Shown here one piece after another: positions 1 to 64,000 of a stretch of DNA of 64,000 nucleotides. The notes under the pieces were generated by a model, which made no database searches, had not been told where the DNA came from, and worked only from the letters and a program-made list of their open reading frames with translations. The stretch is taken from positions 620,001-684,000 of the forward strand of contig MU004197.1 in the NCBI GenBank assembly GCA_010093605.1. Reading direction: 5' to 3'. Origin of the DNA: Lophium mytilinum. Its lineage: Eukaryota. The stretch's first letter is position 1, and each line of letters starts with the position of its first letter. The position numbers were made by a program, and so were the translations under genes.

Positions 1-188
1 CCTCCGCTGTTGAATCTGAGATGTGTTTCGACTACCTACATACTGCTGCTCACATGCTCGTGGATCTTTGACATTACAAATATCGTGACATTGATGGCTG
101 ACTCGACTCATTACGACGTCATTGGATATATACTCACAACGTCCGAAGGGTTCTTCAAACGCTTGCCAAACCGATAGACCATCCCACC

Positions 189-1714
189 TCACGCCTTGCC
201 CGTGGCAACACCTTCCATAGCCGGGCTTCCACCAGCAAGTCTGTTCTTGCTAACCACCCTCAGACCACCGATCAACATAGCCGCAGCCAGCGTAGCCAGG
301 ATAACAGCCAGAGTAACAAAAGCGCCAATTACACCACCTACTGCAGCCGAGATGCCTCCGTGGCCACCGCTGCTCTTCGCGGCCGCGCTAGGAGTAGCAC
401 TAGAAGGAGCATAAGCAGCACAAGTCCCCGTAGTGTTACCGCACTTGGTGCACCAATCCTGCGTCGTCGTAACCGCGAATTTGGAGAGCGAGTCCGCAAA
501 GCTGTTCCACGAGATAGCCAGATCCTTGCCGCCAAACAGCGGGTACGCGATTGGCTCGCTGGAATTCGAGGCCGTGCCGTTGTGGAAGGAGAAGCGGACC
601 TGCATGTCGCTGGTTGCCGGGAAGCCCCCCGATGGAACCGTAGCTTCAGTGAAGAGCTCGAAGACCATGGACGACGAGTAGTCGGGCACGCCCATGAAGT
701 CTGGGTTGGCGGCTGGGAGACTGGCGAGGCCGAAGAAGGAGAGGAAGGAGGCGTAGGCGCCGAATTGGATGCCGAGTTTGTTGGACGAAAGGCCGCTGGA
801 GCCCGAGGTGATGGTGCTGTTCATGTATTTGAGGACCTCGCCGGCAAGCTGCATGCCGGTCATGGAGCGCATGTCGTCCGAGGCGTTGTAGGCTAGGCCC
901 CATTCGTGCGCGTCGGCGAGAGTGCGGGTTTGGAGGAGGACATCGGGCGTGAGGGTTGCGTTGGATGGGATGGAGGCGTTGTGGATTTCGGCCACGTTAA
1001 TGAGGTCGTAGACTGGCGATGTTAGCAAGGTTGGCCTCGGCTTCATAGAGAATTGCGAGAGGAAACGGAAATCTAGCTTCTGCAAGACTTACCAATATAA
1101 GCGTTCTTGAATGATACAGTGCTGGCGGCAAATGTAGCATTGACAACAGGGACCAAATCGTCATAGAAGCCTTTGGTGCTGTTCAACAGCTGGGTGTACT
1201 CGCTGCTGGTGAAGTAGTTGTTCGAGCTCAACTTCGCGTTTTCGCACCCTGATGCATCCTGGAGCCAGCCACTGTCCTCACTCCCGGAGCCTTGCGCGAC
1301 TGCGTTGACGGGGATTAACTGATAGCCATTCATTGGGGTCTGGACTTTGCTGCCATTGGACAGCGTTTGCACGCCCACGTCCTCTCCAACCGGAGGATAC
1401 AGCCCCTGGAGGAAGCCCATGGCAGAGTTCTGCAGCACATTGTCGACTGGCGCTGTGACTGAGATCTGGGAGAGCTTGACAACGTCCGAGTTCAACTTGT
1501 AGATCTTCGAGGTCTGGTTGGACAGGAAGCGCGAGCGGTAGTATTGGCCGGAGGTATAGACCTGGTCATAGCCCAGGGAGGTCAGATTCGCGGGCGGGAG
1601 AGACTTTGGCGTACGGTCACCATGACGGTGGAAGATGTAAGCTCCTAGGAGTGTTTCTGCAGCTTCTGCAGAGGATAGAAGCGCGAGCGTGGGGAAGACA
1701 ATGGAGAAATGCAT
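189..1714 (-). CDS. Secreted/membrane-anchored histidine acid phosphatase (branch 2), 2 exons (1714-1093, 1012-189), ~481 aa
   Basis: Signal peptide MHFSIVFPTLALLSSAEA; catalytic RHGDRTP motif; C-terminal TM helix (GGVIGAFVTLAVILATLAAAMLI). Intron GTAAGT...GCTAAC...CAG joins the two ORFs in frame. Confidence 0.9.
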
Positions 1715-2504
1715 GATGGAGCTTCTCAATTGACGTCCAGAAGAGCAATTAGAGCTTCTGATAGAATTGAGGATGGTCTGTGAAGAAAGAACAGAGAGCA
1801 GAAGACTAGAAAAGGCATGCGGTGCGGGGATGGGTGAGGTTTATCTACGTGTGGCCTCGTCCGGTACAGAAAAAGAGCTCGTGTCGAACGAACCATTGGC
1901 CGAAGGTGGGGCACACGAAGGGCTAAGCTGTTAGGGAAACCCTCGCCGGCACTGTTATCTATTCCATGCAACCATGCCGCTTATTGGCTGAGGTGTTGTT
2001 CTAAGCTGCCTGTTAATGCTTAGTGGTCAAGCCTCTTACAAGCTTGCCAAAACAAAGTTACCGCGCCATAGTGTTTGCGAGGGGCGGCTGCGCCCGAGGA
2101 GATGTTTGTCGTTGCAAGCCTTTCCGCCCTACCCGTGCGGCCCGATATTCGGAGCGCAGGGGTGGGACGAACTACTCGATCCACCATCACCATATATCAA
2201 AGAGTGGGAGGAATCCATCGCTTGACGGGAGGGGTGCCAATGGTGACACTGGCAATTGCCCAGGCTAATATCGTTGTACCGAGGTTGATCAATTCAGGCA
2301 GAGTGTAAGATGTAATAGTGTGAGCTTGGTTTGTCTTCAAACAGGCGTGAACAGGATGGATAACAACGACGTCGCTATCGAAAATCGAGCATCATGGTTC
2401 GCGTTGAAGGCTATGAAAAGCGTTCTGCCGGTCAAATATGTACAAGCAGCGCCTTCTGAAGGCTGCTGATGGTATGTATGTACTACCAGATGTGATGTAA
2501 ACGA

Positions 2505-3563
2505 TCAGTCCTGCTCCTGCAAGAATTCGACCACAGCTATATCAAGTCAGCATTCATAGCCCATCTTTGACCATTTGGGGACTGCAGAAGCTTCACGTAC
2601 CTCGTCTGAAAGCCTCCGGATTCTCACTGATGACCCAATGTCCGCAATCCACGTCCACCAGCTCGAATCTCGGGAAGAACCGTCCTATGATAGGCAGTGT
2701 CTCATCACTCACGTAATGACTCTTCGTACCTCTCACAAACAGCGCTGGCTTCGTGAACTGGTGCTTTTCCGGATCCGTGAAAGGGAAATCAGCCATATCA
2801 TCCAGCGAATGACCAAGAATTCGGACTGGTATACGGAATACTAGATGGTCCACAGCAGGATCGGGTGATTTGATGAGGTTGAGTAAGAGGAATTGGCGAA
2901 TGAGGAGGTCCTTCACGTACGCCTCTAAAATCTTGTCCGCCTCTTTTGGCGTCTTTACCTTTGCCTCCTCCACCTTCTGCATTCCCATAACAAACTTAGG
3001 GAAATCGCTCGTGAGTGCCGCATCCACCGGCGCATTGTCCACCGCGATGATATTTGCGCAGCTATCCGGGTTCCTCAGCGCGAGTGTCATGACTGTTTTG
3101 GCGCCCATAGAATGTCCAATTAGCGTCGCGTCTTTCAAGTTGTGCTGTTGCAGAAACCCCTCCGTGTCGTCTGCTAGGGCTGTGTATTTGTGGTTCTTGT
3201 CGTGAGGGCTATCGCCATGATTCCGCAAATCGAGCGCGTAGACAGGTCTGTTGAGATCTCTCGATAGAGCCCTAGCCACCAGACGTCAGCAGGAAGCTCT
3301 ATAGAAGCTTGATAACAGCTCAAGAAGATCTCAACGTACTTGCTCATGCTCCGATTGTTCTTCTTGCTCCCGAATAATCCATGCAGAAACACGATAGGTG
3401 CCCCGGTGGCTTTCCCGCCATTCTCGTGATAGTCGAACGCGAGGTCGAGGGCGCGTAGGGAGGCGGAAGTCTCGAACCCTCTCGAGATCTGAGGGTGTAT
3501 GCTTATCCGATTAAAATGTTTAGGGTGGAGGAGCGGCGGTATACGCCGTGGGAGCGCGTTCAT
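2505..3563 (-). CDS. Mitochondrial alpha/beta hydrolase (ABHD11/YbfF-like esterase), 3 exons (3563-3340, 3271-2601, 2536-2505), ~308 aa
   Basis: HGLFGS oxyanion motif, DLRNHGDS, nucleophile elbow GHSMG, catalytic GHWV; Arg-rich presequence; spliced length divisible by 3. Confidence 0.9.
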
Positions 3564-4267
3564 GGTGTTGTGGATTGTGGGTTGCGGAGAGTCTCGGAGG
3601 TGAGAGCTCGGGCGAAATTAAAGTATGCTCATGTCGTTGGTGGAGAATTCGGTGCTACAGCTTCCTTGTAATTATGTGTTAATTGGAAGGGCATACAAGT
3701 CTGCGTGCAATCTAATGGCTTGCCATGGACTCATCCTTAGAGTTGATGCCCATAAAAATCCATTTTTGTTCATGTGAAGATTCCCTTTTGTACGCAAGTT
3801 TCTTGGTCTCGCTCGCCGACCCCCCTCTAAGTCAACGATTCGTACGAAATAAATTCCCAAATTCTCACATACTATGCGCTTTGATATGAAGAATGCAGTA
3901 GTGCTGTCAAATATATTCTAGGACCTGTCGTTGTGGGTTTATAGGTGGAAACGTGGTCGAAGTGTCGCAAGTCGTCAAATCGACCTCTCTCGCACTTCAA
4001 CACTTTTGAGCTCAACTTTCTGCCAAGACTTGCCAAATGCGGCCTTGGAAGTTCCCAAGTTTCACCGATGGGAAGATGCAAGACGAAGCCATATTACAGC
4101 CATTCTGAGCATCATGTAGCTATATTACTATATTTCAAGAGAATCCACCTGGGTAGAATAGCTAAGCTCCGACCATCCCACCGACCTCGGCATGCCATGA
4201 CACGACCTTTAATCCTCACCACCCCACCTCCCCATAACCCTCCTCTACCATCCTCGCAGGCCGAGAG

Positions 4268-5522
4268 ATGCAAAACATGCTCTCCCGCCTCTCACCCACC
4301 CGCCTTCTCCGCCAATTGACCCCCCTCAAACCCTCCACAATGTCCCACCTCACGCGCAATCCCCCCTTCCCCCGCCACGCCTCCACCCTCCCCCACGCCC
4401 TCCGCGACGAAATGACCTCCCGCCGCCTGCCCCTCATATACGACTTCCTTACCACCGACTCCGACCACAAGCTCCGCCGCTCCCTCCAGTCCTTCGCCGC
4501 CTACGATGCCTCCTCCATCCCCGCCCAAGACCAGTTCAATGGCTCCGTCTACGCGAAAGCCCTCACGCCGAACTTAGACGCTGCGCACCACCTCGTGTAC
4601 TTCAACCCCGCGATCCCGGCAGACGAGTTGCTGGCAGACGGAACGGACCCGCTGCAGTCGCCTGGCGAGCCCTTTGTGCGGCGGATGTGGGCGGGGGGCA
4701 GTTTGCGGTTCCGGCCGGGGGGAAAGGCGGTGCTGGATGGGCGGCGGTGGGTGTGTCACGAGTTTGTGCGGGACGTGCAGGTGAAGGGACGGGAGGGGAC
4801 TGAGAAGGTGTTTGTAGGGATTGAGCGGCGGATGGCGAGTCTAGAGGAGCTGGGGGTGGAGCAGCAGGTAGAGATAGACGAGGATGTGGTGAGGGCGAAG
4901 CTGTGGCATGCGAGCGAGGAGGAGTTTGGGGCGGCGAGTGTGATTGAGCGGCGGAATATTGTGTTTATGAGGGAGAGGACGGGGGAGGAGTTGATGGTGT
5001 TGAAGGAGGCGGTTGGGAAGCCGGGGAAGATGCTGTTGCGTAAGCTCTCACTGCTCTTACGTTCTCAAGGAATTTGTGTTCTACGGCCCTTTGAAACTGA
5101 TATTCTGTCTAGCCCAGCATAAACCTGATTGCGAGCACGTCCTGACACCGACCCCTTCCCTCCTCTTCCGTTTCAGCGCCCTGACCTTCAATGCGCACGC
5201 CATCCATTTGGATCCCTCTTACTGCCGGGACATAGAAGGCCACCGCAACCTTCTAGTGCATGGACCCCTAACCCTCACTTTACTCATGGATTTGCTAGGG
5301 AACCATCTAAGGGTTGACCCCTTCCAAGTGCATCCATCCATTGACTCCTTTGAATACCGGAATCTTGCTCCTTTATATGCGAACGAACCGCTGAGGTTAT
5401 GTGGTCGATCGATCGACCACAATAAGTATGAGCTCTGGGCTGAGACGCCCGAGGGCGGTATTGCATGTAAAGGGGTTGCGAGGACGACGGTGGATAAAGA
5501 GGATGCGAGGGCGAAGCTGTAG
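4268..5522 (+). CDS. Double hot-dog fold dehydratase (HTD2 / mesaconyl-CoA hydratase-like), exons 4268-5039 and 5113-5522, ~393 aa
   Basis: RRMWAGG motif, LFRFSALTFNAHAIHLD and LVHGPL MaoC-type motifs; N-terminal mitochondrial-type presequence; C-terminal AKL. Confidence 0.85.
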
Positions 5523-5648
5523 GTCTAAAATAAATATAGAATTCTAAATCAGATTCAAAACCAAATACTTTTGAGATCATGCTATCCAGCCCAATGCCAG
5601 CCCCCTATCCCAAAGATCATCCCAGATCCCTCGAAATCAACGACCACC

Positions 5649-6910
5649 TCACCTCTTCAACTTATTCTCCCAACTCCCCAACCACCTCCACCCCTTCGCA
5701 GCCTTCCCCAGCTCCTCCAGCGCCTGATTAACCACCCCCTTTCCCCCTTCCTCCCTCCTCCCCTCGATCTCCACAAAAAAGATGTAATTCCACGCCACAA
5801 TCCCACTCGGCCGCGCATTAATACTCGTCAAATTCAACCCAAACCGCTTAAAAACCTCCAACGCCTTCGCCAACGCCCCCGGATCCTCATGATCCACCGT
5901 AAACCCCACCAGCGTCTTCCACTTCGGGTGGGTGGCCTCCTGCGCACCACCTGCCTCTCCAGATGGGTGGGTGAGTAGGTCGCCCCCCGCTCTCCGCAGC
6001 ACAAAAAACCTCGTCTCATTATCCTCCGCGTCCTGAATCCCCCTCGCCAAAAACCCCAACCCATGCATCCCCGCCGCGATCTCCGACGACACAGCCGCCG
6101 ACTCCCCCGACCCATCCGCCTTCGCAATCTCCGCCGCTCTTGACGTCGACGACACATCGATCCGCTCCACCCCCTTCAGATACGTGGCTAAGAACGCATT
6201 GCACTGGCCCCACGCCTGCGGATGCGAGTACAGCTTCTTCACGCGGCTGAGATCGGCGAGCGGCGTCGCGCGGGGACGCGAAGGGTGCGGCGCCGAGCGG
6301 GTTGGGGTTGCGGTGCCGTCGTCGTGCGTGGTGATTTGGGGACCCGCCCACCCAGGAGGCAGGTGGCCGACGAGGCAGTGGCGCACGGGGACGTAGATTT
6401 CGCCGCAGACGAGGATGTCCGGGTGCTGGGCGCGCAGGTCGGCGAAGAGGTCGAGGGTGGAGACGACGGAGCCGTTGGTGGAGTTCTCGAAGGGGACGAC
6501 GCCGTGGGTGGTGGTGGCGGATTGTACGGCGGTGAAGACGTCGGCGATGGTGGGTTGGGGGTGCAGGTGGGAGGCGGGGAGGGTGGGGAAGGTGGTTAGG
6601 GTGGCCTGGGGGAGGTTAGTGTGGAGGTGGGGAGGGAGGAGGAGAGATGGGAGAGTGAGGATGGGGGTGGTAGATGATATATGGATGGAAATGACCGTTG
6701 ATTGATATAGACGATGATTTTTGAAAGAAATGAGAGGCGAGAAATGACGAAATTTTGCGGGGATTAATGCATGAGAACGCGGGTCTTAGGGAGGAATTGA
6801 GACAGAAGTGAGAATATTCGAGTAGATTGACTAAAAGCGTGCTCTCGTACCTGATGCGTATATGAAGCTTTTGGGCCTAAGAAAGCCACGGTCTCGGGTT
6901 CGTCTGCCAT
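5649..6910 (-). CDS. PHA2: Prephenate dehydratase, exons 6910-6851 and 6605-5649, ~338 aa
   Basis: N-terminal VAFLGPKASYTHQ, VVPFENSTNG, SHPQAWGQC, NETRFF, and ACT domain (PGALAKAL...NLTSINARPS...YIFFVE). Confidence 0.93.
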
Positions 6911-7532
6911 CTTGTTCGTTCGCACAACGTTGCTTGTCAATGGAGTGGAGGAAGTCAGATGAAGATGTTAGGTTCAGAGGATGTCAGATTGTGTAACCAA
7001 GGAGCTGAGTTTAGATTGATTGCCATTGCTGAGGTTGGACGAAATTTGGTACAGAAGTGATGTATTCTAGCGCTGATTAGCGAGATCGTCCGAGGTCACC
7101 ACGGGAGGCCGCAGGAGACGCTTGTCAATTTCGGCCACATCATAGTTAATTCTTTATTATGAAAACTCGGGATATTGAGGGCTGCCTATGTCTGACGAGT
7201 TTCACAACGAGCTGGATCGCTCTAAATGTAAGTTCTAGCTAGAATGGCCTTTATACATCTCACGCAGCAATCAACAATTCACGTTTATACGGTTGATAGG
7301 TGGTTAGAAAGCAAGTATTGGACAAACTAATAACAATCTGATTGCAGCCCGAAACGACTGTAATCGGTCGAAAATTCACCATCAGTGAACTGACTAAACA
7401 GAGCATTCAGATACTGAGACGTCCACCCCCCTAAGTCTCTTGTCGAGCGACTTCAACAGGCTCGAAACCATTGCCTCTCCACTGTAGCGAGAGTGGAGTG
7501 TTGTGCGAATGCGACTGAGACAATCCATCGTT

Positions 7533-7584
7533 CTAGATACCGCATGAGAAGGGTTCTTCCGAGTGAATTGTAGGTAGTACTCAC
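7533..7584 (-). other. Putative intron in the eRF1 3'UTR
   Basis: Perfect GTGAGT donor at 7584; candidate CTCAT branch and CTAG acceptor at 7533 (52 nt, a typical intron size here). The acceptor choice is uncertain. Confidence 0.55.
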
Positions 7585-7772
7585 GGCATATCATCTTCGA
7601 CCGCGACTCGACTTCCCCTTTACAACCTGGAGAGGCGGAGGGAAGAGCACGATTGGCCTTCTTCCCCGGACCTGGGTGCGTCCTGCGGACGCCGGGAGCG
7701 AGGGGCCGTATCAGTGCTCGAAGCGGGGAGCTCTGGGCGTTCGGCCTCGCTCTTTGCGAGGGTGCTCCACCG

Positions 7773-9404
7773 TCAATCATCGTAGAATTCATCTTCGTCA
7801 TCGTAATCAGCGAGCTGCTCGAAGTTGAGCTTGTAGCGGAGGATAGCTCCAATGCCACCAAAGCCTGAGATTGTGTCAGTTGAGTTCGAGATCGGTCTCT
7901 GAAGGGAAGACATACCCTTAACGAACTGATTGCCCTCAGAGGAGCGATCAGAGACAAACTCCAGCGTGGCACCAAAGTCCTGGTATTTTTCTGCCAGCCA
8001 TTCCAAGAACGGCATCTGTTCCGCGACTTCCATCTCTTGGCCGGTCTCCTTATCCATGAACAAAGTTCGGTCAGACTCCTGGAACTTGTTGGTGTGGAGG
8101 ATGACGTCGCTTCCTTCTGATGACTTCAAGGTCCAGCGAGTAATCTCGAGGTTCTCAAAGACGATCAACGTTTCGGCGGCACCAGCTTCAAGCGCCTTCA
8201 AGGTATCGTCTACACCGTAGCAAACCTTGCCAGAGTCTTGGGAAATCTCATCGAAGTACTTGTTGATAAGCTGGAAAAATTAGCGACTGGCACGAGTTGA
8301 AGAACGCGGAAATAGTACCTTCTTCTCTTGAATGAACTTGACGTTGCTCAACGTTTCAGATGACAGCTCGATGGCTTGGTTGAAGCCGTTCTCACCACCG
8401 TACGAAACGTCGACGACCTTGATGACTTTGCTTTGGAGACGCCCGTCAAACATGTCGGACTGGTTTAGATCATTCTTGAAATCGGCGGAACCAGCAAGAA
8501 TCAACCCAGCTACGTTGACCTTGTCGTTGGTAATGAAGTTCTGCACCGCAAGTTCGGAGACTTTACGGACATAGTTGTGACGCTTCTCCTCGCGGAGACG
8601 GGCGAAACGCAGCGCAGACTGCCCACCACGACCGTGCTTCTTAGGGAGATCGACGGAGAACCTGAATAGTCAGTCAGCATGCCGACTTCGAAACCTGTAT
8701 CTAACTCTAGTCCCGCTTACTTGTGCACAACATCCCGAGTATTTCCCGAAAGTGTTCCGAACAGCGCTCCGTTTCCATCCATGATGATGAAGCCAAACTT
8801 CTGGTCCGACTCGAGCAGTTCGCTCAGAGCCTCGGTATGGAACTTGTTGTCGCAGAGGTACAGGGAGGTGTTGATTGGCTTGAAAGGCTCGAAATCGATG
8901 TTGATCTTTCGTTCCTTGCCCTCGCTTGTAATGATTTCACCACAGTACACGACCAGGCCATTCGGAGGGACCTTAGAGTAGAGCTTCAAGCGCTGCTGCG
9001 TCGAGGTGATAGCCGAGAGCACGGACAGCCGATTGACACGGGACTTGATGTTGGAGGCGGTGCCCTAGAGTCTGTGAGCTACGTTGCAGCCTAGGTATGT
9101 ATGAGTCGGAGACGTACGAATTCTTCAGCCAACATCTTCGCCGCGCGAGAGACCTGGTCCTTCGGCGCTGAGAGTTGTTAGCAAGGCTGATTTGTTTCGA
9201 GAATTTCTTTTGCCGGGCTTACGGATGATGAGCGAAATCATGCTGGTGCCATTGCCACGGGCGGCTTCAAGGCGCTTTATGAGCTGTGTCCAGTGTTAGT
9301 CCTGTTTACAAAAGTTCCAAAGCATATCTGCCAGAAATATGTACCTTCTTGACCTTCCAGATCTCAATGTTCTTCTCGGCGTCATTGGCCTGGGGAGCAC
9401 TCAT
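7773..9404 (-). CDS. SUP45: Eukaryotic release factor 1, 7 exons (9404-9345, 9283-9223, 9167-9118, 9064-8721, 8661-8319, 8270-7916, 7864-7773), 434 aa
   Basis: [15 protein letters not shown] and GRGGQS motifs; all six introns are canonical GT-AG and keep the frame. Confidence 0.98.
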
Positions 9405-10122
9405 GTTGGCGGCGGGTAAAGAGTATGCGGGCTAGTTGCGGTGGGGGTTTGCGGTCTGGGAAATTTCTTTCGAAGCGACTCGTGCAGTGCCGCAACAAAG
9501 GATGTGAAGGCCGACCTTCGCGGCTTCGAGGACGTAGAGGGCCGCTGCAAAATGTCGGAGCGAAAAAAGCGGTGTTGGTGTAGGAGAAAGGATGCGCCCT
9601 CAGCTGGAGATTTAGGGCTCGGGCTGTGTGTGAGGTGGGACGGACTGACAGGGCGCTTGGCATTGTTCGTCACCGCGCCCGCTATCGCTTAGAGGCGGCG
9701 GGACTGAGTTTTAGGGCTTGCGGCCTCGTTTTGCTGCAAAATCCCAAGTCTTCCCCGGAGCTGCGTCCATGTGGTGCGAGCGCGAGAGGCGGGGGTGAAT
9801 GCCATATGGGCCCACCCCGTGATCCATCCTCTCTGTCCCCTAGCTTCCTATCTTGCGCCTGACTAGATAGACCCTCATTCCTTCCAGGTACAGCTTCACA
9901 ATGAAACGCCTTTAAATCTCTGCAATTCTCGCTGCTCCCCTGCTTCCCGATGTCAATCCGGACGCCATCGTGATAGCTCCCGCCATTGTCGCCGCCAATC
10001 TAGAGCCCGCTCACGCTACTCCACTTTTCTAGCAGTTTCATTTCCTACATTTTCTGTCATTCCCTCCTGCTTGAGGCTCCCAGCTTTTCACTCCTTCCCC
10101 AACAAGTCGTGGGACCTAGAAA

Positions 10123-12273
10123 ATGGACATAAAGGGCAAGCGGCCCTCGAATTGGGACGAGTATGAGCATGGGCATCGGGGGTCGGCCGAGTCTTTGGGT
10201 AGCCGGGTGCAATTTGGAGGACTCGAGAGGCATCAGAGTGGCGAGAGTAATACCTCGACAGCGCATTCAAGGTCTCCAGCTCACAGTATTAGCCAAGCGG
10301 AGCTCAGACGACGTCGGTAAGCTCTTTGTGGATGCGATATCGCCATATCGAGACCAGCAAGAACAACACGCGAGCACATCAGACCATGCTAACACTATTC
10401 AATTACAGGTCGTCGATGACTCTGCGAGTTCAGGCCCTCGCGGATGCTGGCGGAGTGAACAGCATCAACAACTTCGCGCGATCATGGCAGCGAGCCGCCG
10501 GCTTTTTCGAGATCACGCCAGCCAGACCCTCTTTCCGCGTCGAGTCGGACGATGACGAACACGGTTCCTTTCCTTCCCAAGGTCTTCCCCCACCTTCCGA
10601 ACAGCGATCTTCCTTACGAGCAGCTCTCGAGCAGGACGGCCGGCGAGCATCCGAGAATGTGTTTGACGAAGAGGTTGGACCTTCGGAAGACACTCCCCTA
10701 CTGCCTGATCCCGCGGAGGAGCGCATACATGAGAGGAGATCCGTCAGAGATGATAGCATCTTCAGCATTGAGCCTTCCCTGGCGTCGCCATTCGGGGGCA
10801 GTTATGGCACGTCCTATGGCAGTCTCACAGCACGTGTGAACGAGCCTTCAATGCGCCACGCTGGTAGGCTGTTTAGGGAACAGCAATTGAAGGGCGTTTC
10901 CGAGCCGGATAAAGAGCGGGAACCGTTGATCGTAAAGCAGATTGAAGAGGATGGGCACATCATCCACGTCGTGGTCGGCCAGTCCACTCTGCCTCAGACA
11001 GTCTTCAATTCTGTGAACGTATTGATTGGCGTGGGCCTTCTAAGCCTGCCACTGGCAATGAAGTACTCGGGCTGGGTCATTGGCACCATTTTCTTCCTAT
11101 ACTCAGCTGTAGTCACATCATATACTGCCAAGCTACTCGCCAAATGCCTCGATGTAGACAGCTCTCTCATCACATTTGCAGACCTTGCTTTTGTCTCCTT
11201 TGGCCAAAAGGCTAGAGTTGCTACGAGTATTCTGTTCACAGTCGAGCTGCTAGCCGCCTGCGTCGCCCTTGTGGTTCTCTTTGCTGATAGCTTGGACGAC
11301 CTGATACCTGGCTGGGGACTCATCTTCTGGAAGATCATGTGCGGAATAATCCTAGTCCCCTTGGGTTTTCTCCCTCTCCGACTCCTCAGCTTCACCAGCG
11401 TGATTGGCATAATGAGCTGCCTAGGAAGTAAGTCAACACCCTGTCGTCTACCTCGCCAATCACACCTGCATCCCCTCTAACCCAATCACAGTCGTCCTCG
11501 CCGTATGGGTCGACGGAGCCATTAAACCGCACCAGCCTGGCTCCCTCCGCGAACCCGCAACCCAATACCTCTTCCCCAAGAACTGGCTCACCGTGCCGCT
11601 CAGCATCGGCCTCCTCATGTCGCCCTGGGGCGGCCACAGCGTCTTCCCCAACATCTACCGCGACATGCGCCACCCCTACAAGTACCGCAAGGCCGTCAAC
11701 ATCACCTACGTCTTCACCTACCTCCTCGACCTCGGCATGGCCTCCGTCGGCATCCTCATGTTCGGCGACACTGTTCGCGACGAAATCACCTCCAACATCT
11801 TCCTCACCAAGGGCTACCCCCCGGCTCTTTCTGTCTTCATCGCTATCTGCATCGCCATCATTCCACTGACCAAAGTCCCGCTGAACGCGAGGCCGATCAT
11901 CAGCACCCTCGAGATCCTCTGCGGTCTCGATAGCCGTGCCGTCGGGCATAGCAGCCCGATGCTCGGCATGTCTGGCATGAGTCGCGGCTTCTTCAAGTTC
12001 TTCCTGCGCATTGCGGTTACGGTTGTGTTCGTGTTCATCGCGATCGTATTCCCATCGTTCGATAGAATTATGACGCTGCTGGGGAGTGTGGCGGGGTTTA
12101 CGATTTGCATTATCCTGCCGCTGGCGTTTCATTTGAAGCTGTTTGGGAAAGAGTTGGGGGCTAAGGAGAAGTTGTTGAATTGGGTATTGATCGTTGTCAG
12201 TTCGGTGATGGCCGTGGTGAGTACGGTGTTTGCGTGTCTTCCGAGTGAGATACTCGGGGCTGGAAGAGGGTAG
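10123..12273 (+). CDS. AVT1: Vacuolar amino acid transporter (AVT1-like, Aa_trans family), exons 10123-10316, 10409-11427, 11492-12273, ~664 aa
   Basis: GQSTLPQTVFNSVNVLIGVGLLSLP and GGHSVFPNIYRDMRHP motifs; ~11 TM helices after a long hydrophilic N-terminus. Confidence 0.88.
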
Positions 12274-13189
12274 GGGTAAGGGTAGAGGTAAAAGTAGAGG
12301 TAGATGATGACGAGGAAGAACGGGAAAGAATGGAGTGGTAATGGGTGGGGATTTTATACTGCATTACGCATGGACGGTGTTCAGGGATTTTAGACACACT
12401 CATAATTATCATATAGTTAATGAGCTAGTCTGATCTACGATGCTGTTCGTAATCCATTTCGTTATGGCTTAGTGTATACGCGCCTGGCACTGCTCGGAAT
12501 GCCTAAATGCTTTTCTCAACGTTAAGTAGCATGAGGTATTGAGCGCCATGTAAACTTGTGGGCTGAGTCCAAATAGCAGACAATGGCTGTACATGGATTG
12601 AATGTCTACGTACAGATATATCCATAGTAATACATAGCATAGTTACCAGCGTTCATCTCTTGAATGTCAGCAGACGGTAACATCAGTTTCGCTAGCCTTT
12701 AGATTCCTCCTTCCATCAAGGCAGTGCGCTAGATAGCGAATTAAATAACTAGATCTTGGAAGAGCAAAATAAGACACGTCCGGATGCAATGACCTGAAGG
12801 TTTATCCATGTAATGAAGCTAGGCAAAGGAGGCATATATCTAGGTATGTACGAAAGAGCCGGGGTGCGCCTCCTATGTCCAAGCCAAACGTATACTCTAT
12901 CGCTCCAGATGTTCGAATCACGCAGAGAAACCACGGTACGTGACTGCGAAATATGCACAGACCTACACTGGCAATTTGACATACCTTTCACGACGTGTGA
13001 TACGTCCAACTGGTTCCATGTTCCTGAGCATCCGCTTCCACATATCATTGGTGAATGACTCCCGTCGTCGCCGCAGTGAGCAGAATGCTCAACCACGGTT
13101 CTCTCCTGCCCACATGATGAAAATTCCAAAACTCACTCGCATCTGTCTTCTCTCATCTCCTCTCACCTTCACCAATACCGATACTAAAA

Positions 13190-13991
13190 ATGACATCCAA
13201 CGGCGAGCCTACCGGATCTGGGGCCGCTTTACCTAGCCAGCCGACCAGCTCTATGCCAGACGCTACGAGCACCAAACGCGCAGCCTCCACGTCTCCCCCG
13301 GCGGACGAGGCTACTGTCAAGCGTGTTGTTAAGAGACAGCGTTTCCTCCCGGAGCGTGTCCAGCAGCCGTGGGCAAACGTTGCTTCCCCCTCCGTGGCGG
13401 GAGTTGTAAGTAACGGCCTGGTATGTAACTCCCAAACTTTCTAGCAATACTCAACTTCCTAACGATACTTCAGGTCCGAGAACCAACCAAGCAGCAGAGG
13501 ATACTCCCTCGAATACCGGAACTGGATGTCGCTCTCGCTCCTACAGCCAATAATGCGAGTAACACCTCTAGATGCGGCTACGAAGCTTGCTAACTTTACT
13601 CTAGGTGCACGTTGAGCCTCCGGAAAGGCAGTTGATGTTTCCACCGATCCTGTCGCAGGGCCTTCCTGATGAGCCGGTACGCGAAAAATTCTACGCTGTG
13701 TTCAAGGAGCTGCGCAGTTATTTCCGTAACTTGGCCGCGCAGGCTCGCTGGGAGGCTCTCAAGCCGAAACTGGATCAAGCGGAGCGGAAGAGGGTTGAAG
13801 AGGATACTTTCGGCCTACCCGTTACCTTGATTAGTGACACCGCTGCTGCTCAAGGGCTTGATTACGAGACGGAAGTGAGGAATTATATGAACTGGAAATG
13901 GGAGAAGGATGCGAAGGATCTTTATATGGATACTCGTATCACGGAGTTTGAGTTGTATGCGCTGCACGGGCGTGTGTGGAACAGACAGTAG
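13190..13991 (+). CDS. Hypothetical protein, probably 3 exons (13190-13420, 13474-13554, 13605-13991)
   Basis: GTATGT...CTAAC...CAG intron plus a second intron with a GCTAAC...TAG acceptor that needs a GC donor to keep the frame; NLS-like KRVVKRQR. Confidence 0.5.
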
Positions 13992-14434
13992 CTGTTCTAC
14001 AGAGCCGTGGCAGGGACGTGGCGGTGGCTTTGAGGAGTCTCCTGATACCTGGATACAGCCCCAAATTTTCTATCTTCCTTTGCGGAGGGTTAGCATATCG
14101 TTAGCCAATATTAATGATATGTGATTTTGCGCTGTTAAAAGCGGTTTACGCAAAATGAAAGACTCAAAATGACATCTAAAAAGCCTAACCACAAAAACAG
14201 GGCTATAGCAAAGATGGATTGAAGGCACCAAGTAAAACGTTCGTGGGAGCTATGCACCCACCAAGCTTTGGCATACCTATCCTAAACTTCCAAAGTTCGG
14301 ATACTGTGGCTCTTTCTGTTATTCGACCCACGGTACCGCTTTCCCTCTTGATTATGAGAAGCCCACACGCCCACCGGCTCAAACCTTCGCTTTTCACACA
14401 CCCTCCAACTTTCAAAGGCCTCAACAGCATCAAG

Positions 14435-14848
14435 ATGATGACCACTACCAGCACAGACAGCGATGCCTTAACGATCGAATCTGCCGCTCTGGGAGGCGCA
14501 AACGCCGCTATCGAAGGGATTCTGCAGCTCGAAGAGGCACACGACTGTCGGAGCGACCTGAAGGCCGACCTCGGAGAGCTGGAAATGGACTTGCACAGGA
14601 TTGATCAAGAGTTGGGGACGTTGAAACGGCATATGGGAGAAATACGGTCTTTCACGTCCCCCGAGCCGACGGACGACATTCCTGATATCACGAGAAAAGG
14701 GGCAGTGGGGCAGCCGCGCCGGATACAAGCTCTGCGGAAGGCCCAAATTGACAGGTTAGAGAAGGAAGAGAACAGGAAGAAGAAGAAGAAGAAGAAGTCG
14801 AAAACGTGGGATGATAGCGAAGGAGGGAAGTCTGGGAAGCAGAGATGA
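14435..14848 (+). CDS. Hypothetical small coiled-coil protein with a Lys-rich C-terminus
   Basis: Open frame with heptad pattern (LKADLGELEMDLHRIDQELGTL) and RKKKKKKSK; no recognised family. Confidence 0.5.
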   Translation: MMTTTSTDSDALTIESAALGGANAAIEGILQLEEAHDCRSDLKADLGELEMDLHRIDQELGTLKRHMGEIRSFTSPEPTDDIPDITRKGAVGQPRRIQALRKAQIDRLEKEENRKKKKKKKSKTWDDSEGGKSGKQR

Positions 14849-15036
14849 AGCTAAGGCATCACGTGCCCGTGGCGTTCTAGGTCGTCTGTGCCATCTCTAT
14901 TAACACGACTAAAACTTAAAGCATCAACGTCAACGACTTCGGACACGCATCTACAAATCTCAATCGCAACATCTCGACCTCTCAAACGAATCAGTATCTC
15001 CACAAATCCCCTTCAATCAAGCTTCCGCTCAGCAGA

Positions 15037-15452
15037 ATGGACTCCCTCGGTGGCGGCCCCGGCTTCAATGAACAAGACCTAGCAAAGCTCTCAGAGCGCG
15101 ACAAGCAAGAGCTGACGCAGTTTGTGCAAAACGAGTCGCAGAAGGCGAGGATACAGTCGGGTATGCTACACCCCTTCCCGTCTTCTCTCTTTCCAAAACC
15201 AAGATTCTCTCCCATCAATAGCCTCGAAATACATTCCTCGCCTCCCACGATCTTGAACCCATAAGCTAACATATTTCCATGACAGCCATTCACAACCTCA
15301 CCGACACTTGCTTCCGCAAATGTGTCACCTCCAAAATCGCGTCGAGGGAGCTGGATAAATACGAGCAGCCGTGTATGCAGAACTGTGTGGATCGGTGGAT
15401 GGATGCCAATAATGTTATTATGAAGGAGCTGCAGGCTTTGCAGAGGAATTAG
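15037..15452 (+). CDS. TIM8: Small Tim chaperone Tim8, exons 15037-15160 and 15286-15452
   Basis: ELTQFVQNESQKARIQ followed, after splicing, by the twin CX3C motif (CFRKC...CMQNCVDRW). Confidence 0.92.
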
Positions 15453-15866
15453 AGTGGTTGATGACGATATGAGGTTTATTCGTTAGATGATGGAGCGTAG
15501 CAACTGGCGACAGAGCTGTACGATACACTTTGCATGAGCGTCAGGGCTGGACTGGCGGAACAAGTCCACAGCATTGTACAACAATGGGTTTGAAGCGACA
15601 ATGACGACGGGTGCGGTCTGGCATTCTTCGTATAGCTCTAGATGTACAAATACAAAATTCCCCAACAAGGTCAAAATTCACGAACAAGTCATCACACGCA
15701 ATTCAAATCATCTGGCTGGCTAATCTCGGGCTTTGGATTCGAAGACTTTGAATTCGTCTTGTCGTAACTGCAGTCTAACGCCGTTCCATGCCACAATGAA
15801 AGAGCCCAGCCAGCCGTAGCCGGCATCTTCAACCCGCGCCCATGTCCCCATTTTAGATCCACACAC

Positions 15867-16589
15867 TTAAACAATCGCCAACTTGGTCGCCGCAATATCC
15901 AGAGCGTCGACGTCAGTGGTGAGCCGGGCGAAAGCCTTCTTGGAGCCGTCCGGGCGGATGAGGGTGTTGACCTTGACGCAGTCGACGTCGTACTGGGTTT
16001 TGAGCGCAGCCTTGATCTGGCGCTTGTTCGCCTTGACGTCGACGATGAAGACAAGGGTGTTGTTCTCCTCGATCTTCTTCATCGCGCTCTCGGTGTTGAG
16101 CGGGTGCACGAGGATCTTGGCGGCATCGAGACGGGGCTGGTGAGGGATGCTGCGGCGGGGGTACTTGGGAGCGCGGGACCTGAAGTCATAGAGTATTAGT
16201 ATCAATGCCAGAATTCGAGCTTTCGAGCCGAGAAGTGAGGTCGTGGTGCACTTACAGCTCGAGGGTTTTCGGCCTGTGGAACGAAGTCGAGTTTCGGACC
16301 TTGCGAACCTTGTGCGAATTTACCTTGATTGAAATGTGAGCATGTTGTGCGATTTCAAATCAAGGCAGTCAGAGATGGGGTTCTGACACGCCTCAAGTAG
16401 TGGTTCTTACGCCTCGTAGAGTCGCTTTGGCAGCGGCATTCGCCTGCTTGCCGGCCTTGGTGGGCTTTCCAGCTGTGAAGACGTTAGTGATGGCGCAAAA
16501 GACGGACGGTCGCTAAAGTGAGATCTAGCTGCGAAGCTGTGCTGCACACAGTCGATTGACATACCCTTCTTTGCGTCCTTTGGTGGCAT
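15867..16589 (-). CDS. RPL25: 60S ribosomal protein L25/uL23, 4 exons (16589-16565, 16472-16411, 16323-16256, 16179-15867), 155 aa
   Basis: [26 protein letters not shown] and [15 protein letters not shown] motifs. Confidence 0.97.
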
Positions 16590-16785
16590 CGTGATTGGCG
16601 ATGTGGTGGTTAAAGCTGGACGTTGAACTTGAGAAACAAATTCGTGGTGTGGACTGTTCGCGCTTCCCTCGGTTAGCGGACAGATTTGCGACTAGCGTCT
16701 CACGTGGGACTCATCCTTGCACAACTTTCATTGCATCTCCATCCTCTCGGAGCATGGCCTGAAAATTGCAATTGGACTCGCAAAA

Positions 16786-17676
16786 ATGGCAGTTAAGAAG
16801 CGCCCGAGCGGAAAATCGAAATCTCTATCCCATGGTCGGCCACCTGTGCTGTCTGGAGGGAAGGAACAGCCGCATTCACTGACATCGAAAGCCACAAGAA
16901 CACTGATCCGAACTCATCACAGGCTTCAAAAGCAACACGCCACTGCTGTCAAAGCCGGAGAGGCTACCAGGGCATCACAGCTCGAGAAAGAGATTGAAGA
17001 TAATGGAGGGTTAAAATTGTATCAGGTGGCCAGCATCAAAGGGCAGAGTGCTGAACGAGGCGGAGATTCCAGTCGAGTCTTGGTGGAGTGGCTAAGAGAA
17101 GATGGAGTCTTGAAGGGGGCACAGGAAAAATCTGCCGACGATTCTTCTAAGAGTTATGCCGTCCTTGAGGTTGGAGCGCTGTCTCCTACAAACGCTATAG
17201 CGCGGACTCCCAAGTTACATATCACGCGTATCGACCTCAACTCTCAAGACCCAGCCATCGCACAGCAAGATTTCATGGAAAGACCATTGCCGGAAGACCC
17301 CGAAGATCAATTTGATGTCATCTCCTTATCTCTGGTCTTGAACTATGTACCCGAGGCTGCCGCTCGAGGCGAAATGCTCAAAAGAACTTGCAGTTTCCTA
17401 CGCGCTCCGTCCCCAACTGCCCCTAGCCAGAATGGACTACCGGCGCTCTTCTTGGTACTCCCTGCTCCCTGTGTCAACAACTCTAGATACTTGACCGAGG
17501 AGTATTTGGTGCTGATCATGAGCTCGCTCGGGTACCAGCTCAAGCACAAGAAACTATCTGCCAAGCTAGTGTACTATTGGTGGTCATACACTGGGGAGAC
17601 AAAAAGTCGGAAGGTGCCAAAGAAGAAGCTCAAAGATGGTTTACATCAAAACAACTTTTGTGTTGTACTGGAATGA
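16786..17676 (+). CDS. BMT2: 25S rRNA adenine-N1 methyltransferase Bmt2
   Basis: GGLKLYQVASIKGQSAERGGDSS, LEVGALS, IDLNSQ, QQDFMERPLP, SLSLVLNYVP and NNFCVVL motifs. Confidence 0.92.
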   Translation: MAVKKRPSGKSKSLSHGRPPVLSGGKEQPHSLTSKATRTLIRTHHRLQKQHATAVKAGEATRASQLEKEIEDNGGLKLYQVASIKGQSAERGGDSSRVLVEWLREDGVLKGAQEKSADDSSKSYAVLEVGALSPTNAIARTPKLHITRIDLNSQDPAIAQQDFMERPLPEDPEDQFDVISLSLVLNYVPEAAARGEMLKRTCSFLRAPSPTAPSQNGLPALFLVLPAPCVNNSRYLTEEYLVLIMSSLGYQLKHKKLSAKLVYYWWSYTGETKSRKVPKKKLKDGLHQNNFCVVLE

Positions 17677-17855
17677 AGGGGGGAAGAAGGTTGTCCACCT
17701 AGTCTTGATCACGAACGGAGGACCATGTTCTCCATCAACATACTCAGCGATTCTGCCGCACAGGATCTAGTCTAGCGAAGAAGTAACACGCTCAAATCAA
17801 AGGTGTTGTCCTATCAAAAGCCGCCTCCTCCACTCCAGTCGTACTCGTATCTCCC

Positions 17856-18173
17856 CTAGGTACTCCGTCCCATTTCACTCTCGACAGGGCCTAGACATCT
17901 TTCCATAAACTCCATCGCTCGATGTCTATCCAGAAATCTCGACTTTTTGTAAATGGCTCGCGACATTTGTAGCCGCTCTTTGACCCAGAAGACCTTATCG
18001 TGCGGCCTTGCTCCCAATCGTCGCGCAACCTCGATCTCATCGTCCGTAGGCGGTGCATTGTAATTGCCCTTCGCGAGTGCGATGCAGGCTGCTAGTCGGT
18101 ACGGGTATCCGTAAATTGCGTCGACTTGGGATATGCGCGTTTGCTTCATCTCGAAGACCAAGTCGCTGTCCAT
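17856..18173 (-). CDS. Possible small hypothetical protein or gene remnant
   Basis: 105-aa ORF of protein-like composition; I could not build a clean upstream exon structure. Confidence 0.25.
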   Translation of the reverse strand: MDSDLVFEMKQTRISQVDAIYGYPYRLAACIALAKGNYNAPPTDDEIEVARRLGARPHDKVFWVKERLQMSRAIYKKSRFLDRHRAMEFMERCLGPVESEMGRST

Positions 18174-19342
18174 TTTGAGAGTGGGATCGAGTGCTCGAAT
18201 GTACTAGGGCGGGTTGGGACCCAGTTCCGGGTTACCCATGGCTGTATAGTTTTGCGCGGTTGGTGGATGATGAAGTGCTGCACCGCCGATGAAGAGTCCG
18301 TCTAGGTTGTTGGTCCTCTTGCTCGTGTCCTCTGCATCTCTCTCCCGTCCAAAGGAGGGCAAACCATGTTACATACCGAGGTATTTGGCGAAGACATGGC
18401 CTCAGCCTCAAGGTGGGCGCTGTCTTATCAGAAGCGTGAGTGCTCAGCCTCGTTGCGATTGCGCTTGTTTATAACTCAACTCTGCTTTGCGCGCTCCATC
18501 TCCGCAAGTCGCGATAGTAGTCAACTGCAAGGCGGGCACAGCCTCACATGCTCGCTATTTCTCCCCCGGTTTGGGTTAAGCGCTGCACGACTCCAGACCA
18601 CCACACACAACATCGACAGCAAGTCAACCTACAGCCACCCGTGTCACCTGCAGGACCGCAGATTTCACAACGATCAACACGCCACAAACCACAACTCAAG
18701 GCCGCGAAACCTTGCCGTCTGAAAAGCCACAATCCTCCCCTCGATCAGGGGCGTTTCTTCCTCCCATTTGCGTAGGATCCTTGCAATGGGGGCGAGCCTC
18801 ATGCACTCATGGGCAGGTTTCGCAGCCAATTCTCTGTTGCCTAATGCTCCCCCGGCCAGCAGCCTCCCATGTCGCTTTCCTCGGGTTCTTATCCCGGCCG
18901 GTAAGATGCAGGGGGAGCAAAGACTTTTGCCCGACCCCATGTCGGGCCGGTAGTACTGATCACGTGGTATCCCGAACCAGCCCCCCGAAGCCGACATGAT
19001 AGGCCAGACCAACCCGCCAAGGCAGCTGAAATGCAGCACAGCTTCCCGCGAAGCTTGGCCTCATTAATTACTTGGACTAAAATCAGCCCAAAGGCGCCCT
19101 CGCCTTGTCTTGTCTAACTATGCCAGCCAAACGAAGTGGCTGGCCACGGGATAACCTCGTATTGAGCAGATCGCATCTTTCGTGGACTTAAATCAGCCTT
19201 ATGCCCACCACCATGAGCTTTCTGACGGTGCTACATCCCATTGCTTGTAGTGCTACCCGACTATATTGACAAACTGATCCCTCTGTCCACACGCGCTTCT
19301 GGCCCCCAAACGAGACTAGCCAATCCCCAGTCGAGGATCACC

Positions 19343-20645
19343 ATGGTGTCGATGCGATTCTTTGCAATTGGCGCCGGTCTGACCCTCGCGCAACTTGCTA
19401 TTGCAGACTCTGGGTTACTCCCGCGTGCGCCTTTCGAAGCCTTTGGAATCGTCAAGGAACAAGAGGAGGCGACCACTAACGAGTACGCTGCAAACTTTGC
19501 GCCTCATGCAACCCTCGGAGAAAAGAACGCGTCTCTGCCTTTGGTAAAAGAAAGGTCCCTGGAACTCGAGGAGAGGCAAACGTGCAACCCTGGATATGGG
19601 TATTGCTCTGGTAAGTGTATTCTTGGTCTACTTCTAGCCATTTCAAACGCCAATAGTTTTCTGTCACCCTTCCTGCTATCACCTCGACTAACGTGGAACA
19701 GCTTTTGGGAGATGCTGCCCGAGCACGGACAACTGCTGCCCTTACGGCTATTGCATCGACCCCGCCGACACCTGTTGTCCAGACGGCCCCTGCAGGCCAA
19801 ACTGGGGATGCTGCGGGCCCAATTGCTATCCGAAAGGCGGGGACTGTTGTAGCGACTACAATTATTGCGAGGCGGGTAACATGTGTGTGAAACTTGGGTC
19901 AACCGGCGAGATCGTCTGCTGTACGGATCTCCAGTGCACCGCCGCAGTTGTGAGCGGAACAACCTCATACGTCTCTACTCAAGATTTCTCTACTCAAGAA
20001 TTCTCCACTCCAGTCTTCTCGACTGCAGCTGCCTCTATTACGCCTCCCCCCAGCGCCACTGCTCAAGCGACGAGCCTTGTCGGCGGTGCCGACGAATGGT
20101 ACTGGACTGTGACTTGGTAAGGCTCTTCCCTATCCCCATCATACGTGTTTTCAGTGCTAATAGACCCCAGGTGGTACCTTCAATTCTATTGGACCGTTTT
20201 GAAAACCTCGGAAGTTACTTGGACGACGATCTACGAGACAACAACCTTTACCACCACTGCAACAGATAGAGCGCAGGCTTTGTCCGAGTTCTCTGCACTG
20301 TCCGCCACTCTCACCTTCCCAGTACCCGCGGACGCACAAACCTCGTTGATCTATTTCCTCACGGCCCAGCCATCCCAGACAGATAGTTTCCCATCCGCAA
20401 CGGGCTTTACCTTCAACCCGAATGCATTCAGTAGCAGTGTTCAACCTAGCGAGGTGACTATCATAAAGACTGCAGCGCAACACACATCCACAACCACAAC
20501 CACCTCGAGCAGCATCACAGTTCAATCAAGTTCAAGCACAGCTACTCCTGCTCCTGGCGCGGGAGTTCAAGCAGTACAGGTGGGGTACTTATCCCTGGTT
20601 GGCGCATTGGTGGCTGTACCGGGAGTGTTGATGGTGTGGCTTTGA
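19343..20645 (+). CDS. GPI-anchored, Cys-rich, Ser/Thr-rich cell-surface protein, exons 19343-19610, 19702-20116, 20171-20645, ~385 aa
   Basis: Signal peptide; pro-region ending ERQ; ~20 Cys with six CC doublets; S/T stalk; hydrophobic C-terminal GPI-type signal. Confidence 0.85.
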
Positions 20646-21404
20646 GTCTTACGACTAGAACTCACTTTCGGTGTCAAGATGCTTACGATGATTTTGATTT
20701 GATAAGGGTAATGCCCACTATGGGAATAAATCTGCTCGCCCCGAATACTTAATATCTGTAACCTCATTTCTTGAAGATATAAGACCTTCTTGAGCGATCT
20801 GCGTCACGTTGAAAAACGGAATCCTGCTTCTGCTGCCCTTACCCCACATCCCAAGTGGTACAACTCTCCGCCTCTTTTTTCTCCACACTGCTGCATCACA
20901 ATGGTGTAGCCTTGTGCAAGCTTCACTCGGGACCGTCGATATCACATGCCCGTTCCCTTCCGCTGCCTTCGGCTCTTTGTCTGCCTGGCCATTGTCCCGT
21001 CTTGGTGACGTTGGATCAACCTTTTCCAATATTGAGATTATCCTACTTCGGTTTGTCTCCTTTCCGTTACAAGTTTGCTGCATTCCAACGTCACAAGCTC
21101 CAATCAGCTTGCTCGGTTCAAACCTTGGTGTCTCAAATGACAGTACAAGTTTGCTCGATCCCGTGTCTGCACGGCAAATTCCCTTCCACACAAGGCCTGC
21201 GTCACGTTATTTGCCTTCATGACTGCTTAGCAGGGTGTCGACGACCATAAATTGAGATGAGGCTTCCGCTTTCATACTGGAACTGATATCCGAGAGAAAG
21301 AAGATCACAAACTCGACGCCGGTATTGCAAGGTTATCGGACCTGACTTTGTCTTCAGTCGACCTCGCAAAATTATTAGGAGGAATTGAACCACTCGACTG
21401 AACC

Positions 21405-22100
21405 ATGCCTCCCCGAAAACATCAGCGAGTACACCAATGGGAGCAAGCCTATGTCCCAGACCCACGATACTTTCATTACGACTATCAAGAACCCTCAATG
21501 ATGCACCAACCGCCTTCACCTCACCAAACTCACCACCATCCCTATCAGAAGCCCCAGCACCACCACGACCTCCCTGACGAGACGTACTTCAGCGGCGAAT
21601 CCCTCAGCGACGACGACTACGCACGGCGTGACCGCAAGCCTCCCCATCGCCACCAAACACACAGCAACCATCATCTCACTCCAGCGCCGTCGTATTCGCG
21701 CCACCTACCCAGCATGAGCACTTACCCCATCAGACACCGCCAGAGTTCTATCAGAGATGACAACGGTAGCTTTATCTTCCCTGAGAAACCGATTCACGTC
21801 GATATCACGGTTTTAGATAATGGCTATGTGGTCAACCGCATCCAGACGAGCATGGGCCAGATGAGCATTCGAGAGATGAGGCGTGGGATCTTCAAGAATC
21901 CGGCGTTTGGTGTTCAGCCTGGGGCGAGGCTGATGATTGATGTGCATGGGGATGAGCTGGACTCGACGCAGTTTGATCCCAAAGACAGCGTCAAGTCGGT
22001 GCTTGGTCCAAATCGAATGCTAAGGGGGGTGATACACCAGGGGCATGGCTATGGACGTTCTGGGCATAGGCAAGGCGCGATGCGGTCGTTGCAGTATTGA
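21405..22100 (+). CDS. Hypothetical protein: His/Pro-rich disordered N-terminus plus a small globular C-terminal domain
   Basis: Single 231-aa ORF with coding-like codon usage. Confidence 0.65.
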   Translation: MPPRKHQRVHQWEQAYVPDPRYFHYDYQEPSMMHQPPSPHQTHHHPYQKPQHHHDLPDETYFSGESLSDDDYARRDRKPPHRHQTHSNHHLTPAPSYSRHLPSMSTYPIRHRQSSIRDDNGSFIFPEKPIHVDITVLDNGYVVNRIQTSMGQMSIREMRRGIFKNPAFGVQPGARLMIDVHGDELDSTQFDPKDSVKSVLGPNRMLRGVIHQGHGYGRSGHRQGAMRSLQY

Positions 22101-23140
22101 GGTGAAGGGGGATGGTTCGTTCGCGACTTTGGTAGCGTGGATAGCGTCTCTTCGGTCTTGCTAGCGTTTGGGATTTGTGCTATTGTAGGTAGCACTTTTG
22201 GAGTTTCTGTCCGTGTTCGAAAATGCATTACGCTCCACAGGCGAAAGAGTTTCGAGGTTGATGAGTGAAGTGGCCTGGATCACGTGATAAATCCTATACC
22301 ACGTGCGATTTCGACGAGTATACCTATGGTAAATCGCCGACTCGCCTACAGCTTCCAGATGATTAGAGCGAATTAGATTGATTCTTCCATCTCGTGCAAC
22401 CTACGTGGTGTTATGGTACTCAAGTCCACGGGTCCTCCCAGGGCAGATCTTCGGGCTGCAAGATTTCGGCGATGAGGGCTCGGCTGCGTAGGTACTCTAT
22501 CATCACCTTGGGGAAAGGTCATGATGCGAGGCTTGCGACATCAACCAACCCACAATCAGCCCGCCCTCGATCTGTCGTTCTTCCTATCCTGGCCCAATCA
22601 ATCCGCTCACAAAAGTTGCTCTTGCCATCAACATCCGCCATAGCCAATCTGCTCCCGCTTGGCCTGCTCCCACCAAAGAACTAAGCCTCCCCAGTGTCAC
22701 CACCGCATCCGCCTTGTCTTCTACTGCAGCCTCCCGCCCTATTTAGAACTACAACAATCCAGCTGTTGGCCTTTCTCTTCTCATATCCCTTTGTACTAGT
22801 CAATAACACGTGGAAAGTCCTGCGATCTGCTGTAGCCTGCCAGACTGTTCCGGACAACTGACAAGCACGTTGTCGAATCGCTTTCAACCCTAATTTATAG
22901 CTGCGACCTTCCTCCTCTCTCCGCGCAGTTCGAAACTTTCACCCCGTCCATCGTTGAACCGCCGCCGAGCCCTAGCACCCTCCCCTGCGATCTATCTACA
23001 TCTTCTTGCGACACGGCATTAAGCAACGGAGCGCGGATACTCTACGCGAGAGGTGGCAGCAAAGCTTAACTCGAGCTCATCAGTCTGTGCGACTCACTTT
23101 ACATTCACCGTAACGCCTCTCCTGCCTCCCGTGAATACAT

Positions 23141-25516
23141 ATGACCTCTCGGAAAAGGCGCGCGCCCGGCGCTTCAACTCAGGTTCAACAACCCACCAAT
23201 CCCCAACCTACCACGTACCCCTCGAACCAAGACACCAACATGGCGGACCAATATGGCGGACTGAACTGGGAGGATCCGTCCTTGATAAACAACCTGGCGG
23301 CATCGTACGCTGACCCGGCACTGTACGATCCTAACATCTACAACACCACGAACGGCGTAGCGCAGAATGCTGCGACGGGTATATCGCAAGACCCGGCCTC
23401 ATATTCGGGACAGCTCGTGAAGCGGAACACGAATCAACAAGTGGCGGCGCGAGCGCGGACTCCTTGGGATGCTTTTCCTGGCGATGGCGGGGGACAGCAG
23501 CCTCCAGGGTGGGAGAACACAGACGACGATGAGGATTTGGAGGGTAAGGCGATGCTGGCGAAGAAAGATGCACAGTCAAAGCGCAAGCAGATACCACCTT
23601 TCGTGCAGAAGCTAAGCAGGTAGGCAGATCGTAGACCTTGGAAGTACTCGTATAACTGACTATTCACTAGTTTTCTGGATGAAAAGAAGAACACCAACCT
23701 TATACGGTGGTCAGACGATGGGAACTCCTTCATCGTGCTAGACGAGGATGAATTCGCGAGGACTCTAATACCTGAACTATTCAAGCATAACAACTATGCA
23801 TCGTTTGTGCGCCAATTGAATATGTACGGGTTCCACAAGAAGGTCGGACTTTCGGACAACTCTATGAAGGCTAGCGAAACGAAAGCCAAGGCACCGAGTG
23901 AATACTTTAACAAGTATTTCAAGCGGGGAAGGCCGGAACTGCTCTGGCTCATTCAAAAGCCAAAGAACCAGCCCGCAAACCCGAAGCGGAAACGAGACGA
24001 AGATAGCGCCAAGCAAGGCGATAGTGATGATGACGGCAGGAGATTCGGGACAGAGTCGATCGGCGTAACAAAACCTTACGCAGTGGATGACGGCGGAGGC
24101 GGTACTAATCCAGAGATGGCTATGATTCCCCGGACCGAGTATAACAGCCTCAAGCGGGAGGTTATGCAGCTCCAGCAGCAGCAGAAGGTCATTTCGAACG
24201 TTCTGAATAGGATACGTCAGCAAAACGATCAGCTATATCAGCAAGCTACCGCATTTCAGACCCTCCATGATCGACATGAAAACAGCATCAACGCCATTTT
24301 GACCTTTCTAGCTACCTTCTACAGCCGCAGTGTGGAAGGAAACAACGCTCCAAACATTGCGGAGATGTTTGCAAATGCTATTCCCCAGAATAATCAGACC
24401 CATGGCAACGTCGTTGATGTTGGCGATTACCCGGAACCTATGCCGAACAGATCTCCTCAGATGCATCGGATGGGAAAGCGACCACTGGCTTTACTTCCTG
24501 CTCCCACACCCAAGGAATCGGAATCCCCAGCAAGCCGGGCTGCCACCGTCAGTACCTCAGCAAGATCAACTGCAAGTCCAGCTGCTGCCAGACCGCAAGG
24601 AAGGCAGTCGGTGTTCAAATCTCCCCTCGTGCCTACTGGGAACGCCCAACAGGTATCAGGAAACACTGGAGACATGGGTGCTGCGTCCGGGCCACTACCA
24701 ATCAAGACTGACGCGGCATCGCCTACCGTCAACCAAATTCCAGAAAACAGTGAGATCATGTCAGCAATTCGCAACGCCAATGCGAACAGCGCCCAGAACA
24801 ATGCGAAGGGGCAGTACGACTTCGGCGCAGCTCTCAACCACTTCCAGAATGCCAATGGAGCGCTCCCTATGACTAATCAGGAACGAAACAACATGCTATC
24901 TTTGATGGTTTCCAACGCAAGCACAGCTTCTCCCAATAGCGGCATCGCTGATGGAAACAACGCGATGGTCAGCCCAGAGGCGCCCGCAATGCCGTCATTA
25001 GAACAAATGGCGGCGACGCAAGATCAGCTGGACTTCCTCCAGAAGATGTCAGAGCAGCAAAATTCAAGACTACAGAACGTGCAGGAGCGTCTACAACCTC
25101 TCAGTCCATCGGGCTCCATCCCTGGGCTTCACCAAGATGACTTCGGCTCTTACTTCAACCCAGGTCTAAACAACCTTGGGAACCCGAGCGATTTGAACCT
25201 GGACGATTCGTACATGGATTCTTTCATTCACTCGGACGACTTCATTCCCAACCAGCAGAATAACAGCAACGGTCTACCCGATTTCAAGTTTGATCTGCCT
25301 GACCCAGACACCATGGCCAATGATGATCTCTTCCAGAACGCGGATATGGGTAACGAGTACGGCAACGGAGCTGTGCAGCACAGCGGAGCTGGAGTTGACA
25401 ACAGTGGCAGGATCGAGAGTGTGAGCAGTACGGCGACGAGTCCTGCGAACACTGTCGAGGAGAATGGAGGGGATGATGCTGCGAGAAGCCCAAAGCGGAG
25501 GCGGCGAGCAAATTAG
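23141..25516 (+). CDS. HSF1: Heat shock transcription factor, exons 23141-23619 and 23671-25516, ~774 aa
   Basis: HSF DNA-binding domain (IPPFVQKL...IRWSDDGNSF...FKHNNYASFVRQLNMYGFHK); coiled-coil trimerisation region ending INAILTFLATFY; no receiver domain, so not SKN7. Confidence 0.95.
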
Positions 25517-26130
25517 GAAGGGGTTGGATATAGGGGATGTGGAGGTTGCGTTCAGCGTTCACGCAGGGTGGCAGTTCTATAACGAGCACCGTCCTCCTTA
25601 CACGACCGAAACGAATATTTATGATAAAAATTGGGCGGGCACATGGGCATGCTTGGTAGCCATGTTGGATGGCTCGCTGCTAGCGAAGGCGTTGTAGCTG
25701 CTGTATCTAGTAGATACCCTTTGGTCGCGAAATGTGATAGGAATTCGATCCTACAAGCAGATTGAAGATGTTTAAGATTCACGTGATTTATGAATTAGAG
25801 ACAAAGAACGAAATATTAAGTATTTAGAGCACAGGATCTACCTTAGTCTTGTACTACTTGCAAACGATAGTAATTTACCATGGTCCCCTCTAACGCTGCG
25901 TCATCGTAGCCTGAGAAAAAGAAGCTCTGACTTTTATCTATGAAAGGTCCGATAAGCATGGACGATATCGTAAATATCGCCAACCTCACCTCCCAAAACT
26001 TGCACACACCACCCACACGTCACCACCAACTCGACAGCTCTCAGACGCAAAGAGCGCACCCTCACACATATTTACTACTAAGATGGCTTGAAAACATCAC
26101 AACCCCCAAGCTACCATCACAGCCGTCGCA

Positions 26131-29100
26131 ATGGCCGACGACAACGACTCCCGCATGGCGGACAGCCGCCGCAGCAGCTTCGCCGCCAACGGCACCACCT
26201 CGCACCGCCGGCGCGTCAGCGGCCTCTACCGCCGCGGCTCCAACATGAGCGACGCCAGCTTCATGACAGACGTCGAGATGGCGCAAGAAGAGGTCAGCAG
26301 CATTCCTCTTACGCGCATGCCCGTAGCCTCAATACCTATCTCCAAATCCAAATCCACAATACCACCCCCTGCCCATTCAAAACGTGTGAAACCAAATTCG
26401 AAGGCGGCTGCGGATAGAGATTCGAAATCTAGGAACGATGAGCTGACACCACCCCCCGCGGTCCAGGTATTCGCGGGACCGATGTCTGAGAGCGTCCCCA
26501 CCAGCGTGTCGTCCTTTGCGCATCGGCGCCAGCGGTCGAGAGCGGATTCGACGGCGAGTTTTACGTATTATGATGAGGATCGGGATAGTGAGGAGGGGGT
26601 GGAAGAAGATGCAGTTGCGGAGGAGTATGGGGAGGTTGACGACGAGTTTGAATTTGAGGAATATGGATATGGGGACGACGAGAATGGGGAGGGCGATCTT
26701 GAAGCAGGTTTAATACAATCGCGGAGACCAAGTTCGAGAAGGAAGTCGTCAGGGTATTCGAGACGCAGTGTTGATGCGCCGCTTTTGAGAAGGAGGTCGG
26801 CGGAGAGTTCGGCGTCGGGGGACTGGAAGGGCGGGAGGGTCAGTCAGAAGATCTTTATTTTGACGGAGGATCTGACGATTGTGGTGGCGGGGTTTAAGAC
26901 GAGTGTTGCTGGGTTCGCGGTGTATACGGCGCTTTGCACGGTCACGCTGGGGCTGGCGTGGTTGCTGTTTCGGTGGCTGCCAAGGTGGAGAGTAAAAGTT
27001 ATTGGGACGCCGACGGCGCTTGGGGATGCGGACTGGGTGGTTGTGGAGAATCAATGGGGGGAGTTTGCGGTGCAAGATATCTCTAACCAGACGTATGGCC
27101 GGTCGTTGTCGACGGTGTTTGGTGATGAGGAAAAGGTGGTACCCATGGACTACGATGAGGATGATGATCCGGTCATCAAGCAGCTAAGAGCTCTGGATTA
27201 CCGGTATATTCGATTCTGCTATCACCCGTTGAAGGATAAGTTCGTACTCGCCAATACCTGGAAGGATCCCGCGTGGACCGACGTTAACGCCCTTCGCGAA
27301 GGCCTGGATAGCGAAGAACGGGATTATCGGGAAAGAGTATTTGGCAAGAATGCAATCGATCTCGAAGAGAAGTCGATCGGACAGCTCCTCGTAGATGAGG
27401 CATTCCATCCTTTCTACGTGTTCCAGATCGCCAGTCTGATTCTTTGGTCTTTGGACGAGTACTATTACTACGCCGCTTGCATTTTCATCATCTCCGTGGT
27501 CAGTATCGGTACCACGCTGGTGGAGACGAAGGCTACCATGAAACGGCTCCGGGAAGTTTCACGGTTCGAGTGCGATGTAAGAGTGCTTAGGAACGGCTTC
27601 TGGAGATATGTCGAGTCTAGCGAATTGGTCCCTGGTGATGTTTACGAAGTAACGGATCCGAGCCTGACACAACTACCCTGCGATAGTCTCTTGCTTTCTG
27701 GCGACTGCATAGTCAATGAGAGTATGCTTACTGGCGAATCTGTCCCAGTCTCCAAGTTTCCGGTGACCGACGAGGCTTTGGAACTGCTCAATCTGAGCGC
27801 ATCGACAATTCATCCTGAAGTGGCACGACACATGCTTTTCTCCGGAACCAAGATCATTCGAGCCAGGAGACCGCAGGAAGAAGGAAATGACGAGGCGGCA
27901 GCTCTAGCTATGGTGGTGAGGACCGGCTTCAACACTACCAAGGGTGCTTTGGTCCGATCTATGCTTTTCCCAAAGCCGTCCGGTTTCAAGTTCTACCGCG
28001 ACTCTTTCCGCTATATCTCGGTTATGGCAGGCATTGCATTCATTGGATTCATCGCCTCGTTCGTCAACTTCGTCAGGCTGGGGCTCGCACCTCATTTGAT
28101 TGTCGTCAGAGCACTGGACCTGATCACCATTGTCGTTCCACCTGCTCTTCCAGCCACACTTACGATTGGTACAAATTTTGCGCTTTCTCGTCTAAAAGGA
28201 AAGCAGATCTTCTGTATCAGCCCTCAGAGAGTCAATGTTGGTGGCAAATTGGATGTCATCTGCTTTGACAAGACTGGAACTTTGACCGAGGATGGCCTAG
28301 ATGTTCTGGGGGTTCGTGTTGCTCAACGACCGAATAACACTTTCAGCGACATTCTCACAGAAGCCCCAGACGTTGTTCCAGGCGCATCATACGAGCGGGA
28401 CCCCACGATCGACTACAGCATCAACAAGGGTATTCTTTACACGATGGCAACGTGCCACTCGCTTCGCATGATCGATGGTGAGCTGCTTGGTGATCCTCTA
28501 GACGTCAAGATGTTCGAGTTCACCGGATGGAACTACGAAGAAGGCGAGCAAAGGTCTGGCGGTGGCGGAGATGATGAAGACGACCACAAATTATCACCTT
28601 CGGTAGCCAGACCTCCTCCGGGAATGGAGTACGATATCGACGACGATCTGAATGATACGAATCGAAAACCAATTGAACTTGGTGTCTTGAAAATGTTCGA
28701 GTTCGTCTCCCAGCTGCGGCGAGCCAGTGTGGTGGTGCGTCAGTTTGGGTCGAAAAGCGGGAGTGTTTATGTCAAAGGCGCTCCTGAGTGCATGAAAGAT
28801 ATTTGCCGTCCGGAGAGCTTCCCATCGGATTACGAGGACCTTCTCGCCTACTACACTCACAGAGGGTTTCGCGTCATTGCGTGCGCTACTAAGACGATTC
28901 CCAAACTCAATTGGGTCAAGGTCCAGAAAATGAAAAGAGATGAGGCGGAGTCTGGTCTTGACTTCATGGGCTTCATCATCTTTGAGAACAAGCTCAAGCC
29001 TAGCACGACTGGGGTCATTGACGAGCTAGAGAGAGCTGGCATTCGCAAAGTGATGTGCACAGGCGACAATATCCTAACCGCTATCAGCGTTGCCAGGGAA

Positions 29101-30406
29101 TGCAACCTCATCGACAAAACAGCTCACTGCTTCGTTCCTCATTTCGAAGAGGGCGACTCTCGAACGGCCCTGTCTCGCCTGAGCTGGGAAAGCGTGGACA
29201 ATCCTATCTACAAACTCGACGAGAACACGCTCAAGCCTCTTCCTCCGCCAGCTGAAGGCGACGCTTCGCTTCCATACGATATTTCAAACCTCCGCAACTA
29301 CTCAGTCGCGGTCAGCGGTGACGTATTCCGTTGGATCATTGACTTTGCTTCCGAAAAGGTTCTTCGAGAGATGCTCGTATGCGGCCAAGTATTTGCCCGC
29401 ATGTCTCCAGACGAGAAGCACGAGCTGGTTGAGAAGCTCCAGAGCATCGACTACTGCTGCGGCTTCTGCGGCGATGGTGCTAACGACTGCGGCGCTCTCA
29501 AAGCTGCAGACGTCGGCATCTCTCTCTCTGAAGCGGAAGCGTCTGTCGCTGCTCCCTTCACTAGCCGCGTGTTCGACATTTCTTGCGTTCCTGAAGTCAT
29601 TCGAGAGGGTCGTGCGGCACTGGTAACCAGCTTCAGCTGCTTCAAGTACATGAGTTTATACTCGGCCATCCAGTTCACATCTGTCAGCTTCTTGTACGCC
29701 TCGGCCTCCAATCTCGGAGACTTCCAGTTCTTGTTCATAGATCTCCTCCTGATCCTCCCCATCGCCATCTTCAGTAAGTCCCTTGTCCACCTCCATCCCA
29801 CGTAACTAACCACCATCAGTGGGCTGGTCCGGTCCCTATCCCACCCTCTCCCGCAAACGCCCCACCGCAAGCCTAGTCTCCCGCAAAGTCCTAACTCCCC
29901 TCCTCGGCCAAATCGCCATCTGCATCCTCATTCAGGCCATCGGCTTCCAGTATGTGCAGCGCCAACCCTGGTTCGTGCCGCCTGTCGTGGACAAGAACAA
30001 GTCAAACTCGCACAACTCCGAAAACACCACCCTCTTCCTCGTCTCCTGCTACCAGTACATCCTCTCCGCCGTCGTGCTTAGCGTCGGCCCCCCATTCCGG
30101 CAGAGTATGGGACAGAATCTGCCCTTCGTGATTACGATGGTCGTCACGCTGCTGGTGGCTACGTACATGCTCTTCGATCCTGCGCACTGGCTGTACAAGC
30201 TTATGGATCTCACGAAGATGGATATGGGGTTCAAGCTCTTTATTTTGGTGCTTGCGGCAGGCGGGTTTACAATTAGCTATACGGCTGAGAAGTATTTGCT
30301 ACCGCGGCTGGCAAGTGGGATAGGCAGGTTTACGGTGTGGCTGAGGCCGCAGTGGAGGAAGAAGAGGAAGGAGTATAAGGTCGTGCTGGAGAGTATGAGC
30401 AGTTGA
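26131..30406 (+). CDS. YPK9: P5B-type ATPase (Ypk9/ATP13A2-like), exons 26131-26292, 26467-29773, 29820-30406, ~1351 aa
   Basis: LTGES, PPALP (P5B signature), DKTGTLT, KGAPE, TGDN and GDGANDCG motifs. Confidence 0.95.
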
Positions 30407-30863
30407 GGGCGCCTTGGTGGGTCCTGAGGCGTGGCAAAACGATGACTGGGTTGAGGCGATGTTGGGCGCCGTGTCAAAACGCTGGGGTGTGATCCGAACC
30501 TGATGGATCCTGTAGCAATATTGCCGAAGAACAGCGATTTGAGTGCCGTGTGTGAATATAGGTGTGTACATAGGGGTCTTAGAGGTCTCGAATAGATGAG
30601 TTGTGTGACATTTATGGTCTCGTTTGCTCCCGGTTTAGGGTTTGGGGGAGGTGTGATGTGGCGAAGAGATACTTTAGAGGGATGAGGTAAGACATGGAGG
30701 TGTTGGAGCTTGGACCGGAGTGATTTTTGGTTCGTTCTGACTTGTTGGTTGGCTTGTTGCGGCACCTCGGACGATGCTACGCAGCTAGGTCTCATTTCAG
30801 ATTCATGGTCTAGTCTAGTCTACGTCTTTTCACCTCCATACTTGACACTTCCTCCAGCCTACA

Positions 30864-32221
30864 ATGGCGCTACGTATCGGGCAAACGCTTCGTGGAGCTA
30901 GGTGGGACTACCTCCTAGTTGAGTCTCTCGGCAGCCGCACCGTGAGATCCAGTGTCTTCAAGGCGGAGATCATATCGCGATCTCAATCTCAGCTCCCAGG
31001 CAAATGGTATGTCTGCCAGATGAGGCGTATGTAGAGCGACCTGCTAATGCCATTCCAGGGCTGTTATCAAGACGACCTCTCCACCCTCACACACGTCGCT
31101 ACCAAACACTCAATATACCATCCGCCCGCCGGCTCCCGGAGAATCAGGTTCCGTCATAGAATGGAATTTCAACTATGTGCCTGAAGTCTCAGAGAAGCAG
31201 ATCTTGAATATGCTGAAAAACGAACACGCTCGTCACATGAATCCTGTCATTCGCTCGTCTCGTCACTTCCGAGCGATGTACGAAGCCGTCGATATTCAAG
31301 ATATCTCGACGAAAGAGGATTCGTTATGCCTGGCCTATGAATGGATGGATTGCACTCTCAAGGATGTGTCTTCTGGATCTCACCTTAAAAGTTCTGCGTT
31401 GCACAAGAACATTTCCGAGGCGGTTCTGGGGGCACTTGCTGAATTGAAGTCGCAGCAACTAGCTCATACAGGTATGCTTATTCTCAAAACTATATGCTTC
31501 CACACATACTAAGCAAGTCAGACATCAAAAACGACAACATCCTCATCTCTGACCTGCACGGACCCTCTCCAGTAGTGAAACTGGGGGACTTGGGACTAGG
31601 TATTTGTCATTTCCGGTTCAGTGAGCGAATATGCTAACGCTATATAGTGCGGCCAGAGGGTTTCAACCGCTTTCCTATTCAGCCAATTGCTATGCGCGCT
31701 CCTGAGGTCTGGTCAGGAATAGGTTGCTTTCATTCCTCTGACGTATGGGCCCTTGCGGTCACGGTTAGCCGCTCTACCTCTTTTGCTCGTGTATCGACTA
31801 ACGGTGAAAGCTGTTCGATTGGCTTTCCCCCCGTGTCTTCGGCGCTCATGACATGCCCGAAGGCCACTGGCCACATCCATGGGCGATGGCGAAGCTGTTG
31901 CGGCTCTTTCCTGGTTCAGTGCAAGCTCACCCAACCGATCCCGACTACCAAGGCTACTTCGAGATTGCCGAGCTGATTCAGAAGTCGGGATGTGGTGATA
32001 ATACAGACCCGAAGTGTTTCGAAATAGGTTCGTTTGAGGAGGAGCTTGGGAAGCTGGATATCTCGCCACCCCTAGCGGACTTCTTGCGTTACCTGCTCGT
32101 CGTCGATTACAAGCGGAGACCGACGGCTTCGGATGCGCTGAAGTCGCAGCAGCTTCAGCGTCTTGGCGAGGGGGTTTGGCCTCGTTGCCATGACGCAGCC
32201 ATAGATCAGGTAGGAGCATGA
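30864..32221 (+). CDS. Ser/Thr protein kinase, 5 exons (30864-31006, 31059-31471, 31522-31599, 31648-31763, 31811-32221), ~386 aa
   Basis: Spliced model gives AVIK, HTDIKNDN, KLGDLG, RAPEVW, DVWALA and KRRPTA kinase subdomains in order. Confidence 0.88.
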
Positions 32222-33689
32222 GTAGCTTACTACTCTCTGTATTCCACTGCTTTGGCGTACTTTCAGCTGCTCGATGGCACTGGCAGGGGTAGCCCCATTT
32301 ATAAGTATCGGGTCAGTCAAGACTCTCCCTACTCTCAACTCTACACTTTACATCGCATCTGCATTTTTGAAAGACTATGGGTGCATCCTAAGAGGTGGTA
32401 AACAAATAAATGAACACCCTCGTTGTGAAGCAGTACACGAGGCGGTCGTATGAAGCTATTTAATGTAAACTCGAATCACGCAATCACTATAATGCTCCAA
32501 ACATCCAACGCCCAGGTCCGCCGGAACCGTCAACCACGCCCACATCGCAGCAGCTATCCAAATATATGGTGGGGACCGAAATCTCTTTATAGTCCGGTAT
32601 GATGAGTATTCGACATGATATGGAGGCAAAGGGGGGTTCAACCTTTCGACGTACTTAATGTGACGGTGCAGAGATAAGTCAATATCATCCTCGCGATGGG
32701 GCTGACCCTGAAAGTGGTATCCAGCATGCAAGAGTGACACTTATACGGTGATATTTGTGTTCCCAAACTTATAGCCTGATCCTGTGTAAACCTCACTCCC
32801 TTCCTAGACGGTACTATGAGTAGAAGCAGAAAATTAGAGGGAATGAATGTAAAAGGAGATGGGACTAGGACGACATTGGCTCTAGAAGATTGTTCTTTAC
32901 ATAAGTATACATATAGCTAACTCTTCCGTTTCCTATCTTTAGGCGGACCAATTTTCCTTAAAGAGGGGCCCCTTCGTGACCAGATCACCTCTATCTAAGC
33001 AAAACCGCCAGAAGTTCAACAAAGGCAGGATAATGACATATATCCAATCGGCACCAAATCATAAGAACCAGGTGAAATGTCACCGCCCTCTTCTATCACC
33101 TATTCTGCCGCCAAGGCGCTAGCCCGCTGATTTGGCTACGGCTCCTAGGTACAAAACGGCTGCCTCGCCCACCTCAACGAAGACTTTTCACCAACTTTCT
33201 TTTCAAACCTTCCTCTGCTCCTTGCTTCTCTCTCACTTTTTCTTGTCACGCTTTCCGCCTTTTCTTGTGGCGCTTCCGTCCCTTTCCTTTCTATCTATCT
33301 ATTCATTCTCTCTTCACCTCCAACTCCCTCGCCAACCGCACCTCGCCGACTGCACCTCACCAACCGACTTCTCGAGCCATCAGGGCACAAGGAGCTTCCT
33401 AACTGGTTAACCTGGGTGTCATCAAATCAATTGGGCACGCAGGGCTCGCGTTCCGGACAATCGAAGTGGCCAGGACGGGCGCCCAGGGAGCGGTTTCCCT
33501 ACCCACATGTTGTCACTACCCACATGTTGGACAAGGGGGCCTGGAAAATGGCAGCCGAATCCCATCACTAGGGAAACCTAGATAGGGCGCTTCGAGTGGG
33601 CTGGGGGAGTCTCCGTCAGCGGTCTGGGTCTCTGGCCTGTACTGAATCTGGCGGTTTAACATGAGTGTCAAATCAATTGGGCATTTCTG

Positions 33690-34064
33690 ACGTGGATGGT
33701 GGTCGATGGGGTGGATGTGGGTTTTTCGACGCAGGCGGTACCGAGACCGTAGGACGACAAATGGACAGATACTGGCAGGGCAGGCTGCTTCCATCAGGAA
33801 GAGGAGGATCATGAGCAATTGTGACATGGATGGTGGCCAATGGGGTGGATGAAGGGTTCTCGACGCAGGCGGTACTAAGACCATAGGACGACAAATACTA
33901 GCAGGACAGGCTGCTTCCAGCAGGAAGAGGAGGATCATGAGCAATTGTGACATGGATGATGGCCGATGGGGTGGACGAGGGTTTCTCGACGCAGGCGGTA
34001 CCAAGACCGTAGGACGACAAAGGAGCAGATACTGGCAGGGCAGGCTGCTTCCATTAGAAAGAGG
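33690..34064. repeat. Tandem array, ~3 copies of a 126-134 bp unit
   Basis: Copies start at 33694, 33828 and 33954 and share TCGACGCAGGCGGTAC, TAGGACGACAAA and CAGGCTGCTTCCA. Confidence 0.95.
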
Positions 34065-34640
34065 GGGCATTGGTTGTCCAGCTTTATGCTGGAGACTGAA
34101 GTCTCCTCCGGATGAGCTCCGGGACTCTGTAGAGATGTAGTCAGATATAATATCTTAGATCGAAGTCTCTCAAGCAATTCATACTAAGAACCTTTCGCCT
34201 TTAAGAAACCATAGATAGAGAAGAGCTATTACAGTGTTAGAACAAAGGTCTGTATACTCCTTCCTAACGTCTCTTCTGAATTCTTTGAATATGGAGAGCC
34301 ACTCAGGCAACCAACGGCAACATAGGCTTTAAATCTCGCTTTCATTTACGCTGCCTGGTTTAGTACATCAATTCTCAATTCCCTCTACAATGAACCAGCA
34401 TACCTCACACAGTAGCAAGCAAATACGAACAGACTCTTGTCCAGGTATCGCAATACCAGAACCTTTCTTCTTCAGACCCCCGTACAAGGCGAGCTTTCCA
34501 ATGAAAAATTAAAAGTGTCAGTCACCTCCAGCCAAAGCTGCGAGTAACACCATCCCTTTGCCCGAAGACAAGGCACGAAGGGCAGGCCGTTACGCAGCGT
34601 GGGCAGTAATCCGGCCGCTTGATTTCGAGGGCCTGGATAG

Positions 34641-34702
34641 GATTGGATTGAGACGGTTACCGTTGAGATTTGATTGGATTAAGACAGTTGACTTTAAGAT
34701 TG
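34641..34702. repeat. Tandem duplication of a 31-bp unit
   Basis: GATTGGATTGAGACGGTTACCGTTGAGATT versus GATTGGATTAAGACAGTTGACTTTAAGATT. Confidence 0.75.
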
Positions 34703-34815
34703 ATTGATATAGGTTTGCGCATGTTTATACCACTACTTGGGGTGCACATGCAGGAGTTTGATCCTCTAAATGCAATGTAACGGTCAACGCAGCAGAGATC
34801 AGGCTGCGCTTTGGT

Positions 34816-35010
34816 TGGCTGAACACTTGCTGGCTAATCCACCCTCCACGGTGGTAACGATCGATCAAGAGTCGAGTCCGTGGCTGAACGCCTGCTGACT
34901 GGGCCACCCTTCACAGTAGTGCTGAGCGGTCAAGAACAGAACCTGTGGTTGACAGCTTGCTGGTTGGGCTACCCTCCACGGTGGTGTGGAGAGATCAAGA
35001 GTGAAACATA
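34816..35010. repeat. Tandem array, 3 diverged copies of a 65-bp unit
   Basis: ACCCT(C/T)CAC anchors at 34841, 34906 and 34971; each copy contains TGCTG and TCAAGA. Confidence 0.85.
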
Positions 35011-35159
35011 TTGAGTGCTATATCCGGCTTCCCAAGCTTGTGTCCTAGTAATGTAGTACAAGGGAACTTGTCGCGGAAAAAGGAGCTGTAGGCCGTGTAC
35101 TTGATGTATCAAAAGATAACGATAATAATAAAAGAGAAGGATAGGCTAAATACAAGGAA

Positions 35160-35790
35160 CGAGACTCGTGCTGTTAGTTGGGTAGTGTAGGAAATCAGGG
35201 TGTTTCGAGAAGGGACTTGGTGAGGTCCCGATTCTTGGTTCCCTGCTTTCAACATTGAAGCTGATTGCCTAGCAGTACGTTGGGCCACCTCAAACGCTGG
35301 TACACGGGCTTTAAATGGATGAGTGCTGTGGCCTAAATTAGACGAGATAGCAGAATTTTAGTGTTTCAAGCAAGGATTAGAAGAGTTGTAATTCTCGGGT
35401 GCTCGCTTTTGATATCGAAGCTGAGTATCGGGCAGTAGGCTGGGCCCCTTCAGACGGCACTATTCCGGGTGCAAACGAACGAGTGTCATGCTGCTAAGTT
35501 ATTGGGCTAGTGGATATATGGTGTTTCGAGCACTGATCCATTAAGGGTTTGATTCTTGGGTACTTGCTTTGGACATCAAAGCTAATTGTTAAGCAGTACG
35601 TTAAGCCACTTCAGGCGGTACTACTACGTGAGCAAATAAATGAGATCCACGCCTCTAAATAGACGATTTACCAGAAGCTTGATTTTTCGAGCGCGGATCT
35701 GGCACGGTCTTCGTTCTTGGGTGCTTGCTTTCGACATCGAAGCTGATCGCCACTTAGCATGTTGAGCCACTTCAGACGGTATCATTCGAA
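35160..35790. repeat. Diverged 160-bp tandem array (4 copies) with a 320-bp higher-order period
   Basis: TTCTYGG...GCTTT...AAGCT anchors at 35231, 35391, 35552 and 35712. Confidence 0.85.
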
Positions 35791-35969
35791 GCGCAATTTC
35801 GTACCTACCATAGCCCTACCGCTGCTCCTTAACAGAAGTGAAACTACCAGATTAAACTCAGTGCACGAGTACTGCTTTGGGAGGTCTTGGCAATATCGAT
35901 TAACTTAATCCAAAGGACTGTAAATTAGTTTTTCCCGCGGAGCTTCCAGGGTGAATGGATATATAGTAC

Positions 35970-36450
35970 TAGGCCATAAGTCTAGGCACATCTAAATGCG
36001 ACTGCTCCATTCTCGGTTCTGCTCTATCGACACCACTGTAAGGGGTGCCCCGGGTGGGATGTCTCTAGTAAACCAAATAGCAGTGTAATTTCCACTGCGT
36101 GGACCAATATATTGTATTTAGAGGTAGCGTGCCAGCTTCTAAGTTTGCGCACATCTATACACAACCGCTCTGTATTCGCTCCTACTCTATCAACACTACT
36201 ATAAGGGATTTCCCAGGTACGATGTCCCTAGTTAACTAGATAGTAGTGTTATCTCCACTACGGTAACCCATTACATTGTATTTAGAGTTCGCGTGCCAGG
36301 TTATAAGTTTAGGAACAGGAGCATAACACTGCTCCGGCTTCACTCTTGCGTACTCGACACTACTGCAAGGAGCACCCCAGCTGTGGGGTAATGGCTAGAT
36401 CAAAAGGTAGTCTGATCTCTACGGTGTTAATTACCACATCGTATGCAAAG
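35970..36450. repeat. Diverged ~163-bp tandem array (~3 copies)
   Basis: ATTGTATTTAGAG at 36111 and 36275; CRACACYACT...AAGG at 36028, 36191 and 36355. Confidence 0.85.
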
Positions 36451-37415
36451 TTTCCAGAGCCTGCCGGGGCGCCCTAAGCAGTTGCAAAAGGTGCCCAACG
36501 CGGCTGCCTCCGCCTCGTCGTCTATGCTGCCAGCATTACCACAAGAAGAAGTTGGCCTGCAACGGCTCGTTTCCCTGCTCGGAGTGCGTGCTGATCCGGG
36601 AGACTTGTGTGTTCCGGAAGTGTCCTCGCTTCCATAGTACTAGGCATGGTGGTGATGGGGTCGGCAAGAAAGATAGGGTCTGCAAGAAGAATGACCGCAC
36701 TCCAGTGCATGGGGAGCTAGGTCTGGAGTAGAGGGGTGGAGGCTGGGGTGGTATCGTGTGGTTGGGGGATAGGGGTTGGGTGGCCTTGATTCTTTATACA
36801 TTTTACATCATGTTCTTTCTGCACGTGCATGATTGTCTTCCTCACCAGAAAACCTTCGGGTGGACTACTTAAGCCGGACTCGGTGCTTTATAGAGCTGTG
36901 GTTCTGAATGCCTGGAATGTGATGGTTGTGCTCTACAAGTCTTACATAAGGACCATTGGAAGGCATAAGGTTCCTTAAGTATACATTGGTAGAGAGTAGA
37001 TGCTTTCTGCGAGCAGTGATGACGTTGTCTGAGGTAGCCCAGTGCCTTTTGAGCATGTGCAAGATGATTAGTATTTATGTCCAGGATGGGCTGCGAAGCA
37101 CGAGAATAGAATGCGACGAGTTTTGGCGAAGGCGACAAGAAGGTAGTGGGATCTTGACGAATTCATCGGCAGAAACCCAATTTCCCTTTCGCACAGTGCT
37201 ATCACCGCCTGAGGTGGCCCGGCGTCTTGTCAGAATGCGCAAAACTGTCAAGAACTTCGTACAAGCTGTGGTGCAATGCTCGAAGCTATCTGCGAGCCTT
37301 TCTCTGAGGCGATTAGGAGGTGGCAGGGTCAAAATTCAAGAGCTAGGAATCAATTCTCCGATTGCATACGTACATCCCCCTTCTCTGCAACCCTACAGAG
37401 GTTGTGACAAGCACC

Positions 37416-39053
37416 TCAAATGGTATACTTGAAATGCGGATGTCTATATCCCAGCTTTCCTTCATCTCCTTCTGTGAGCCGCGAATCCCGTTGCCCCGTC
37501 TCGCGTTTCTTGTTCTCCCATTTGCAGTAGAGGATATTCGATGTGGAGAGTATGATGGAGAAGGCTAGCATACCGATATTGATGGCATGGCCGGTGTAGT
37601 AGCGCGGTCTGCAAGACGCAAGGCGTTAGAAGAATACCGTCTACATTTCGTAATGTGAAAAAGGGGGGCAGACTTACGCATCCTCTTGTAGATAAGTAAA
37701 CGTAGCAATAAAAGCTGCCATATTCCCAATCATGATCTGAGTCCCCGTACCAGTAGCTCGGACATAGTGGGGCGCGAGGTTGTTAGATAGCCAGCCCATT
37801 ACCAGCGGACTGCAGGGGAACACGCCGACGGCTACGAAAAAGGTGCCGCCGTAGCGAGTGTGAGGGTGAGGACTGGCTATGAGCATTATGTACCCAACGA
37901 TAGCGAGAGATGCGAGCCCAATCGCCAGGGGGCCGCGGACGCGGAGCTTATCAGAGCAATATCCAGTCAAAAGTACAGCGATGAACGAGCAGAAATTCGG
38001 CGGGACGGTCAGGAGCTGTGCCTTTACCTTGGTGAAACCGAGACCTTTGATGATGGTTGGGAGGAAGAGCGAGAAGGAGTAGATAGGCGTGATGATGGCG
38101 AAGAAGTTGAGGGAGAGAAAGACAGTATTCCAGTTAAAAATGGCTCGGCGCACCCAGTACCAGTCAAACTTCTCGTCCGCGACATCGGCGGCAGGTGCGG
38201 AGCCGTGTGCGTCGGAGCGCATTCGCGCAAGGGCTCCTTCATATTCTTCTTCGGTCAGGAACTTGACATCGCTGGGGGTATGTGGGAGGAAGAAGAAGGA
38301 TGTTATGCCGTAGGCGACTGTGATGGCGCCTTCTACGAAGAAGATAAAAGGCTAAGACATGTGAGCATTTGAGGCGCTGAAATTGCTCATGGGGAGACGT
38401 ACCCAGCCTTTGTAGCTTCCAGAGTTGATTTCCCCGAGTCCAGTTGCGAGTAGGCCGCCGAAAGCTCCACTTAGCGGTGCGGCGCAGTAGAACAGTGTGA
38501 TTCGATATAGCAGTTGATGTCGCCGGTAGAACATAGAAAGGTACACGATCATGCCACCTAGCAAGCCTGCTTCGCACAGCCCGAGAAAGAATCGAGCAAC
38601 TAGGAGACCTGAATAGCTCTTCACGAATCCAATGCACATGCTGACAAGTCCCCATGCTGTCACGAGGAACGGCAGGTAATATCCTGCCCTGAAGTACTTG
38701 AGCACCAAGTTGCTGGGCACATCATAGCAAACGTAGGGGACATAGAAGACCGCCAGCGCAATGTTGAACTTATTGGCATCGAGGTGGAGCTCATCAGCTA
38801 GACCATCGATTCGTGCGTTTCCTATGTTGCTTCGATCGATGAAGGCGAAGAGCCAGAATCCGAATAGCCATGGCACGAGATGCTTATCGAACTTGCGAGT
38901 GATTCGTTTGTCCAGCTCTAGGTCAATAGTAGCAGCACCTTCCCATGTCGTGTTGATCTTCTCGATATCAGACCGCTTTTCCGCATCAGCTGGCACGTAT
39001 TCAGGCTCTCTGTGGTCAATGTGTTCAGGTAGCGAGGAAGGTTTGGTATCCAT
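37416..39053 (-). CDS. MFS transporter, anion:cation symporter (Dal5/Tna1-like) family, exons 39053-38403, 38351-37678, 37608-37416, ~505 aa
   Basis: FIDRSNIGNARIDG, EVPSN-like DVPSN, RFFLGLCEAG, GWPFIFFVEGAIT and C-terminal HPHFKYTI. Confidence 0.93.
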
Positions 39054-39728
39054 GATGAAGCTAGGTAGAAAAGGAGGGAAGAAGTTGACTAAGACAGAAG
39101 ACGACGAAAGGGTGGGTGATCTTGACGAAAGCCAGTCTGTGCGACAGGCTCAGCCAGGTTCTTGTAGATAGATTGATCTCGGTGATTGGCCATCACGTGT
39201 GCTGCATCCTAGTAAACCTTCCCCGCAGTGCATTAGGAGCTCCCGGATGGGGACCCTTGGGCATCGTCATAGACGGCGATGGGGGTAGCATGCACAAAGG
39301 TTCCTATCATTCTCCGGTGATAGGTCACGAATGGCCTGTTGTTGCTTGCGATTCACCCGCTCGGTACCTACCTGCTCATTCGGGGCGCTACAGGTGACGG
39401 CCAAGAGCTATTGAGTGTCACAGCATCTGTGAGGGGAAACAAATGAGTGAGATCGGCAAGGATCTGCTTTGAAAGAGCGGCATTGAGCGGCGGCAGCTGA
39501 AAAAGCTCTACCTTCCTTGTGCCGTTAATTATTGGATCAGATTCGTGATAATAGTGAATGATCGATGCTAGAATAATGAAAACAACGTCGTGATAGGCAG
39601 TTTTGGTGTTGAGGTCGCGCCAAGCCAAATTGCGGGTCTTCCCGCGCTTCTCCAAAGCGACAAGACCTCTTGCTTTGACCTCACCTCTCGGTATCAAAGC
39701 CAATGATTACACGGACTCCGCTGGCAGG

Positions 39729-41035
39729 ATGCGGTTGACCGAAGATGAGATCTATCGGTCCTCTACTCAGTTCCGCCTTTGGTCATTTACGCCCGGGCCG
39801 CTGGCTTCGCTGCGCGCCACCACCAATTCTACAGCGACTCAACGCGTCAAAGCCGCTGTAAAACGTCTGAGAGAGTCGAGGACCCAGAGCGAGACTAACA
39901 GTGAAGCCGAGAATGGAACCTCCACGCCCGTCAACTTCAACCGGGAGCCGGACTGCCTCACCACAGAGGAGGAGATGAAGGTCGTAGAAGCCTTCTGCGA
40001 GAGGGCTATTAAACTGGGAGAGTTTCTGAAATTCCCCAGCAATGTGACTGTAAGCTTCCACAGCCTCGGTGGAAATCGTGTCTCTTCTAATCACGATCGC
40101 AATGTTAGGCTACTGGCGTACAATACATAAGGCGATTCTACCTCTTCAACTCTCCTATGACATACGAGCCCAAGTCCATAATGATAAGTGCACTGTTCCT
40201 TGCAAACAAGATCGAAGACAACAAGATGGAATGCAGCGACTATGCCAACAGCATACCGGGTACAACCAAAGAACAAGTGCTCGCTCCCGAGTTCCTCATC
40301 ACGCAAGCTCTACGCTTCACCTTTGATATACGACATCCGTTTCGTGGTTTGCAGGGAGGTCATATGGAGATGTTGGCAATAGCGCAAGGAAAAGCTGCTG
40401 TACTCCCATACGTTGAGAGAACAGCGGGTGAACTCCAGCAAGAGATGCTCAAACTGCCTATACTGCCTGGAGGCGTGGCTACCAAAATGTCTCAACATCA
40501 GGTCGAGAACCGACTCCTTGCAGCTACGGACAAAGCGAAACATACTTTGAGGTCCTCTGCCATACAGTCGGATGCTTACTTCCTCTATACACCCTCGCAG
40601 ATCTGGCTTGCAGCCTACCTCCTAGCTGACGAAGTCCTCGCTTTATTTTACCTCTCCACCAAATTCCCTAGCACCATCGACGCTGAGACTCCAACCGGCA
40701 TCGCCAAGTTGAAGGTCGTGGCGACTGTTAGGGCATGCGCCTCGGTTCTAGCACCAGACCCAGCTCTGCAGAAGTTGAGCAATGCCGAGAGGGACGCGAT
40801 GGTAAAGCAAGAAGTCAATGCAGTGAAGGCTATCCTTGTCAAGCTTCGCCACTGCCAAGATCCTGATAAGATGGATTTGGTGAAGCTCAACAAGGCGCAG
40901 AAGAGGGATGCTGGGGCAGAAGGTAAGCTAGAGGAGAGCGTTGCCAAGAGGCGAAAGCTAGAGCGAGAGAAGAATGAAAAGGAAGCCGATGAGTTCTGGG
41001 GTCCAGAACTCCCTAAGAATGGGAAGAAGGCTTAG
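39729..41035 (+). CDS. CCL1: Cyclin H / TFIIH kinase cyclin, exons 39729-40049 and 40109-41035, ~415 aa
   Basis: TEDEIYRSSTQFRLWSF N-terminus; RRFYLFNSPMTYEPK, LFLANKIE, EFLITQALRFTFDIRHPFRGL and DAYFLYTPSQI cyclin-box motifs. Confidence 0.92.
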
Positions 41036-41529
41036 GTCTACGCCTAGACTCATTGCAAGGCGTTTTGGATCTGGGGATAAGAGGTTGAGATAATATCTCC
41101 GTTGGGTAAGCATTTCAGGAGCTTTTCGGGGTCTGCAAGGTAGCCATCCCTTAGGCATGAATGGATTTCTACTATTTGCCTAAATCCTCTCATCTGCGCT
41201 AGCCAAGTGATATTTCACAGCCCTGGCGCGATCCTTGCCCGACTGGCGCCACTGTGAGGGGTGACTCAGGCAGCAGCTGTTGCATTGGTAAAAGAGTAGT
41301 CTGATTTCCACTGAGTTGGCTTTTACATCGTATCTGGAAATTTAGCAGCGTATTGGACTACCCCAAGCAGTCGCAAGAGGTACCCAAACTTAGATCTTGG
41401 TACTGTACGATTTGATGCCGAAGAAGGATAAGTCGTCACATGCTCCCTAGGCCAACTCCGATGTAATCACGGGTATCACGTGTCTGACGCGGAGCTTTCC
41501 TATAAAACCTTCCACTCCTTCCGCTATTC

Positions 41530-42790
41530 TTTCTCCAGATCATTAGCAGGCTCGAGGTTGTTCAACAGTTGGGATCGGCCTGGCTATGGGGACGGGGCTG
41601 TCAACATCGCAATCGTGGCTATGTATGAGCAGTGGCGGTGTCGGAGGATCAAAACCAAACCACACGACACACACATGGAGGGAGCAGAAGTCAGACCGGC
41701 CCTGGGTACCTCCACGAAGCTGATGCTCTGCACCATCCCCTCAACCTATTGTCCGCCATCATCATCCAGAATCGCATCTCTCTAAAATCTGCGCCACTCA
41801 TTCCTCTCCCTCATCACCACGCACTCCAACACCCATCCCTACAGAACGAAGAAGCACACCATCATCATTATCCCCCTTCCTCCCTCCACTCCTCACGCCT
41901 TCTCCCCACTCATTCGGCATGTCAACTGGGTGATTTGCACCCGCACCCTCTTCCCCTCTTCCCACCATTCGGTTTGCATGGAAAGGATTGTTGCACCCTC
42001 CCCATGGGTCTTTGCTATAGCTTTTGTTGATCCTCCACACCTATCACATTGTTGATACATCAGCGTTGGTGCACCATTTGTATCCCCCTCTAATGATGTT
42101 GATCCAGACACTGGGCTCACGTAATATCGGTTTATGTTATGCGTTTGACCCCCTGAATCTTCTCCTCCTCTCCTCTGCTCTGGAGGAAAGATTGAGAGGG
42201 GGAGGAGGTTATATACCAGATTTAGAGACGGAGACGGGTAAGAGACTTGGCGGGCACGTGGGATGCGGCAGAGCACGTGATTGGAAAGCGAGAGAAGGGG
42301 TATAGCACTCGTAGGGGAACGTGTGATATAGGCAGAGACCCAGAATTCCAATCCCCAGCATTCCCCATTACGTTCCCCGCTTGCTCGCCATCTCCCAGAC
42401 TTCGAGAATATGATACCAACACTATCACAACACTAGCCCATAAGTCTGGGCCCACTCCTTCACCACTGCATGGGGTCCCCCCGCGGGATTTCGAAAGCCC
42501 AGTGGCGATGTCGACGTGCAAGAACCGCATATTAGACTAGTTTTTTGCTGTCCGCTCCGCCTACTCCTTTCGTATCACCTCTACGTACAAGATCCCGCTG
42601 TCTGGAGTGGCCCAATTACGAGGCAACTAGCCGGTCAAGAGGGTGTCTAATATAGACTGCGTGGATATCGGGATGCGGCTACTCACTATAACTGAATAGA
42701 CGGGCCGGCTAGAAATCACTCTCCTCAGGACAAGGATCTTGCGAGCGGGATGCCACCGTCCGGAGTAGCTTGAGTAGGTCAGATTTTTTG
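41530..42790 (+). ncRNA. Candidate large structured ncRNA (~1.25 kb), class unassigned
   Basis: No credible ORF; more than ten long-range and local helices; TCACGTG (41476) and TATAAAA (41501) upstream; Sm-type ATTTTTTG at 42783-42790. Ends are inferred. Confidence 0.55.
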
Positions 42791-43834
42791 GGACAAACGG
42801 TAGCCTAGAATGCCAAAGCCCACCCACTCACACCCATAACCAAAACACTATTATCCTAATCTACCATTACACCCCCGTCATCCCTCCCAAAACGCCCAAG
42901 AACAAGAACACGCAAAAAGACAATCCAGTAGACATTTCATCTCATTGGTACTCGGTACTGTTGTTACAAAGTCCCTGCCACCCATCTCGCAATCTCGTTT
43001 TCCCGTGTCCGCTTCCGCTGTGCTGCTGCTCCAAACCCGCTTTACTAGAAACATCTCTCCCCGATAAAGAACATATGAAGTGTTATCCTAACCTCGCCGC
43101 TCGACTCCGCTCCGTTGGAGCTAGGATATATCATCCCCATCCCGTCGAATCTGTAGTCCTTCCACAATGCCGTCGTCGTTGCTAAGAGCCGTTCCATGCC
43201 GTTCATCCACACGAACGCATAGATGAACGACCAGCCCAGCCCAGCCCAGCGCGAAGCCACCGCCAAAGCGAAAGAGAAAAGACGGAAGTGAGAAGGTGGG
43301 AATACGCAATACAATACGCAATGCAATGCCTCCAGGAAAAATCATTGTCATACCTTTCTTTCCATCAAAACCAAAACAAACCCGGAATGTCATCTCCCAT
43401 CCACACCACCTCTCTGGTTCAGAAGAGAAACAAAAATCCAGATGCTGGTGTGTGGTTGACTCGCTCAGTTCCAGTTGCCACAATAGAATTATCCAGACGC
43501 CCCTCGTAATCGCATCCATGCCACCCGCATTTGTGTGTGTATGTGTGGGTGTGTGTACTCGCGCTCCGCATTGCCTTATCGAACCCAGGAAACTCGTTGC
43601 AAAAATTGATATTAAGGTGTTTTGGTATTGTGTTTTGGGGGAGGTCGAAGTCTTGTGGGTTCATGAAACGCCCGTATCCAGCGGATGTGTGAGTATGAGA
43701 GAGGTGGTTTAGTTGGAGTGAATCGAATATCCCACAATCCGCAGCCGGGCAGGAAATTAGCAAGAACGACGCTGGGCGCACTCTACTCGGTCCATCGAGA
43801 GCGCCAGAACCGTCCCTACTAACGTCAGCCTCGG

Positions 43835-45481
43835 CTATATCTCGACTGTCTTCAGATCGCCAACTTCACTGGCAATCCCGTTCTTGACGATCCCGTCTAT
43901 CTTCTTCGTGTCCTTATTCTCCTTCTCGCTACCGAAGCTCGTCCGGGGTGTTGAGCCCAGCAGGTCGTCGCTCGGTCGGGGTGTGTCAACGGACACGAGT
44001 TTCTCGACAGGCGTGCCGTTCCTAGGCCCTAGGTCGGTATGGACTCGAATCGGGGCTGGGTTCTCCTCCGCAACCCTCGCCAACGGGCTGGAGATGTGCG
44101 CTCTTGGGCTCGCCGTTGGCTTGGACTTCTGCGAGAAGCGTTGGGGGCTTCGTCCGCGCTCCTCGGCCGTGCTCGTTGTCGGGCTTGCGTAAGGACTGTT
44201 TGCGCTATGAGCACTGCCTGGCCCCTGGGACCCACCAACATTAGAATTAATATGTAACGCGGACTGCGGCCGCCTCTTTGGCCCACGCCGTCCGTACTTC
44301 TGATCGCAACGCCAGCGGAGGATCTCGAGGTAGGCTGGTTCGACGTTCTGGCGCTTGAACTCGCGCAGCTTGAGCTCGCCGCTGTCTTCGTCTACGAAGG
44401 GCTTGTCGGTCTCGAAATCGTCGGCGGCCATTGCGAGCAGGTGGGCCCATGAGCGTGCAACGACGTATTTGCAGTCGTAGTCGCGGCCGAAAATGATGAT
44501 CTGGCCCCATGTGCCAGCTGGTCCGGGCGCAAGATCAGTCGCCAGGTAGTTTCCTCCCCAGTCTCGAGCGAGAGGAATCCAGGCAGGATGAGCGTACGCT
44601 TTTTGGATTGCATTCGGAGGCTGGGACTCCTGGCGACTCTGCAGCTGTTCCCGCCAGAGGGGATTGGTCGATTGCTGTGCCGCGGGTGGAGGAGCCGCGG
44701 AGGACGAGGCACCGGCAAACGCCTTCAAGGGCGCTTGAGGAATTCGGATGTTGGGCTTCTTGGCAAGATACTCTTCGGCGACCTTTCGCCAGTTTTGCCA
44801 CTCGTGGACGATTTCCTCGCAGTCGAGCACCATGCAACTGAACAGCACGCCGGTGGGCAGGCCTCCGCGCTCCTGGCCGTCGTGTATTTGTAATGATTCG
44901 CGGACATCTTGCGGCAATGTGCAGTCCAGCTCGTGCTCGAGCTCGTTGACGTCGTTGGAGGTGCAGCCCTCGCAGAGGTTGTCGAACAGCTCCTCGTAGT
45001 GGGTTTCCAGCCAGCGCTCAATGCGGCCCCAGGAGTGTCCCAACGGCTGGGCCGGCGGCAGGCCTTCGTTGAAGTCACGCATGGGGATCTCGCCCGACGG
45101 GCTTTTGGCGTCGAAGGCCTCGGAGTCGGCGGTGTTTTGGCGGCTCAGCGAGGACCGCATTCCAGGGGAGTAGGGCGAGTGCGGCGACATAGGCCCCTTG
45201 GGAGAGCCGATGAAGCCATTGCTCATGGCCGGGTCGTCCTGGGCGTAGGAGGACAGGTCCACGCGTGATTCTATGCCCGTGGTCGCAACGGAGGTGAGAG
45301 GGGCGTGGCGGCTCTGGGGCAAGGGGATATGGCGGCCGGTGCGGTAGGGCGAGTCGTGGGAGGCATGGCGGTCGTTGGAGGTCATGGAGTGCCAAAAGGT
45401 CCGCATCGAGTCGGCGAAACTGCAGCACGGTGAGTAGGGAGTTTGGGAAAGGGATTTTTAGGGGAGGTCGCACCCTGCCAT
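43835..45481 (-). CDS. SMI1: Glucan synthesis regulator Smi1/Knr4, exons 45481-45474 and 45419-43835, ~530 aa
   Basis: FWHSMTSNDRHA N-terminus; Smi1/Knr4 domain (LEHELDCTLPQDVRES...HDGQE...WIPLARDWGGN...DLAPGPAGTWGQIIIFGRDYD). Confidence 0.93.
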
Positions 45482-47495
45482 GGCGGGCGACGGAGGTGCT
45501 GCAGCAGACAGCGTGTCGGCGTGTGGTGTTGACGGGGCCTAGGTGCAGTCGCAGAGCAGTAGCAGGCAGGAGAATGCAGCGATGGTGAGGGTGGTGAAGG
45601 GGGTTGGAGGTGTCGAGAAGTGAGAAGGGCGGTGTCGCGTTGGAGAGGATACTGGGAGAGAACCCTGCGGGATTGGCAGTGACGTGCGTTGGAAAAGGAG
45701 CTGGCGATGAATTGGGCCAAGCTTCGCACAAGCCTCAGGGCCAATCGAGCGTCCAACGGCCGTCAAATCGACGGCGAGGCTTGATGGCAGCAACGGGCGG
45801 CAATTGCTTGGTGCGAGGCAGAAAATGGACAACGCTGTCGCTGCGCTGGTCTGGTGTTGATGTTTCTGCGCGGTTGCTGTTTTGCATGCGGCGCTTGATG
45901 CATCCCAAATACCACTCGTCCACCACTCGCAGCATTCACTCCTGCAGCCGCCTCTAATCTACACGCCGCCACCATGCCGACCCTGTCCCGCCCGCATCTA
46001 CAGTCGATAAGTAGAGAAATACACACCACCCGGCACACATCTCTCCGTCCTCATGCCTCCTCGCGGACTAAAATAGGACGGCGATGCCCCCTCTCGCCTT
46101 CGTGCCCTGGCCACGCTCAAGTTGAAACACATCGCCCAGCGACGATCGGGAGGCAATCTCTGGCCGCTCATTGCAGGCCCAGCCCGAACTGCAACCGCCA
46201 TTCGCCGCTCGCTGGACGGTCCCTGGAACGCCGGCAGCCAAACCCTGCACCACCGCCAGAACCGCTCCAAACCGCTGCCGCCTGTGCCACACTCGCGAAC
46301 CGGCAGTGGCGAATCCTGCGAAAGAGGGGGGGGAAATGTGGAGAGGCGGTCGTCAGCAGCCTTGGACGCGAAGAGCCTCAGTTGGGAGCTTCGGTCACCG
46401 CGACGTCACTCCCGAAGTCGTTGTCGCACCGGGCGCAGAGCCGTGAGACATGTCATGTTGCCAGCGCGTTCTGCGGCATGAGACGAGGATGTTTGCGCTC
46501 CTTATCGTGATCCGGGGCAGCTAAGCAGCGTGTTCTATCGCGGGGTTGCGGGGCCGGCGAGGCTTCGAGCATGCTGGCTGCAGGTCAGCGGCGTGGATTG
46601 CTTAGATATGTAGGAAGTGCAGAGGAAGACGACGACGGTGACGCGTCTGAACACAGCCCTATCCGTGGTGCAGCTTGACGCGCTACTATCTTGTGGAGAG
46701 GTAGGATCTCAGACCCGGTCAATTGAGTTTATCAGCTGCATATGCGGTCAGAGGCATCGTTTCATTCATGATTGCTATGTAATACTAAGTATATGCTAGA
46801 TAGTAGCTGCAAATGCTAATGGCTATATTCAAGCTATGGATAAGAAGTTATATGCCTGCCGAGGATAAGTAGACCTAAGTTGTCTATGACCAACAACACC
46901 CTTTGAGACATGATATCGAGCGATCGAATTGGCAATGTGGAATTTCATCAGATTCTGAGAGCTTGTTGACCATGCTAGTTGTGCTGCCCGTGCAGTCGAT
47001 GTTCCCTCCGTCCTGCAGCCTCTTCATCGCAGAGTGCAACACCATCAGTGCATTTACCATCTTATCTTTCTAAGCCAAGCCTCACTCAGCCTGTGTCGGT
47101 TTCCGTGCAGCGGGAACCAGCTTAATCAAGTCGGCCATTTACCCGGAATCCTACAGCCGTCTCTCGGACAATTTGAGTTCCAAAGTCTCAGCCCCGTCTG
47201 CTATGCCATCCTCGCGGTCGCATCTATACGACGGTGATTGTGGCATGTGCTTCGAGGTGATGGCGCTAATTCCCCGGATCGTCGGGGCCCTGGACACGTG
47301 GGACGATCTGGTATCGAATACGAGGCCTTGGTTCCAAGCTCGCCATCAGTAAGCGCCGAGCTGAAATGACCGTCTCAGAGGGCAGCCTGTACGCCTGTCT
47401 CATTGGTCGCTGCGGGGTTTTTGTTTGAAGCATAGCTATCGCAATGCTCAGTTGGATTGCATGTTTCGAATAGATATTCATGCAACCGTTCGAAC

Positions 47496-49396
47496 CTATA
47501 AGGTATTTTTTCCAAGAAACTGCGCCAGTTCGTCTTGCAGCGGCAACAAGATGCCTTCCACAGCGGCTTGCAGGAAAACGGGGTCCTGGAGACTGCTCCC
47601 AGGGTCGCCGAAGCATCGCAGGCAGTGCGTGACTGCTGCGAGAAAGGCGGCGGATAAATTCTCCCTCTCGACCTCTGTCCATTCGTAGGCCATCGCACAT
47701 ATCGTCCATGGGTTGGATTGGCCGCCAGCTGGAAAAAGCTCACCTTCCTGGTATTTCTCGGCAGAGACGCCAAAGTAGAGCTCCAAGAGAGCCACTGCAA
47801 GCGCGAGAAGGATCGTATTTTTGTTATGGAAGGCGCGGCTTGGGGGTTTTCCATTTGTGATGGCCCCGTTTGAAGCTTCGTGAAAGTTCTGCGTCACATA
47901 AGGATGCTCGATATCAACTGGACGACTGCCATTCGAGATACGATGGAACACGATGTCTTTCTTGCCCCACTGGTCGTTGAACCACGGTGTTGCATTGAGT
48001 TGGAGTGTCGACGATGCGAGTGTGACAGCAAGGCTATATCTTTCTCTCTTGGTAAGTCTGGCTGGCCTTCCATTAACCACCGGTGGGTGTGTCAAGAGTT
48101 CCTCGAGTGTGATGAGCTCACGCCCACCTACTGCCTTCTCTTTGCGAGGCGTTACTGGGTAAGCTCCTCGAAGCTTACCTTTCTCATCTAGGGAAAATCC
48201 GATGCACGGGACAGTGATCTGAAACTTTTGAATGGCGGAGCAAAGGTCATCAATTTCTTGCAAACGTTTGGCGTCGGGTACCGATCCAGGTTCAGGGTCT
48301 GCGGAGTATGGCGGAGGTGGGTTGATCGTGCTGGACCAACTTACCCCTTTGCTTAACCTGGAAGTTGATGTTAGCTATCTGGAATTCCGTAATATATCGT
48401 TCATTCTGATTCTCATTCTTCTAGGAAATAACTGCGTAACTACTCACCTTGGCTTGTAAGGAGAAGGAGCCGGCGAAGATTCTACCGTCTCCTTCTGTTG
48501 GATTTGGATTTCAGCCTCCTGCCATGTCCCAGGATCGCTCGAGAAAGCCACAGTAAAGCAGAATTCTCGACTCATGTCGCCCTTTTTCATCACCACTCCC
48601 GAAGCAACTCCTGAAATGCGCTGTTCCAACTGTAGATTGGTGCAATGCGAAGACCTGCAAGAGCAATTCCATGATTGCACCAGCACTTGGTGCAGGTTCT
48701 TCGCATACGATTGTATCTTTTGTAGTCGCTTCGCGAACGAGGGTTTGGAAGCCTTCCGGAACGGCTCAAGTCTCTCGCTCCGATCCGTGAACCTCTCCAA
48801 TTCTTTGTTGCACTCGTCCAACTCCTCCAGCAGACCCTTGATATGCTTCTTGTTCATCCCAAACCGCACCCGTTTCCGAAATTCGTATTTCTGGTTTGCC
48901 TGGCGGGGATTCGCTATGAGCATTGCTTCGAGTTCATTCCTGGTAAGCTAGGAAGCATTTGCGGTCAGCGACGTTCACCCCAAGCAAGGAATGTGGAGGG
49001 CCTGCATACATTACTCGCCCGTTCTAGATCCAACTTGCTCGCGATCTTCTTCATGATCCTCTCGATATCCTGAATAGTGCCCTGGTACGCCTGATACGAC
49101 TCCGCAAGCTTCTCTTGCAGCTTCTCCGCCATAGACTCCTCCTTCCACAGCTCGCCATTTGGGTCCGCAATCATCTCTGCGAGGTCGAATTCTGTCGTTA
49201 TTGGGGCGAGTAGCAGCCGTAAGGTCTGCTCGTAGTGGACATGCTGGTTTCGCAGCTTCCGAATGAACTGGGGGAGTTCTCGTTCCCATCTTAGAAATGC
49301 CTTGACGGGATCTAGGCCGTCATTGTAGTCTTCGAGCGCTGAGATGAAGAGTGGCATTACCGCCAGGATCAGCCCGGCAACTTCGGCTCCACTCAT
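47496..49396 (-). CDS. Uncharacterised protein with a HeLo-like N-terminal helical domain and a kinase-C-lobe-like (catalytically dead) C-terminal domain; exons 49396-49010, 48947-48448, 48357-47496, 582 aa
   Basis: N-terminal MSGAEVAGLILAVMPLFISALEDY hydrophobic helix; C-terminal RYSLAVTLASSTLQLNATPW...W.KKDIVF...LLALAVALLELYFG...AVTHCL pattern; both introns canonical and in frame. Confidence 0.85.
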
Positions 49397-49838
49397 GGCT
49401 GGACATGCATAGCAGGTGCTCTACAGTCCGAAGCATTCCTAGGACATGGAGTAGGGAATATCATGGAGGAGAGTTTGTAAGCTTGTGGGGTGAGGGGAGA
49501 CGAGAGATGCCTCTGCGACGCTATTACCATGCGGGCTGTGTACCAGCCCCATCGACCGGGCTTCATATTCATGTCAACAATCTGGGATCTTGAGTAAGGA
49601 TAGATCAAGTTGTAATATCCATAGAACTCAAGATTAGAACTTCCAATATTGTGTAGCGCATTTAAGACCGCATGGAGAATAGAGAAATAATACCATTATT
49701 CATTCCATAACCGGCATAGCTTACCATCAAGATAGCGGAGGCCGTTTGGCGGGACAGACTTCAGCCAGTCTGCCTCGCTGGCATCAGGAAGTTTTATCAA
49801 CGAAGAAAGTCTCGCATTCATTATGTTCCCATCCGATC

Positions 49839-52800
49839 ATGTCGGATATCAGATTAGGCACCGCTGCCTGTGTGCTCCAATTTCAGTCCCTCTCCAACGG
49901 CCTTCAGACCGGCGATGACGCCGCCAGGGAACATATCACCCCGGAAGCACTCGAAGACGAGCATGGCCGCTTTAGGGTCTGGTCTGGGAACCTTGGAGCC
50001 CTCCAAAAAGGTCACAGCTCCTTGGATTACCGCCTCCGCGACTCACCACTGCTGCAAACCAATATACTGAAGTTGCTCGGAGAACTCCGGGCCAATCTCT
50101 CGGAGGCTCTCGCTGTGGTTTCTGGTAGCCGCTTACCCTACGAGAAGCAAGCTAAATATGAGAGCGAAGATGACGACGATGACTGGAGCCAGAATGAGGA
50201 AGACAGCGACGAGGACGATGACGGAGGACCCCCAAAGTCCGAGCTTGAGCAAAGATTCCTCGACACCGTTGATATAATCGACAATCTGTACAAGCTTTCT
50301 GTCAGGATTCGGTCTCCAACACTTCGCTCAAGGTCCTTGAAAGCTGCGTCTTTTAGACCAACGGATCCGGACACTGGCGTCGATACCTTTGAGCAGTATG
50401 CTCTCTTCGATGAGAAGTACACGCGGGAGCTGCTTAAATATTTCCGCCAATCTACTTCGGAGGTGGAGGATCCAGCGGATGAGTATCTCGTCGAACGCTT
50501 GAGTAAAGCTATTACTCTCAGAAGGCGTCAATTCAAGTACTGGCGACGACACCGAGATAAACTTGGGGGGTCCTCTACCGCCACTGATGCTATGCTGAAG
50601 CCGGTGCCAGTAACCCCAGACTTCTTGAGTCCTCAGCCCACACCGCAGGACGGCCAAGGAGAGCAAGAGCCGGTCCAACATACACCTTTGGCACGGAGCG
50701 AATGGGCTCCACTGTCTATGCTGTCAGGTACAGAGGCTACTCAGCACCATCGCTCACTCGATGAGATAGTGGACAGTCAATCGGTGACTTCTTACGCTAC
50801 TACCACACGAGACCTGACGGGACATGGTATTGACCTTCCTCCCCCTCCCAAACAGGCAATCGAAGACCGAGATTTCGAGTGCCCTTACTGCTACATTATC
50901 TGCCCGGCTCGTTATGGCAGAGGTCGCGCTTGGAGAACACATCTCTTACAAGACCTGCAACCATATGTCTGCACCTATGAGGATTGTACAGTTGGTGATC
51001 AGCTATTCCGGAGCCGCCGGGAATGGATTGAACATGAAGCCGGACACAGAAAGCTATGGCGATGTCCAGAGCACAAGAATTCCATTTACAAATCGAAAGC
51101 CGGGCTTGAAGATCATCTCCACGCCGAACACCCAGGAACCTTTCCAGAGGACCACATCAAGAGCATCTTGAGCATTGGAGAAACAACTTCCGTTGACTTA
51201 CGCCCGAAGTGTCCCTTATGCCTAGCTAATGCAACTATGGAGGGCGGGCTGCAAAATCACATTGCGAACCACCTAGAGAGATTCGCTGCATTTGCGCTCC
51301 CCAAGGACATCGATACAGCGGACGACCATTCTGATGCAGGAAGTGGTATTGCATCACGCGGGAGAAGTGAAGCGTACAGCGGCTCGCAAGACCTCAGTGT
51401 CAGCTCTGAAGGTGTAGATCTAGTTGATTGGGGTGCGATTGAGGGAGATACTCGATCTGGCGTTTTAATATCCAAGATAGAACGACTTGCTGGCAAGGTA
51501 GAGTCTCTTGACGCACAATTACCGACCCCGAAACCAGGGAACAAGCTCTTCAGCGATCTACTTCATCGCCTTCCTGATTCCAGAGATCAGAGAATGGACA
51601 TCTTCCTGTCTTCAGGCGAACTAGACAAACCTCCTCCTCCAAGCGAGAATACGATACCAGATTTAGTTGGTTTAGATCTGGAGACAACGGGGAGAACCCG
51701 TACTGCCAGACTGAATTTTGCAAACCTACCTCAAAGCAGTAGTGATCTACAGGCAGGTCTATTGCAACAATTTCTGGAGGCGCGCCCTGGCTACCGATCG
51801 ATGTCTGGGCTGAAATTCACCGAGGATAAATGTAGCGGTCACGCAAAATTCACAAATATCACCTCCGCAACGAACGCATTGGAAGCCATAGATGGCTCTA
51901 TATTCCCAGGAGTTATTTTCAGTATAGACGAGAACGTCGGCCCTGTCACTCGCTTTGCAGAGTTGCCTACGCTGACATCCGAATCATCAGATCGAGGAGA
52001 TGATGATTCAGATTCGTTGGTCGGTATCAAGCCTCAACGACGCAACCAAGTTGAGCATGGGCCTGCCTCTGACCCTCCTAATAAAAATCTGAAGGAATCC
52101 ACGCCGCTTTCGGGAATTCCCACTCTTCAGCAACTTTACAGTGGACAAACGATTCCGCGCAATAGCCGGCGCGACCAAAACGAAGCGTTCAATAACACTG
52201 TCTGCCTTGTGTTCACAGACATAACTGTACTCCACGTCGACGCAATCGTCAACCCCGTTGGCCGCAACCTGGCCAAAGTCGGGTCGGACCTAGGTCGTCT
52301 GGTACATAAGATCGCAGGTCCAGGATTACAGAAAGAGATAGACTCTATACAACGCCTTTACTCCACAGGCGAGGTGGTGATGACGGATGCGTACAATCTT
52401 CCGTGCAAAAAGATTATTCATGCCGTTAGGCCGCATTATGCATCCACGATGGAAGAAGTCTCTCGTGGCCTTCTTACGGAATGCTATAGACGTGCTTTAG
52501 AAACGGCCGAGCAGAACCAGCTGAGGACTATTGCGTTCCCAACGCTTAGCGCCGGCGGATTCGGGTTTCCTTCGTCAAAGGCCGCGACGGTGGCCATTCG
52601 GACAGTTAGAGATTATTTGGAAAGTGGAAGGGGAGCCTTACTCGATCGGATCATCTTTTGTGTTTTCACAGAGCGAGACTGGCAGACATATTGGGATACC
52701 TTGCCGTAAGCTCATTCTAGATTTCCGTTGTCATTCCTACCGTAGAATCGTTGGCTAATATGTTTACAATAGGATTTTCTTCCCCCCCAAGTCGAAATAC

Positions 52801-55800
52801 TCCTCAATTATTTTACCCGACCAGTCAGGTATCTCTGGCAACGACAACGCTGTCAATTCAGTCGATCCTGTCTCCACAAGTACCATCAAACCGTACTTCG
52901 AGCATCGATATTCGGCGTATGTATGGGAACTGAAAGAACTGCATGAACAGATCGAAGGCGTTGCAGAAGATCTCATAGTCTTCCGCGACAAAGTACCTGA
53001 CTTCCAAGAGACTAGCATCAGAGAACTAGTCTTCATAACTTCAACACTAGCAGAGCTGGAGAAACTGTTCGAGGGGTCTTCCACTATACACAGCATGACA
53101 GAACGAAGAGCAGCAGACCTTGATCTTATCTGCTGCGTTCTACGGAACGTCGCTGGTGGTATTCATGAGATTGTCATGCAGACAACCTATACTAGGAATA
53201 TTGGTGTTCCAACGCACAAAGATATCTGGGAAGGCTACATCTTTCATCTGCAGAATACTCAGGGCCTTACGTTCGTTGAGCTTACGGAGCTTTGCGGAAA
53301 TTTCCTCCAGAGCCTCTCCGATATCCTTAAGCTGTATGCGATGCTACTCCCACACTAAAACTTGGACTAATGAGTACTTAGAAACGGAAGAGAACCCGAC
53401 GATATGAGTTTATTACGAGACAAGTTATCTCGGTATCGCCTGAATCAGTCTGGCGGAGGTGTCCAACACGTCCCTACGAAAGTATTCGACGAAGCACTAC
53501 TTGCCCGGGGATTCAGCGCCGAGGCTTGGGAGAGCAAGGAACGTCAAGCCAACCTACTCAGGGCCAGCGACATCCCTTCCTTGAGCCGCCTGTACCAACT
53601 AGGCGAATTGGACGAGAATATGCCCACGAGTCAATCACCAAGCAGTCAAGCCAATAGCACAGTCTGTCTCATCAGACACAACATTACTCGTCTCCAGGTC
53701 GATGTCATTGTCAACTCAACGGACATGGCATTCGCCGGAGTCGGTACCCTTGATCGGGCAATATTTAAGGCTGGAGGGTTGACAATGCAAGAAGACTGCT
53801 CTAAGTTTGGCATGCTCAAGGAAGGCGGCGTTCGGCTCACCCAGGGATACTTGCTTCCATGCAGGCACGTCATACACACTGTACCGCCAGAATATTTCAG
53901 CGAGAAGTCGATGTCATTGTTAGGCAAATGCTACCAGAACGCTCTCAAGATGGCAGTCGATATTGGGGCCCGGACTATCGCGTTTCCCGCCATTGGAGCA
54001 GGGGAACTTCGATACCCAAGCGAATCGGCTCAGGTCGGCATGGCGGAGGTTCGCAAATTTCTGGACGAGAATAGAATCACTAAGATCGAGAAGATTATTT
54101 TCTGCGTGTATGGAGACTATGAGGAGAATACATACAAGAAAATGCTTCCGTAAGTCTATCCTAATCACCTCCATATCTTGGACACTCCAAGTTGAGCTCC
54201 ACCATACTAGTCCAGTACAAGTTTTTGACATCATTCAGGCAATTCTTCCCTCCAATCGATCATAATGTCAACAAGGCTTTGGCCGAGATCGGCGCCGAAA
54301 GAATAGTTGAAAGGCGACTCGAATCAATTGGCAGCACCCCAATCCAAATACCCAGCAGAAACCGGAACTCTCAATATACCCTTAGACCAAGTGCAGAAGG
54401 GTCAAAAGGGCAGAAAAGCGTCAAGTTCTCACATTCTCCAAACACAACTCCGCCACGTCCACTAAACCCCGATGAGATAGAAGCTGTTGAGAGATTCGAA
54501 GCACATGCGAACAGCTGTGACCACTGCGAGGATCCAATACACGTCTACCGGACCTATGGAAGCCTCTGCGAAGACGGGAATAGTCTCGCAGAAGAGGTAG
54601 CAGAGCTTCTATTCATCGAATCAGGCGGCAATGTCTACAGTACAGCGCTGCAAAATGGCCATCGAGTCGAGCTTGACTTCCCAGATGCTTACGGAGTGAC
54701 CAAGCGCCTGCTCAGGGCGATAAACGAAAGCATACGCGAGCCGGGTAGGGGTTCCTTCGTCAAGACGTGGTATACTCCAACTCCTCAAAGCGACTCCGAA
54801 GATCTGCAATGGAAGGAGTCTCCGACAAAGGAAGACGCTCCGCCAGAGGTGTGGAGTAAAGACTGGGACTCGTTTGAAGCTGTGAACTATGGCAGCGAAC
54901 CATTACAAACGAAATATCCGTTTGCAGCAGATGCAGATACCAAAGAGGTTATAGAGAAGACGAGCGACCAGCCTACAGCTCGGGAAACCCACGCCAGGTT
55001 CTCCGATCCTCCACATGAGCAGCTCGGCGGTGTTGAGTCCCAAGCCAGCAATAGGGAAAGCATCCCATCGCGAACGCGGTCACCTCCCCCGATAGGGCCG
55101 CCATACGATCTCCAGCCTCTTCTGGAAGGCCTGATCCACGGCCGTGCTAGCAAAGAAGCTTTTGAACCCCACGCCGACAGTAGTGAAAGCTTTCCAGCCG
55201 AGCTGCTAGAGGGGCACTATTCATACACGGATCCCGCCGGGATGTATAGAGATACTATTTCCTGGCGAGGGACCAAACAGCCTACAGATCTGAAGCCTTC
55301 TGATCCCGACACTAAGAAATCCGGTTCCTTAGCAATACCCGCCCGCGGCAGCCAAAAGAGCATCTTGCGGCAACCTACCCCGAAATTCCCGGAAGACGCC
55401 AATGTGATACGAGAAGGCGCTGCTCCAGCCAAGGGCGCGGAACCCAAAGGAGTACCAGCCGGAGCCCGGTGGACCAAGATCGACCGACGTCTCGTCAACC
55501 CTGCGGCTTTGGACGAGGCAAAAGAGCGGTTCGAAGAGCGCATCGACTCCGTCGTCGTTTTACGCGTGCTGACGAAAGAGGAGATCCAAGCGCTGGCAAC
55601 TCGCACAGAGCAGATCCGTGAGTCGAGAACGGACGAGTGGCTTGAGAAGCGTCAGGAAGCAAGACGGGGTTCCTTCGACGGAGTATCCAAGCCTAGCAAA
55701 GGGCAGCGCACGCGGTTGACTACGCTTGACCGGCAACTCGTGAGTCCTGAGGCATTGAAAGAAGCTGGAGAGAACTTTGAGGAGCGTCTGGATAGCGTTG

Positions 55801-56315
55801 TTGTACGACGCGGCTTGAGCGAAGAGGAAATTGAGGAGCTTGCGGATCGGACGAGAAAACTTCGGGACGCGAGACCTGCCGCGTTCACGATCGAAGCGCC
55901 TTCGCAGCTCTCATCAGTACAGGTTTCTACAAAGCCACCTCAGCCCCAGAAACCGGATGATCCGCGGGATCATTTCATGGAAGATGGGGGCAAGAAATAC
56001 CCCGGGAAGACCGTGTCGGCAGCAGAACTCTTCGCTCTCCCCGAACTGCGCCGTAATTTTGAGGCTCCCTCTCGCTCGTCAACGGGGTCGCCGCATGTCC
56101 TACCCAGCAGCTATCTCAATCAAGTCAAGGGAGAGTATGCGGACCAGCCTGATGTTGTTGGACGCTTCCAGCAGGTGCTAAGAGATTTCCAGAGCGGGCG
56201 GATCGATTCGCCTGCTGCTTTACATGAGATCTCTAAGCTTTTTGAGGGAAAGCCGGACCTGATTCGAGGTTTCAATATTTTCTTGCCGCCTGGATACAGG
56301 ACCGAGGAGTCGTGA
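49839..56315 (+). CDS. Giant mosaic protein (~2090 aa): helical N-domain, C2H2 fingers, RRM-like domain, 2 macrodomains, Cys/His module, duplicated RWTKIDRRLV module, PAH domain; exons 49839-52705, 52773-53333, 53382-54149, 54239-56315
   Basis: Three GT-AG phase-2 introns with branch sites join four ORFs into one 6273-nt frame; domain motifs read directly from the translation. Confidence 0.8.
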
Positions 56316-56647
56316 TTGGAGCGAGCTTAGTCATAGGCCCTGTTTGGATAATGGGATAGAGCTTGTTGAGACTATTAATACAACGTGTTTGAAACTGGGG
56401 ATAGTCGCAGTGTTCCCTAATGTTCCCCTGTCTCATGATCCTATTCTTTCACTGGAACAGTCAAAATGAGGCAACTCCTTCCAAGGTCAATGATCGCTAC
56501 GCGCTCTCTCCTCTCGGCGAGCCACTCCAGCGTTCCTCGCGCCTACCAAGATTTCATTGCCGTCGCTGTCTGCTAGCTTTTGCTGACTCATTTTCCTCGG
56601 ACACCTTTCTTCCCCTAAATCGGTACCAAAGTCCCACGCAGCATAGC

Positions 56648-57121
56648 TTATTCCACAGCTGCATCCCCTTGGTATCTGCACCTAGTCTCGCATCCCGGAA
56701 GCTCTAAGATGGTCTTTCCTGCCCTGCATACTGCCTCGTCGGGGTAGGCCTTCCACTCCTGATTTGCCAAATGTTCAACACTCTGCTCAGCCCCCTTCGT
56801 GAGCGGGATGTCGTCCATTTTGACCCAGCCTAAGACGCTCAGGTTTGCCGCGTCGTAGAATACACGCAACACGTCATCTGTAAGGGACGTCGCGTTCTCC
56901 GGGCAGGCGATGCAGCCATTGCTCGCACAGCAGTTCGTAGCTAGCGCAGGTGTCGGAACCTCTGGTATAATGCACGTGCTGGCGTTGGCTTTAGCGTACT
57001 CGTATTTCATGCGCTCCATGTCCAATTGGAACGCGCGGTCCATAACGAAGAACATAATTGAAAGGAACCCGAAGAAAAACCCGAGGGGAATGAAGGCCAG
57101 TACCAGCAGGATGCAGCACAT
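56648..57121 (-). CDS. Hypothetical small membrane-anchored Cys-rich protein
   Basis: ATG at 57121 opens a hydrophobic anchor ([27 protein letters not shown]); [11 protein letters not shown] cluster; TATAAAT-like box at ~57221-57227. Confidence 0.5.
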
Positions 57122-57767
57122 GTTGAAAATGAGACGTTTTGTGTTCTGACGGACCACTACGAAGTCCGTTAGTACTTAGTTACTGCTCTCAAAAGCTTCA
57201 GTTAGCGTTGCGACCTTCTTATTTATATCGGGGAGATGGGTGGTGTGTGGAGTGCAGCTGACCTGGCGGATGCAACTCTCCTCTTTTCAATCTCGCCTCG
57301 AGGACTCTTCGTCGGTTGATCGCTCGGTGTGCGTAATCAAAGTCTTAATAGAGGGACGCCCTGATTCAGGTGAGTTCAACGCTATGGTGTTGTCGTTGGT
57401 AGGGGAATGTCACGGCACACGGGGCTGTAGGCTGGGTACGTGATGTATTTGAGAGAAAGATGTCTGGAGCAAGGTGAGACTATATACAAGGTAACACGTG
57501 CCTGCCGTAGCCCTCACCGCTCCTCTCCGATAGAGAGGAAGGACGAAAGAGACTGTGAAGTTCCCAACTCCAGCAATCGTGCCTCCTTTTTCGGTAGCGA
57601 GCTGCCAATTACGTTATACTCATCCACTTTCGAACTGTAATAGATTACCTGCCGAACCATGGCAACGTCCCTTCGATACCAGAGATGCCATAGTAGCCAC
57701 CTGTCCATTTTCCGCTTCTATAAATTCGCCCAACTCTTCATCGTCTTCCTCATCACTACCACGCAAT

Positions 57768-58779
57768 ATGACAAAAATCAAAATCATGTTGCCAACTCCC
57801 TCCAGCAACGAGGCCACGATGGCCGAGTGGGACGCGCTCAGCGACCTTTCAGGGGACGATCAGCCTGAACAGGGCCAAGAAAAAGATGCAAGTGGCCACT
57901 TGGAATCCTTCAACAGAGGTTCGACCGACGAGGCGCCTGGAAATCGCGAAAAAGAAGCCAAAGCGCACGACGACGATCAAGATCTGAAGTTAGGGTCAAT
58001 TTATCAAGGTATGGCGTACCGAAGCCACCGTTGAGCTCAGTTTCAGGCTAAATATCCCTCTAGCAGCCCTCGACGACGCCTACGTCTTTGTTGCCTGGTT
58101 CCTCGGCGCCCCTCCCGCCGTCTTGATCCAGGGCACACGTTGGATCAAGGCAATTCCTATGCTCGCGCTATTGTTTTACGGCTTCATCTGGTGCGGTCAA
58201 AGTCCACCAAAGCAGCAGCTCGCCGTCGAGCCCACACCGATCCATCCAATGGTACGACAATATATAAGCGTCCTCGCAGCGGCCGAGCCCACACCGATCC
58301 ATCCAATAGTGCGATCATATATGAGTCCAATGGTACGATCATATATGAGCGTCCTCGAAGCGGCCTACACTGCGACTCCTGCGCCGCCTGCTGAAGCATC
58401 CGCGAGCGAGAAGGTCGTTTACATTACGTTCCACCATACTACTACTGTTACAGCCACTTCGACTGATCCTGCTACCACTGCCCCGGCTCCCACTGCCTCT
58501 GTTCCATCGCCCCAGCCGGAGGGGCACTGGGAAGAGTGTCCAATAGACGCCCTATGCCGTTTCGTCAGTGGCTGGAAGAAGTGCACGCCACAGGCACGAT
58601 GCTGGAGTAAGACCGTCAAAGAAATCAGTCACGGTCATACCTTCGAGCTGGGAATCTCCGAGGACAATGGGGTCGTCTGTGTCTGGAAGACCGGCGAGTG
58701 GACCAAAGACATGGTTGTTCCTTCAGAATTTGGGAAGGTAGGAATACGAAGCGTAAGGGTTGTACAACACGTTGGTTAA
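57768..58779 (+). CDS. Orphan membrane protein: acidic N-terminus, TM, Thr/Pro stalk, C-terminal Cys/Trp domain; exons 57768-58008 and 58064-58779
   Basis: TATAAAT at 57719; GTATGG...GCTAA...TAG intron (TAGCAG tandem acceptor, both choices in frame); in-frame internal duplications. Confidence 0.7.
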
Positions 58780-59421
58780 AGAGGATTGTGGGGATATTCT
58801 CGTCCAGTCGTACTGCCTCTAGGAGTATCTTGATAGCTATCTAGAAGCCCACATATTATGAAGGCTTCGCCAATAGTAGAGCTATACGAGTCTCCTCAAG
58901 GGTATAATCAACCCCTCAACCTCGGGCTCCTAAAACATGTAAGGGTAGTCCAAGAACACAAGTGATCTTCGTACTAGCACTCTGCACCCTCTAGACTTCT
59001 GTAAACTTGTCCAGCGCTGTTGGAGGCCCTCTGGTAAATCACTAATTCCAGTAGAGTGGCAGTTTTGACAACCCTAGTAGCTCTCCGAACCACGCCAGAC
59101 GTTGTTGGACCGCCACTCTACATTTAACGCAAGACTCACAAACCTACAAATCAACTTTATATACTGTACAGCTCAATGAAAATGCCTTTGAAATACATAT
59201 TATCAGTGTCGTGGTATCAATTCTTTTACTCACGTCACAGAATACCGCGCCCGTTCCGAACCATGGCAACACCCCTTTCGCTTCCAAAAATATCCTCACA
59301 ACCCACACTCCACAGCTCCACCTTAAGTCCAGTCCGTCCTCCCCTCCTTCCATCTGTCCTCTACCTCTTCCCTTTTTCCTTTCCACCTCTCCTCCATCTC
59401 ATTCATCTGGCTGCCAGCATC

Positions 59422-60924
59422 ATGACCCGCAATCTATCTGACCTCTATGAGGAGGCCCTCGAGCACACCACAGCTGAGATGATGGACTGGGAAACCGTCT
59501 CCACCAAATCTACCTCCTCCTCAGACGAAATGGAAGTGGTCGCCACACCTCCCTCTTCTTCGTCTTCTTCTGATGACGGGAACGAGGTTGACTCCATCTA
59601 TTCAGAATCCGACAGCGACGACGAGCTCCCAGATCTCATCCCACTCCCGGACGATATCGTCGACGCCGACGCTGACGCCCAGCCCCATCACTGCCGCAGA
59701 TTGCACGTCGACACCGTCTTGCGCTACATGGTGGTTTTCTTTTGCCTGATGCACTTCACCCCGACGCTCAAGCTCGTCGAGTTCCTCTTAGACCAATACG
59801 CCAGTGTCGTGGCCGTCTCACCCACGATTAAGAGCGCATACGACTCTAACAACTCCTTCGTGAATCCGGAGCGCTTTGAGTTCGTAAGAGATCGTGTCTA
59901 CGATGTCCAGGAGGATCCTGAGTCCATGAAATTTAGGACCGAGGCTCTCGAACTGCAGATCGAGCGCCTGACGGAAGAGCGAGACGCAGCCAAGGATTAC
60001 ACGCGCGAGGTGATGCAGGACGTCGAGCACCTGACGGAAGAGCGAGACGCAGCCAAGGATTACACGCGCGAGGTGATGCAGAACGTTGACCGGTGGGAGC
60101 ATTCGCTGAGCGAGATCACTGGTAGAAAGCTGATCAAGCCCTATGTCACACTGAACGTGAAACCTATCGACATGGATACTGCACTGTGGCCTGCGAAAGC
60201 TTGGATTGAGCAGAGCTTCCGGACAATGGAAGAAAATAGAGGCTCCTTTGCGGAGTGGGCTGAGAAGAGGAGGACTTTTATGAAGGAGATCTTCACCGCG
60301 CTAGAGAAATTCGCTGGGCCCCCCTGGTCTAAAGACGATGATGAGAGCTTCGAATCCGCTGGGAACGCCTGGTCTGAAGATGATGACGATGAGAGCTTCG
60401 CGGATGTTTTGTCCACCTCCCCGCCACTTCCAGAGGGAGCGGTTTGGGAGAAGTGTCCCCCGGAAGCGAGCTGCTTCATCGGAGACGCATGGACGAGGGA
60501 AGGGGGGTGTCCAGAGTACGCCCAATGCGTGCGTCATCCCGCCAAACAAGTTACCTGCGGAACTTACCGTTGTACCTTCAAGTACAACCCATGGAGGGGA
60601 GACAAGGCGAGGCTGCCGAACGTGCAAGATGGGGTCGTGCGTTCGTGGACTATGGTCGACGTTTTGCCAATGGGAAAGCTGGGTCACGATCAAGCTGCCT
60701 CATCTGAGGGAAGCTTGATAAGCTCAATTCGTTCGGCGTTTCAACCCTTGATAACCTTAAATCGTTTGGCGTCTCGACCGTTCGAAATATTGGAAAGCTT
60801 TGCCCCGACGTTCTTCGGACGTATTCTCCCCTGGATTCAGATAGGAATGATGTTTGGAGCGACGTTCTTCGGACGTATTCTCCCCTGGATTGAGATAGGA
60901 ATGATGTTTGCTCAGGCAAACTAG
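59422..60924 (+). CDS. Orphan protein (~500 aa): acidic N-terminus, hydrophobic segment, coiled coil, Cys/Trp domain, duplicated hydrophobic C-tail
   Basis: Long single ORF; four internal duplications, all multiples of 3 nt. The start is inferred. Confidence 0.75.
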   Translation: MTRNLSDLYEEALEHTTAEMMDWETVSTKSTSSSDEMEVVATPPSSSSSSDDGNEVDSIYSESDSDDELPDLIPLPDDIVDADADAQPHHCRRLHVDTVLRYMVVFFCLMHFTPTLKLVEFLLDQYASVVAVSPTIKSAYDSNNSFVNPERFEFVRDRVYDVQEDPESMKFRTEALELQIERLTEERDAAKDYTREVMQDVEHLTEERDAAKDYTREVMQNVDRWEHSLSEITGRKLIKPYVTLNVKPIDMDTALWPAKAWIEQSFRTMEENRGSFAEWAEKRRTFMKEIFTALEKFAGPPWSKDDDESFESAGNAWSEDDDDESFADVLSTSPPLPEGAVWEKCPPEASCFIGDAWTREGGCPEYAQCVRHPAKQVTCGTYRCTFKYNPWRGDKARLPNVQDGVVRSWTMVDVLPMGKLGHDQAASSEGSLISSIRSAFQPLITLNRLASRPFEILESFAPTFFGRILPWIQIGMMFGATFFGRILPWIEIGMMFAQAN

Positions 60925-61019
60925 GAGTAGGGTTTCAATGAGTTTGCCTAATTGGAAAGTTAAATGGGGGCGCTTTAAGGGGGTGTTTAAGATCAAATGA
61001 GGTTATTTTGTATGGAGGG

Positions 61020-61584
61020 ATCAGATTCTTATTAACTCTTTGAATATGAGTTCAACAGACCTTGATTGGAGCAGATCCAAAGCGCGTATGATTCCTGTGC
61101 CCTCCGCGCCGATTTTTCTTGTCAACCCAGAGTATGTTACCAAGTATGGACGGAGTCTTTGCTCCATACTTCCCATGCTTGCCTCGCGAATCGTCTTGCT
61201 GAGATGGTGCACACTGGCTTATCACTACTTGGTGTGCCTCTGGGGTTCTTCAACTATCTGAATCTGATGTGACCTTCAACGTGGCGCGCATTAGGCAGCC
61301 CTTTGACCCCTCGGCCACCTGCCACTGGTACCGCTCTGAACACACTTCGATAGAGACACCGGAAAGTGAAATGGGATCCCTTGGCCCGTCGTATTTGGCT
61401 TTATGCTTTTCGTACAATAGCCTAGCACCGTCTGGGATCCTGTAGTACGTTGTAAGAGATCGGAAAAGGACAGTTTTGACAAGAGTGAAAGCTTTGTGGG
61501 CCTCCGCAAACAGTGCCAGACTGTCCCTTCACACAGTGTGGTCAATAGAAAGTCCGGGCATTGCGCCACGACGGGCCAAGAGAT
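61020..61584 (-). ncRNA. Candidate structured RNA (independent ncRNA or 3'UTR element), class unassigned
   Basis: Perfect 13-bp inverted repeat 61380-61392/61568-61580, plus 11- and 13-bp helices whose imperfections are G.U only on the minus strand. Confidence 0.55.
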
Positions 61585-61835
61585 AATATGAGATTTGGAT
61601 ATGCGATATCTGCACAGAACATAAGAAAAGCCGACAAAAGAAATAGCAAAGCAGTTCGCTTAACGACGATCTCCGGAGTGATGAGATCAAAGAGTTCCAT
61701 CCCCCAAACCAGCCTGAGTCCCCACCCATCCAAGGCAGCCCTAATGTGATCCCCCCAAAAACGCCCGCTCGCTGAAATCTCGACGTGAGGATACAAAACA
61801 GCACCAGCATAAACCCCCTCTTAACCTAACCCTTC

Positions 61836-62287
61836 CTACGAAAAGCTGACAAACTTGGGATCCCTCGGCCTCCCATCCGCGCCGATCCCGTTCCGCCTGA
61901 ACCCCTCCTGCACCCACAACCGCCTCGCCTCGTCGAATCCCACGCGCTGCCTTTTCATGATCGCCTGTACTTCTTTCTTCGCTTTATCGTCTAACCCAGC
62001 GCGGGAATCCCCGGCTTCGATGTTCTCGGAGAGGTTGAAGGAGCTGGAGGATAGCCCGGCTTCGATGTCGCCGGTGAAGGAAGACGGGAGGCGCTGATAG
62101 AGATGCGGGAAGGGGTTTGGAAGGTTGACAGTCGGGAGGCGGTGGGTCCAGTGGGAACGGGTGTAGTAGAGGGCTGTGGATGGTGTTAGTTTGGTGGACG
62201 CTGGTGGAGGGGGATGAGGGGCAACGAACCTGTAGAAAGGATGAGGAGGAGAAGAAAGAGGTAGGTGGAGTAGGCTATGTAGCTCAT
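61836..62287 (-). CDS. Small conserved fungal protein (UPF0357 / YCL012C-like), exons 62287-62230 and 62173-61836, 131 aa
   Basis: N-terminal TM, then SFTGDIEAGLSSSSFNLSENIEAGDSRAGLD...FDEARR...NGIGADGRPRDPKFVSFS. Not present as a single ORF in the supplied track. Confidence 0.85.
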
Positions 62288-62689
62288 ATTTGCGGTTCTT
62301 GTGGGTTTACGCGCTGGGTGATGTAGAGGGCGTTGGTGCACTTCCGCCGCGTCCGGAGGGACTACGCGGTTCTGAACAGTAGTAACACAAGGAAAAGATG
62401 TCGCGGTGGATAGCTGGGTATACGCAGGCGGGAGGGCTCCCAGCGCTGCTATTAGAGCTTAGAGGTGGCGTAGTCGAGGAGAGTGAGAGAGTGAATGAAG
62501 CGTGATACCTACCTGTCTCTCCCCGAACGTGGTCGTCAGCTGCTGCGGCGGGTTGCATGACTAAACGGGTGTATTTTCGGATTGCAGTTCTTCCATGCCG
62601 ACCGCGCCCGCACGGACGCCCACACAAATCGAGCCTCGAACTTCACGCGCGAGACGACTTGCTAGACAATACCCAAACACGCAGGTACA

Positions 62690-63499
62690 ATGGCGACCAA
62701 CATTTCCTCGGACCTGATTTGGGAGGTTACCCGTACGTCTACTCCCCTCCCGAAATACTAGGAAGAACAGGAAATCAAAATGGAGGATCGAGAGAAATTC
62801 GAGGAAGATCGAGAGCTGATGAAAGACCAGGCGGCCACAGTGCCTATCTCGTGAAGAGGAAGGGTGCCGGTGGTGTGCAGTTCTCGCGCGACCCGTTGAA
62901 CTTGAAGAACCAGTACAGGCGGAAGGTCAGATTCCATCCCGATCTTCAATTCCTGGATTTGAACATTTAGCTAACAATGCGCAGTACGAGGGTGTCGCCA
63001 ATGACCAGGTACGTTAACCACACCAGATTCCGAAGAGCTCGATTGAACGATTTGGATGCTTGGGATATTGAGAACACTTGGACAATGGCTTATGCAGGAA
63101 ACAGGCCTTCGGTGTCCAACCCTCCGCTGACGGCGGCGTTATCCTCTCGGTCAAGAAGTCCGACAAGTCCCACAAGCCCGCCTCCTCTTTGCAGACCACC
63201 ACATTCGGCTCCGGAAAGTCGTCGCGGAAGTACGTAGACCTTCTTCTCCGATTTCCAGGAGATATCTGTCACGAGCCACGTGGAAATGGGAGCACGCTGG
63301 CATTATTGAACCGGTAGCTAATCGATGTTTTAGGACCTACTCTAGCATCGTGAACAGCACCACCAAGCGCAGCTACCGCCCCGACCTCCGCGCCGAGGCT
63401 GTCTCGCGCGCCTCTGCCATCCGCAAGAGCCAGAAGCCCGTCAAGGCCGACCGACCAAGCAAGCTGAGGGGAGCCAAGGCGAAGGCTGCTGCTGCGTAA
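62690..63499 (+). CDS. RPL28: 60S ribosomal protein eL28 (L28e), 5 exons (62690-62732, 62831-62925, 62985-63008, 63105-63229, 63334-63499), 150 aa
   Basis: SSDLIWEVTR...AYLVKR...QFSRDPLNLKN and YRPDLRAEAVSRASAI motifs. Symbol follows metazoan eL28 naming, not yeast RPL28/uL15. Confidence 0.93.
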
Positions 63500-63775
63500 G
63501 GGACTTGTTGAAGGAATGAGGGGTAGCATGCGGCATGAGAACGGCGTGCAATTCAGGAATCAGATACCTCCAATGTCCAAGTGAGGGCAGTTGAGCATCA
63601 AAACATGTTTCATTTTGGGTGACTTTCGCTATCGCCGCTGTAGGCTCATGCAAATTACGCCCCTTCCACCAGCCTTTTGACATAGCCCAGCCTGTTAAGG
63701 CCACCCAGACGCCGCTCCAACGCCATACACATGCAAGAAAAGAGAATACCTACTTACATGTCGATCAGTTCGGCA

Positions 63776-64000
63776 TCACCGTCTGGGGAACCCAGGTGGT
63801 GGATTGAAACCGGCGGGCAGTCCAGGAGGCGGTCCAAAGCCAGCCGCAGGCGGGGGTCCAGAGAAACCTGGGGGCTGGAAGTTGATGGGTCCCCCGTAAC
63901 CAGCGTTTGACTGAGGTGGCCTTGCGGGGAGACCAGCTGGCGGCGGCGGCAGTGGCGTACTCGACATAGGCCGCTGCTGATGTGGGGGCGGGACGCTGTT
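63776..64000 (-). CDS. 3' end of a gene with a Pro/Gly/Phe low-complexity tail; truncated by the window edge
   Basis: ...PPPPAGLPARPPQ...GFGPPPGLPAGFNPPPGFPRR*; tails of this kind occur in RNA-processing proteins, but the family cannot be determined. Confidence 0.7.
   Translation of the reverse strand, partial: NSVPPPHQQRPMSSTPLPPPPAGLPARPPQSNAGYGGPINFQPPGFSGPPPAAGFGPPPGLPAGFNPPPGFPRR

Follow-up and report, generated by a model that had tools for sequence, protein, structure and literature searches.

A pair of divergently transcribed genes, designated A and B, was analyzed in a window of 64,000 nucleotides from Lophium mytilinum (assembly GCA_010093605.1, contig MU004197.1, positions 620,001 to 684,000, forward strand). 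The chances are about even that, taken as a whole, the locus is a member of a widespread divergent two-gene module of filamentous ascomycetes, in which an MLKL-like protein A and a modular protein B give a sensor-to-executioner output. Functional coupling of A and B is very probable; that this coupling leads from sensor to executioner is a tentative reading, with slightly less than even chances. The two families are linked head-to-head far beyond this locus, their divergence is congruent, and the tails of B vary from clade to clade.

Locus organization and transcription

43835..45406, minus strand: SMI1/KNR4 gene (PF09346, E 1e-19), adjoining gene A downstream
47496..49396, minus strand: gene A, 582 aa, three exons (49396-49010, 48947-48448, 48357-47496), introns of 62 and 90 nt; identical to deposited protein P0105, letter for letter
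49397..49838, no strand: shared divergent promoter region, 442 nt separating the ATGs of genes A (49396, minus) and B (49839, plus)
49839..56315, plus strand: gene B, 2090 aa, four exons (49839-52705, 52773-53333, 53382-54149, 54239-56315), introns of 67, 48 and 89 nt; identical to deposited protein P0003, letter for letter

The divergent arrangement and ATG positions given in the initial annotation are confirmed by the gene models, the deposited proteins and spliced transcript contigs. All five predicted introns of the two genes are exactly joined in contigs of public run X1. A single 7370-nt spliced contig of this run covers exons 1-4 of gene B, so that the giant multi-domain protein is indeed the product of one gene, and both gene A introns are absent from a spliced contig. 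The seeming stops after both Macro ORFs of gene B lie within GTAAG splice donors. The transcript contigs have their 5' ends at 49473 (A side) and 49796 (B side), with 322 nt between them. A conserved block was not found in the promoter region across six orthologous loci. The SMI1 neighbor is present as annotated, and the four ORFs downstream of gene B (56.6-60.9 kb), which are without a Pfam match at E <= 0.01, fit the block of orphan genes described there. NACHT, NB-ARC, gasdermin and protease domains were not found in protein A or B of the locus, in agreement with the initial annotation.

Gene A

48765..49396, minus strand: HeLo-like helical bundle (residues ~1-190) with a hydrophobic, glycine-rich first helix; intron 1 lies inside
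47523..48728, minus strand: DUF7580 (residues 203-574; PF24476, E 4.9e-26), a kinase fold without catalytic motifs; intron 2 lies inside

The AF2 model of gene A (pLDDT 82) places the helices of the bundle at residues 3-27, 37-66, 87-121 and 162-189. Fold matches of the bundle by VIA include the Sw-5b N-terminal domain (Z 9.8) and Rx-CC (Z 8.1); the noise bar for helical bundles in this comparison is ~13, and the bundle matches of both A and B (Z 8-11) fall under it. In a language-model look-up, HeLo clusters are the closest neighbors of residues 1-200 (score 0.94, 176 of 256 Atlas features in common). Sub-threshold matches to Pfam HeLo occur in 34 of 83 orthologues and in 0 of 51 paralogues, and no member of the family among those scanned reached the cut-off. 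The hydrophobic N-terminal helix of the initial annotation is thus present, and the bundle is suggested to be HeLo-like, with membership in the HeLo family tentative.

The best 50 Foldseek matches of DUF7580 are all kinase domains (E 0.009-0.05). By VIA it resembles CTR1 (Z 8.8), the IRAK3 pseudokinase (8.3), RIPK1 and RIPK2 (8.1-8.2) and AtMLKL3 (7.5); kinase-fold scores in this range (8-9) are moderate. None of the motifs GxGxxG, VAIK, HRD and DFG occurs in P0105, and the aligned catalytic-loop and alpha-F-like motifs are without HRD and DFG. A profile of gene A gave zero matches against the sequences of solved structures. DUF7580 is predicted to be a pseudokinase and, since it is a kinase fold without catalytic motifs, the architecture of gene A is MLKL-like. 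The executioner proposed initially is retained in this predicted build of helical bundle and pseudokinase, which is executioner-like in the manner of MLKL; the role itself we infer.

Gene B

49839..50573, plus strand: N-core (residues ~1-245), CC/4HB-type helical bundle with an acidic loop at ~110-135
50865..51296, plus strand: zinc-finger block (residues ~343-486), four C2H2-type sites; PF26082, AcuF-like (precomputed Pfam list)
52248..52595, plus strand: Macro domain 1 (residues 804-919), MacroD type; PF01661, E 6e-26
53710..54030, plus strand: Macro domain 2 (exon 3), MacroD type; PF01661, E 4e-23
55464..55865, plus strand: two ~52-aa repeats (55464-55619 and 55704-55865), 'W/R-T-x-[IL]-D-R-x-L-V-x-P-x-A-L...', read from the translation
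56154..56285, plus strand: C-terminal PAH domain (Sin3-type, paired amphipathic helix); PF02671, E 2e-10

The head of gene B comprises ~500 aa, in which a CC/4HB-like bundle is packed against four C2H2-type zinc sites. The N-core (AF2 model, pLDDT 81.5, pTM 0.74) matches Rx-CC (Z 10.8), Sw-5b (10.5), MLKL (8.7) and HET-S (6.8) by VIA, all under the noise bar for helical bundles, and its conserved residues are W48, A54, L62, R228 and R229. In the zinc block the columns C348, C351, H368, C378, C383, H399, H403, C409, H426, C458, H474 and H478 are invariant in 66 sequences; its Foldseek matches to C2H2 arrays are weak.

Macro 1 matches PARP14 (1e-29) and MACROD2 (2e-29), and Macro 2 matches PARP14 (2e-30) and MACROD1 (5.5e-30), in each case over the whole domain. 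The two are 38% identical, and an intron follows each of them at the equivalent site 'LP|xFFPP' (residues 958 and 1401); judged by its sequence, Macro 2 is an internal duplicate of Macro 1. They differ from MacroD1, MacroD2 and PARP14 in their setting, a tandem within a protein of 2090 aa that also carries the B head. At the Gly-rich loop, Macro 1 has Gly in the place of Asp; Macro 2 has G-E-L-R for the later G-x-[FY]-G stretch and, in addition, a His aligned with Phe; the catalytic status of these altered residues is presumed. In each domain one motif departs from that of MacroD, so that reader and hydrolase are both possible. The ~52-aa repeats are probably PF26118 of the precomputed list, a placement that we infer, and are the only stretch of exon 4 for which a distant partner, L040/L041, gives a match (69% identity). 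Among 102 long relatives of gene B, the PAH domain is confined to Lophium, Mytilinidion and a single distant protein.

At E <= 1e-3 the B-head family numbers 12,239 clusters, and the position of the head is N-terminal throughout. The tails differ by clade and carry Macro, BAG, ULD_2 (ubiquitin-like), Pkinase, Pkinase and HET, or HET-NACHT-WD40. The constant N-terminal core with variable C-terminal domains, as initially described, thus holds at the level of the family. Among 43 members scanned, six carry NACHT-type modules, two carry kinases and nine carry Macro domains. Since HET-NACHT-WD40, NACHT-ankyrin or NB-ARC-TPR modules are present in some paralogous B proteins, the description 'NLR-independent' overstates the case for the family as a whole; in one such locus (L053) a single open frame of 1529 aa contains HET and NACHT, and the WD40 repeats are in the frame next to it. 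Tail domains of the orthologue group include PAH, an EVH1-like PH_24 and an RPA_C winged helix, with Myb or HSF in some relatives, and these parts look like those of nuclear or chromatin proteins.

Head-to-head linkage across fungi

The linkage of both N-terminal cores, which the initial annotation had proposed to check, is conserved. In metagenomic loci orthologous to A with at least 1000 bp upstream, the B head lies on the opposite strand in 21/21, at 401-789 bp from A. Among paralogous loci (24-38% identity to A), it is in the head-to-head position in 15 of 22 testable (10 distinct), at 186-384 bp; L050, where only the C-terminal part of gene A is matched, is the exception. Every locus without a B partner is either a partial match or contains stop codons. 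A and B have adjacent locus tags in 7 of the 8 species with positional tags in both lists, and in 40 species the two proteins lie on an equally long contig. The SMI1/KNR4 neighbor served as synteny control and is found downstream in 11/11 orthologous loci and 0/11 paralogous loci; because SMI1 is syntenic as well, adjacency of A and B alone proves little at the orthologue level. Head-to-head pairing is a property of both families and extends beyond the single locus. A CHAT ORF is located upstream of a degenerate DUF7580 locus (L042).

Species of Pleosporales, Mytilinidiales, Hysteriales and Botryosphaeriales each have approximately one copy of the orthologous pair, and the Macro architecture of B is largely conserved across Dothideomycetes. 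The patchy presence and absence foreseen initially was thus not observed, and such a class-wide pair differs from the typical loci of non-self recognition in fungi, which are patchy and change rapidly. Between species, orthologues are 40-82% identical for B and 42-73% for A. The distance matrices of A and B are correlated (Mantel r 0.93 for 19 pairs and 0.87 for 10 pairs; 0/5000 permutations as high) and contain the identical four clades.

Comparison with known systems

Vertebrate MLKL, the executioner of necroptosis, and plant AtMLKL1-3 resemble gene A in having an N-terminal helical bundle followed by a kinase fold without catalytic motifs. However, no sequence match of gene A to solved MLKL chains was obtained, and MLKL is absent from the best 50 VIA fold matches of the bundle. 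MLKL is activated by a RHIM kinase, whereas the activator proposed for A is encoded by the adjacent gene, whose head contains zinc fingers. In plants, paired NLRs with integrated domains (RGA4/RGA5, RRS1/RPS4) are likewise encoded head-to-head, and additional domains of an unusual kind are present in one of the two partners. By fold, the bundles of A and B resemble plant CC domains (Rx-CC) at scores that do not rise above noise for helical bundles, but neither protein of the Lophium locus is an NLR.

In HET-S/NWD2 and HELLP/PNT1 a HeLo or HeLo-like executioner is coupled to an NLR through amyloid templating. They are, as A and B, adjacent two-gene units with a HeLo-type bundle protein beside a modular, sensor-like protein, and an NLR partner is also found in some paralogous A-B pairs (such as L053). 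HET-S ends in a short prion-forming motif, while gene A has a folded kinase-like domain of ~370 aa, and a domain search found no HET-s_218-289 match at the locus. NWD2 has a 21-residue amyloid motif in place of the ~500-aa folded head of B, and Lophium B is without NACHT or NB-ARC. According to parts of a 2025 review (PMC12881547), two-gene clusters are the known layout of fungal cell-death pathways, a logic common to HET-Q1/HET-Q2 and CHAT-TPR, and some fungal HeLo-like domains occur as fusions with kinase or pseudokinase domains. The gasdermin and protease of the former clusters have no counterpart at the A-B locus.

Alternative interpretations

It is very improbable, and already disfavored, that the adjacency is inherited microsynteny with a bidirectional promoter and that the two products act separately. 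The equally conserved SMI1 neighbor and the lack of a conserved promoter block would agree with this, but distant paralogous pairs stay head-to-head without SMI1, the distances of A and B are congruent across four clades, and the partnerless loci are all partial or stop-containing. An integrated decoy as proposed initially, in which the tail domains of B are copies of host proteins that bait pathogen effectors or toxins and whose modification triggers A, is considered improbable. In its favor, the 'host-like' domains that accompany the constant head across the family are unusually diverse (kinase, bromodomain, SH3, BAG, Sec7, RhoGEF, homeobox, RRM, Macro, PAH). However, the tail of the orthologue group is kept over a whole fungal class and not swapped among close relatives, and some long models in the public annotation may be gene fusions.

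Less remote, though still rather unlikely, is a coupled housekeeping pair, with B a nuclear or chromatin scaffold reading ADP-ribose or O-acetyl-ADP-ribose marks and A its pseudokinase-type regulator or adaptor. The near-single copy number, the stable Macro architecture, the PAH, RPA_C, PH_24/EVH1-like, Myb and HSF domains of the orthologue group, the presence of A and B in the one transcript assembly and the many B-head relatives with ordinary cell-biology domains (RhoGEF, homeobox, RRM, Rsc7, MUN/C2) are consistent with such a function. Against it, a hydrophobic first helix on a bundle followed by a pseudokinase is the layout of the MLKL executioner, and the HET, NACHT-WD40, NACHT-ankyrin and NB-ARC-TPR modules of paralogous B proteins are typical of fungal immune-type receptors.

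Proposed mechanism

In the sensor-to-executioner reading, the tail of B would sense a cue, and at the Lophium locus this may be a ligand or mark of the ADP-ribose type to which the Macro domains bind. The constant head of B would then act on the pseudokinase domain of A, and the helical bundle of A would be released to act on membranes. The output would be regulated cell death or an immune-type response, comparable to RIPK3-MLKL or NWD2-HET-S and proceeding without an amyloid motif or protease. No description of the A-B pairing was found in the literature, and the pair looks like an undescribed signalling module, possibly one of cell death.

Gene models and transcripts

Genes A and B are transcribed divergently from start codons at 49396 (minus strand) and 49839 (plus strand), with 442 nt between them; this arrangement, drawn in the initial annotation, is confirmed by the ORFs and the sequence. 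The products are identical to P0105 (gene A) and P0003 (gene B), both deposited as Lophium mytilinum proteins. The features of the locus are as follows.

43835-45406: SMI1/KNR4
45899-46510: ORF in the gap between SMI1 and gene A, no Pfam family
49396-49010, 48947-48448, 48357-47496, minus strand: exons of gene A, 582 aa
49839-52705, 52773-53333, 53382-54149, 54239-56315, plus strand: exons of gene B, 2090 aa
61839-62306, minus strand: DUF2015 ORF (E 1e-31), far end of the 'orphan' block
62506-62967, plus strand: weak match to a ribosomal L28e-like protein (E 4e-4), far end of the same block

Four ORFs downstream of gene B match no Pfam family. The three introns of gene B are canonical and measure 67, 48 and 89 nt. 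The TAA 'stops' that close both Macro ORFs (52707-52709 and 54151-54153) fall within GTAAG splice donors; gene B is therefore a single gene, and the naive ORF reading as three genes is rejected on these donors and on the spliced introns. The in-donor TAA of the introns 52706-52772 and 54150-54238 is a clear trap for annotation by ORFs. All five predicted introns of the two genes are skipped exactly in contigs of X1, the one public run covering the stretch, labelled 'RNA?'; the contigs are read as cDNA because these introns are missing from them. A 7370-nt contig spans the four exons of gene B, starting at 49796, and the gene A contig terminates at 49473, with adapter letters beyond. The spliced gene A contig (3813 nt) extends about 1.9 kb beyond the gene A stop toward the SMI1 start (approximately 45528-47400), the extension being a 3' UTR of very great length or, alternatively, an overlap of the A and SMI1 transcripts. 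An alignment of the A-B intergenic region from the window and six orthologous loci revealed no conserved block (mean column identity 42%).

Properties of gene A

Gene A carries DUF7580 (PF24476) at residues 203-574; the match scores 92.5 bits in Pfam, where the gathering cut-off is 27. The domain was matched in 83 of 83 orthologues and in all 51 members of a paralogue group, which is homologous to gene A end to end (hhalign E 1.6e-79). The AlphaFold2 model, built with the 83 orthologues (pLDDT 82), consists of a helical bundle (helices at residues 3-27, 37-66, 87-121, 162-189 and 199-221) followed by a beta/alpha domain. Foldseek returned protein kinase domains in all 50 top rows (probability 0.89-1.0, E 0.009-0.05). 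VIA, a fold search independent of Foldseek and giving Z scores, matched residues ~209-580 to TKL-type kinases and pseudokinases at Z 7.4-8.8, the fold matches including CTR1, IRAK3, BIR2, RIPK1, RIPK2 and AtMLKL3. A bilobal kinase fold is predicted for this part of the protein, at moderate scores. The motifs GxGxxG, VAIK, HRD and DFG were all absent from P0105 in a pattern search, and among the 83 orthologues the DUF7580 region contains HRD in two, DFG in one and GxGxxG in none. Since these motifs are missing, DUF7580 is best named a pseudokinase. When gene A is aligned with distant paralogues, the motifs 'LAVTLASSVLQLH-TPWL--W-K-DI-F' and 'RN--L-ALG-ALLEL--G' are read as the probable kinase catalytic-loop and alpha-F regions, and Q/N-x-W and H/Q-P-[YF] stand where kinase motifs would be. 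The gene A profile, searched against the sequences of solved structures, gave one chance-level row alone (E = 1).

In MLKL-like executioners an N-terminal four-helix bundle permeabilises membranes after its release. Of these features, the gene A model shows the helical bundle alone, whose first helix is hydrophobic and glycine-rich. The bundle is no more than suggestively HeLo-like. The initial annotation had described a HeLo-like hydrophobic helix: the hydrophobic first helix stands, and in Atlas features of residues 1-200 the HeLo clusters are the nearest named ones (score 0.94, 176 of 256 shared), but the Pfam cut-off for HeLo (PF14479, gathering score 23.2 bits) is reached by none of the sequences, the best E being 0.0025. 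Sub-threshold HeLo matches were obtained for 34 of the 83 orthologues and for none of the 51 paralogues. Matches to plant CC domains in VIA (Z 8-10) lie inside the noise range for helical bundles, and HET-S is missing among the 50 VIA matches listed for gene A.

Properties of gene B

The first ~500 residues of gene B, the B head, are modelled as a single compact unit (pLDDT 81.5, pTM 0.74) made of a helical bundle and a block in which twelve Cys/His columns are invariant across 66 sequences. Precomputed Pfam annotation assigns PF26082 (AcuF-like C2H2 zinc finger) to this block in P0003; neither PF26082 nor PF26118 was matched with the local Pfam copy, from which both models are taken to be missing. 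The bundle matched Rx-CC (Z 10.8), MLKL (8.7) and HET-S (6.8) in VIA, all under the noise bar. Foldseek returned nothing for the head at E <= 0.001, C2H2 arrays matching weakly, and an Atlas look-up with P0004, an orthologue of gene B, gave no usable match for it.

The tail holds two Macro domains (PF01661, jointly 167.9 bits), the closest solved relatives of which are MACROD1, MACROD2 and PARP14 (E about 1e-29). Judged by profile and closest relatives, they are of MacroD type, and in the printed alignments each deviates from that pattern at a single motif. The two are 38% identical, and both have an '...LP' end, an intron at the same position and phase, and then 'xFFPP'; the common intron site and the 'FFPP' after each domain therefore indicate an internal duplication. 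Two repeats of ~52 aa follow, and then a C-terminal PAH domain (PF02671, 40.6 bits; cut-off 21.3). Exon 2, the 334 aa with which exon 4 begins, and residues 561-767 were assigned no family in the local Pfam search. An RRM-like stretch before Macro 1, suspected by eye, was set aside, Pfam finding RRM in the relatives P0323 and P0073 only.

The B-head family

At E <= 1e-3 the B-head profile matched 12,239 clusters, and in every case the head is N-terminal. At metagenomic loci with a gene A-like match, the domains that follow the head vary from clade to clade.

L040: BAG
L044: ULD_2 (ubiquitin-like)
L050: Pkinase
L063: Pkinase and HET
L055: Cyt-b5 and BAG
L053, 1-5741, minus strand: B head, HET and NACHT in one open frame of 1529 aa, then WD40 repeats

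The gene at L053 is a full HET-NACHT-WD40 receptor with an added zinc-finger head, standing head-to-head with a DUF7580 gene. Tails were also sampled in 43 of 150 listed B-head clusters; these representatives are at least 750 aa long, come from about the first hundred rows and had not been scanned before.

Table. Domains found C-terminal to the B head in the sample of 43 representatives
Macro: 9
NACHT-type: 6
Ankyrin or WD40: 3
TPR: 2
Kinase: 2
Homeobox: 2
RRM: 2
RhoGEF: 1
Rsc7: 1
MUN/C2: 1
No C-terminal domain found: 14

Pfam finds no NACHT or NB-ARC in P0003 or P0105, in agreement with what had been stated earlier for this locus; among paralogous partners such domains occur in L053, in the six representatives of the table, and in the proteins P0096 and P0098.

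Linkage and co-divergence

Genes A and B have approximately one relative each per species in Pleosporales, Mytilinidiales, Hysteriales and Botryosphaeriales, and a Macro domain is present in each of the first 84 of 102 long gene B relatives. Positional locus tags appear in both lists for 8 species; the tags of the two genes are adjacent in 7 of these, Didymella heteroderae being the exception, and in 40 species the two proteins lie on contigs of equal size, as read from a comparison of two tables. A metagenome scan with the gene A alignment yielded 69 loci, comprising 39 of orthologue type and 30 others. At least 1000 bp of upstream sequence was available for 21 of the 39, and in all 21 a B head lies on the opposite strand, 401-789 bp off. 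SMI1 is also kept at 11 of 11 orthologous loci with enough flank, so adjacency of A and B among orthologues alone is not special. Gene order is usually scrambled in Dothideomycetes ('mesosynteny'), and the order SMI1 - gene A - gene B, preserved at these 11 loci, is notable for that class.

Linkage in paralogues is the decisive part of the evidence. The 30 non-orthologue loci comprise 26 at 24-38% identity to gene A and four matches of just 47 aa. Among the 22 with at least 1000 bp upstream, 15 (10 distinct sequences) carry a B-head gene head-to-head, at a gap of 186-384 bp with the exception of L050, and SMI1 is found at none of the 11 with enough downstream DNA. The head-to-head linkage of both N-terminal cores expected by the initial annotation is thus recovered in orthologues and paralogues alike. 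Each of the seven partnerless loci is either a partial match or interrupted by stop codons. L042 has no B-head partner for its DUF7580-like gene (match 8429-9745) with two in-frame stops; upstream of the match, an ORF at 5814-6269 (minus strand) encodes a domain of the caspase-like CHAT type, the kind of protease that is paired with fungal gasdermins. At L050, DUF7580 is matched for the C-terminal ~210 residues only (2612-3535, ~315 bp from the partner start), and this locus may hold a shortened gene A adjoining the B head with a kinase tail.

Distances of gene A and of the gene B zinc-finger block are correlated. The Mantel r is 0.93 across 19 pairs and 0.87 across the 10 that are most distant, in a kind of test that kinship of the source organisms inflates; 0 of 5000 permutations were as high as observed. 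Ten near-identical loci, and loci missing either segment, had been removed beforehand. The A and B distance matrices contain the same four clades. The clades are paralogous, because at least two coexist within single genomes, e.g. those of Ascochyta rabiei and Lophium. On other contigs L. mytilinum has a second B-head protein, P0087 (1926 aa), whose domains are a kinase, a bromodomain, SH3 and a zinc ribbon, as well as P0297 (460 aa), a second DUF7580 paralogue.

Proposed function and alternatives

Genes A and B form a linked, co-diverging pair in which one member is MLKL-like and the other combines a fixed head with a variable tail. In the proposed scheme, the gene B tail would sense a cue, the head would pass the signal to the gene A pseudokinase domain through contact between folded domains, and the helical bundle of gene A would act as the executioner. 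The strongest alternative is a housekeeping regulatory pair; the conservation of the Macro pair over the whole fungal class and the chromatin-like domains in the gene B tail fit it equally well. The SltA/SltB pathway is a further system of pseudokinase and zinc finger in Pezizomycotina.

The executioner scheme shares its logic with RIPK3-MLKL and with the NWD2/HET-S cluster (accessible part of a 2025 review, PMC12881547). The same part describes fungal regulated cell death through an NLR and a HeLo protein with amyloid templating, or through clusters of protease and gasdermin, and it presents MLKL-like fungal proteins (HeLo-like domain with kinase or pseudokinase) with no activator named there. 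Unlike in the HET-S/NWD2 amyloid type, the C-terminal part of gene A is a confidently folded domain and not a short prion-forming motif, and the N-terminus of gene B is a folded bundle. Pfam gave no match to the amyloid motif PF11558 in either P0105 or P0003.

The most far-reaching interpretation is a large, undescribed necroptosis-like system in filamentous ascomycetes, which we regard as tentative and, taken as a whole, rather unlikely. Sensors with a constant CC-like/zinc-finger head would carry swappable tails (NLR modules, kinases, HET/TIR, BAG, Macro and others) and license the adjoining MLKL-like HeLo-pseudokinase directly, domain to domain, with neither amyloid nor protease. The Macro pair of gene B in Dothideomycetes would then sense ADP-ribose-derived signals or marks, e.g. 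those made by HET/TIR NADases or by ADP-ribosylating toxins.

Significance

MLKL-like architectures in fungi are already known, as are death clusters of two genes. In the main texts of the papers found, neither DUF7580 nor the acuF-like finger is named, and the A-B pairing is described in none of the main texts of the reviews and surveys searched. The accessible portion of PMC9815663 contains no 'zinc finger' or 'C2H2', and that of PMC10197012 no 'macro domain' or 'zinc finger'. What is new is a candidate partner for MLKL-like proteins obtained from genomics alone, a family of ~12,000 clusters that combines a fixed head with highly variable tails. In several paralogous clades this family is kept in head-to-head position to DUF7580 genes, and it diverges together with them. 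Should the coupling be real, the pair would be a fungal counterpart of RIPK3-MLKL signalling that can be tested directly, a role would be gained for two domains of unknown function, and the tails would be a catalogue of what fungi may sense. If the pair is housekeeping, it would still represent a conserved module of pseudokinase and ADP-ribose reader specific to filamentous ascomycetes.

Follow-up and report, generated by a model that had tools for sequence, protein, structure and literature searches.

PARP14 and PARP9 are vertebrate multi-macrodomain proteins. In PARP14 an RRM shares one long polypeptide with tandem macrodomains, some of which are readers, and Sin3 proper combines several PAH domains with a histone-deacetylase interaction domain. 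In MacroD proteins the last Asn of the NAAN motif holds the distal ribose and the catalytic loop is a triple glycine, according to the available portion of PMC7729036. A 2026 review (PMC13720257) and a preprint of the same year dealing with fungal PARPs state, in the portions available, that it is unknown how fungi read ADP-ribosylation, and give no WWE, PBZ or macroH2A-like readers as known from fungi; the review portion further states that erasers may have been co-opted for reading.

The locus described here lies in a 64,000-nt stretch of Lophium mytilinum contig MU004197.1 (hereafter the window). It represents a conserved family in which two MacroD-type domains without the catalytic signature are wired to peptide-docking and nucleic-acid-binding modules. 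The reading favored here is a large modular scaffold or adaptor that would recognize ADP-ribose marks, encoded by a single expressed, vertically inherited gene whose core is conserved in the Pleosporomycetidae; its probability is put at roughly one half.

Gene structure and module layout

The locus is a single, spliced, expressed and already annotated fungal gene. Four stop-to-stop ORFs underlie it on the plus strand (49683-52709, 52759-53358, 53374-54153 and 54165-56315), with the earliest in-frame ATG at 49839 and a TGA stop at 56313-56315. A 7370-nt contig (run X1) corresponds to 49796-52705, 52773-53333, 53382-54149 and 54239-57000 with 0 mismatches and 0 gaps, and skips exactly 67, 48 and 89 nt, each bounded by GT..AG. 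Run X1 was the sole matching sequencing run; its RNA label is a guess, and it was used for the intron-less joints alone. When joined, the four exons form a frame of 2090 codons followed by a stop, and the translation matches exactly the deposited protein P0001, a public 2090-aa L. mytilinum protein named hypothetical. The resulting features, including the modules located on the protein, are as follows.

49839..56315, + strand: whole coding region, 4 exons, 2090 aa, from the sequence, the spliced contig and a translation equal to the public protein
49839-52705, 52773-53333, 53382-54149 and 54239-56315 (stop included), + strand: the exons
49839..50558, + strand: N-terminal helical part of the head, residues 1-240, from conservation
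50709..51338, + strand: zinc-finger part of the head, residues 291-500, zf-C2H2_AcuF (PF26082), from a precomputed PF26082 match
51687..51992, + strand: diverged RRM-like domain, residues 617-718, from alignment to P0251
52119..52705, + strand: macrodomain 1, MacroD-type, residues 761-955 (to about 960 in exon 2), Pfam Macro 6.2e-26
52706..52772, + strand: intron 1, 67 nt, phase 2, GTAAGC...CTAAT...AG, with LP upstream and IFFPP downstream
52906..53433, + strand: helical spacer domain, residues 1001-1160, from a local HMM and conservation, interrupted by intron 2
53334-53381, + strand: intron 2, 48 nt, GTATGC...CTAAT...AG, with an in-frame TAA inside, splitting the helical spacer
53569..54149, + strand: macrodomain 2, residues 1206-1398 (to about 1404 in exon 4), Pfam Macro 3.9e-23
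54150..54238, + strand: intron 3, 89 nt, phase 2, GTAAGT...AG, with LP upstream and QFFPP downstream
54468..54752, + strand: HCCC module, residues 1476-1570, H1488-x3-C1492-x2-C1495-x13-C1509
55359..55637, + strand: DUF8035 copy 1, full length, residues 1773-1865, from a precomputed PF26118 match on P0001
55707..55877, + strand: DUF8035 copy 2, C-terminal half alone, residues 1889-1945, from alignment
56103..56312, + strand: Sin3 PAH1-type PAH domain, residues 2021-2090, Pfam PAH (PF02671) 2.6e-10

An earlier note on this DNA had proposed one spliced gene spanning the four ORFs and a mosaic of at least seven domain types. The exon-joining contig and the translation identical to the 2090-aa P0001 bear out the former; for the latter, every claimed module was located and at least eight module types reside on one protein. 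The motifs quoted in that note were recovered within a few codons of where it had placed them: EDEHG at residue 39 (49953), FECPYC at 346 (50874), LNFANLP at 625 (51711), H1488 at 54504, RWTK at 1809 (55467) and the PAH domain from about 56103. Its expectation that automated annotation may miss the fusion was wrong, as the exact 2090-aa model is already public.

A gene-model artefact, in which two to four adjacent genes were misread as one, is given almost no credence. The raw ORF track does comprise four separate ORFs, and the public models of some orthologues are shorter or split (e.g. P0250 with P0292 and P0251), but a single contig unites all four exons in frame with canonical splice sites, which already refutes this artefact. 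Furthermore, approximately 100 relatives are collinear, and the split models are exceptions resembling truncated predictions.

Macrodomains and helical spacer

Both macrodomains were detected by Pfam Macro (PF01661), scoring 91.1 and 82.1 bits (cut-off 22). The best PDB match of macrodomain 1 was human MacroD1 (2x47, 1.4e-30), and that of macrodomain 2 was PARP14 macro 2-3 (3vfq, 2.5e-30), with MacroD1 at 5.9e-30; MacroD1, MacroD2 and PARP14 topped the PDB lists of both. NCBIfam models on these regions are named O-acetyl-ADP-ribose deacetylase or ADP-ribose-binding.

Judged from the aligned motifs, the MacroD fold class fits both macrodomains but the catalytic signature does not. Macrodomain 1 has NPVG in place of NAAN and no triple glycine, and macrodomain 2 has NSTD in place of NAAN, Phe at the His position and a G-x-G loop. 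Read from a loop alignment that is itself uncertain, the fourth NAAN position of macrodomain 1 is Asn in 24/28 rows and Gly in Lophium and Mytilinidion, its His is kept in 27/28 aligned orthologues, and the position of MacroD1 Asp-184 is Asn in 23/28 rows and Asp in 1/28; in macrodomain 2 the fourth position is Asp in 26/27 rows, the His position holds His in 0/27 and Phe in 24/27, and the Asp is kept in 25/27. The retention of the NAAN Asn and the His in macrodomain 1 of most orthologues is a counter-point to a reading role.

Motif loss in the macrodomains does not prove loss of catalysis. An alternative regarded as unlikely, yet deserving of weight, is a true enzyme in which one or both macrodomains hydrolyze a substrate and the other modules merely target the enzyme; the candidates, per database names, are O-acetyl-ADP-ribose deacetylase, ADP-ribose 1''-phosphate phosphatase and protein ADP-ribosylhydrolase. 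Pfam, PDB and NCBIfam all assign both domains to the MacroD type, and sources name orthologues as such enzymes, although these names are automatic. The Asn and His frequencies in macrodomain 1 (24/28 and 27/28 orthologues) and the Asp in macrodomain 2 (25/27 rows) are likewise consistent with an enzyme, but the Lophium protein itself has Gly at the NAAN Asn of macrodomain 1, Asp at that of macrodomain 2 and Phe at the His position of the latter, and the triple-glycine loop is missing from both (motif roles as in the available portion of PMC7729036). Loss of the MacroD catalytic signature with retention of the fold and contacts is taken here to favor an ADP-ribose-reading adaptor.

In a macrodomain tree, a single clade (100/99) united 24/25 second macrodomains, and inside each clade taxa grouped by lineage; the duplication is therefore older than the divergence of Pleosporales, Mytilinidiales and Gloniales. 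Introns 1 and 3 occupy identical positions and phases relative to their respective macrodomains. The helical spacer between the two is 91% identical to that of Mytilinidion, and its local HMM matched 104 proteins, always between two macrodomains; no Pfam relative was found, and the PDB sequence search returned noise.

Head, accessory modules and their distribution

Two motifs, GRFRVWSGNLGA and SLDYRLRD, lie in the helical part of the head, along with the basic segment RRRQFKYWRRHRDK. Identity over columns 41-80 is 86% among 27 orthologues, and W48, N51, L62, R65, R67, R229 and Y234 are invariant across 42 orthologues and paralogues. Residues 1-240 gave no Pfam family match and no PDB relative by sequence search. 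Four zinc sites are predicted in the zinc-finger part (C348/C351/H368/D372, C378/C383/H399/H403, C409/H412/H426/H431 and C458/C461/H474/H478), with 14 of the 16 ligand columns invariant and the other two near-invariant (38/42 and 37/42 sequences). Assignment to zf-C2H2_AcuF derives from a precomputed PF26082 match on P0001 (Pfam 38), and the protein-atlas neighbours of the head were all PF26082 clusters (score 0.97). Local matches of the zinc-finger part were weak alone (Zn_SUZ12 0.0016 in Pfam, CTCF E 0.25 in PDB); likewise, the head of 21 head-bearing proteins gave only a weak Zn_SUZ12 match at Pfam E<=1, in 14/21. The head defines a large Pezizomycotina family and begins at residue 1-26 in almost every holder. 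A literature search returned no described function for any zf-C2H2_AcuF member and no mention of acuF-like, DUF8035, PF26118 or six orthologue locus tags.

The RRM-like region, 82% identical to that of Mytilinidion, had no Pfam RRM match at E<=0.1 in the Lophium protein. It aligns to residues 753-849 of the orthologue P0251 (E 2e-5), overlapping the RRM_1 match of that protein at 764-822 (22.3 bits, cut-off 20.7). Two orthologues match RRM_1 above the cut-off at an equivalent relative position; alignment to the other of these, P0265, was not significant (E 0.54), and a PDB sequence search returned no RRM (best PsaV 0.0044, glucanase 0.65).

The HCCC module is probably a zinc site, judging by its ligand pattern, with the H and each C present in 27/28 aligned orthologues. 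All 93 proteins matched by its local HMM belong to the same orthogroup. No Pfam relative of the module and no PDB relative for residues 1400-1870 were found, and the protein atlas gave weak leads alone for the region (scores 0.82 and 0.77). Exon 4 matched 1209 library proteins (E<=1e-10), chiefly over copy 1 of DUF8035, whose accession is presumably PF26118. Small proteins share 58-72% identity with the DUF8035 region, among them P0125 (72%), named DUF8035 domain-containing protein. A DUF8035 profile gave low-complexity matches alone in the PDB, and a survey of its partners in 45 proteins gave no lead to function, with 38/45 carrying no Pfam family and the others HET, SH3, Zn_clus, Myb or Pkinase. 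The long linker at 1571-1772 was considered as a degenerate EVH1-like domain and rejected, since a local HMM of that domain gave no match in P0001, P0002, P0003 or P0292 (E<=10).

The PAH domain (40.3 bits, cut-off 21.3) occupies the extreme C-terminus, in the exon shared with DUF8035, and its alignment with yeast SIN3 226-291 (domain E 4e-15) is gapless, with 32/66 residues identical (48%, manual count). It is 86% identical to that of Mytilinidion, 67-69% identical to two metagenomic relatives and approximately 50% (50-55%) identical to all Sin3-like PAH domains of other organisms compared. Among 15 candidates, a search with the PAH region matched P0001 and P0002 alone. The description of the modules as partly degenerate in the earlier note holds for the sub-threshold RRM-like region and for the macrodomains, which have neither NAAN nor triple-glycine signature, but not for the intact PAH domain.

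Four conserved modules (helical head, spacer, HCCC and DUF8035) are without a known fold or function. They leave much of the protein unexplained, which is a counter-point to the scaffold reading. Among these, the promiscuous N-terminal head stands out as the most interesting.

The core, from the head to the HCCC module, is present in approximately 100 Pleosporomycetidae proteins from Pleosporales, Mytilinidiales and Gloniales. Of 145 relatives compared, a macrodomain occurs in 111, and 102 combine zinc fingers with two macrodomains and the spacer; within these 102, HCCC was found in 88, DUF8035 in 61 and PAH in 2, the last in the Mytilinidiaceae lineage alone. Full-length identity to 27 orthologues was 35-83% (alignment of 28 of 62 full-length proteins). 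The architecture is unchanged in Mytilinidion, whose protein is 83% identical, with domains 74-91% and linkers 40-68% identical. Two metagenome scans for DNA of close relatives gave no match. An EVH1-like domain is absent from the Lophium protein and present in 80 proteins, from Pleosporales alone. An RPA32C-like domain is likewise limited to Pleosporales, and HSF occupies the RRM slot in Botryosphaeriales. Domains accompanying the orthologues comprise RRM_1, HSF_DNA-bind, RPA_C, HTH_69, Myb, Zn_clus, EVH1-like and PAH. Part of the domain accretion suggested in the earlier note is therefore real in this lineage, as seen in the lineage-limited PAH and EVH1-like domains and the replacement of the RRM by HSF. 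Its genomic surroundings are housekeeping, with neighbours that include prephenate dehydratase, Bmt2, HSF, a P5-ATPase and a cyclin, and a divergent neighbour encodes a DUF7580 protein whose N-terminal exon had no PDB relative.

The accreted domains had further been interpreted as integrated baits. The gene, set among housekeeping neighbours, appears to encode a conserved scaffold and not a collection of immune baits: the core recurs (Mytilinidion having the same architecture), domains are more conserved than linkers, and no nucleotide-binding oligomerization domain (NOD) is present, so the bait interpretation is unsupported here. This conservation of the architecture in relatives is largely the outcome that the earlier note had said would refute its proposal. 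Pfam gave no NB-ARC or NACHT match at E<=0.1 and no LRR, WD40, ankyrin or TPR repeats in the Lophium protein, in which a lone G-x4-GK[ST] (residue 1983) falls within a linker.

A broader form of this idea, judged decidedly improbable, is an immune-type sensor in which the AcuF head is a shared signalling or effector module and the tails are integrated copies of host hubs (macro and PAH here; kinase, bromodomain, HSF and RPA32C elsewhere) that bait effectors of pathogens or selfish elements. The head is N-terminal in nearly every holder, and 34/145 relatives have other tails, including BAG with ubiquitin-like and two PAH domains, Sec7, RGS, SAM, ankyrin and TPR. The Lophium paralogue P0085 joins a 42% identical head to Pkinase, FHA, SH3 and bromodomain, and the head also occurs on NB-ARC/TPR and NACHT-like/ankyrin proteins. 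In the available portion of PMC13412767, zf-C2H2_AcuF is, with HET, among the most copy-number-overdispersed Neurospora families, and for fungal NLRs the available portion of a Sordariales study puts forward CHK-2-like kinase domains as integrated decoys. The lineage-specific domain swaps in the orthogroup and the divergent DUF7580 neighbour are also consistent with a sensor. Against it stand the missing NOD and repeat domains, no PADLOC match, a core architecture stable across the subclass, with stronger conservation in domains than in linkers, an intact PAH 86% conserved to Mytilinidion, only one macro-bearing member per named species in the lists, and the housekeeping neighbourhood. Furthermore, nothing linking the head to NLR signalling was found in the literature search: the words C2H2 and zinc are absent from the main text of an NLR effector-domain survey, and the supplements of the Sordariales NLR paper (12/17 files searched) list generic zf-C2H2 matches and no AcuF. 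Occurrence of the head on NB-ARC/NACHT-like proteins, together with copy-number variability in Neurospora as described in the available source text, hints at conflict biology, a counter-point to the scaffold reading.

More doubtful still, a long shot, is the proposal that the AcuF head family as a whole forms a NOD-less surveillance/signalling system of filamentous ascomycetes with the Lophium gene as its ADP-ribose arm. An obligate N-terminal head would then be paired with interchangeable hubs (CHK2/Mek1-like kinase, bromodomain, HSF, RPA32C, Sin3 PAH1, macrodomains), the diverged macrodomains would sense ADP-ribosylation or NAD-derived signals, and the Sin3 PAH1 copy of the Mytilinidiaceae would trap molecules targeting the co-repressor. 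In a milder form, the orthogroup could be the missing fungal reader of ADP-ribosylation.

Proposed function and comparison with known systems

The preferred reading is that of an ADP-ribose-reading scaffold. The body of the protein consists of a putative diverged RRM, two anciently duplicated MacroD-type macrodomains separated by the helical spacer, HCCC and DUF8035. In both macrodomains the fold is retained, as are the contacts to adenine and phosphate, but the MacroD catalytic signature is missing; they may recognize ADP-ribose marks on protein or nucleic acid, to which the docking modules would recruit partners. The setting would most likely be nuclear and nucleic-acid-linked. The appended Sin3 PAH1-type peptide-docking domain is confined to the Mytilinidiaceae lineage. 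Gene structure, transcript, domain identities, conservation pattern and motif substitutions were observed directly; from these, we infer ADP-ribose binding, a reader rather than an eraser, a nuclear role and partner recruitment.

As a single locus the gene is otherwise ordinary, being annotated, vertically inherited and in housekeeping surroundings. Loss of the catalytic signature combined with docking modules makes its family a concrete candidate reader of ADP-ribosylation in the Dothideomycetes, a class including many plant-associated fungi.

Likeness to plant and fungal NLRs with integrated decoys, proposed for some Sordariales NLRs in the available source text, lies in extra domains resembling host regulators fused to a shared module. 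The Lophium protein differs from these in having neither a nucleotide-binding oligomerization domain nor a repeat sensor, and its gene is conserved, not rapidly turning over. With the zf-C2H2_AcuF (PF26082) family it shares the finger block, the invariant ligands and the helical domain that always precedes them, while the tails of other members differ (kinases, TPR, ankyrin, NB-ARC, BAG etc.).

Sin3 PAH1 and the Lophium PAH share a gapless alignment of 66 residues across an intact domain. Judged by domain content, the Lophium protein is not a Sin3 orthologue: it has a single C-terminal PAH and, by Pfam, no HDAC-interaction domain. MacroD1/MacroD2 are the best or nearly the best match of both macrodomains, with alignments that cover the full domain including flanks. 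Unlike MacroD1/MacroD2, the Lophium protein has other residues at the final NAAN Asn, in the triple-glycine loop and, in macrodomain 2, at the His, and its macrodomains are in tandem within a 2090-aa multidomain protein. PARP14 is without counterparts of the Lophium head, HCCC, DUF8035 and PAH modules, and Pfam gave no ART (PARP catalytic), WWE or KH domain in the Lophium protein; what the Lophium protein has in common with PARP14/PARP9 is tandem macrodomains, joined on one chain to a putative, diverged RRM where PARP14 has an RRM.

Gene structure and transcript

Four long stop-to-stop ORFs were listed on the + strand of the window at 49683-56315, and a canonical fungal intron was found at every ORF junction (3/3), as follows:

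52706-52772, + strand: intron 1, 67 nt, GTAAGC...CTAAT...AG, read in the sequence
53334-53381, + strand: intron 2, 48 nt, GTATGC...CTAAT...AG, containing an in-frame TAA
54150-54238, + strand: intron 3, 89 nt, GTAAGT...AG, read in the sequence

Transcript evidence was drawn from one public sequencing run (X1), the library kind of which is only a guess in its record. An X1 contig of 7370 nt aligned to 49796-52705, 52773-53333, 53382-54149, and 54239-57000 with zero mismatches or gaps, omitting precisely the three predicted introns; because the skipped pieces exist in the window, this contig represents a processed message. Splicing of the four exons yielded 2090 codons plus a stop, with a translation identical to P0001, a public protein with the source names 'hypothetical protein BU16DRAFT_543692 [Lophium mytilinum]' and 'Macro domain-containing protein'. 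Therefore, the gene (49839-56315, +) is real, is expressed as one message, and is already annotated as a single gene. The earlier proposal that three introns join the four ORFs into one gene is confirmed by the spliced contig and the joined translation; the concern that annotation may miss the fusion is unfounded, as the public 2090-aa record already equals the spliced translation.

An upstream ATG (49823, +), out of frame and 16 nt 5' of the main start, opens a 31-codon ORF (49823-49918) that overlaps the main start codon; the transcript contig, starting at 49796, contains it. At the other end, the 7370-nt contig extends approximately 1 kb beyond the stop codon of the gene, and its 3' part overlies a 175-codon ORF (56648-57175, -) that is convergent and encodes a hydrophobic stretch. 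The contig may be a merger of two overlapping convergent messages.

Module composition and macrodomain history

A Pfam search of P0001 returned two Macro domains (6.2e-26 and 3.9e-23) and one PAH domain (2.6e-10), and the precomputed Pfam 38 matches also included PF26082 (zf-C2H2_AcuF) and PF26118. In nearly all proteins that carry it, a helical domain of approximately 240 residues opens at or close to residue 1 and precedes the fingers, and its motifs are the best-conserved portion of the protein (columns 41-80, 86% identical across 27 orthologues). The ligand columns of the zf-C2H2_AcuF block define four finger sites (C348/C351/H368/D372, C378/C383/H399/H403, C409/H412/H426/H431, and C458/C461/H474/H478) and are invariant or nearly so in an alignment of 42 orthologues and paralogues. 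Each ligand of an H-x3-C-x2-C-x13-C (HCCC) module was kept in 27 of 28 aligned orthologues, and the module was confined to this orthogroup among the proteins searched.

The RRM-like stretch of P0001 had no Pfam match, and a PDB sequence search with this region gave zero RRM matches. The RRM_1 cut-off was exceeded at the equivalent position in two orthologues, P0251 (22.3 bits) and P0265 (27.3 bits); residues 617-718 of P0001 aligned to the P0251 region (E 2e-5), with no significant alignment to P0265. These residues are probably a diverged RRM. Exon 4 matched 1209 library proteins at E<=1e-10, mostly on the RWTKIDRRLV stretch, and one match carried the source name 'DUF8035 domain-containing protein'. 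Copy 1 of this module is full length, and copy 2 consists of the C-terminal half. The PAH domain is intact and gave a gapless alignment with yeast SIN3 PAH1.

Both macrodomains are of MacroD type. Human MacroD1 was the top PDB match of macro 1, the first domain, and macro 2 best matched PARP14 macro 2-3 and MacroD1. The two were identical at 79 of 195 positions, flanks included, and both are followed at the 3' side by LP, a phase-2 intron, and xFFPP, a shared pattern which suggests that the duplicated unit contained the intron site and was copied in tandem. A tree was built from 54 macrodomains of 29 proteins; 24 of the 25 second copies formed one clade (100/99), and for this reason the duplication is placed before Pleosporales, Mytilinidiales, and Gloniales diverged. 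First copies clustered with the macrodomains that occur singly in Botryosphaeriales and Coniosporium, and the macro 1 branch to the Mytilinidiaceae trio was long (0.52).

PMC7729036 describes two elements that hold the distal ribose and make up the catalytic loop: the final Asn of the NAAN motif and a stretch of three glycines. The NAAN position of macro 1 is NPVG in Lophium, with Gly at the last position in Lophium and Mytilinidion, Asn in 24/28 rows, and Ser in 2/28. The corresponding position of macro 2 is NSTD, with Asp last in 26/27 rows, and the MacroD1 histidine position was occupied by His in 0/27 rows and by Phe in 24/27. In the alignment columns, triple glycine was absent from the loops of both macrodomains. 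The main rival to the reading of P0001 developed below takes it for a genuine hydrolase that carries targeting modules; the MacroD type of both domains would speak for this view, and these substitutions would count against it.

Conserved core and variable periphery

Exon 1 as query against longer proteins returned 102 relatives, and a search with the head (helical domain plus fingers) returned 195 at E<=1e-10, with 120 of the 195 among the matches listed. Local HMMs seeded from P0001 were used to scan 145 of these relatives, with counts that rest on public gene models, partly truncated or split. A macrodomain was present in 111 of the 145, and fingers, two macrodomains, and the helical spacer between them were present in 102. 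Among those 102, the helical head was detected in 81, HCCC in 88, DUF8035 in 61, and PAH in 2; many of the 21 with no detected helical head are N-terminally truncated models. The named sources of these relatives were Pleosporales, Mytilinidiales, and Gloniales, with a simpler form of the architecture in Botryosphaeriales, Aulographum, and Coniosporium.

Mytilinidion resinicola has the identical architecture at 83% overall identity to P0001. Because domains (74-91% identical, including PAH at 84% and the RRM-like region at 82%) exceed linkers (40-68%) in this comparison, the pattern suggests purifying selection on every module, by a protein-level proxy. A close relative was also found as two predicted proteins, P0250 and P0292, each listed with a contig of 8380 nt (head 82% identical); combined, they show the whole architecture including PAH, and the gene caller has probably divided a single gene.

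Turnover was seen at the periphery. Among the relatives examined, this PAH was restricted to P0001, protein P0002, and fragments of two relatives (67-69% identical). An EVH1-like domain (PF24345), often with an RPA_C winged helix, is present in Pleosporales and was not detected in P0001 even at E<=10. In Diplodia and Lasiodiplodia, an HSF-type DNA-binding domain takes the place of the RRM. In Botryosphaeriales orthologues it spans 852-941 of P0063 and 725-815 of P0261, where other orthologues have an RRM, and it shares only 28% identity with the canonical HSF of the window. The variable modules of the orthogroup are all of peptide-docking or nucleic-acid-binding types.

Head family, genomic context and predicted function

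Heads without macrodomains were found in 34 of the 145 scanned relatives, with tails including Pkinase with or without FHA, TPR, ankyrin, NB-ARC with TPR, NACHT-like with ankyrin, Sec7, RGS, SAM, AAA ATPase, NmrA, and BAG with a ubiquitin-like domain and two PAH. A Lophium mytilinum paralogue, P0085 (1926 aa), has a head 42% identical over 520 residues and a tail of protein kinase, bromodomain, SH3, and zinc ribbon. The last of the listed tails occurs in Trichoderma gamsii P0098 and P0297 (1814-1816 aa: head, two PAH, ubiquitin-like, and BAG). Because their PAH domains are only 25% identical to that of P0001, the two head-PAH fusions are independent. In a Neurospora pangenome paper, zf-C2H2_AcuF stands beside HET among the most copy-number-overdispersed families, and the literature found by term searches, including part of the PMC12258605 supplements, described no function for the AcuF head. 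An immune-type reading, a minority view, rests on this behaviour of the head family but not on the behaviour of this gene, the neighbours of which are:

1-41035: housekeeping genes upstream (histidine phosphatase, alpha/beta hydrolase, prephenate dehydratase, amino-acid transporter, Bmt2 rRNA methyltransferase, MFS transporters, cyclin), with no tRNA genes in this interval
23660-25516: canonical HSF
26092-29805: P5-type ATPase
43835-45457, - strand: SMI1/KNR4 (SUKH-1) ORF, 1e-19, in a stretch of 61-63% G+C vs roughly 50% in its surroundings
47496-49420, - strand: divergent neighbour, DUF7580 protein (PF24476, 2.5e-21), 418 bp upstream of the gene

The DUF7580 neighbour has a hydrophobic helical N-terminus, neither Pfam nor PDB gave a relative for its N-terminal exon, and its first exon is covered by a second X1 contig (depth 404).

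The earlier note had suggested that the modules are integrated baits. Since Pfam gave neither a NOD domain nor a repeat sensor in P0001, a defence-library search with it gave no match, the core is stable, and the neighbours are housekeeping genes, the sequence evidence argues against bait function for this gene. What remains is a predicted conserved scaffold, in which the macrodomains, with their non-catalytic signature, are the only modules of known chemistry. We propose, at about even odds, that the protein is an ADP-ribose-reading adaptor, based upon these macrodomains and the docking and nucleic-acid-binding types of the variable modules. According to a 2026 preprint, fungal PARPs lack a macrodomain, and a 2026 review (PMC13720257) treats fungal ADP-ribosylation readers as unknown and suggests that erasers were possibly adapted as readers.
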